From Paludibacter sp. (lineage in GTDB: Bacteria; Bacteroidota; Bacteroidia; Bacteroidales; Paludibacteraceae), in contig JAGNPC010000001.1 of NCBI GenBank assembly GCA_017989795.1, positions 1 to 35,250 on the forward strand: DNA of 35,250 nucleotides, read 5' to 3'. The notes beneath the pieces are model-generated. The model made no database searches and had not been told where the DNA came from. It worked only from the letters and a program-made list of their open reading frames with translations. Position 1 is the first letter of the stretch, and each line of letters begins with the position of its first letter. Position numbers and translations under genes: made by a program. Shown here one piece after another: positions 1-35,250 of the stretch.

Positions 1-2
1 CA

Positions 3-332
3 CCTCAAGCACTTGGTTTAGTAGGTGTTAATTGGCTATCTAATAAAGTGGATACTACCAATTTAAGCTTTAAAGATGTTGTTAAAGTAATGTCGGTAAC
101 CAATGAGTCGGTAGCAAAAGTGGAAAATAGCTATAAGCCATTTCAAGCTTATCTTTTTTATGGTTATTACCCACTTACTCGTAATGTTTATATTATTTTA
201 AATGATCCTAGAAGTGCACTGCCTTCAGGATTTACCTCTTTTTTAACAGCTCAAATAGGCCAACGTGTTATATTGAAATCGGGCTTGGTTCCAGCTACTC
301 AACCTATAAGGGTTGTTCATGTGAATGATTAA
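3..332 (+). CDS. PstS-like periplasmic substrate-binding protein, C-terminal part (5' truncated by the window)
   Basis: The frame is open from nt 3 (PQALGLVGVNWLSNKVDTTNLSF...). The YPLTRNVYII and GFTSFL..QIGQRVILKSGLVPA segments are typical of the Bacteroidetes PstS-like protein found before a TPR gene. Confidence 0.75.
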   Translation, partial: PQALGLVGVNWLSNKVDTTNLSFKDVVKVMSVTNESVAKVENSYKPFQAYLFYGYYPLTRNVYIILNDPRSALPSGFTSFLTAQIGQRVILKSGLVPATQPIRVVHVND

Positions 333-376
333 TTCGCTCAAAGAATATGTATTTAAATAAAAAAATTAAGATAAAA

Positions 377-1993
377 ATGAAATTTAGAATTTTGCCACTA
401 TTGCTTTTCTGCATCAGCTTTTCTTCCGCTTTTGCAGGTCAAGGTGTTTTGTACTTCAAATCCGGTATTTATGATATAGCTAAAAGTAAGCTTAAACAAG
501 AGTATGCGCTTGAAAATAAAGCTGAAGCTTGCTATTATTTAGGTAATATTTATTTTAATGAAAATAATAAAGATTCAGCTCGCATCTACTTTAACGAAGG
601 CTTAATTGCTAATCCACAATACATGCAGAATAGCGTTGGGCTAATTATGCTTGATATGAATGGTATGGATCCGAAGATATTAACTTCAAAAATTGATGCT
701 ATTCTTAAAAATAAAATAAATAAGAAGAATATTGAATTGCCAATTGCTGTAAGTTATGCTTTTCTCTATAATAACAATATCGAAAAGGCTAATTTTTATC
801 AAAAACTAGCACAAAAAATTAATCCAAAAAGTCCTAATCTTTTTTTGTTAAAGGGTGATATTGTTGCCAGTGCAAATCTAGGTGAAGCTTGTGCTAATTA
901 TGAAACGGCTATTTTGTATGATGCTAACTGCGTTGAAGCTTATTTTAAATATGCCCGTGTTTATAAAAAAATGAATCCAAAGCAAGCTACCGAAAAGTTG
1001 TTGAGCTTGAAAAGCATCAGCCCCGATTTTAAAGTAATAGATCGTGAATTAGGTGATATTTATTATACAACAAATGACTTTGCTAATGCTGCAAAGTACT
1101 ACGAGATGTATTTAAATTCTGGTAGCTCTACAAATGTTGCAGATTTAACAAAATATGCAATGACATTATTTTTAAATCATGATTTTAATAAATCGCTCGA
1201 GGTGGCAAACTTGGGACTTCAAAAGTCAGAGCGTAACCCAGCATTTAATCGTTTAGCAATGTATAATAACGTTGATTTGAAAAATACGGATGCAGCTTTG
1301 AAAGCAGCTGATTCTTTTTTCAATAAATCGGATAAGCCAGATTTTTCTTATCTCGATTTTCGCTATTATGGCCAAGCTTTGAAAGATGCACAGAAATTTG
1401 ATCTCGCCGTTGTTCAATATCAAAAAGCGCTTGAGTACGATGCTACAAAAGTTGAACTTTGGAAAGATTTATCAGATATGTACTCTGAATTGGGAAGCTA
1501 TGCTGATGCTATTTCTACGTATAAAAAATATCAAAGTTCACTGCCTGAAAAGCAACAAGCGTCTGCTGACATTAAAATAGCCTTAGGTAAATTATATTAT
1601 AGCCAGGGTAATGATAGCACGGCTAGCACTGAACTTAAGAAATCGTCACTAATGTCAGCTGATAGCATATTTGCTGCAGTTGCAATTATTGAGCCTGAAG
1701 TTTATAGAGCTAATTTTTGGAGAGCTCGTTCAAATGCTGCACTCGATCCTGAAACATCACTGGGTTTAGCAAAACCATTTTATGAGCAAACTGTTGCCTT
1801 GGTTGCCCCTAAAAATGATCCACGTTTTAATTCTGTATTAGTAGAGTGTTACAGCTATTTAGGCTATTTTACATTGTTGAAAAAAGACTATACCGGCTCA
1901 CTTGAGTATTGGAATAAAATTCTTGTTATCAATCCAGCTAACGCTACAGCACAAAAAGCAATTGCGGGAATTAAGGCACCAAAGAAAAAATAA
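377..1993 (+). CDS. Secreted tetratricopeptide-repeat (TPR) protein
   Basis: Signal-peptide-like N-terminus (MKFRILPLLLFCISFSSAFA) from ATG 377, with an alternative start at 347. Many TPR-like helical repeats (ACYYLGNIYF, ELGDIYY, YYGQAL, ECYSYLGYF). Confidence 0.85.
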   Translation: MKFRILPLLLFCISFSSAFAGQGVLYFKSGIYDIAKSKLKQEYALENKAEACYYLGNIYFNENNKDSARIYFNEGLIANPQYMQNSVGLIMLDMNGMDPKILTSKIDAILKNKINKKNIELPIAVSYAFLYNNNIEKANFYQKLAQKINPKSPNLFLLKGDIVASANLGEACANYETAILYDANCVEAYFKYARVYKKMNPKQATEKLLSLKSISPDFKVIDRELGDIYYTTNDFANAAKYYEMYLNSGSSTNVADLTKYAMTLFLNHDFNKSLEVANLGLQKSERNPAFNRLAMYNNVDLKNTDAALKAADSFFNKSDKPDFSYLDFRYYGQALKDAQKFDLAVVQYQKALEYDATKVELWKDLSDMYSELGSYADAISTYKKYQSSLPEKQQASADIKIALGKLYYSQGNDSTASTELKKSSLMSADSIFAAVAIIEPEVYRANFWRARSNAALDPETSLGLAKPFYEQTVALVAPKNDPRFNSVLVECYSYLGYFTLLKKDYTGSLEYWNKILVINPANATAQKAIAGIKAPKKK

Positions 1994-2019
1994 TCACGCA
2001 TTAATTAATTTCTCTCTAT

Positions 2020-2448
2020 ATGAATAATGTATTCAAAACATTGAACCAGCTGTATTATTTAATTTATACACTTGTTATTCTGTTTACAATAACGGGGTAC
2101 TTTCTCAATATGAATATCGTTATTGATGTTGAACTAAGTGAGATTACACAATATATATTGTTGGGTTTTCACGTTTTTGTAACGTTTTTGGCTTTAGGTA
2201 GTTATATTTATCTTTTGTTGATGACAAATAAATCTAACTCGACTATCTCTTTGCAAGTTAAAATATCGAAGTACCTTAAAATTGCTCAGATTAGATTGGC
2301 GTTAATTGGTATAAGTTTACTACTCGGTGTGGTTCTTTTGTATTTAGTCCGATCCGAGATCGTTCTTTATTCCATTGCTGTATCAGGGCTTTTGTTGCTT
2401 TTTAGTAAACCCAACGAAGCGAGGATTACTAATCTTTTATCAGAGTAA
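2020..2448 (+). CDS. Hypothetical integral membrane protein (about 4 TM helices)
   Basis: 142-aa ORF with four hydrophobic stretches, tightly packed between the TPR gene and kup. Confidence 0.7.
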   Translation: MNNVFKTLNQLYYLIYTLVILFTITGYFLNMNIVIDVELSEITQYILLGFHVFVTFLALGSYIYLLLMTNKSNSTISLQVKISKYLKIAQIRLALIGISLLLGVVLLYLVRSEIVLYSIAVSGLLLLFSKPNEARITNLLSE

Positions 2449-2458
2449 TTTTAGATAC

Positions 2459-4414
2459 ATGTCAAAATCTATTTCTGCTCATCATAACAAGGCCTTTACA
2501 CTCGTAGGGGCCATTGTTACATTAGGGATTGTGTTTGGTGATATTGGAACATCGCCTTTGTATGTAATGAAAGCAATTCTTGGTGCTAATACCTTAATAG
2601 ATGCCAATTATATTTTGGGTGCTATTTCGTGTATTTTTTGGACATTAACGCTTCAAACTACAGTTAAGTATGTACTTATTACATTAAGAGCTGACAATAA
2701 AGGTGAAGGTGGAATATTAGCACTTTACGCTCTTATCAGAAAAAATAAAAATAAATGGCTGTATGTGGTTGCCATTTTGGGGGCTAGTACGCTTATTGCT
2801 GATGGTATCATAACACCAGCTATTACAGTGGTTTCGGCCATAGAAGGCCTTCAGGGCTTATTTGTCGACACGCCAGTAGTTCCAATTAGTATTGGTATTA
2901 TTACAGCTTTATTTTTCATACAACAATTTGGTACAAACGTTATTGGTAAATCTTTTGGTCCAATTATGTTTGTGTGGTTTCTCGTTCTTGGTATTTTAGG
3001 CTTGCTTCAAATTATCGAATTTCCGCAAATACTTAAAGCGCTTAATCCATATTATGCTATAAATCTTTTGGTTCATTTTCCAAATTGGTTTTTGATTTTG
3101 GGTGCTGTATTTTTGTGTACTACAGGTGCCGAGGCATTGTATTCAGATTTGGGGCATTGTGGTATTCGCAATATTCAAATTAGTTGGATTTTTGTTAAAG
3201 TGGCTTTGGTGCTAAACTATTTAGGTCAGGGTGCTTGGATTTTGACACATATCTCTAGTGTTTCGGCTGTTACGAATCCGTTTTATGCTATGATGCCAAC
3301 AAGCTTTTTGCCTGTAGGTGTGGCGCTGGCTACTGCCGCAGCTGTTATAGCCAGTCAGGCTTTGATTAGTGGTTCCTACACCATTTTTAGTGAGGCTATG
3401 AGCTTGAATTTTTGGCCACGCCAGTTAGTGAAATATCCTACAAAGCTCAAAGGGCAAATGTATATCCCATTTGTTAATGGATTTTTATTTGTTTTTTGTG
3501 TGTTGATGGTGTTGGTTTTTCAAAGTTCATCGCGTATGGAAGCGGCTTATGGTTTGTCCATTACCATCACTATGTTAATGACTACGCTTTTGCTTACCTT
3601 CTATTTGAAAAAACAGCGGATTAAACTCTATTTTGTTATTCCGTTTATAAGTGTTTTCTTGCTTATCGAACTCTCGTTCTTTACAGCTAATATGTTTAAG
3701 TTTTTACATGGTGGTTGGGTAACTGTTGTTTTAGCCGGTTGTATCGCCGTTGTTATGTTGGTTTGGTTCAATGCTCGTCGTATTAAGAATAGACACATGC
3801 AATTTGTGAAAGTAGAACCATATTATGCCACCCTTATTGATTTAAAGTCAGATGTTACGATTCCAAAATATGCAACTAATCTGGTGTATATTAGTAAAGC
3901 AAATCTTACACAAGAAATTGAAAATAAAATAATTTATTCAATTTTAAACAAACAACCAAAGCGAGCCGATTGCTATTGGTTTTTGCATATTGATTTAATG
4001 GATGACCCCAATGCTTTTGAGTATACCTTTGATCAATTAGTTCCTGGCGTATTGCACCGAGTAAATTTACGGGTAGGTTTTAAAATTCAACCCATGATAA
4101 ATATTTATTTCCGTCAAATAATTGATGAGCTTGTAGCTAACAATGAATTTGATTTGCAAAGTAATTATCCATCATTGCGTAAACATCATATCAATGCTGA
4201 TTTTAGATTCATCCTTATTCATCGTGTGTTTACACTCAATCAAATTAATAATTTTGGTGAAAAAGTTTCGATGTATATTTATAATATAGTTAAGCATATT
4301 GGTATTAGCGATTTGAGGGCTTATAACCTAGAAACTAGCAATGTGGTTGTTGAGTCTGTTCCGTTAATTGTAGATACTAGCTGTAAACTGAAAATTAAAC
4401 GCGTACTAGAATAG
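2459..4414 (+). CDS. kup: KUP/HAK/KT family potassium transporter
   Basis: Signature motifs GIVFGDIGTSPLY, ADNKGEGGILALY, GAEALYSDLGH and AAYGLSIT. The likely start is ATG 2459 (MSKSIS), just after the upstream stop. Confidence 0.95.
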   Translation: MSKSISAHHNKAFTLVGAIVTLGIVFGDIGTSPLYVMKAILGANTLIDANYILGAISCIFWTLTLQTTVKYVLITLRADNKGEGGILALYALIRKNKNKWLYVVAILGASTLIADGIITPAITVVSAIEGLQGLFVDTPVVPISIGIITALFFIQQFGTNVIGKSFGPIMFVWFLVLGILGLLQIIEFPQILKALNPYYAINLLVHFPNWFLILGAVFLCTTGAEALYSDLGHCGIRNIQISWIFVKVALVLNYLGQGAWILTHISSVSAVTNPFYAMMPTSFLPVGVALATAAAVIASQALISGSYTIFSEAMSLNFWPRQLVKYPTKLKGQMYIPFVNGFLFVFCVLMVLVFQSSSRMEAAYGLSITITMLMTTLLLTFYLKKQRIKLYFVIPFISVFLLIELSFFTANMFKFLHGGWVTVVLAGCIAVVMLVWFNARRIKNRHMQFVKVEPYYATLIDLKSDVTIPKYATNLVYISKANLTQEIENKIIYSILNKQPKRADCYWFLHIDLMDDPNAFEYTFDQLVPGVLHRVNLRVGFKIQPMINIYFRQIIDELVANNEFDLQSNYPSLRKHHINADFRFILIHRVFTLNQINNFGEKVSMYIYNIVKHIGISDLRAYNLETSNVVVESVPLIVDTSCKLKIKRVLE

Positions 4415-4487
4415 TATTAGTATACTTAAATAAGCTCATATTTTTTAGTATATTTACGCCCGATTGTTTAATATTAAATTTTAAAAA

Positions 4488-4664
4488 ATGGAATTAAAGG
4501 AAAAAGTATTTGAAGCAATGAAATCAGCAGGCGTTCCCCTCAATGCTGGTAAAATTGTGGAGCTTACAGGGCTCGATCGGAAAGAAGTGGATAAAGCTAT
4601 GAAATTGCTCAAAGCCGAAGCCGCAATTGTATCGCCCAAAATGTGTTATTGGCAGCCTAAATAA
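4488..4664 (+). CDS. Small 58-aa winged helix-turn-helix protein (not in the ORF track)
   Basis: Translates as [58 protein letters not shown]. It has an A-rich translation initiation region, an HTH-like amphipathic pattern and its own downstream terminator. Confidence 0.85.
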
Positions 4665-4682
4665 TTACGTTTGTATGCTGCG

Positions 4683-4718
4683 AAAAACCGTCAATTTTAC
4701 TAGTTGGTGGTTTTTTTT
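4683..4718 (+). terminator. Rho-independent terminator after the small HTH gene
   Basis: Stem AAAAACCGTCAA / TTGGTGGTTTTT (with G-U pairs) ending in a T8 run. Confidence 0.7.
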
Positions 4719-4784
4719 GTGCCGTTCTCTTGGCCTCCTTTCTGTCAATGATTTATATCTTTTAAAATATTTCAAAAAAGCATG

Positions 4785-4814
4785 TTGTAGGTAAAAATTA
4801 AATTCGTATCTTTG
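4785..4814 (+). promoter_or_regulatory. Bacteroidetes sigma-A promoter for the str/S10 cluster
   Basis: -7 box TATCTTTG at 4807-4814 (consensus TAnnTTTG), with TTG about 20 nt upstream. Confidence 0.8.
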
Positions 4815-4882
4815 CAGCCCGTTTTGGAATATTCTAAGACGGCAGAAAATTAAGTAGTTAAAGTTATTAAAACAAAAGAAAG

Positions 4883-5302
4883 ATGCCTACAATTCAACAA
4901 TTAGTTAGAAAAGGAAGAGCAGAACTCATCGACAAGAGCAAATCGCCTGCTTTGGATTCATGTCCACAGCGTCGCGGTGTGTGCGTTCGTGTGTACACTA
5001 CCACTCCTAAAAAACCTAACTCGGCTATGCGTAAAGTTGCCCGTGTACGTTTAACTAACCAGAAAGAAGTAAATGCTTACATTCCTGGTGAAGGTCATAA
5101 CTTACAAGAGCACTCAATCGTAATGGTACGTGGTGGTCGTGTAAAAGATCTTCCAGGGGTGCGTTATCACGTTGTACGTGGTACATTAGATACTGCCGGA
5201 GTTAATGGTCGTACACAACGTCGCTCTAAATACGGAGCTAAACGTCCTAAACCAGGACAACCAGCTGCTAAAGGTGCACCTGTAAAAGGTAAAAAGAAAT
5301 AA
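4883..5302 (+). CDS. rpsL: 30S ribosomal protein S12
   Basis: [25 protein letters not shown] and [12 protein letters not shown] motifs, plus a Pro/Ala/Lys C-terminal tail. Confidence 0.99.
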
Positions 5303-5419
5303 GCTGAAAGGCCAATTCTTTTGCCGTTAATCTGAGAAGATTAACATTCTCTTTTCTAAAACAAACAAACAAAATTTCAAGTTTAAAAACTTGTTTGAGT
5401 TTCAAAGGTAGCAGATGAA

Positions 5420-5468
5420 GGTTGAGTAAATGACTCGGAGGAGTCGTTGAAGCAAAACTACAGCAACC
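5420..5468 (+). promoter_or_regulatory. Candidate structured S7-binding leader (16S h43 mimic) upstream of rpsG
   Basis: GGTTG/CAACC closing stem enclosing AGTAA-[ATGACTC-GGAG-GAGTCGT]-TGAAG. Confidence 0.55.
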
Positions 5469-5497
5469 AAAAAACAAAAACGCAATTATTATTAAAG

Positions 5498-5974
5498 ATG
5501 AGAAAATCGAAACCAAAGAAACGGGTTATCCTTCCAGATCCTGTTTTTAACGATTCGGTGGTTACAAAATTTGTAAACCACTTAATGTACGATGGCAAAA
5601 AATCTACTGCCTTCGACATTTTTTACTCTGCACTCGAAGTTGTGAAAAACAAACTTCCGAATGAAGAAAAAACTCCTCTCGATATTTGGAAAAAAGCCAT
5701 CGAAAACATTACTCCACTTGTGGAAGTAAAGTCTCGTCGTGTAGGTGGTGCTACTTTCCAAGTTCCAACTGAGATTCGTGCTGATCGCAAAGAATCTATC
5801 TCAATGAAAAATCTTATTTTATATTCGCGCAAGCGTGGTGGACGTTCAATGGCTGATAAATTGGCTGCTGAAATCGTTGATGCATTCAACAATCAAGGTG
5901 GTGCATTTAAACGTAAAGAAGACATTCACCGTATGGCTGATGCTAACCGCGCGTTTGCTCATTTCAGATTTTAA
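5498..5974 (+). CDS. rpsG: 30S ribosomal protein S7
   Basis: [30 protein letters not shown] and [10 protein letters not shown] motifs. The true start is ATG 5498. Confidence 0.99.
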
Positions 5975-6008
5975 TTGAATTATTATCCAATAAAAATTAA
6001 AAAATAAA

Positions 6009-8126
6009 ATGGCTAAAGGTGATTTAAGTTATAATAGAAACATCGGTATCATGGCGCACATCGATGCTGGTAAAACAACTACGTCTGAACGTATTTTGTT
6101 TTATACAGGTTTGACCCACAAAATTGGTGAGGTTCACGATGGTGCAGCAACTATGGACTGGATGGAACAGGAGCAGGAGCGTGGTATTACCATTACTTCG
6201 GCTGCTACAACAACTCGTTGGAAGTATTTAGGTGAAGAATATAAAATCAATCTTATTGATACTCCAGGACACGTTGACTTTACTGTTGAGGTAGAACGCT
6301 CATTGCGTATTCTTGACGGTGCTGTAGCTACTTTCTGTGCTGTTGGTGGTGTTGAGCCTCAATCAGAAACAGTGTGGCGTCAGGCTGATAAGTATAATGT
6401 GCCACGTATATGCTACGTAAACAAGATGGACCGTTCTGGTGCTGATTTTTACGAAGTAGTACGTCAGGTTAAAGATGTATTAGGCGCTAAACCATGTCCT
6501 ATTCAAATTCCAATTGGAGCTGAAGAGAAATTTAAAGGTGTTATCGACTTAGTGCAAATGAAAGCTATTCTTTGGCATGATGAAACAATGGGTGCAGAAT
6601 ATTCTGTTGAAGAAATTCCTGCTGATCTATTAGAAGAAGCCGAAGAATGGAGAGAAAAAATGCTTGAAGTAATAGCTGAATATGATGATGTATTGATGGA
6701 GAAATTCTTCGATGATCCTGCTACTATTACTGTCGAAGAAGTTAAGGTTGCTGTGCGTAAAGCTACACTTTCAATGGAAATTAATCCTATGATTTGTGGT
6801 TCTTCGTTCAAGAATAAAGGTGTGCAAACTATGCTTGATGCTGTTTGTGCCTACCTTCCAAGTCCAATAGATACTCCTGAGACTATCGGACACGATCCAA
6901 ATGATCCCGAAAAAGAGTTAATTCGTCACCCAAATGCAAATGAACCATTGTGTGCTTTGGCATTTAAGATTGCAACTGACCCTTATATAGGACGTTTGTG
7001 TTTCTTCCGTGTATACTCAGGTGTACTTCCTGCTGGTTCATATGTTTACAATACTCGTTCTGGTAAAAAGGAACGTATTTCACGTATTTTCCAAATGCAC
7101 TCAAACAAACAAAATCCTGTTGAGTTAATTTCAGCTGGTGATATTGGTGCAGGTGTAGGATTTAAAGATATTCGTACTGGTGATACTTTGTGTGACGAAG
7201 CGCATCAAATTACTTTGGAATCTATGGATTTCCCAGCTCCAGTAATCGGTATCTCTATTGAGCCTAAAACTCAAAAAGATCTTGATAAATTAGGTATGGG
7301 ATTAGCTAAGTTAGCTGAAGAGGATCCAACATTTACAGTTCACACACAAGAGCAATCGGGTCAAACTATTATTAGTGGTATGGGTGAGCTTCACCTCGAA
7401 ATCATTATCGATCGCTTGAAACGTGAGTTCAAAGTTGAATGTAACCAAGGTCGTCCACAGGTATCTTACAAAGAGGCTATTACTAAATCTGTTGAACTTC
7501 GTGAAGTGTACAAAAAACAATCGGGTGGTCGTGGTAAATTTGCCGATATGATCGTTCGTGTTGAACCAGCTGATGCTGATTTTGATGGTACTTTACAGTT
7601 TATCGATGTAATTAAAGGTGGTAATATTCCTAAAGAGTATGTTCCATCTATTCAAAAAGGATTCCTTGCTGCCATGAAAAATGGTGTATTAGCTGGATTC
7701 CCTATGGATAAATTGAAAGTAACTGTTATCGACGGTTCATATCACGCGGTTGACTCGGATCAATTATCATTCGAAATTTGTGCTCAAATGGCTTACAAAG
7801 CTGCATGTGCCAAAGCTCGCCCAGTTCTTTTGGAGCCTATCATGAAAATGGAAGTTGTAACTCCTGAAGAAAACATGGGTGATGTAATTGGTGACTTGAA
7901 CAAACGTCGTGGTCAAGTTGAAGGTATGGATACAAGCCGTTCAGGTGCACGTATTGTAAAAGCAAAAGTTCCACTAGCTGAAACTTTTGGTTATGTAACT
8001 ACATTGCGTACTATCTCTTCTGGTCGTGCAACTTCTTCAATGGAATTTGATCACTATGCTGAAGTAACTTCATCAATTGCGAAAGAAGTAGTAGCTGAAG
8101 CGAAAGGTAATACTGATCTTTTGTAA
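6009..8126 (+). CDS. fusA: Elongation factor G
   Basis: [35 protein letters not shown] and GMGELHL motifs. Confidence 0.99.
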
Positions 8127-8245
8127 TAATATATTTCAGTAAACAGTAGTTGCTTTAGCAGCTACTGGGTGCTGATTTAATATAAATTGGGTAGTGAATG
8201 ACTCTTACCCGATTAAAACAACAATTTTATAATTTAATAACAGAC

Positions 8246-8551
8246 ATGAGTCAAAAAATTCGTATCAAATTAAAATCTTACGATCACAATTTGGTTGACA
8301 AATCAGCCGAAAAAATCGTAAAAACAGTAAAAGCTACTGGTGCTGTAGTAAGCGGACCAATTCCACTTCCAACTCACAAACGTATTTTTACTGTTAACCG
8401 TGCTACTTTCGTTAACAAAAAGTCACGTGAACAATTCGAGCTTTCTTCTTATAAACGTCTTATCGACATTTATAATTCTTCAGCTAAAACTGTAGATGCA
8501 TTGATGAAACTTGAATTACCGAGTGGAGTTGAAGTAGAAATCAAAGTGTGA
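8246..8551 (+). CDS. rpsJ: 30S ribosomal protein S10
   Basis: [20 protein letters not shown] and SREQFE motifs. The true start is ATG 8246. Confidence 0.99.
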
Positions 8552-8648
8552 TTACTTACCTCTTAAGGAGGTTATTAAATCAAATAATTATTTTTTATAA
8601 ACAAAGCCGATCCCCCAATTTCAGGGGTTAGGGGTAATATTAATTGAA

Positions 8649-9266
8649 ATGCCAGGATTATTAGGAAAAAAAATCGGAATGACATCCGTTTTCAGTGCCG
8701 ATGGTAAAAATGTGCCATGTACTGTTATCGAAGCTGGTCCTTGTTTTGTTACTCAAATTAAAACTGTTGACAGTGATGGTTATGAGGCAGTTCAAGTTGG
8801 ATTTCAGTCTAAAACTGAAAAACACACGAACAAAGCTGAAGCTGGTCACTTTAAAGCAGCAGGAGTAACTGCTCAAAGACACTTGGTTGAGTTCAAAGGA
8901 TTCGAAACTGAATTCAAATTAGGTGATTCAATCACCGTAGAAATGTTTGAAGAAAACACATTTGTGGATGTTGTTGGAACTTCAAAAGGTAAAGGTTTTC
9001 AAGGCGTTGTTAAACGTCATGGATTTGGCGGGGTAGGTCAAGCTACACACGGTCAGCACAATCGTTTACGTGCTCCGGGTTCGTTAGGCGCTTCTTCGTA
9101 TCCTTCACGCGTATTTAAAGGTATGCGAATGGGTGGACGCACTGGTGGTGATCAAATTACTATGCAAAACCTTCAGATATTAAAAGTAATTCCAGAACAC
9201 AACTTGATTCTTATCAAAGGTTCGGTTCCGGGTGCTAAAGGTTCAATCGTAATCATTAATAAATAA
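8649..9266 (+). CDS. rplC: 50S ribosomal protein L3
   Basis: GKKIGMT and [15 protein letters not shown] motifs. Confidence 0.99.
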
Positions 9267-9268
9267 TC

Positions 9269-9898
9269 ATGGAACTGAAAGTAGTAAATATTAAAGGAGA
9301 AGACACTGGTAAAGTAGTATCGTTAAACGATGCAGTCTTCGGTATTGAGCCAAACGACCATGCTATTTATTTAGATGTGAAACAATACTTGGCTAACCAA
9401 CGTCAGGGAACTCACTCATCAAAAGGTAGAAGTCAATTATCGGGTAGTACTCGTAAATTAGGTAAACAAAAAGGTGGTGGTGGAGCTCGTCCTGGTGATA
9501 TCAAATCAGGTGTTCGTGTAGGTGGTGGACGTATGTTCGGTCCTACTCCACGTGATTATAGCTTCAAGCTAAACAAAAAAGTGAAGCAACTAGCTCGTAA
9601 ATCGGCATTGTCGTACAAAGCTGTTAATAACTTAATTACAGTTGTCGATACATTGGATTTCGCAGTTCCTAAAACTAAAGAATTCATAGCAATTGCTAAA
9701 AATTTACAGGTAGTTGATAAAAAACCGTTAATTGTTTTAGCTGCTGCAAATAAAAACGTATATTTGTCGGCTCGAAATTTAACGAGTGTTAACGTTATAA
9801 CTGTTTCAGAATTAAACACTTACTCTGTGCTAAATGCTAAGACTTTGGTGTTGACTGTTGACTCGGTAGCTGCTATTGAACAAATTTTTAACGCATAA
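9269..9898 (+). CDS. rplD: 50S ribosomal protein L4
   Basis: [19 protein letters not shown] and GGGRMFGP motifs. Confidence 0.99.
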
Positions 9899-9910
9899 GG
9901 AGGTATAGAA

Positions 9911-10201
9911 ATGGGAATAATAATAAAACCAATCGTTACAGAAAAGATGACTCAGCTGGGCGAAAAACTAAACCGCTATGGCTTTAGAGTTCACAAGAGC
10001 GCTAACAAGATTGAAATCAAACAGGCTGTTGAGGCCATGTATGATGTAACTGTTACAGAGGTAAATACCTTAATTGTAGCTCCAAAGAAAAAGAGTCGCT
10101 TTACTAAAAGCGGAGCTATCAGCGGAAAAACATCTGCTTATAAAAAAGCAATTGTATCAGTTAAAGACGGTGAGCAAATAGATTTTTATAGCAATATCTA
10201 A
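9911..10201 (+). CDS. rplW: 50S ribosomal protein L23
   Basis: KPIVTEK, ANKIEIKQAVE and KKAIV motifs. Confidence 0.99.
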   Translation: MGIIIKPIVTEKMTQLGEKLNRYGFRVHKSANKIEIKQAVEAMYDVTVTEVNTLIVAPKKKSRFTKSGAISGKTSAYKKAIVSVKDGEQIDFYSNI

Positions 10202-10206
10202 AAAAT

Positions 10207-10283
10207 CATTTACTGTTTATTCATTTATCATTTACAGTTTTTTAAATTGTAAATGGTAAATTGTAAATAGCAAAATAGTAAAT
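10207..10283. repeat. Palindromic array of degenerate heptamers (CATTTAC / TGTAAAT) between rplW and rplB
   Basis: CATTTAC-type units are followed by TGTAAAT GGTAAAT TGTAAAT ... AGTAAAT. Positions 10223-10240 pair with 10244-10261 (two G-U pairs). Confidence 0.75.
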
Positions 10284-10295
10284 TAAAAATAAATA

Positions 10296-11120
<825 letters not shown>

Positions 11121-11142
11121 TCAGAAAAAGTAAGTAAATAAT

Positions 11143-11409
11143 ATGAGCCGTTCATTAAAAAAAGGACCTTATATCAATCTGAAGCTCGAGAAAAAGGTAT
11201 TCGCCATGAACGAAAGCGGTAAAAAAACCGTAATCAAAACATGGTCTCGTGCGACAATGATTTCACCTGATTTTGTAGGTCATACAATTGCAGTTCACAA
11301 TGGAAATAAATTTATACCTGTTTACGTAACCGAAAACATGGTTGGTCACAAGTTAGGTGAATTCTCGCCAACTCGTAACTTCCGCGGTCACGGTGGTAAA
11401 AAGAAATAA
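11143..11409 (+). CDS. rpsS: 30S ribosomal protein S19
   Basis: [10 protein letters not shown] and [13 protein letters not shown] motifs. Confidence 0.99.
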
Positions 11410-11454
11410 TCCATTGAAATTTTAAATTAGAATAAATAAACATTTCATAAGAAA

Positions 11455-11865
11455 ATGGGTGCAAGAAAAAAAATATCAGCCGATGCCAGAAAAGAAGCTA
11501 ACAAAACGCTTTATTTCTCTAAGCTAAACGACGTGCCAACTTCACCACGTAAAATGCGTCTTATGGCGGATCTTATTCGCGGTATGGAAGTTAACAAAGC
11601 GTTAAGCGTATTGAAATTCTCGTCGAAAGAAGCTTCTGGCAGATTAGAGAAACTATTAAAATCTGCAATTGCTAACTGGGAAACAAAAACAGAGCAAAAA
11701 GCAGATAACGTAGAACTATATATTAGTAAAGTTTTTGTGGATTCAGCTACTATGTTGAAACGCTTGCGTACAGCGCCACAAGGACGTGGATATCGTATTC
11801 GTAAACGTTCGAACCACGTTACTCTATTTGTAGATACTAAAATTACTAACGATAACGTAAATTAA
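11455..11865 (+). CDS. rplV: 50S ribosomal protein L22
   Basis: [21 protein letters not shown] and RKRSNHVT motifs. Confidence 0.99.
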
Positions 11866-11872
11866 TTGCTAG

Positions 11873-12613
11873 ATGGGACAAAAAATTAATCCAATAAGTA
11901 ACCGCTTAGGAATTATCCGTGGATGGGATTCGAACTGGTATGGTGGAAACAATTATGGTGAATCCATTCTTGAAGATCACAAAATTAGAACCTATCTGAA
12001 TGCTCGTCTTGCAAAAGCTAGTATTTCACGTATCGTTATCGAGCGTACATTAAAGTTTGTAACTATCACTGTTTTCACTGCACGTCCAGGTATTATTATC
12101 GGTAAAGGTGGTCAGGAAGTTGACAAATTGAAAGAAGAACTTAAAAAAGTTACTGATAAAGACATTCAAATTAATATCTTTGAAGTAAAACGCCCTGAAT
12201 TAGATGCTGTTATCGTTGCTAACAACGTAGCTCGTCAAGTTGAAGGTAAAATTGCTTACCGTCGTGCAACTAAGATGGCTATTGCCTCTACAATGCGCAT
12301 GGGTGCCGAAGGTATTAAAATTATGTGTTCTGGTCGTTTGAATGGTGCTGAAATGGCTCGTTCTGAAATGTATAAAGAAGGACGTACTCCTCTTCATACT
12401 TTTAGAGCTGACATCGATTACGCACATGCTGAAGCATTAACAAAAGTTGGTATCATTGGTATCAAAGTTTGGATTTGTCGTGGTGAAGTTTATGGTAAAA
12501 GAGATTTAACTCCAAACTTTGCAGCAACAAAAGATTCAGCTCCTAAGAACGATCGCTTCGACCGTAATAATAACGATCGTGGTGCTAAGGGCTTTAAAAA
12601 GAAAAAGAAATAA
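11873..12613 (+). CDS. rpsC: 30S ribosomal protein S3
   Basis: [18 protein letters not shown] and [11 protein letters not shown] motifs. Confidence 0.99.
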
Positions 12614-12645
12614 ACTGTTATTAATGGATTTGAACTAAGGATATT

Positions 12646-13080
12646 ATGTTACAACCTAAAAAAACAAAATTCAGGAGACAGCAAAAAGGGCGCATGAAAG
12701 GTGATGCCCAAAGAGGCAACCAGTTGGCGTTCGGTTCTTTTGGAATTAAATCATTGGAATCAAAATGGCTTACAGGCCGTCAAATTGAAGCTGCACGTAT
12801 TGCTGTAACTCGTTATATGCAACGTCAGGGTCAGATTTGGATCCGCGTTTTCCCTGATAAACCTATTACTAAAAAACCAGCCGAAGTTCGTATGGGTAAG
12901 GGTAAAGGTGCTCCAGAAGGATTCGTTGCTCCTATTACCCCAGGACGTATGTTGTTCGAAGTAGAAGGCGTATCATTCGAAATTGCTAAAGAAGCATTGC
13001 GTTTGGCCGCTCAAAAATTACCCGTGACTACTAAATTCGTAGTAAGACGCGATTATGATTTCACCTCTGTAAATGTGTAA
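12646..13080 (+). CDS. rplP: 50S ribosomal protein L16
   Basis: [11 protein letters not shown] and RMGKGKG motifs. Confidence 0.99.
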
Positions 13081-13086
13081 TGAATT

Positions 13087-13281
13087 ATGAAAACAAGAGA
13101 AATTAAAGAATTAAACACGAAGGAGATACAAGAACGTTTTGATATTGAAAATCAACAATTAACTCGTTTGAAATTGAATCATAGTATTTCTCCGCTTGAC
13201 AATCCATCGCAGATTAAAGTTGTACGTCGTACAATTGCTCGCCTTGCAACTGAATTGCGTCAGCGTGAAATTAATCAATAA
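13087..13281 (+). CDS. rpmC: 50S ribosomal protein L29
   Basis: 64 aa with an IKVVRRTIARLAT motif, located between rplP and rpsQ. Confidence 0.97.
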   Translation: MKTREIKELNTKEIQERFDIENQQLTRLKLNHSISPLDNPSQIKVVRRTIARLATELRQREINQ

Positions 13282-13293
13282 AATCAGACTCTG

Positions 13294-13551
13294 ATGGAAA
13301 CTAGAAAATTAAGAAAAGAGAGAACGGGTGTCGTTTTCAGCAATAAAATGGATAAAACTATTACTGTTGCTGTTAAGTGGAAAGAAAAACACCCTATTTA
13401 CGGTAAATTCGTAAATAAGACAAAAAAATATCATGCTCATGACGACAAAAACGACTGTAACATTGGTGATACAGTTCGTATTATGGAAACTCGCCCGCTG
13501 AGTAAACTAAAAAGATGGAGATTAACTGAAATTATCGAAAGAGTTAAGTAA
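13294..13551 (+). CDS. rpsQ: 30S ribosomal protein S17
   Basis: [14 protein letters not shown] and ETRPLSK motifs. Confidence 0.99.
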
Positions 13552-13553
13552 TT

Positions 13554-13919
13554 ATGATACAACAAGAATCAAGACTCATAGTTGCGGACAACAGTGGTGC
13601 TAAAGAAGTACTTTGTATCCGTGTATTAGGAGGAACCAGCAAACGTTACGCTACTTTAGGCGATATCATTGTGGTGACAGTGAAAAGTGTAATACCTTCT
13701 GCTGACATTAAAAAAGGTATCGTGTCAAAAGCAGTAGTAGTTCGTACAAAAAAAGAAGTACGTCGTCCCGATGGATCATACATCCGTTTTGATGATAATG
13801 CTTGCGTTTTGTTGAACAATTCTGGTGAAATCCGTGGTAGCCGTATCTTCGGCCCTGTTGCTCGCGAATTACGTGCAACAAACATGAAAATCATATCACT
13901 TGCACCTGAAGTGCTCTAA
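13554..13919 (+). CDS. rplN: 50S ribosomal protein L14
   Basis: ADNSGAK, IRFDDNA and SLAPEVL motifs. Confidence 0.99.
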
Positions 13920-13940
13920 TCTTCGAAAAATAAATTAAAG

Positions 13941-14252
13941 ATGAGTAAATTACATATCAAAAAAGGTGATACTGTTTACGTTAATACTGGTGTTGATAAA
14001 GGCAAGACTGGTCGCGTGCTCGAAGTTATCGTTGAAAAACAAAGAGCTATCGTAGAAGGTATAAATTTAGTGTCGAAAAGCACTAAGCCTAATGCAAAAA
14101 GTCCTCAGGGTGGTATCGTTAAACAAGAAGCTGCTATTCATATTTCAAACCTTAATCCGGTTGAAAAAGGAAAGCCAGTACGCGTTGGACGTAAATTGAA
14201 TGAGGCTGGCAAATTAGTACGTATTTCAAAAAAATCAGGAGAGGAAATTTAA
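13941..14252 (+). CDS. rplX: 50S ribosomal protein L24
   Basis: KOW motif [15 protein letters not shown] and EAAIHISN. Confidence 0.99.
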
Positions 14253-14253
14253 G

Positions 14254-14799
14254 ATGAATACAGCAAGTTTAAAACAAGACTACAGAGAACGTATCGTTCC
14301 TGCCTTAATGACAGAATTTGGCTATAGTTCAGTTATGCAAGCTCCAAAACTTGAGAAAATCGTATTGAATCAAGGGCTTGGTATAGCTGTGGCTGATAAG
14401 AAAATTATCGAAGTGGCTATCAATGAGATGACTACTATCTCAGGTCAAAAAGCTGTATCGACAATGTCGAAGAAAGATATTTCGAACTTTAAATTACGTA
14501 AAAAAATGCCTATCGGTGTTCGTGTAACTTTACGTGGCGACAAAATGTATGAGTTTCTTGAAAGACTTGTACGTGTAGCTTTACCTCGTGTACGTGACTT
14601 TAAAGGTATCGAAAATAAATTGGATGGACGTGGAAATTATACACTCGGTATTACTGAGCAAATTATTTTCCCTGAAATCAATATCGACAATATCAGTCGT
14701 TTGTTGGGTATGAACATTACTTTTGTAACTACTGCTCAAACAGATGAAGAAGGTTTTGCTTTATTGAAAGAATTCGGATTACCATTTAAGAAAAACTAA
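14254..14799 (+). CDS. rplE: 50S ribosomal protein L5
   Basis: [16 protein letters not shown] and DGRGNY motifs. Confidence 0.99.
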
Positions 14800-14808
14800 T
14801 AAGAAGAT

Positions 14809-15078
14809 ATGGCAAAAGAATCAATGAAAGCCCGCGAGGTAAAAAGAGCCAAGCTGATAGCAAAATATGCTGCAAAACGTGAACAAATTTTAGCTGATGG
14901 CAACTACGATGCTCTTCAAGCTTTACCACGTAATTCGTCGCCTATACGTGCGCACAACCGTTGTAGTATCACCGGTCGTCCAAAAGGTTATATGCGTCAA
15001 TTCGGAATATCACGTATTCAATTCCGCGAAATGGCTTCAAAAGGTCTTATCCCCGGAGTGAAAAAAGCAAGTTGGTAA
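14809..15078 (+). CDS. rpsN: 30S ribosomal protein S14 (89-aa, no full zinc-ribbon motif)
   Basis: [17 protein letters not shown] and PGVKKASW motifs. Only one Cys is present. Confidence 0.99.
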
Positions 15079-15088
15079 TACATAATAT

Positions 15089-15131
15089 CCCATAATTTGT
15101 CCTTAAGGTCAAATTATGGGTTTTAGTATTT
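15089..15131 (+). terminator. Probable intrinsic terminator after rpsN
   Basis: Stem CCCATAATTTG ... CAAATTATGGG followed by TTTTAGTATTT. Confidence 0.65.
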
Positions 15132-15144
15132 CAATAAAATATAC

Positions 15145-15158
15145 TATCTTTGCAGCCC
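15145..15158 (+). promoter_or_regulatory. Internal sigma-A promoter upstream of rpsH
   Basis: TATCTTTGCAGCCC, a 14-mer identical to the one at the rpsL promoter (4807-4820). Confidence 0.75.
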
Positions 15159-15234
15159 TTTTGGTTTAAAAAGGTAGATTTATTATTAATTAAATATTGT
15201 CCCGAAGGCCGGGATCAATTTAAAAACAATTTTT

Positions 15235-15630
15235 ATGACAGATCCAATCGCTGATTATTTAACCCGATTGAGGAACGCTATCAAAGCGAACCACCGTGTG
15301 GTGGAAGTTCCTGCATCGAACTTAAAAAAGGAACTGACCCGCATTCTTCACGAAAAAGGGTATATCCTTAACTACAAATTTGTTGAGGAAGGACCTCAGG
15401 GAACTATTAAAATAGCCTTGAAGTATGATCCAGTAAACAAAGTAAACTCTATCAAGAAACTCATTAGAATTTCTACTCCAGGTTTACGTCAATATGTTGG
15501 CTACAAAGAAATGCCACGCGTTTTAAATGGTTTAGGTATTGCTATCCTTTCTACTTCGAAAGGTGTAATCACGAACAAAGAAGCTTCTGATCTTAAGGTT
15601 GGTGGTGAAGTTATATGTTACGTTTATTAA
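15235..15630 (+). CDS. rpsH: 30S ribosomal protein S8
   Basis: [15 protein letters not shown] and [12 protein letters not shown] motifs. Confidence 0.99.
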
Positions 15631-15648
15631 TAAAGGGAGGAAAGAAAA

Positions 15649-16203
15649 ATGTCAAGAATTGGAAAATTGCCCATTAATATTCCTGCTGGAGTAACTATAA
15701 CGGTACAGGATAGTGTAGTGACTGTTAAAGGTCCTAAAGGTACACTTACACAAGATATTGCAGAAAACCTTATTATTGCTATTGAAGGCAATGTACTTAC
15801 AGTTTCTCGTCCTGACGACGAAAAACAAAACCGTGCTAACCATGGTTTGTATCGTGCTTTGATTCAAAACATGGTAGTAGGTGTTTCTGAAGGATACAAA
15901 AAAACACTTGAACTTATTGGTGTTGGTTATCGTGTTTCTAATCAAGGACAAGTTCTTGAACTTGCACTTGGATATACGCACAATATATTTTTAGGATTAC
16001 CTGCCGAAATTATTGTTGAAACTAAAACTGAACGTAATCAAAATCCTTTGATTATTTTACAAAGTGCAGACAAACAACTTATCGGACAAGTGTGTGCTAA
16101 AATTCGTTCGTTCCGCAAACCGGAGCCTTACAAAGGCAAGGGAGTTCGCTTCCAAGGTGAAGTTGTACGTCGTAAAGCTGGTAAATCGGCTGGTAAAAAA
16201 TAA
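15649..16203 (+). CDS. rplF: 50S ribosomal protein L6
   Basis: MSRIGKLP and RKPEPYKGKG motifs. Confidence 0.99.
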   Translation: MSRIGKLPINIPAGVTITVQDSVVTVKGPKGTLTQDIAENLIIAIEGNVLTVSRPDDEKQNRANHGLYRALIQNMVVGVSEGYKKTLELIGVGYRVSNQGQVLELALGYTHNIFLGLPAEIIVETKTERNQNPLIILQSADKQLIGQVCAKIRSFRKPEPYKGKGVRFQGEVVRRKAGKSAGKK

Positions 16204-16224
16204 CTAACGTAAATAAGTGAAAGT

Positions 16225-16569
16225 ATGTCAGTAAAATCAAATAGAAGAATTAGAATAAAAGCACATATCCGTCATAAAGTGTCGGGTACAGCTATCAAAC
16301 CTCGTTTGACCGTATTTCGCAGCAATGCTCAGATTTACGCTCAAGTTATCGACGATGTACAAGGTGTTACATTAGCATCTGCTTCATCATTGGGTTTAAA
16401 AGAAAAAGTATCAAAAACTGAGCAAGCTGCCAAAGTTGGTGCACTTGTTGCAAAAGTAGCTCAGGAAGCTGGTATTACGCAAGTGATATTTGACCGTAAT
16501 GGTTATTTATATCACGGTAGAGTTAAACAATTGGCCGAAGCAGCACGCGAAGCAGGTCTTAAATTTTAA
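16225..16569 (+). CDS. rplR: 50S ribosomal protein L18
   Basis: PRLTVFRSN and [12 protein letters not shown] motifs. Confidence 0.99.
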
Positions 16570-16589
16570 TCAGGTAAGGCAACAAATAT

Positions 16590-17096
16590 ATGAATAAAGT
16601 AAAATCAACCAACGATCTGGAATTAAAAGACAGATTAGTAGCCGTTAACCGTGTTACAAAAGTAACAAAAGGTGGACGTACGTTCAGTTTTTCGGCTATT
16701 GTTGTTGTAGGTAACGAAGATGGTATAGTAGGATGGGGACTTGGTAAAGCAGGTGAAGTAACAGCTGCAATTGCTAAAGGAACAGAAGCTGCCAAAAAGA
16801 ATCTGATTAAAGTACCTGTATTAAACGGTACAATTCCTCACGAGCAATTATCAAAATTTGGTGGTGCACAGGTTTACATTCAACCAGCATCTCATGGTAC
16901 TGGAGTTAAAGCAGGTGGTGCGATGCGTGCAGTATTAGAAAGTGTTGGTGTTACCGACGTTTTGGCTAAATCTAAAGGTTCGTCGAATCCACATAACCTT
17001 GTTAAAGCTACTATTGTAGCTCTTGGTGAATTGCGCGACGCTCATACTGTAGCTCAAAACCGTGGTATCTCATTAAGTAAAGTGTTTAACGGTTAA
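16590..17096 (+). CDS. rpsE: 30S ribosomal protein S5
   Basis: [11 protein letters not shown] and [12 protein letters not shown] motifs. Confidence 0.99.
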
Positions 17097-17109
17097 TTTA
17101 TTAAGAAAC

Positions 17110-17286
17110 ATGGCAACAATAAAAATAAAACAAGTTCGTAGTAAAATCAAATGTCCTCAAGTTCAAAAATTGACTCTTGAAGCATTAGGTTTGAAAAAAA
17201 TGAATGCCGTAGTTGAACACGAAGCTAATCCTTGTATTTTAGGAATGGTGGCTAAAGTGAAACACTTGGTAGAAGTAATTAAATAA
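17110..17286 (+). CDS. rpmD: 50S ribosomal protein L30 (not in the ORF track)
   Basis: Translates as MATIKIKQVRSKIKCPQVQKLTLEALGLKKMNAVVEHEANPCILGMVAKVKHLVEVIK*, at the canonical rpsE-rplO position. Confidence 0.97.
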   Translation: MATIKIKQVRSKIKCPQVQKLTLEALGLKKMNAVVEHEANPCILGMVAKVKHLVEVIK

Positions 17287-17319
17287 TTATTATTCTTTAG
17301 ACTCTTTAAATTAAAAGAT

Positions 17320-17766
17320 ATGAATTTAAGTAATTTAACCCCTGCAGTTGGTTCGGTTAAGACTCGCAAACGTATCGGTCGTGGTACCGGTTCTGGTTTA
17401 GGCGGAACTTCTACTAAAGGGCACAAAGGTCAAAAATCACGTTCGGGTTATTCAAAGAAAATTGGATTCGAAGGTGGTCAGATGCCTATTCAACGTCGTT
17501 TACCAAAATTTGGTTTTAAAAACGTTAATCGTATTGAACATAAAGCTATTAATATCGAAACTTTGGAATTGATAGCAACTGCACAAGGTATAACTAAAAT
17601 CGGTTTAAATGAATTACGCACTGCGGGATTTGTTTCTAAAACTGCTTTAGTAAAAATTCTTGGCAAAGGAACGCTTTCTGTGAAAATTGAAGTGGAAGCA
17701 AATGCTTTCTCTAAAACAGCCGAGGATGCAATCGTGGCTGCAGGTGGAACCGTAGTAAAATTATAA
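17320..17766 (+). CDS. rplO: 50S ribosomal protein L15
   Basis: RIGRGTGSG and GFEGGQMP motifs. Confidence 0.99.
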   Translation: MNLSNLTPAVGSVKTRKRIGRGTGSGLGGTSTKGHKGQKSRSGYSKKIGFEGGQMPIQRRLPKFGFKNVNRIEHKAINIETLELIATAQGITKIGLNELRTAGFVSKTALVKILGKGTLSVKIEVEANAFSKTAEDAIVAAGGTVVKL

Positions 17767-17770
17767 CAAC

Positions 17771-19111
17771 ATGAAATTCATCGAGACACTAAAAAATATC
17801 TGGAAAATTGAGGACCTTCGTAGTCGACTTCTTACAACTATTTTGTTTGTATTGGTTTATCGTTTTGGTTCGTATGTAGTTCTTCCAGGTATTGACCCAA
17901 CCGCTTTAACAGCGTTAAAAGCTCAAACCAGTGGTGGTTTATTAGCATTGTTGGATATGTTCTCAGGTGGTGCCTTTGCAAATGCTTCGGTATTTGCTTT
18001 GGGTATTATGCCATATATTTCGGCATCTATTGTTATTCAGCTATTAGGAATCGCTGTTCCGCATTTTCAAAAAATGCAACGTGAAGGCGAGAGTGGTCGT
18101 CGTAAAATGAATCAATATACTCGATACCTTACAGTAGCAATTTTGCTACTGCAAGGACCATCGTACTTGATTAATTTAAGTGTTCAAATGGCTCAGGCTG
18201 GAGCATCTATGCCCGAAACATTTTGGTTCACTATTTCATCTACGTTGATTTTAGCTGGTGGTAGTATGTTTGTTATGTGGCTTGGTGAGCGTATTACTGA
18301 CAAAGGAATTGGAAATGGTATTTCATTTATCATTCTTGTTGGTATTATATCTCGTTTTCCAGGTGCGGTTATCAAAGAGTTTGCTTCACGTTTAAATGAC
18401 GCTGGTGGTGGATTGATAATGTTCTTGCTCGAAATTATTTTCTTATTATTAGTTATCGCAGCGTCTATACTTCTTGTTCAAGGAACTCGCAAGATTCCAG
18501 TACAATATGCAAAACGTGTTGTTGGTAACAAGCAATATGGTGGTGTTCGTCAGTATATTCCTTTAAAAGTGAATGCTGCTGGTGTTATGCCGATTATTTT
18601 CGCGCAAGCCATTATGTTTATTCCTGTTACTTTAGCTGGATTTACTCATTCTGAAGCTGTAAATAGCTTTGTAGGAGCATTCATGAATAATACTGGTTTT
18701 TGGTACAATATGGTGTTTGGTTTAATGATTATTGCATTTACATATTTTTATACTGCAATTACTATTAATCCAACTCAAATGGCTGAAGAAATGAAGCGTA
18801 ATAATGGTTTTATTCCAGGAATTAAACCTGGCAAACGTACAGCTGAATATCTTGATGATATCATGTCTCGTATTACTTTGCCTGGATCAATTTTTCTTGC
18901 TGTAGTAGCTATTATGCCTGCTTTTGCATCATTGCTTGGAATAAATCAAGAGTTTGCACAGTTCTTTGGTGGTACCTCACTACTTATTCTTGTGGGTGTT
19001 GTATTAGATACATTGCAGCAAATTGAAAGTCACTTATTAATGCGTCATTATGATGGCTTGATGAAATCAGGTCGTATTAAAGGACGTACAGGTGGTGTTT
19101 CAGCTTACTAA
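17771..19111 (+). CDS. secY: Preprotein translocase subunit SecY
   Basis: ALGIMPYISASI, WLGERIT..GIGNGIS and GGTSLLILVGV motifs. Confidence 0.99.
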   Translation: MKFIETLKNIWKIEDLRSRLLTTILFVLVYRFGSYVVLPGIDPTALTALKAQTSGGLLALLDMFSGGAFANASVFALGIMPYISASIVIQLLGIAVPHFQKMQREGESGRRKMNQYTRYLTVAILLLQGPSYLINLSVQMAQAGASMPETFWFTISSTLILAGGSMFVMWLGERITDKGIGNGISFIILVGIISRFPGAVIKEFASRLNDAGGGLIMFLLEIIFLLLVIAASILLVQGTRKIPVQYAKRVVGNKQYGGVRQYIPLKVNAAGVMPIIFAQAIMFIPVTLAGFTHSEAVNSFVGAFMNNTGFWYNMVFGLMIIAFTYFYTAITINPTQMAEEMKRNNGFIPGIKPGKRTAEYLDDIMSRITLPGSIFLAVVAIMPAFASLLGINQEFAQFFGGTSLLILVGVVLDTLQQIESHLLMRHYDGLMKSGRIKGRTGGVSAY

Positions 19112-19123
19112 AAATTGAAGGAA

Positions 19124-19909
19124 ATGATATATTTGAAATCTGATGATGAAATCGAATTACTTCGTATTAGTAATCAGATAGTAGCTAAAACGTTAGCTGA
19201 AATTGCCAAGATAATTGCTCCTGGTGTTACTACTGAAGATTTAAATAAATTGGCCGATACCTATATTAGAGATAATGGCGGTATTCCAGGTTTTTTAGGT
19301 TATCATAATTATCCGAAGTCTATTTGTACATCGGTTAACGATGAAGTGGTTCACGGTATACCTTCTAATAAAGTTATACTTAAAGACGGAGATGTGGTTT
19401 CGGTTGATTGTGGAGTTTTGAAAAATGGTTTTCACGGTGACTCTGCTTATACTTTTTGTGTAGGCGATGTTAATCCTGAAATTATTAATTTACTCCGTAC
19501 TACGAAAGAATCCCTTTATAAAGGAATCGAAGAAGCTCAAGAAGGAAAAAGATTGGGTGATGTTGGTTTTGCTATACAAAACCATTGTGAACAACGAGGT
19601 TACTCTGTTGTACGTGAAATGATAGGGCACGGCGTTGGCCGTAGCTTACATGAATCGCCCGAAGTTCCTAATTATGGCAGACGTGGTAATGGTGTAATGC
19701 TTAAATCAGGAATGACTATAGCTATAGAACCAATGATTAATATGGGGAAACGTCAGTTATCTTTTGATAAAGATGGTTGGACTACTCGAACAATTGATCG
19801 CAAAATTTCAGCTCACTTTGAGCATTCAATTGCAATACGTAAGGGAAAGGCAGATATATTATCATCATTTGAATTCATTGAACAAGTTTTAGGAAAAAAA
19901 GCAATATAA
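19124..19909 (+). CDS. map: Type I methionine aminopeptidase
   Basis: CTSVNDEVVHGIP, GHGVG, AIEPMIN and SAHFEHSI motifs. The start is probably ATG 19124. Confidence 0.97.
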   Translation: MIYLKSDDEIELLRISNQIVAKTLAEIAKIIAPGVTTEDLNKLADTYIRDNGGIPGFLGYHNYPKSICTSVNDEVVHGIPSNKVILKDGDVVSVDCGVLKNGFHGDSAYTFCVGDVNPEIINLLRTTKESLYKGIEEAQEGKRLGDVGFAIQNHCEQRGYSVVREMIGHGVGRSLHESPEVPNYGRRGNGVMLKSGMTIAIEPMINMGKRQLSFDKDGWTTRTIDRKISAHFEHSIAIRKGKADILSSFEFIEQVLGKKAI

Positions 19910-19912
19910 TTT

Positions 19913-20131
19913 ATGGCCAAGCAAGCAGCTATTGAACAGGATGGAACTATTATCGAAGCATTGTCAAATGCAATGTTTCGCGTAGAACTGGAAAACGGTC
20001 ACGTAATAACCGCTCATATCTCAGGTAAAATGCGTATGCATTATATAAAAATTTTACCTGGTGATAGAGTTAAAGTAGAAATGTCACCCTACGACTTATC
20101 AAAAGGTCGTATATCATTCCGATACAAATAA
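19913..20131 (+). CDS. infA: Translation initiation factor IF-1
   Basis: [18 protein letters not shown] and SPYDL motifs. Confidence 0.99.
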
Positions 20132-20185
20132 GTATTTGTTACGGGTCATTGAAAAGAAGAAAAACAAATTAAACATCTTCATAAT

Positions 20186-20302
20186 ATGAAAGTTAGAGCA
20201 TCAGTAAAAAAGCGTACCGACGATTGTAAAATTGTACGTCGTAAAGGTCGCTTATACGTTATTAACAAAAAGAATCCTAAGTACAAACAACGTCAAGGAT
20301 AA
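20186..20302 (+). CDS. rpmJ: 50S ribosomal protein L36, zinc-free type (not in the ORF track)
   Basis: Translates as [38 protein letters not shown]. Confidence 0.98.
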
Positions 20303-20333
20303 TTAAAATTTATAAGCAAAATAAATTAAGTTT

Positions 20334-20714
20334 ATGGCTATAAGAATTGTAGGAGTAGATTTACCTCAGAATAAACGTGGGGAAGTTGGATTGACTTATA
20401 TCTACGGAATAGGTCGCAGTAATGCAAAAAAGATTTTAGAAGAAGCTGGTGTTGATATCAACATCAAAGTAAAAGATTGGACTGACGACCAGGCAGCTAA
20501 AATCCGTGAAATCATTGGCGCCGGATACAAAGTGGAAGGTGATCTTCGTTCGGAAGTGCAAACAAACATCAAGCGATTGATGGATATTGGTTGCTACCGT
20601 GGAGTTCGTCACCGTATCGGCCTCCCAATGAGAGGACAAAGTACGAAGAATAACGCTCGTACACGTAAAGGTAAAAAGAAAACAGTTGCAAATAAGAAAA
20701 AAGCAACTAAATAA
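20334..20714 (+). CDS. rpsM: 30S ribosomal protein S13
   Basis: LTYIYGIG and [14 protein letters not shown] motifs. Confidence 0.99.
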
Positions 20715-20765
20715 GGTTTAACTGTTAGCGAATTTTAGAAGAGCTAAAAAAATTATTTAACTAAT

Positions 20766-21155
20766 ATGGCAAAGAAAACAGTTGCAGCCAAGAAAAGAAT
20801 TGTTAAAGTAGATGGTATGGGTCAATTGCACGTACACTCGTCATTTAACAATATCATTGTAACTCTTACCAACGGAACAGGACAAGTTATTTCTTGGTCT
20901 TCGGCAGGTAAAATGGGTTTCCGTGGCTCAAAGAAAAACACTCCATACGCAGCGCAAATGGCTGCTCAGGATTGCTCGAAAGTAGCATTTGATTTGGGAC
21001 TACGCAAAGTGAAAGCGTATGTTAAAGGTCCAGGTAATGGTCGTGAATCTGCAATTCGTACTGTACATGGTGCAGGTATCGAAGTGATAGAAATCGTTGA
21101 CGTTACACCACTTCCACATAATGGTTGTCGTCCTCCAAAACGCAGAAGAGTTTAA
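20766..21155 (+). CDS. rpsK: 30S ribosomal protein S11
   Basis: KKNTPYAAQ and [14 protein letters not shown] motifs. Confidence 0.99.
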
Positions 21156-21159
21156 AATC

Positions 21160-21199
21160 TAATTTTTGAATCCTCATTTATCTGAGGATTCAAAAATTA
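21160..21199. repeat. Perfect 17-bp inverted repeat (stem-loop) after rpsK
   Basis: TAATTTTTGAATCCTCA-tttatc-TGAGGATTCAAAAATTA. Confidence 0.85.
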
Positions 21200-21202
21200 A
21201 AC

Positions 21203-21296
21203 GGTTGATTTTACCTTCAGGTATTTGATTTAGGATTGCAGTATCTAACCTCTCAGCAATCGCGGCTGTATCGGAGATTTGACCTGTAAAACAACC
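21203..21296 (+). promoter_or_regulatory. Structured S4 ribosomal leader upstream of rpsD (probably S4-Bacteroidia type)
   Basis: Outer stems GGTTG/CAACC, TTTTA/TAAAA and CAGGT/ACCTG. The inner CTCT-CAGC/GCTG-GGAG hairpin resembles 16S helix 18. Confidence 0.7.
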
Positions 21297-21324
21297 ATTT
21301 TATAAATAATTAATAAATTTCAAC

Positions 21325-21930
21325 ATGGCAAGATATATTGGACCAAAATCAAGAATTGCCCGTAAGTTTAGTGAAGCTATTTTCGGACCTGATAAAGTAT
21401 TAGCGAAGAAAAACTATCCACCTGGACAACACGGACAAAACCGTCGCAAAAAAACGTCGGAATATGGTATTCAGTTACGTGAAAAACAAAAAGCTAAATA
21501 CACTTATGGTGTTTTAGAAAAACAATTCCGTAATTTATACGAAAAAGCTCAACGTACCAAAGGTGTTACCGGTGAGGTATTATTACAGCTTTTAGAGTCT
21601 CGTCTCGACAATATCGTTTATCGTTTAGGTTTCGCACCAACACGTTCTGGAGCACGTCAGCTTGTAAGCCACAAACACATTACTGTTGATGGTAAAGTTG
21701 TAAACATTGCTTCTTATCATGTACGTGCCGGACAAGTTATAGCAGTACGCGAAAAAGATAAATCAATGGAAGTTATTGCAGCTTCGTTGAATGGTTTCAA
21801 CCATACAAAATATCCTTGGATTGAATTCAATGCAGCTTCTTTATCTGGTGTTTATCTTCACATTCCTGAACGCGAAGATATTCCTGAAAATATCAAAGAA
21901 CAATTAATCGTTGAGTTGTACTCTAAATAA
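21325..21930 (+). CDS. rpsD: 30S ribosomal protein S4
   Basis: [28 protein letters not shown] and IVELYSK motifs. Confidence 0.99.
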
Positions 21931-21941
21931 TAAGTAAAACC

Positions 21942-22934
21942 ATGGCTATATTAGCATTTCAAAAACCTGAAAAGGTTATCATGTTGGAGGCTGACGCATT
22001 TCAGGGTAAGTTTGAATTTCGTCCTCTTGAACCGGGTTACGGTATTACTATTGGTAATGCTTTGCGCCGTATTTTGCTATCTTCATTAGAAGGGTATGCT
22101 ATCACTTCAATTAAAATAGCTGGTGTTGATCATGAGTATTCTACAGTGCCTGGTGTTATTGATGATGTTACTAATATTATCCTAAATCTAAAACAAGTAC
22201 GTTTTAAACAAATTGTTGAAGATGTAGATAGTGAAAAAGTTACCATTAATGTTTCTGGTGTAACTGAATTCAAGGCAGGAGATATCGGTAAGTATTTTTC
22301 AGGATTTGAAGTTTTAAATCCTGAGTTGATTATTTGTGAACTTGATGCAGCGGCAAATTTCCAAATCGATTTAGCAATTAGCAAAGGTCGTGGATATTCT
22401 CCTGCAGAAGAACACAAATCGGCTAATACCGAAGTAGGAATTATCCCAATTGATGCTATCTTTACACCAATACGTAATGTAAAATATAGTATCGAAAACT
22501 ATCGTGTAGAACAAGTTACAGATTACGAAAAACTTGTAATTGACATCACTACCGATGGATCAATACATCCAAAAGATGCTTTGAAAGAGGCTGCTAAAAT
22601 TCTGATTCATCACTTTATGCTTTTCAGCGATGAGAAAATCTCGTTGGAGGTAGTAGAAGGTGAGGAAAGCGATGAGTTTGATGAGGAAATATTACACATG
22701 CGTCAATTGTTTAAAACAAAATTAACAGATCTTGAACTTTCAGTGCGTGCACTTAATTGTTTGAAAGCTGCTGATGTTGAAACTTTAGGCGAATTGGCTA
22801 GTTTCCACAAACATGATTTACTGAAATTCCGTAATTTTGGTAAAAAATCGCTTACTGAATTGGATGAGAAATTAGAAAGCCTCAATCTATCTTTCGGTAT
22901 GGATCTTTCAAAGTATAAATTAGATAAAGAGTAA
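21942..22934 (+). CDS. rpoA: DNA-directed RNA polymerase subunit alpha
   Basis: [31 protein letters not shown] and NFGKKSL motifs. Confidence 0.99.
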
Positions 22935-22937
22935 AAA

Positions 22938-23420
22938 ATGAGACACAATAAAAAATTCAATCATTTAGGTCGTAAAACGGCTCATAGAAAGGCAATGTTG
23001 TCGAACATGGCTATTTCTCTTATCCAGCATAAGAGAATTGCTACCACACTTGCTAAAGCAAAAGCACTTAAATTATATGTTGAGCCTCTTTTGACTAAAG
23101 GTAAAGATGATACTACACACTCACGTCGTACTGTATTCTCTTATCTTCAGAATAAGGATGCCATTACAGAATTATTCCAAAATATTTCATTGAAAATTGC
23201 TAACCGTCCAGGTGGTTATACACGTATTCTTCGTACTGGTTTCCGTTTAGGAGATAACGCAGAAATGTGTATCATCGAATTAGTTGATTACAATGAAAAT
23301 ATGATGAAAGATAAAGCAACTAAAAAAGCTGCTCGCACACGTCGTTCATCGGTAGCTAAAAAAGCTGAAGCTGTTGTTGCTGAACCAGTAGCATCTGTTG
23401 AAGATAAAGTAGCTGAATAA
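22938..23420 (+). CDS. rplQ: 50S ribosomal protein L17
   Basis: MRHNKK and RPGGYTRI motifs, with an Ala/Glu/Lys C-terminal tail. Confidence 0.99.
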
Positions 23421-23439
23421 TTAGTATTATATATTTTTT

Positions 23440-23473
23440 AAAAAGCGAAATCCTTAAGGGTTTCGCTTTTTTT
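23440..23473 (+). terminator. Rho-independent terminator ending the ribosomal supercluster
   Basis: AAAAAGCGAAATCC-TTAA-GGGTTTCGCTTTTTTT. Confidence 0.9.
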
Positions 23474-23501
23474 GTGGTGTAGTTCATTTTTATTACATTT
23501 G
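23471..23501 (+). promoter_or_regulatory. Sigma-A promoter for the acyltransferase-xth unit
   Basis: -33 box TTTG at 23471-23474 and -7 box TACATTTG at 23494-23501. Confidence 0.7.
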
Positions 23502-23526
23502 CATACGATATAAATTTGTAGATGAT

Positions 23527-24342
23527 ATGAGTTCAAAAGATATTATAAAGATTGATGTAGAGGCTATTTTGAAGTCACGTGCATCGAAAACTAAAGTTCC
23601 AAAGTTTCTTGTAAATTATTTAAAAAAAATTGTTCACGAACAGGAATTTAATCAGTTTTTTCGTGATCATGCGGGGTTAACAAACCTCGATTTTGTTGAG
23701 GCTGCATTTAATTATTTAGCTATAACGCTAAAAATTGAAGGTAAAGAAAATTTACCTCCAATTGGTGGAAAGTACATATTTGCAAGCAACCATCCGTTAG
23801 GTGGTTTGGATGGTGTTGCTACAGGTTATGTTATTGGTAAGCACTATGAGGGAAAAATGCGTTTTTTTTCAAATGATTTGGTTACCTTTTTAACTCCAAT
23901 GCGCGACCTTTTTATTCCAATTAATAAATTTGGTGCTCAAAGCAAGAATGCTGCGGAGATGTTGCATGAGTTCTACATGTCAGATAATCAGCTTGTAACA
24001 TATCCTGCAGGTGTGTGTTCGCGTAAAACTAATGGCCGTGTATGTGATTTGACATGGAAAAAGAATTTTATTACGAAAGCTATTGAATACAAGCGAGATG
24101 TTGTACCTGTTTATTTTGAAGGGCAAAATTCAAAGTTCTTTTATAACCTTGCAAATTTGAGAAAATTCTTAGGTATTAAGTTTAATATAGAAATGATGTA
24201 TTTGCCTGATGAGATGTTTAAGCAAAAGAATAAAGAATTCGTTATCAAAATTGGTAAACCTATTCCATGGCAAACTTTTGATAAGTCAAAATCTCATGCT
24301 CAATGGGCCGAATGGGTTAAAGGTGTTGTTTATAGTCTCTAA
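23527..24342 (+). CDS. PlsC-superfamily (lysophospholipid or aminolipid) acyltransferase
   Basis: Catalytic NHPLGGLD (HX4D) motif, plus YPAG and VVPVYF blocks. Confidence 0.85.
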   Translation: MSSKDIIKIDVEAILKSRASKTKVPKFLVNYLKKIVHEQEFNQFFRDHAGLTNLDFVEAAFNYLAITLKIEGKENLPPIGGKYIFASNHPLGGLDGVATGYVIGKHYEGKMRFFSNDLVTFLTPMRDLFIPINKFGAQSKNAAEMLHEFYMSDNQLVTYPAGVCSRKTNGRVCDLTWKKNFITKAIEYKRDVVPVYFEGQNSKFFYNLANLRKFLGIKFNIEMMYLPDEMFKQKNKEFVIKIGKPIPWQTFDKSKSHAQWAEWVKGVVYSL

Positions 24343-24365
24343 TTTTTTTTAAACTACAATTTTAT

Positions 24366-25127
24366 ATGAAAGTTATTTCCTATAATGTAAATGGAATTCG
24401 TGCTGCATTAACCAAAGATTTTGAAGGTTGGTTGCGAGCTGAAAATCCAGACGTTTTGTGTTTGCAAGAAACCAAAGCGCAGCCAGAGCAGATAGATACC
24501 TTGTTGTTTGCTGAAATGGGCTATACTTCTTTTTTACATTCGGCCGAAAAAAAAGGTTATAGTGGGGTGGCTATTCTTACAAAAATTTCTCCTGATAATG
24601 TGGTTGTTGGTATGGGAAACCAACGTTATGATGCTGAAGGGCGCGTTATTCGGGCTGATTTTGGCGATCTTTCAATAATTAGTGTGTACATTCCATCAGG
24701 CTCATCTGGCGATGAACGACAAACTTTTAAAATGGATTTTCTAGAGGCCTTTTTACCATTTATTCAAGAATTACTTAAAACACGTCCGAATTTAATTGTT
24801 AGTGGCGATTACAACATCTGTCATAAACCTATTGATATTAATCATCCAGAACGTCAAAATGGTGTATCAGGTTTTTTACCTGAAGAACGTGAATGGTTAG
24901 ATAGGTTTGAATCAATTGGCATGGTTGATTCGTTTCGCGTATTTGACCAATCGGCCGAAAAATACAGTTGGTGGAGTTATCGTGGTGGGGCTCGTTTTCG
25001 AAATGCCGGATGGCGTATTGATTATCATTGGGTTAGCGAACCTTTGCGTTCAAGATTAAATTCAGCTTCTATCTTGTCTGATATTGTTCACTCCGATCAT
25101 TGTCCTGTGTTAGTTGAACTGTCTTAA
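24366..25127 (+). CDS. xth: Exodeoxyribonuclease III (AP endonuclease)
   Basis: SYNVNGIRA, LCLQETK, GYSGVA, GDYN, GWRIDY and SDHCP motifs. Confidence 0.97.
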   Translation: MKVISYNVNGIRAALTKDFEGWLRAENPDVLCLQETKAQPEQIDTLLFAEMGYTSFLHSAEKKGYSGVAILTKISPDNVVVGMGNQRYDAEGRVIRADFGDLSIISVYIPSGSSGDERQTFKMDFLEAFLPFIQELLKTRPNLIVSGDYNICHKPIDINHPERQNGVSGFLPEEREWLDRFESIGMVDSFRVFDQSAEKYSWWSYRGGARFRNAGWRIDYHWVSEPLRSRLNSASILSDIVHSDHCPVLVELS

Positions 25128-25227
25128 GGTTTTGTAATCAAGTGTTTTAAAATGGGTTATTGGTTAATTTAAAGATTAAAAAACAATAAATCTTAATCCA
25201 TCTGATTAGTGCACTGTGATTTGTTTT

Positions 25228-25235
25228 TAACTTTG
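25228..25235 (+). promoter_or_regulatory. Possible sigma-A -7 box for the lipoprotein gene
   Basis: TAACTTTG about 32 nt upstream of the ATG. Confidence 0.5.
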
Positions 25236-25267
25236 TATGCTTATTTACCAAAATAGAAATATAATTC

Positions 25268-26659
25268 ATGAAGTCTAGATTTTATCAAATCGTTTGTATA
25301 GCTATAAGTGTAGTTTTGTTTACAGCATGTAATATGCTTGATTCTAATGAAGTAGAATTATCAACGGATTCACGTTTCGTTTCACTAACTTTCAAGAATG
25401 CAAATGCAGCTGATAAGAATGTTCAAACGGCTACTTTTAAAATTGTAAAAGATGATAATAGTTCTGATTCAATAATTGTAAGTGTCGATTCTTTGCCCTA
25501 TAACACTGCCATCGATAGTGTTATTCCAACCTTTCGGTTTGTAAGTACTAATCGCGTTTTAGTTTTTCGAAATGATGAAAATGGTGTTCTTAAAGATTCA
25601 ATCTATTTAACAGGTAAAGATACTCTCGATTTTCGTCGTGTTTTTAAGATTAAAAATTATGCATCTGATGGCATAAAGTCTTCTATATATCGAATCAAAG
25701 TGCTTGTGCATTCTCTTGAACCTGAGTTGTTGCAGTGGAGACGCTTAAATTCTTCGATAAATGACGATTTGGGTTTAGATAAAAAAGCAATCTATTTTAA
25801 CAACGAGATTTTTCTTTTTTCTAATTCAGGTCAGGGTGTTTCGTTAACTAAATCAACAGATGGAGTGGCATGGACGTCATTAATTGGTGTGTCAGGACTT
25901 CCTTCAAATGTATTATTGCATAATATGGTTGTTTTCAACAACGCCATTTATTATGTTCATACTGATAACTCAATTTTCAAGAGTACTAACGGAGTTGAAT
26001 GGACAAAGACATCGACCCAAAGTTATCCTTTTGAATTTAAAAATCTCTTATTTGTATTCAAATCAAAAATTTGGGTTATTGTTAAATCTGATTTAAAATA
26101 CAGATTTGCAACTAGTATAGATGGTGTTGAGTGGAATGTTGAACAATCGATAGTTTTAGATTCAAATTTCCCTATCTCTGGTTTTGCTGCTTTATCGTTT
26201 AAATCGCGCACTAATCAAGATAGAGTTATTGTCGCAGGTGGATATAACAGTAATGGCGAGCTTTTAAATAAAGTGTGGTCGTCGAGTGATGGTTTATATT
26301 GGGTGGATTTTTCATCTGAAAATACAACTTTTGGTCAACGTACGGGTGTATCACTAATTCATTACGAAGATAAATTATTGTGTTTTGGTGGTGCAGATCA
26401 ATTCGGGAATCAGTGGCCTAATATGTTTTTGCAATCTAAAGATGAAGGATTGAGTTGGAAGTCAGCTGATTCGTTGATGTGGGTGCGTGAAAAGTTAACT
26501 GATGGTACGTATCGTAAATATGAACGCAGATACAATCAAAACGTAATTGTGGATAAGGATAAATATATTTACTTGATTGGTGGACGAGATTCTGCTAATA
26601 ATTATTTTAAAGATGTTTGGAGAGGTCGACTTAATAAATCGGTTTTTCTGATAAAATAA
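25268..26659 (+). CDS. Lipoprotein with a C-terminal Kelch/BNR-like beta-propeller (DUF6242-like)
   Basis: Lipobox LFTA-C21 followed by acidic residues. Repeated S-x-D/N-G-x-x-W Asp-boxes and GG...W Kelch-like blades. Confidence 0.75.
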   Translation: MKSRFYQIVCIAISVVLFTACNMLDSNEVELSTDSRFVSLTFKNANAADKNVQTATFKIVKDDNSSDSIIVSVDSLPYNTAIDSVIPTFRFVSTNRVLVFRNDENGVLKDSIYLTGKDTLDFRRVFKIKNYASDGIKSSIYRIKVLVHSLEPELLQWRRLNSSINDDLGLDKKAIYFNNEIFLFSNSGQGVSLTKSTDGVAWTSLIGVSGLPSNVLLHNMVVFNNAIYYVHTDNSIFKSTNGVEWTKTSTQSYPFEFKNLLFVFKSKIWVIVKSDLKYRFATSIDGVEWNVEQSIVLDSNFPISGFAALSFKSRTNQDRVIVAGGYNSNGELLNKVWSSSDGLYWVDFSSENTTFGQRTGVSLIHYEDKLLCFGGADQFGNQWPNMFLQSKDEGLSWKSADSLMWVREKLTDGTYRKYERRYNQNVIVDKDKYIYLIGGRDSANNYFKDVWRGRLNKSVFLIK

Positions 26660-26675
26660 ATATTATTTTTTATTC

Positions 26676-26714
26676 AAAAAAGGATCGTTGCAATTGATGT
26701 AACGATCCTTTTTG
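26676..26714 (+). terminator. Rho-independent terminator
   Basis: AAAAAAGGATCGTTGCA-attga-TGTAACGATCCTTTTT. Confidence 0.88.
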
Positions 26715-26765
26715 GATTAAGTCAATCGCTTTAATAATGCTATTGTTCAATTGCAAAAAATGTCG

Positions 26766-26773
26766 TATCTTTG
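26766..26773 (+). promoter_or_regulatory. Sigma-A promoter -7 box for rplY
   Basis: TATCTTTG in the context CGTATCTTTGC, the same as at the rpsL promoter. Confidence 0.8.
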
Positions 26774-26795
26774 CGCCACTTTTTTGTAAAAGAAA

Positions 26796-26857
26796 GTGTG
26801 ATGGGAAATTAAGCAACTAATCACTTAATATCGAAATGCTTAAATTTTGAGTAACAC
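26796..26857 (+). promoter_or_regulatory. Candidate L25-binding leader mimicking 5S rRNA loop E
   Basis: GTGT-GATGG-GAAATTAAGCA ... TGCTTAAATTTT-GAGTA-ACAC forms a symmetric GAUGG/GAGUA internal loop flanked by helices. Confidence 0.6.
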
Positions 26858-26871
26858 AAAAAAAATTAAAA

Positions 26872-27456
26872 ATGAAATCATTTGAATTAAAAGGAACTGT
26901 AAGAACAGGTCTTGGAAAAAAAGCTACGAAAGCTGAACGTGCTGTTGATAGTGTACCATGTGTACTTTACGGTGTAAGCGACAATGTTCACTTTTCGACA
27001 ACTAACAGCGACTTGCGTAAGTTGATTTACTCGCCAGAGGTGTTTGTAGTAGATCTTAGTGTTGATGGTAAAACTTGTAAAGCTGTAATGAAAGCATTGC
27101 AATTTCATCCAGTAACTGATAAAGTTTTGCATATCGACTTTTTAGAAGTAACTGAAACGAAGCCTGTAGTTGTTGAGATTCCAGTTAAATTAGAAGGTTT
27201 GGCCGAAGGTGTTAAAGCCGGGGGTAAATTAGCGCTCGAAATGCGTAAACTAAAAGTAAAAGGATTGTATACGCAAATTCCTGAAAACATTGTAATTGAT
27301 GTTACGCCACTTGGTTTAGGTAAAACAGTTCAGGTTGCTGCCGTTTCGGTTGAAAATCTTGAAGTTTTAAATGCTAAAAACGCTGTTGTTTGTCAGGTTA
27401 AATTGACAAGAGCTGCTCGTGGTGCTGCTGCCGCAGCTGCTGCAGGTAAAAAATAA
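26872..27456 (+). CDS. rplY: 50S ribosomal protein L25 / general stress protein Ctc
   Basis: VPCVLYG, QFHPVTDKVLHIDF and GVKAGG motifs. Confidence 0.98.
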   Translation: MKSFELKGTVRTGLGKKATKAERAVDSVPCVLYGVSDNVHFSTTNSDLRKLIYSPEVFVVDLSVDGKTCKAVMKALQFHPVTDKVLHIDFLEVTETKPVVVEIPVKLEGLAEGVKAGGKLALEMRKLKVKGLYTQIPENIVIDVTPLGLGKTVQVAAVSVENLEVLNAKNAVVCQVKLTRAARGAAAAAAAGKK

Positions 27457-27463
27457 TTTTAAT

Positions 27464-27504
27464 TGCTAGAACAGACTACATACGGTAGTCAGTTCTAGCA
27501 TTTT
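27464..27504 (+). terminator. Stem-loop, possibly a partial terminator, after rplY
   Basis: TGCTAGAAC-a-GACTAC-atacg-GTAGTC-a-GTTCTAGCA followed by TTTT. Confidence 0.65.
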
Positions 27505-27581
27505 AATTTTAAAATTACAAAAAGATGAAACGAGCTCTTCAAATAAACTTTGACACACAAGGAAATGTTTATTGCGAGTTC

Positions 27582-27602
27582 TCCCGCCAAAGCGGGACAA
27601 GC
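27582..27602. repeat. Short GC-rich REP-like palindrome
   Basis: TCCCGC-CAAA-GCGGGA-CAAGC in an AT-rich intergenic region. Confidence 0.45.
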
Positions 27603-27633
27603 TATGTGACTAATAAAAATCAATTATAAACAC

Positions 27634-28197
27634 ATGAAATACTTAATTGCAGGTTTGGGTAATATTGGTAATGAATACCATAATACTCGCCACAATATAG
27701 GATTTAGGATATTGGACGCTTTTGCCGAAGCGTCCAATGTTTTTTTTGCAGATAACCGTTATGGTGCTACAGCCGAAGTTAAGGTTAAAGGTCGTACTTT
27801 GATTTTGCTAAAACCTTCCACGTTTATGAACTTAAGTGGTAACGCACTTCGATATTGGATGCAAAAAGAAAATATACCTGTTGAAAATGTGCTGGTTGTA
27901 GTCGACGATTTGGCTTTGCCTTTTGGCACACTGCGTTTAAAACCTAAAGGTTCGGATGCTGGTCATAATGGATTGAAAAACATACAGGAGGTGTTGGGGC
28001 ACTCAGATTATGCTCGTTTACGTTTTGGTGTAGGAAGCAATTTTGCTAAAGGCAGACAAGTGGAGTATGTTTTGGGTAAGTGGAGTGATGAAGAATCGTT
28101 AAAACTTGGTGAACGTGCCGAAAAATGTGCTGAGATTATTAAGAGCTTCTGTTTAGCTGGTATGCAGCTTACAATGACGCAGTTTAATGGGAAGTGA
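27634..28197 (+). CDS. pth: Peptidyl-tRNA hydrolase
   Basis: [29 protein letters not shown] and RLRFGVG motifs. Confidence 0.98.
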
Positions 28198-28200
28198 TTT

Positions 28201-28629
28201 ATGAAAACAGAGGTTCGTATTGATAAATGGCTTTGGGCAGTTCGCTTGTTTAAAACTCGCTCACTCGCTTCTGAAGCATGTAAGAAGGGTAAAGTGCTGA
28301 TTCAAAATGTACAGGTGAAGCCTTCGCGAAATGTTCGTGTGGGCGATGTGATTGGAATAAAGCGTAATCCTGTGTTGTTTTCCTTTAAAGTGTTAGCTTT
28401 GTCCGAGAATAGAATGAATGCAAAGCTCGTTTCAGGTTTTATGGATAATGTGACGACAACTGATCAGCTTGAGCTTGCTGAGCTTGCCCGACTAGCAGCA
28501 CAAAATGGTCGTGATAGAGGTGCTGGTAGACCAACTAAAAAGGACAGACGTGATATAGATGAATTTTTTGAGCCAGTTTTTATGGATGAGGATGGTGACT
28601 GGGATTTTGAAGATAAAGAGGTGGTTTAA
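28201..28629 (+). CDS. hslR: S4-domain RNA-binding protein, Hsp15/HslR family
   Basis: RIDKWLWAVRLFKTRSLA and GRPTKKDRR motifs. Confidence 0.92.
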   Translation: MKTEVRIDKWLWAVRLFKTRSLASEACKKGKVLIQNVQVKPSRNVRVGDVIGIKRNPVLFSFKVLALSENRMNAKLVSGFMDNVTTTDQLELAELARLAAQNGRDRGAGRPTKKDRRDIDEFFEPVFMDEDGDWDFEDKEVV

Positions 28630-28667
28630 TGATTGTTTTGCGAATAACATTTTAATAAAAATGAAAT

Positions 28668-29216
28668 ATGTTTATAGCTAGTAGATTAAAAAAGGAGAAT
28701 ATTTGTGAATATCTGCTTTATATGTGGCAGGTTGAGGATATTATTCGTGCCTTTGGTTTGGATATTGAAAAGATAAATCAGGCAATTATTACAGCTTATC
28801 CGGTAACTGAGGAGGTTGATCGCAAAACGATGTACGAATGGTATGAAAGTTTAATTGAAATGATGCGCTTAGAGAATGTACAAGAAAGTGGTCATTTGCA
28901 ATTGAATAAAAATATAATTATTGATTTGGTTGATTTTCATGAACTTGTGATTAAATCGGGCCAAGTGCCAGCTTATAATGCCAAATTTTTTCATGTGTTG
29001 CCATTCATAAATCAATTTCGCACGAAATCGGAAGCTGGTTTATCTGACATAGAATTATGTTTCAATTTTATGTATGGTATTATGGTTCTTCGAATGAAAA
29101 AAATCGAAATCAAGCCAGAGACAAATCAAACATTAACTGAAATCAGCAAATTTCTTGTTTTACTTGCTAAAAATTATCAGTTGTATAAAAATGGAGAACT
29201 TGATTTGGAATCGTAA
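28668..29216 (+). CDS. Conserved Bacteroidetes hypothetical protein (DUF4924-like)
   Basis: The N-terminal ENICEYLLYMWQVEDIIRA block resembles this family (recognised from memory, not searched). Confidence 0.7.
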   Translation: MFIASRLKKENICEYLLYMWQVEDIIRAFGLDIEKINQAIITAYPVTEEVDRKTMYEWYESLIEMMRLENVQESGHLQLNKNIIIDLVDFHELVIKSGQVPAYNAKFFHVLPFINQFRTKSEAGLSDIELCFNFMYGIMVLRMKKIEIKPETNQTLTEISKFLVLLAKNYQLYKNGELDLES

Positions 29217-29464
29217 TCAGTGAGATGCGTAATTTTAAGAAAAAAGTTGTATTTTTGACTGAAATTTGAACTTTTTATTTCTTTTTTGAATTGATTAATT
29301 GTCATTTCTTATTTCCATAGTTTTCGGACTTGTATTAAGTACATTTTTAAACAAACACATAATAATATGAAACGTCCATATTTGCATAATTATTAGTATA
29401 AAATATAATGATTATTTAAATAAGGTTAGTTCCATCTGACAACTAAAAAACAAATTATAAACAG

Positions 29465-30337
29465 ATGAAAGGAATTGTATTAGCTGGAGGTTCTGGCACG
29501 CGTTTATACCCTATCACTAAAAGTATTTCGAAGCAAATTATTCCAGTTTATGATAAGCCGATGATTTATTATCCCTTATCGGTTCTTATGTTGGCTGGCA
29601 TACGTGAGATTTTAATTATTTCTACTCCGCACGATATTCATTTATACGAAAACTTGCTAGGTGACGGCAAAGAATTAGGTATGCGTCTGGAGTATGCCGT
29701 ACAACCATCGCCAGATGGGTTGGCGCAAGCGTTTATTATTGGTGAAGAGTTTATTGGTGATGATAGCGTTTGTATGGTTCTTGGCGATAATATATTTTAT
29801 GGTTTCGACTTTTCGCGTACATTGCGTGAAGCTGCTGAACTGAAAGATGGTGCTATGGTGTTTGGGTATTATGTGAAGGATCCTGAACGATATGGTGTAG
29901 CCGAGTTTGATACCGATGGTAAAGTGTTGAGTTTAGAAGAAAAACCGTTAGAACCAAAATCTAATTATGCAGTAACGGGTTTGTATTTTTATGGCAACGA
30001 TGTCGTATCTAAATCGAAAAACTTAAAACCGTCAAAACGTGGTGAGTTGGAAATTACCGATTTGAATAGATTATATCTCGAAGAAGGGCGTTTGAAAATG
30101 AGTATCATGGGACGTGGTATGGCTTGGCTTGATACTGGTACGCATGATAGCTTGCTCGAAGCTTCAAATTTCATTTCTACCATCGAAAACCGTCAAGGTT
30201 TGAAGGTTGCTTGTATCGAGGAAATTGCTTATAGGAATGGCTATATTACGAAGGAGCAATTGCTTCAACTTGCAGAGCCTTTGAAGAAAAATTATTATGG
30301 CGAATATCTAATCAAGATATCGAATGAAATCATTTGA
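29465..30337 (+). CDS. rfbA: Glucose-1-phosphate thymidylyltransferase
   Basis: [33 protein letters not shown] and WLDTGT motifs. Confidence 0.98.
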
Positions 30338-30374
30338 TTTGATGTTATAATTTTAGAATATAATTATATTTTTA

Positions 30375-30923
30375 ATGGAAATAATAAAAACGCCCATTGA
30401 AGGGCTCTTAATTATAAAACCTCGTGTGTTTGCTGACGCACGCGGTTTTTTTATTGAATCGTATAACGAAGCAAGGTATCGTGAAGCTGGTGTTGATGTC
30501 TCTTTCTGCCAGGATAATCTATCGAAATCGCAGTATGGGGTTATACGTGGGTTGCACTATCAACTAGCGCCTCACAGTCAGTCGAAGTTGGTGTCGGTGG
30601 TCCTGGGCACTGTTTGGGATGTGGCCGTCGATTTGCGAAAAGGCTCTGCTACCTATGGACAATGGTATGGTGTAGAGTTGAATGATGTGGAGAAAACACA
30701 ATTCTTTGTTCCTAAGGGATTTGCTCATGGTTTTTCGGTACTTAGCGAAACGGCAATTTTTTCCTATAAGTGCGACGATTTATACAATCCTCATTTAGAG
30801 CGTGGGTTAATGTATAATGATCCCACTTTAAATATTGATTGGAAAATACCTGCTGAAAAGGCTTTAATTTCGGATAAAGATTTAAAGCATCCCTTTTTAG
30901 CTGATGTGGACACAAATTTTTGA
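30375..30923 (+). CDS. rfbC: dTDP-4-dehydrorhamnose 3,5-epimerase
   Basis: DARGFF, RGLHYQ, DVAVDLRKGS and GFAHGF motifs. Confidence 0.98.
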   Translation: MEIIKTPIEGLLIIKPRVFADARGFFIESYNEARYREAGVDVSFCQDNLSKSQYGVIRGLHYQLAPHSQSKLVSVVLGTVWDVAVDLRKGSATYGQWYGVELNDVEKTQFFVPKGFAHGFSVLSETAIFSYKCDDLYNPHLERGLMYNDPTLNIDWKIPAEKALISDKDLKHPFLADVDTNF

Positions 30924-30944
30924 TAAATAGTAAAATCCAATAAA

Positions 30945-31805
30945 ATGAATATTTTAGTTACCGGGAGCAATGGCCAATTGGGAAATGAGATTAGAGTTGC
31001 TTCTAAATTGTTTCCAGTTTTTAATTACTTTTTTACTGATGTAGCAGAATTGGATATTTGTAATAAGTTGGCGCTTGAGGTGTTTGTGAAACAAAATGGC
31101 ATTCACGCTATTGTAAACTGTGCCGCATACACAGCAGTTGATAAGGCCGAAGATGATATTGAATTATGTTATCGAATTAATCGAGATGCTGTACGAAATA
31201 TTGCCGAAGTAGCTGCTTTAGGCAATGTAAAGGTTATTCATGTATCTACCGATTATGTTTTTGATGGAACAAGTCATGTTCCACTTACTGAGGAAATGTC
31301 AACAGCTGCTTTGGGTATTTATGGAAAGTCCAAGCTGGAAGGGGAAAATGAGTTGCTTTCAACTTGTTCTAGTGCTGTTGTGGTACGCACATCATGGCTT
31401 TATTCATCATTTGGAGCCAATTTTGTAAAGACGATGATTAAATTAGGTACTGAGCGCGATACCCTAAATGTTATTTTTGATCAAGTAGGTACGCCAACCT
31501 ATGCTGCTGATTTAGCTCAGGCAATTTTGCAAATTCTTCAATCTGATCAATTTGTATCGGGCATCTATCATTATTCGAACGAAGGTGTATGTAGCTGGTA
31601 CGATTTTACAAAAAAAATTCATAAACTTGCCGGTGTTAGCTGTCAAGTGAAGCCGATCGAAACCAAAGATTATCCTACTCGTACACCGCGTCCGCATTAC
31701 AGCGTGCTCAATAAATCCAAGATTAAAGCAGTATATGGAATTGAAATTCCATATTGGGAAGATAGCTTGGAGAAATGTATAGTGTTATTAAATGCTTCTA
31801 AATAG
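30945..31805 (+). CDS. rfbD: dTDP-4-dehydrorhamnose reductase
   Basis: GSNGQLG, NCAAYTAVDKAE, STDYVFDG and YGKSK motifs. Confidence 0.98.
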   Translation: MNILVTGSNGQLGNEIRVASKLFPVFNYFFTDVAELDICNKLALEVFVKQNGIHAIVNCAAYTAVDKAEDDIELCYRINRDAVRNIAEVAALGNVKVIHVSTDYVFDGTSHVPLTEEMSTAALGIYGKSKLEGENELLSTCSSAVVVRTSWLYSSFGANFVKTMIKLGTERDTLNVIFDQVGTPTYAADLAQAILQILQSDQFVSGIYHYSNEGVCSWYDFTKKIHKLAGVSCQVKPIETKDYPTRTPRPHYSVLNKSKIKAVYGIEIPYWEDSLEKCIVLLNASK

Positions 31806-31851
31806 GTGTTGATTTAATTGTCACGGAAATATCTTAGATGGCGTAGCTTGT

Positions 31852-32370
31852 TTACAGTTCAAGTAATCCACTTGGTAGATCTACTGTAATGCGTTTTTTG
31901 TCGTGGTCAATTTCTTGTATGTATTCTTCGCCCACAGGTATAAGAAGTTCGTCGTCATCAGTGGGGATTACAAATAGCGTATTCTCAGTTGTTTGATCAA
32001 CTTCCGAAATGACGCCAATTTCACCAGCATTTACATCGATAAGTGTAAATCCTACAAAATAATCGAGTTCAATTTCATCTGCCTCAACTTTGTCGAGGTA
32101 GGTTTTAGGTAAATAGACAGGCTGGTTAGAGAACTGACGGGCTTTGTCCTCGTTGTCTATATCTTGAAGTTTGATAAGTGCTGTTTGGCTTGATTTGAAA
32201 CGGTATTCGTCAATAAAAAAGGGTACAAATATTCCTTGCATTTCAATTACAATATAAGGTGCTTTTTGTGTGTCGAATACATCGCTAGTGAAACTGAATG
32301 ACATTTCGCCATGAATGCCATGTGGTTTAATAATTTGCCCAATAGGGAATAGCTCGTCTTTTAAAATCAT
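31852..32370 (-). CDS. rimM: Ribosome maturation factor RimM
   Basis: IGQIIKPHGIHGE at the N-terminus, and a PRC-barrel C-terminus (LLIP...I.EID...I.VDLPSGLLEL). Confidence 0.95.
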   Translation of the reverse strand: MILKDELFPIGQIIKPHGIHGEMSFSFTSDVFDTQKAPYIVIEMQGIFVPFFIDEYRFKSSQTALIKLQDIDNEDKARQFSNQPVYLPKTYLDKVEADEIELDYFVGFTLIDVNAGEIGVISEVDQTTENTLFVIPTDDDELLIPVGEEYIQEIDHDKKRITVDLPSGLLEL

Positions 32371-32436
32371 AAATATACCTATTGTTGTTTTTTTTTGCTT
32401 ATTAATACAGCAATTGTTTGCTTAATGGATAAGTTG

Positions 32437-32444
32437 CAAAGGTA
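32437..32444 (-). promoter_or_regulatory. Sigma-A -7 box for rimM
   Basis: TACCTTTG(C) on the minus strand, about 66 nt upstream of the rimM ATG. Confidence 0.7.
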
Positions 32445-32477
32445 GCAAAATGAAATGAACAAGACAAGGTTTTGATG

Positions 32478-32526
32478 TACATATTCCGGTGATACCCGTT
32501 CACGTTTTCCGGTGATATCCGTTCAC
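32478..32526. repeat. IS21 right end (IRR): two tandem transposase-binding repeats
   Basis: TTCCGGTGATACCCGTTCAC (32484-32503) and TTCCGGTGATATCCGTTCAC (32507-32526). Confidence 0.9.
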
Positions 32527-32559
32527 TATTTGTTCAAAAACGATTAGGCAGATGTAAAA

Positions 32560-33279
32560 TTAATACTTTTTTCTTAGACTTTCTCCTTTTAATTGAAATC
32601 GTATTGATTTATGAACGATTCTGTCTAAACAGGATTCCGCAATCAATTCATTTCCAATAACCGCATACCAATCATTTACTGGTAATTGACTGGATATTAT
32701 CAATGCTTTTTTTCGATATCTGTCATCAACAATCTGTTGAAAGTCGTTTTGTTGCTGCCCCTCTAGTACTTTCATGCCAAAGTCATCAATGATTAACATG
32801 TCCACCCGTGAGAGTTTTTCCATGAATCGTATTTCTTGTCCTTGCAATCGTTCGAGTTTAATTCTGTCTAATAACTTTTGCAGGGTGAAAAACACGACAT
32901 TAAATCCCAATCTACATGCTCTATCGCCCAATGCAACAGCCAGATAGGTTTTTCCAGTTCCTGTTGGTCCGTTGATAACAATTGTTTGTCCATTACGCAC
33001 AAATTCACATGTCCCTAACTGCGCCACAGTAGTTGCGTCAACACCTCTGGCGGTATCATAATCCAACTCCTCAAAGGAGGCTGGATAAGGAAACATGGCT
33101 TCTTTTAGCAGTCTAGCAATACGGTTTGTTTTTCGGGTGTCTTGTTCGGTTTGCAACATAAGTTGGAGTCCATCAAGGAGTGAGAGTTTGTCGGCTCTGC
33201 GTGTTTCGCAAAGGGATGTCCAACAATCGGCCATCCCTGGAAGCTTCAGTTTGTGAAGCGATTTTTCAATTTCTTGCAT
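32560..33279 (-). CDS. istB: IS21 helper AAA+ ATPase IstB
   Basis: Walker A GPTGTGKT, Walker B LIIDDFG, and the DRIVH...L.GESLRK motif. The likely start is ATG 33279 (MQEIEK). Confidence 0.96.
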   Translation of the reverse strand: MQEIEKSLHKLKLPGMADCWTSLCETRRADKLSLLDGLQLMLQTEQDTRKTNRIARLLKEAMFPYPASFEELDYDTARGVDATTVAQLGTCEFVRNGQTIVINGPTGTGKTYLAVALGDRACRLGFNVVFFTLQKLLDRIKLERLQGQEIRFMEKLSRVDMLIIDDFGMKVLEGQQQNDFQQIVDDRYRKKALIISSQLPVNDWYAVIGNELIAESCLDRIVHKSIRFQLKGESLRKKY

Positions 33280-33298
33280 ACAATGATTTTTTAATTGA

Positions 33299-34870
33299 TT
33301 ATTTAAAATATGAGTTTCCTCGCATATTTTCATGATTAGTTGGCTGTGGATTAATACGTTTCTCGTTTTCGCTTTGTGATTTAGCCACATTGATATTGCT
33401 GATTACATTTTGCAGGAACTTACCCGAGTACGACTTGTTTTGGATCGCAATCTGGCAGGCTTGTTCAAAATCGGCTATTGGTGTTTTTCTACCTATCGAG
33501 AGCATATAATCACAGGTTTTGTATTTGAACTCTGGTGGAATGTTACGTTGTTCCAAATCCAGAAACATGTCCGATACAAGTTGCTTAAATACAGAACTTT
33601 GCTTTTCAGCCTTTTCTTGATAATAGTCCGGCGAACGGCTTAAAATAGCGTTGGAATTGGATGCCAGATGTTCTTTTTTGTGTGTATGCCCAAAGCCAAA
33701 GTGGCGCTCATGTGTAGCCACTAATTCACCGTTTACAAAGATCTTGACCAATGTGCGGGTGTAAATAACATGACTTCGTTTTCCGATATGGACAAAAGGA
33801 ACCGAGTAGTAATGTTTGTCGCGTGCCAAATAAACAAATCCGTCGTTACGCACTTGCAAATCGCAGCTAAACTTCATTTCATAAGGCTGTTCGGGCAAAG
33901 GGGATAGGGTCTGCTTCTCTACGGCAAAGAATTGCTCTTGACGACTATATGGACGTTGTTGCATGCGTGTCTGATTGTGTTCAAGCATTTTCTGCGATAC
34001 AGCCTCATTCAACTCCTCCAATGAATAAAAAGTGGTGTTGCGTAGCTTGGCATACACCCGCCTGTAAATAATCTTCACCTGGTTCTCTACCAATGCCTTG
34101 TGTGTAGGAGAATAAGGGCGAGTGGGGATGGTTACAAAATGATAGTAATTACCCATGTCTTCCAATGCTTTGTTGAGTGTTGGTTCGTACTTATCCGCCT
34201 TTATTACAGCCGATTTAAGGTTGTCTGTTACCAAAATCTTAGGTACGCCCCCTATGGCTTCCATGCACTTGGAAATGGCATATAGGAAATCTTCCACTCG
34301 TTGTGTTGGAATACAAAGCGCGAAGGCGTAATCCGAATAAGGTAAACAAGCCACAAATACCTGTACCTTAACCACTTCACCTGTTTCTGTGTTTGCGTAT
34401 TGCAATGTATCGCCCGCAAAATCGACATACACCTTCTCGCCTGGAACGTATGTACCAGTCAATACCGTTGTAGGCGTACAGGCTGCCAATTGTTGTTTTA
34501 AGTGATGGAAAAACTGTGACTTACGATAACCATCAGGATGCTTGGCAATGTAATCCTGCCAAACCAAAAAACGCGTTACATGTTTATGCCCTAACGAGAT
34601 CTTAAAATGGGGCAACTCATCCAGAAACGTTTGATGCCGATAATCGGTGTATGCAGGATTTCCTGCTCTGAAGCGTGCTTCAAGTTCTGGATCTTCCATT
34701 TTCAATACATCTCTGAGCGACAATGGATCATTCCCAAAGAATCGAACATAATTATTTACCGTCTCTTTGTTTATATCCAAATCCTTGGCGATTTGACGGT
34801 TAGATACGCCGTTCTCACTCAATTGGAGAACTTGTTTTATTCTACTCATACTTGCTGATTTTCCTGCCAT
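33299..34870 (-). CDS. istA: IS21 DDE transposase IstA
   Basis: N-terminal HTH (SNRQIAKDLDINKETV), then VDFAG, GGVPKILVTDNLKSAV, KALVEN and HYYSVP motifs. The likely start is ATG 34870 (MAGK). Confidence 0.96.
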   Translation of the reverse strand: MAGKSASMSRIKQVLQLSENGVSNRQIAKDLDINKETVNNYVRFFGNDPLSLRDVLKMEDPELEARFRAGNPAYTDYRHQTFLDELPHFKISLGHKHVTRFLVWQDYIAKHPDGYRKSQFFHHLKQQLAACTPTTVLTGTYVPGEKVYVDFAGDTLQYANTETGEVVKVQVFVACLPYSDYAFALCIPTQRVEDFLYAISKCMEAIGGVPKILVTDNLKSAVIKADKYEPTLNKALEDMGNYYHFVTIPTRPYSPTHKALVENQVKIIYRRVYAKLRNTTFYSLEELNEAVSQKMLEHNQTRMQQRPYSRQEQFFAVEKQTLSPLPEQPYEMKFSCDLQVRNDGFVYLARDKHYYSVPFVHIGKRSHVIYTRTLVKIFVNGELVATHERHFGFGHTHKKEHLASNSNAILSRSPDYYQEKAEKQSSVFKQLVSDMFLDLEQRNIPPEFKYKTCDYMLSIGRKTPIADFEQACQIAIQNKSYSGKFLQNVISNINVAKSQSENEKRINPQPTNHENMRGNSYFK

Positions 34871-34904
34871 ATTACCTTTGCTTTGTTGGGTGATTTTAAA
34901 GATG

Positions 34905-34912
34905 CAAAGGTA
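34905..34912 (-). promoter_or_regulatory. Inward (istA) promoter -7 box
   Basis: TACCTTTG(C) on the minus strand, about 35 nt upstream of the istA ATG. Confidence 0.6.
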
Positions 34913-34927
34913 CAAGTGAATGTTCGA

Positions 34928-35249
34928 GTGAACGGATATGCTCCGGAAAATGAAAAGTGCCAATCCGTGAACGGGTATGCTCCGGAAAGTGCTGATAACA
35001 AAACTACTAATTTCAAAAAGTGAACGGGCATGCTCCGGAAAATAGATGATTTTCGCTCGCCGAAAATAGGGTGAACGGGCATGCTCCGGAATTTGGGGAA
35101 TTTTGTTGCAGTTTTTTGTCTTTTCATCCTGTTTGAAGCCTATTTTTAGCGCAAATGGACATAAAAAACGTGGTTTTGAATGGTCAACTTTCAGTTTAAA
35201 ACTGAAAAAATTCTATTCGAAAGTGGGTGGGTATGCTCCGGAATATGCA
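34928..35249. repeat. IS21 left end (IRL): five copies of a roughly 21-bp repeat
   Basis: GTGAACGG(A/G)(T/C)ATGCTCCGGAA at 34928, 34967, 35020 and 35071, plus the terminal variant GTGGGTGGGTATGCTCCGGAATATGCA at 35223-35249. Confidence 0.92.
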
Positions 35250-35250
35250 T

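Follow-up and report, generated by a model that had tools for sequence, protein, structure and literature searches.

The region upstream of rplY in Paludibacter sp. raises the question whether the leader of this gene carries a copy of the 5S rRNA site that is recognised by the encoded protein, bL25, and, if so, whether the copy is used for feedback control. The window, i.e. the whole stretch of DNA that was analysed, has a length of 35,250 nt. A pairing check on its sequence revealed a hairpin with a 4-bp outer stem and an 11-bp inner stem with one bulged A, which are separated by a 5 × 5 loop with GATGG opposite GAGTA (G·A, A·U, U·G, G·A, and G·G). The coordinates of all features are summarised in Table 1. 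The stem ends at −15, leaving 14 nt to the ATG. All of the pairings and coordinates of the sequence-only reading, as well as its 14-nt gap to the ATG, are present in the sequence. The single-sequence folding energy was no better than that of shuffles (z −1.2 and −1.3), and the case against chance is based on comparative evidence. A repeat or mobile origin of the leader was rejected, as it is single-copy in this genome.

Table 1. Features of the rplY locus, with their positions in the window
Feature	Position	Strand	Basis and remarks
−33 element TTG of a Bacteroidota housekeeping promoter (likely)	26743..26745	+	Inferred; 20 nt ahead of the −7 box
−7 box TATCTTTG (TAnnTTTG)	26766..26773	+	Sequence
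Predicted transcription start, A (5′-UTR of 94 nt)	26778	+	Inferred by offset from B. thetaiotaomicron BT_4589
Weak 5′ hairpin, −5 kcal/mol	26778..26797	+	Overlaps two outer-stem bases; seen in this genus only
Outer stem, 5′ strand GUGU	26796..26799	+	99.1% of cells paired; two-sided changes at 4 of 4 pairs
Loop E mimic, 5′ strand GAUGG (5S positions 72-76)	26800..26804	+	Same as own 5S rRNA; conserved
Inner stem, 5′ strand GAAATTAAGCA	26805..26815	+	Covarying; compensatory variants inside the genus
Apical loop	26816..26836	+	Enclosed segment 13 to 94 nt across the order; genus-invariant ACT(A/G)ATCACTTAA
Inner stem, 3′ strand TGCTTAAATTTT, A26843 bulged	26837..26848	+	Pairing check; covariation
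Loop E mimic, 3′ strand GAGUA (5S positions 100-104), −23 to −19 from the AUG	26849..26853	+	Same as own 5S rRNA
Outer stem, 3′ strand ACAC, end at −15	26854..26857	+	Covariation; pairing check
A-rich translation initiation region without Shine-Dalgarno motif	26858..26871	+	−14 to −1 A/U only
rplY, long two-domain bL25 (Ctc/TL5 type), 194 aa	26872..27456	+	PF01386; solved bL25 chains, best E 2.5e-69
Terminator-like inverted repeat after rplY	27455..27509	+	Sequence

For the comparative analysis, 137 rplY upstream regions of Bacteroidales were used, 18 from this genus and the others from the better-scoring ones among 250 genomes, which biases the set towards close relatives. A motif finder identified the element in 109 of the 137 regions (101 in a strict form), compared to 20 of 1367 control regions upstream of other genes in this genome (strict form: 1). 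Four further variants were recognised by a covariance model, resulting in 113 leaders. Because the finder fixed the central loop letters, it is circular to infer from its matches that these letters are invariant. A search that was blind to the loop letters, and was confined to known 5′ stem starts, found the arrangement of 4 bp, 5 × 5 loop, and at least 4 bp in 104 of the 137 regions, and the loop was NAUGN/N(A/G)GUA in 97 of these 104.

For 80 aligned leaders, 96.4% of the cells were paired, and two-sided changes occurred at all ten pairs. The number of cells with two-sided changes was 100, versus 21 in shuffles. In slid registers of the alignment, the paired fraction was only 24-53%, and RNAalifold independently recovered the same helices. 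In an L25 protein tree, which is weak because of its median of 77 residues, partner positions share 78 of 104 possible changes, compared to 251 of 607 for non-partners; none of 20,000 partner permutations reached the observed sharing. The check proposed in the sequence-only reading, i.e. for the motif and covarying flanks in rplY upstream regions of Bacteroidales, thus had a positive outcome.

The distance between the stem and the ATG has a median of 15 nt and ranges from 9 to 30 nt; it is 20 nt or less in 91 of 103 non-redundant leaders, and in the other 12 the gap between stem and AUG is above 20 nt, reaching 30 nt. Across the same 103 leaders, the GUG/CAC sequence of the outer stem is represented by G-C in 100, U-A in 96, and G-C in 102 cases. 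Several individual features were observed in addition. Within the genus, the apical ACT(A/G)ATCACTTAA is kept in all 18 members although adjacent bases vary. Two leaders (L048 and L052) contain a duplication of the 5′ arm (CATCGTGTGAT) upstream of the stem, generating an additional hairpin. In the diverged leaders L126 and L134, the outer stem is GC-rich (GCGG/CCGC) and situated some 30 nt from the ATG, and the diverged leaders L120 and L053 are degenerate, with the 3′ strand alone being kept.

The element is essentially specific for rplY. An exact-pattern scan of a species-genome collection, which was blind to the gene, yielded at least 120 loci, and rplY is situated directly downstream in 115 of the 120 matches listed. 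The five other listed loci are one contig end 20 nt past the match, two L25-like N-termini below threshold, and two chance matches without the inner stem (Poribacteria and Planctomycetaceae). Carriers among the matches listed are Parabacteroides distasonis, Segatella copri, Prevotella, Porphyromonas, Dysgonomonas, Proteiniphilum, Bacteroides sp., and Saccharicrinis. The covariance model has a single site in this genome. It matched in 71 of 151 evenly drawn Bacteroidales genomes, a count that includes many genomes of the training set and from which strict filters remove weak matches. Of the 72 whole-genome model matches, 70 are directly ahead of rplY, and the other two are a contig end and a weak match. 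By both counts, the element is found essentially only with its cognate gene, as is expected for an rRNA-mimicking leader.

Among 24 motif-less Bacteroidales regions, eight combine a promoter box with a short leader, and most of the others lie close behind a prs gene, as judged from the sequence. The lack of a model match in about half of the Bacteroidales genomes and the eight motif-less leaders with their own promoter box indicate that the element is dispensable.

For other orders of Bacteroidia, a loop E-like element was found in one of 67 upstream regions (68 were given and one was not located), and in none of 23 upstream regions from other classes of the phylum. In one family of another Bacteroidia order (f144), three of 18 genomes have a loop E mimic before rplY (L295, L395, and L396). 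Its outer stem differs, i.e. GUU/AAC (GUU-GAUGG ... GAGUA-AAC), and it may have arisen by independent origin or transfer. A model search of 146 genomes of other orders, a number that includes G356 (a genome marked as unpublished, the locus of which, L276, was left out of all sequence analyses), gave one weak match (E 0.043) that is not near rplY. The covariance model is insensitive to the second lineage, as it missed G276 in this search. The f144 loci L286, L390, L394, L401, and L405 have hairpins without loop E just ahead of rplY, some with similar GCGGAUGC/GCGAAU loops, which are possibly another leader type.

To relate the leader to the rRNA, we take its two loop strands to be equivalent to 5S positions 72-76 and 100-104, within a loop E that spans 72-78 / 98-104. 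Loop E in the own 5S rRNA of this genome reads GAUGG-UA / GA-GAGUA, and its GAUGG and GAGUA strands are identical to those of the leader, so that the five pairs of the leader match the real target in this organism. In bacterial 5S rRNA, loop E consists of seven non-Watson-Crick pairs centred on G75-A101 (PMC1976436), and this complete motif is not present in the leader. Instead of U77·A99 and A78·G98, the leader has ordinary pairs, i.e. G-U at 77·99 in 85 of 103 leaders and A-U or G-C at 78·98 in 90 of 103, and the mimic therefore comprises five of the seven pairs. The sequence-only reading had stated that five consecutive non-canonical pairs are copied exactly; this is correct for the five pairs, which are identical to the own 5S rRNA, but it does not account for the other two of loop E.

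The variation within the loop partly parallels that of 5S rRNA. The pair 72·104 is G·A in 80 and A·A in 23 of the 103 non-redundant leaders, and position 72 shows the same alternation in 5S rRNAs of the same order, with 26 G and 4 A among 30 parsed sequences (one of 31 was not parsed). The pair 76·100 is G·G in 80, G·A in 14, G·U in six, and different in three leaders. While position 100 is a G in all 30 parsed 5S rRNAs, the leader is looser at this position and tolerates A or U. Loop exceptions are a G for A101 in three leaders and a C72 in one. The possibility that the leader is part of a 5S gene was rejected, with the covariance model having no match at the four 5S loci given.

The encoded protein has the residues R11, R23, H87, and D89, which we take to be those that contact 5S rRNA, and all four are invariant in 13 aligned bL25 proteins. 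The assignment of the −33 element presumes the consensus spacing of Bacteroidota promoters, to which a sigma-70 promoter scan is inapplicable. In 106 of 109 leaders, a relaxed −7 box precedes the motif by no more than 90 nt. For the L25 gene of B. thetaiotaomicron (BT_4589), dRNA-seq is reported to place the primary start at the fifth nucleotide after TTTG, with a UTR of 90 nt and a terminator recorded after the gene (PMC7366714). Contigs from RNA libraries start at 26792, 26802, and 26805 and run through the leader into the coding sequence, showing that leader and gene are joined in RNA. Such contigs do not give the start site, and the absence of contigs ahead of 26792-26805 provides no more than a weak indication. 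The element is thus situated inside the transcript and upstream of a ribosomal protein gene, with the start in this organism being predicted.

A was found at positions −11, −12, and −13 in 94, 83, and 75 of 113 leaders, respectively. Initiation in Flavobacterium is described to depend on A-12/A-13 and on a weakly structured region between −20 and +20, and bS1 has been proposed to be located near −12 to −15 (PMC6847099).

Several further features of the neighbourhood were noted. An inverted repeat similar to the terminator-like repeat after rplY closes the upstream gene (26670-26720). A dispersed intergenic repeat of about 120 nt (27510-27635) is located between the rplY terminator and pth; blastn identified 13 more pieces on nine other contigs of the genome, and public contigs pile up there. 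The window also contains an S4-Bacteroidia leader (RF03139) at 21234-21268, before rpsD, and an ORF on the minus strand (32560-33390) that, from its translation alone, resembles the IS21-family IstB ATP-binding helper.

We propose, with a probability of about three in four, that the leader hairpin is a translational operator of bL25 that acts by rRNA mimicry. The copying of five of the seven loop E pairs before rplY makes it likely that surplus L25 binds its own message and thereby lowers its own translation. The core of this reading consists of four observations, i.e. the structure, the restriction to rplY, the match to the own 5S rRNA, and the end of the element 15 nt ahead of the AUG. bL25 is a known binder of loop E, and the E. 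coli bL25 is described as a proven autogenous translational repressor (PMC4408793).

The predicted mechanism is as follows. When bL25 is in excess of free 5S rRNA, its N-terminal domain would bind the loop E mimic. The bound protein would stabilise a marginal helix, as the predicted outer-stem probability has a median of 0.6 across the order and is 0.25 in this genome. Helix and protein together would cover −15 to −23 and would crowd the A-rich site, at which Bacteroidota ribosomes would land in place of a Shine-Dalgarno motif, and loading of the 30S subunit would be hindered. Because two loop E pairs are missing, the mRNA site would be weaker than that of 5S rRNA, so that ribosome assembly would be served first. 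A dedicated competing hairpin would be unnecessary. Several findings do not favour the operator model. Only five of the seven loop E pairs are present, and position 100, an invariant G in 5S rRNA, is variable in the leader. The stem stops short of −12/−13, the adenines at −11 to −14 are free, and spacers of up to 30 nt occur. In addition, about half of the Bacteroidales genomes (all but 71 of 151) have no match.

The position of the stem end, which leaves A-11 to A-13 single-stranded, and the spacer range of 9 to 30 nt could also be reconciled with binding of bL25 to the mimic that has a different output, i.e. altered mRNA decay or the capture of new bL25 on its own message. We regard this as unlikely. 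The spacer is tightly clustered, at 20 nt or less in 91 of 103 leaders, within the zone between −20 and +20 that is sensitive to structure. In E. coli, the precedent is reported to be translational (PMC4408793).

The partial conservation of loop E, together with a GUG/CAC outer stem the sequence of which is conserved far beyond the needs of pairing and is unlike the 5S flank, might alternatively point to a generic non-canonical module of which bL25 is not the effector. It could be bound by another 5S-binding protein, or be a Mg2+-stabilised element, a translation enhancer, or a nuclease site. This explanation has slightly less to recommend it. The near-complete confinement to rplY (115 of 120 listed loci, 70 of 72 model matches, and a single site in this genome) does not favour it, and bL25 itself is the known loop E binder (PMC4408793).

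The sequence-only reading had interpreted the locus as an L25-sensing autoregulatory switch, in which a 5′ hairpin at 26777-26798 shares GTG with the outer stem. The hairpin is present as written and is predicted in 18 of 18 genus members. As the likely start at A26778 leaves C26777 untranscribed, it competes for two stem pairs (G26796 and U26797) rather than three, and it can coexist with the operator at the cost of these two pairs. For the outer stem, probabilities of 0.42-0.82 are predicted in 17 of the 18 genus members. In this genome, with its value of 0.25, the predicted minimum fold combines the 5′ hairpin with the pairing of GUGAU and AUCAC of the apical loop (−13.5 kcal/mol, versus −12.6 kcal/mol for the operator). 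A two-state switch, with the 5′ hairpin as a dedicated anti-operator that must be displaced by bL25 binding, would be compatible with the genus-wide hairpin that engages two to three stem bases, with the minimum fold in this genome, and with the invariant apical motif of the genus.

We nevertheless consider such a switch improbable. Across the order, the 5′ segments have less pairing to the stem arm than shuffles (4.16 versus 4.86 nt, Stouffer Z −3.9, n = 69 non-redundant leaders), and the apical loops have no excess of complementarity (Z 0.4, n = 58). The pairing probability of GUGAU:AUCAC is 0.08 or less in the other 17 genus members, and the nearest-neighbour model ignores stabilisation by loop E. 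Conserved mutually exclusive pairing, as required for a two-state switch, was thus not observed, and the 5′ hairpin as well as the apical-loop anti-operator were rejected as conserved features. Of the switch proposal, the element itself is supported by conservation, covariation, linkage to rplY, and the match to the own 5S rRNA, while the switching part is not, with a hairpin that is restricted to the genus. Lastly, some ribosomal protein leaders act by transcription attenuation, but a bL25-dependent variant is very improbable here, because no U-tract follows the stem (the leaders listed have A-runs there) and no terminator-like site was found in 26600-27650 by a scan that is insensitive and also missed the AU-rich flanking hairpins.

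The operator reading can be compared with known systems. The leaders of S8 and L1 mimic rRNA. The same is described for L4, L20, and S15 (PMC4408793), and the leader studied here resembles all of these in that part of an rRNA site is copied in the mRNA near the start codon and that it is lineage-restricted. A mimic of this kind for bL25, or one of 5S loop E, was not found in the literature searched. A leader of gammaproteobacterial rplY was described by Aseev, Bylinkina, and Boni in 2015 (PMC4408793), and L25-Gammaproteobacteria was extended by Eckert and Weinberg in 2020 (PMC7247131). The two leaders have in common the location in the 5′-UTR of a stand-alone rplY, the presumed effector, and an irregular hairpin before an AU/A-rich initiation region with a weak or no Shine-Dalgarno motif. 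In contrast, the gammaproteobacterial operator consists of a hairpin with a GUCG loop, which its authors at first glance find unlike loop E (PMC4408793), and it is reported for four gammaproteobacterial families and for short bL25 only (PMC10931766, PMC4408793). In the leader studied here, the core is a literal loop E and the apical part varies, and the gene encodes a long two-domain bL25. The hairpin HII with a GUCG loop is absent, the apical part of 13-94 nt has no conserved GUCG, the weak SD-like GAGA(G) is missing from the region from −14 to −1, which contains A/U only, and the protein of 194 aa is not a short one-domain bL25. The Bacteroidales leader is unrelated to the gammaproteobacterial L25 leader.

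S4-Bacteroidia (RF03139) and L13-Bacteroidia (PMC7247131) are elements of the same class in the same lineage, but belong to other genes and have other structures; S4-Bacteroidia is reported to be unlike rRNA (PMC7247131). At the gathering score, no Rfam family matched the leader in the window or 11 homologous loci. At E ≤ 10, 26 matches were obtained, none to an L25 family; they belong to unrelated families and are mostly on the upstream terminator-like hairpin. In full-text literature searches, mostly of open-access papers, an L25 leader of Bacteroidales was not found to be described. Eckert and Weinberg (PMC7247131), in the parts covered, list L25 for Gammaproteobacteria only. The parts covered of Fremin and Bhatt (2021) contain no matching candidate; one Prevotella candidate is located within 5 kb of RplY in a minority of its occurrences. 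The two supplements of a periodontitis ncRNA study have no L25 entry. The suggestion of the sequence-only reading that the leader may be undescribed is consistent with these results. The leader is a real ribosomal protein leader family that apparently has not been described.

According to a 2024 review, autoregulatory features occur only in species with a short bL25, and none are recorded for the long two-domain form (PMC10931766). The E. coli L25 study is reported to have neither shown nor excluded mimicry (PMC4408793). If the predicted function is correct, the leader is probably the first example of 5S loop E mimicry by an mRNA operator and, at the same time, the first autoregulatory element for a long two-domain bL25/Ctc. 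It would occur in Bacteroidales of the gut, the mouth, and the environment (Parabacteroides, Segatella, Prevotella, Porphyromonas, Dysgonomonas, and Bacteroides) and would recur in part of one family of another Bacteroidia order. The latter recurrence suggests that loop E mimicry may be a recurrent solution for bL25 feedback.

The leader is a compact RNA family that is missing from Rfam. It is a candidate for a natural minimal bL25 site with five of the seven loop E pairs, and, if the operator model is true, its natural variation would show which five pairs bL25 needs. The regulation of long bL25/Ctc could be tested directly in tractable gut Bacteroidales, and the leader could be a model for the action of a repressor in a lineage whose translation initiation does not involve Shine-Dalgarno pairing.
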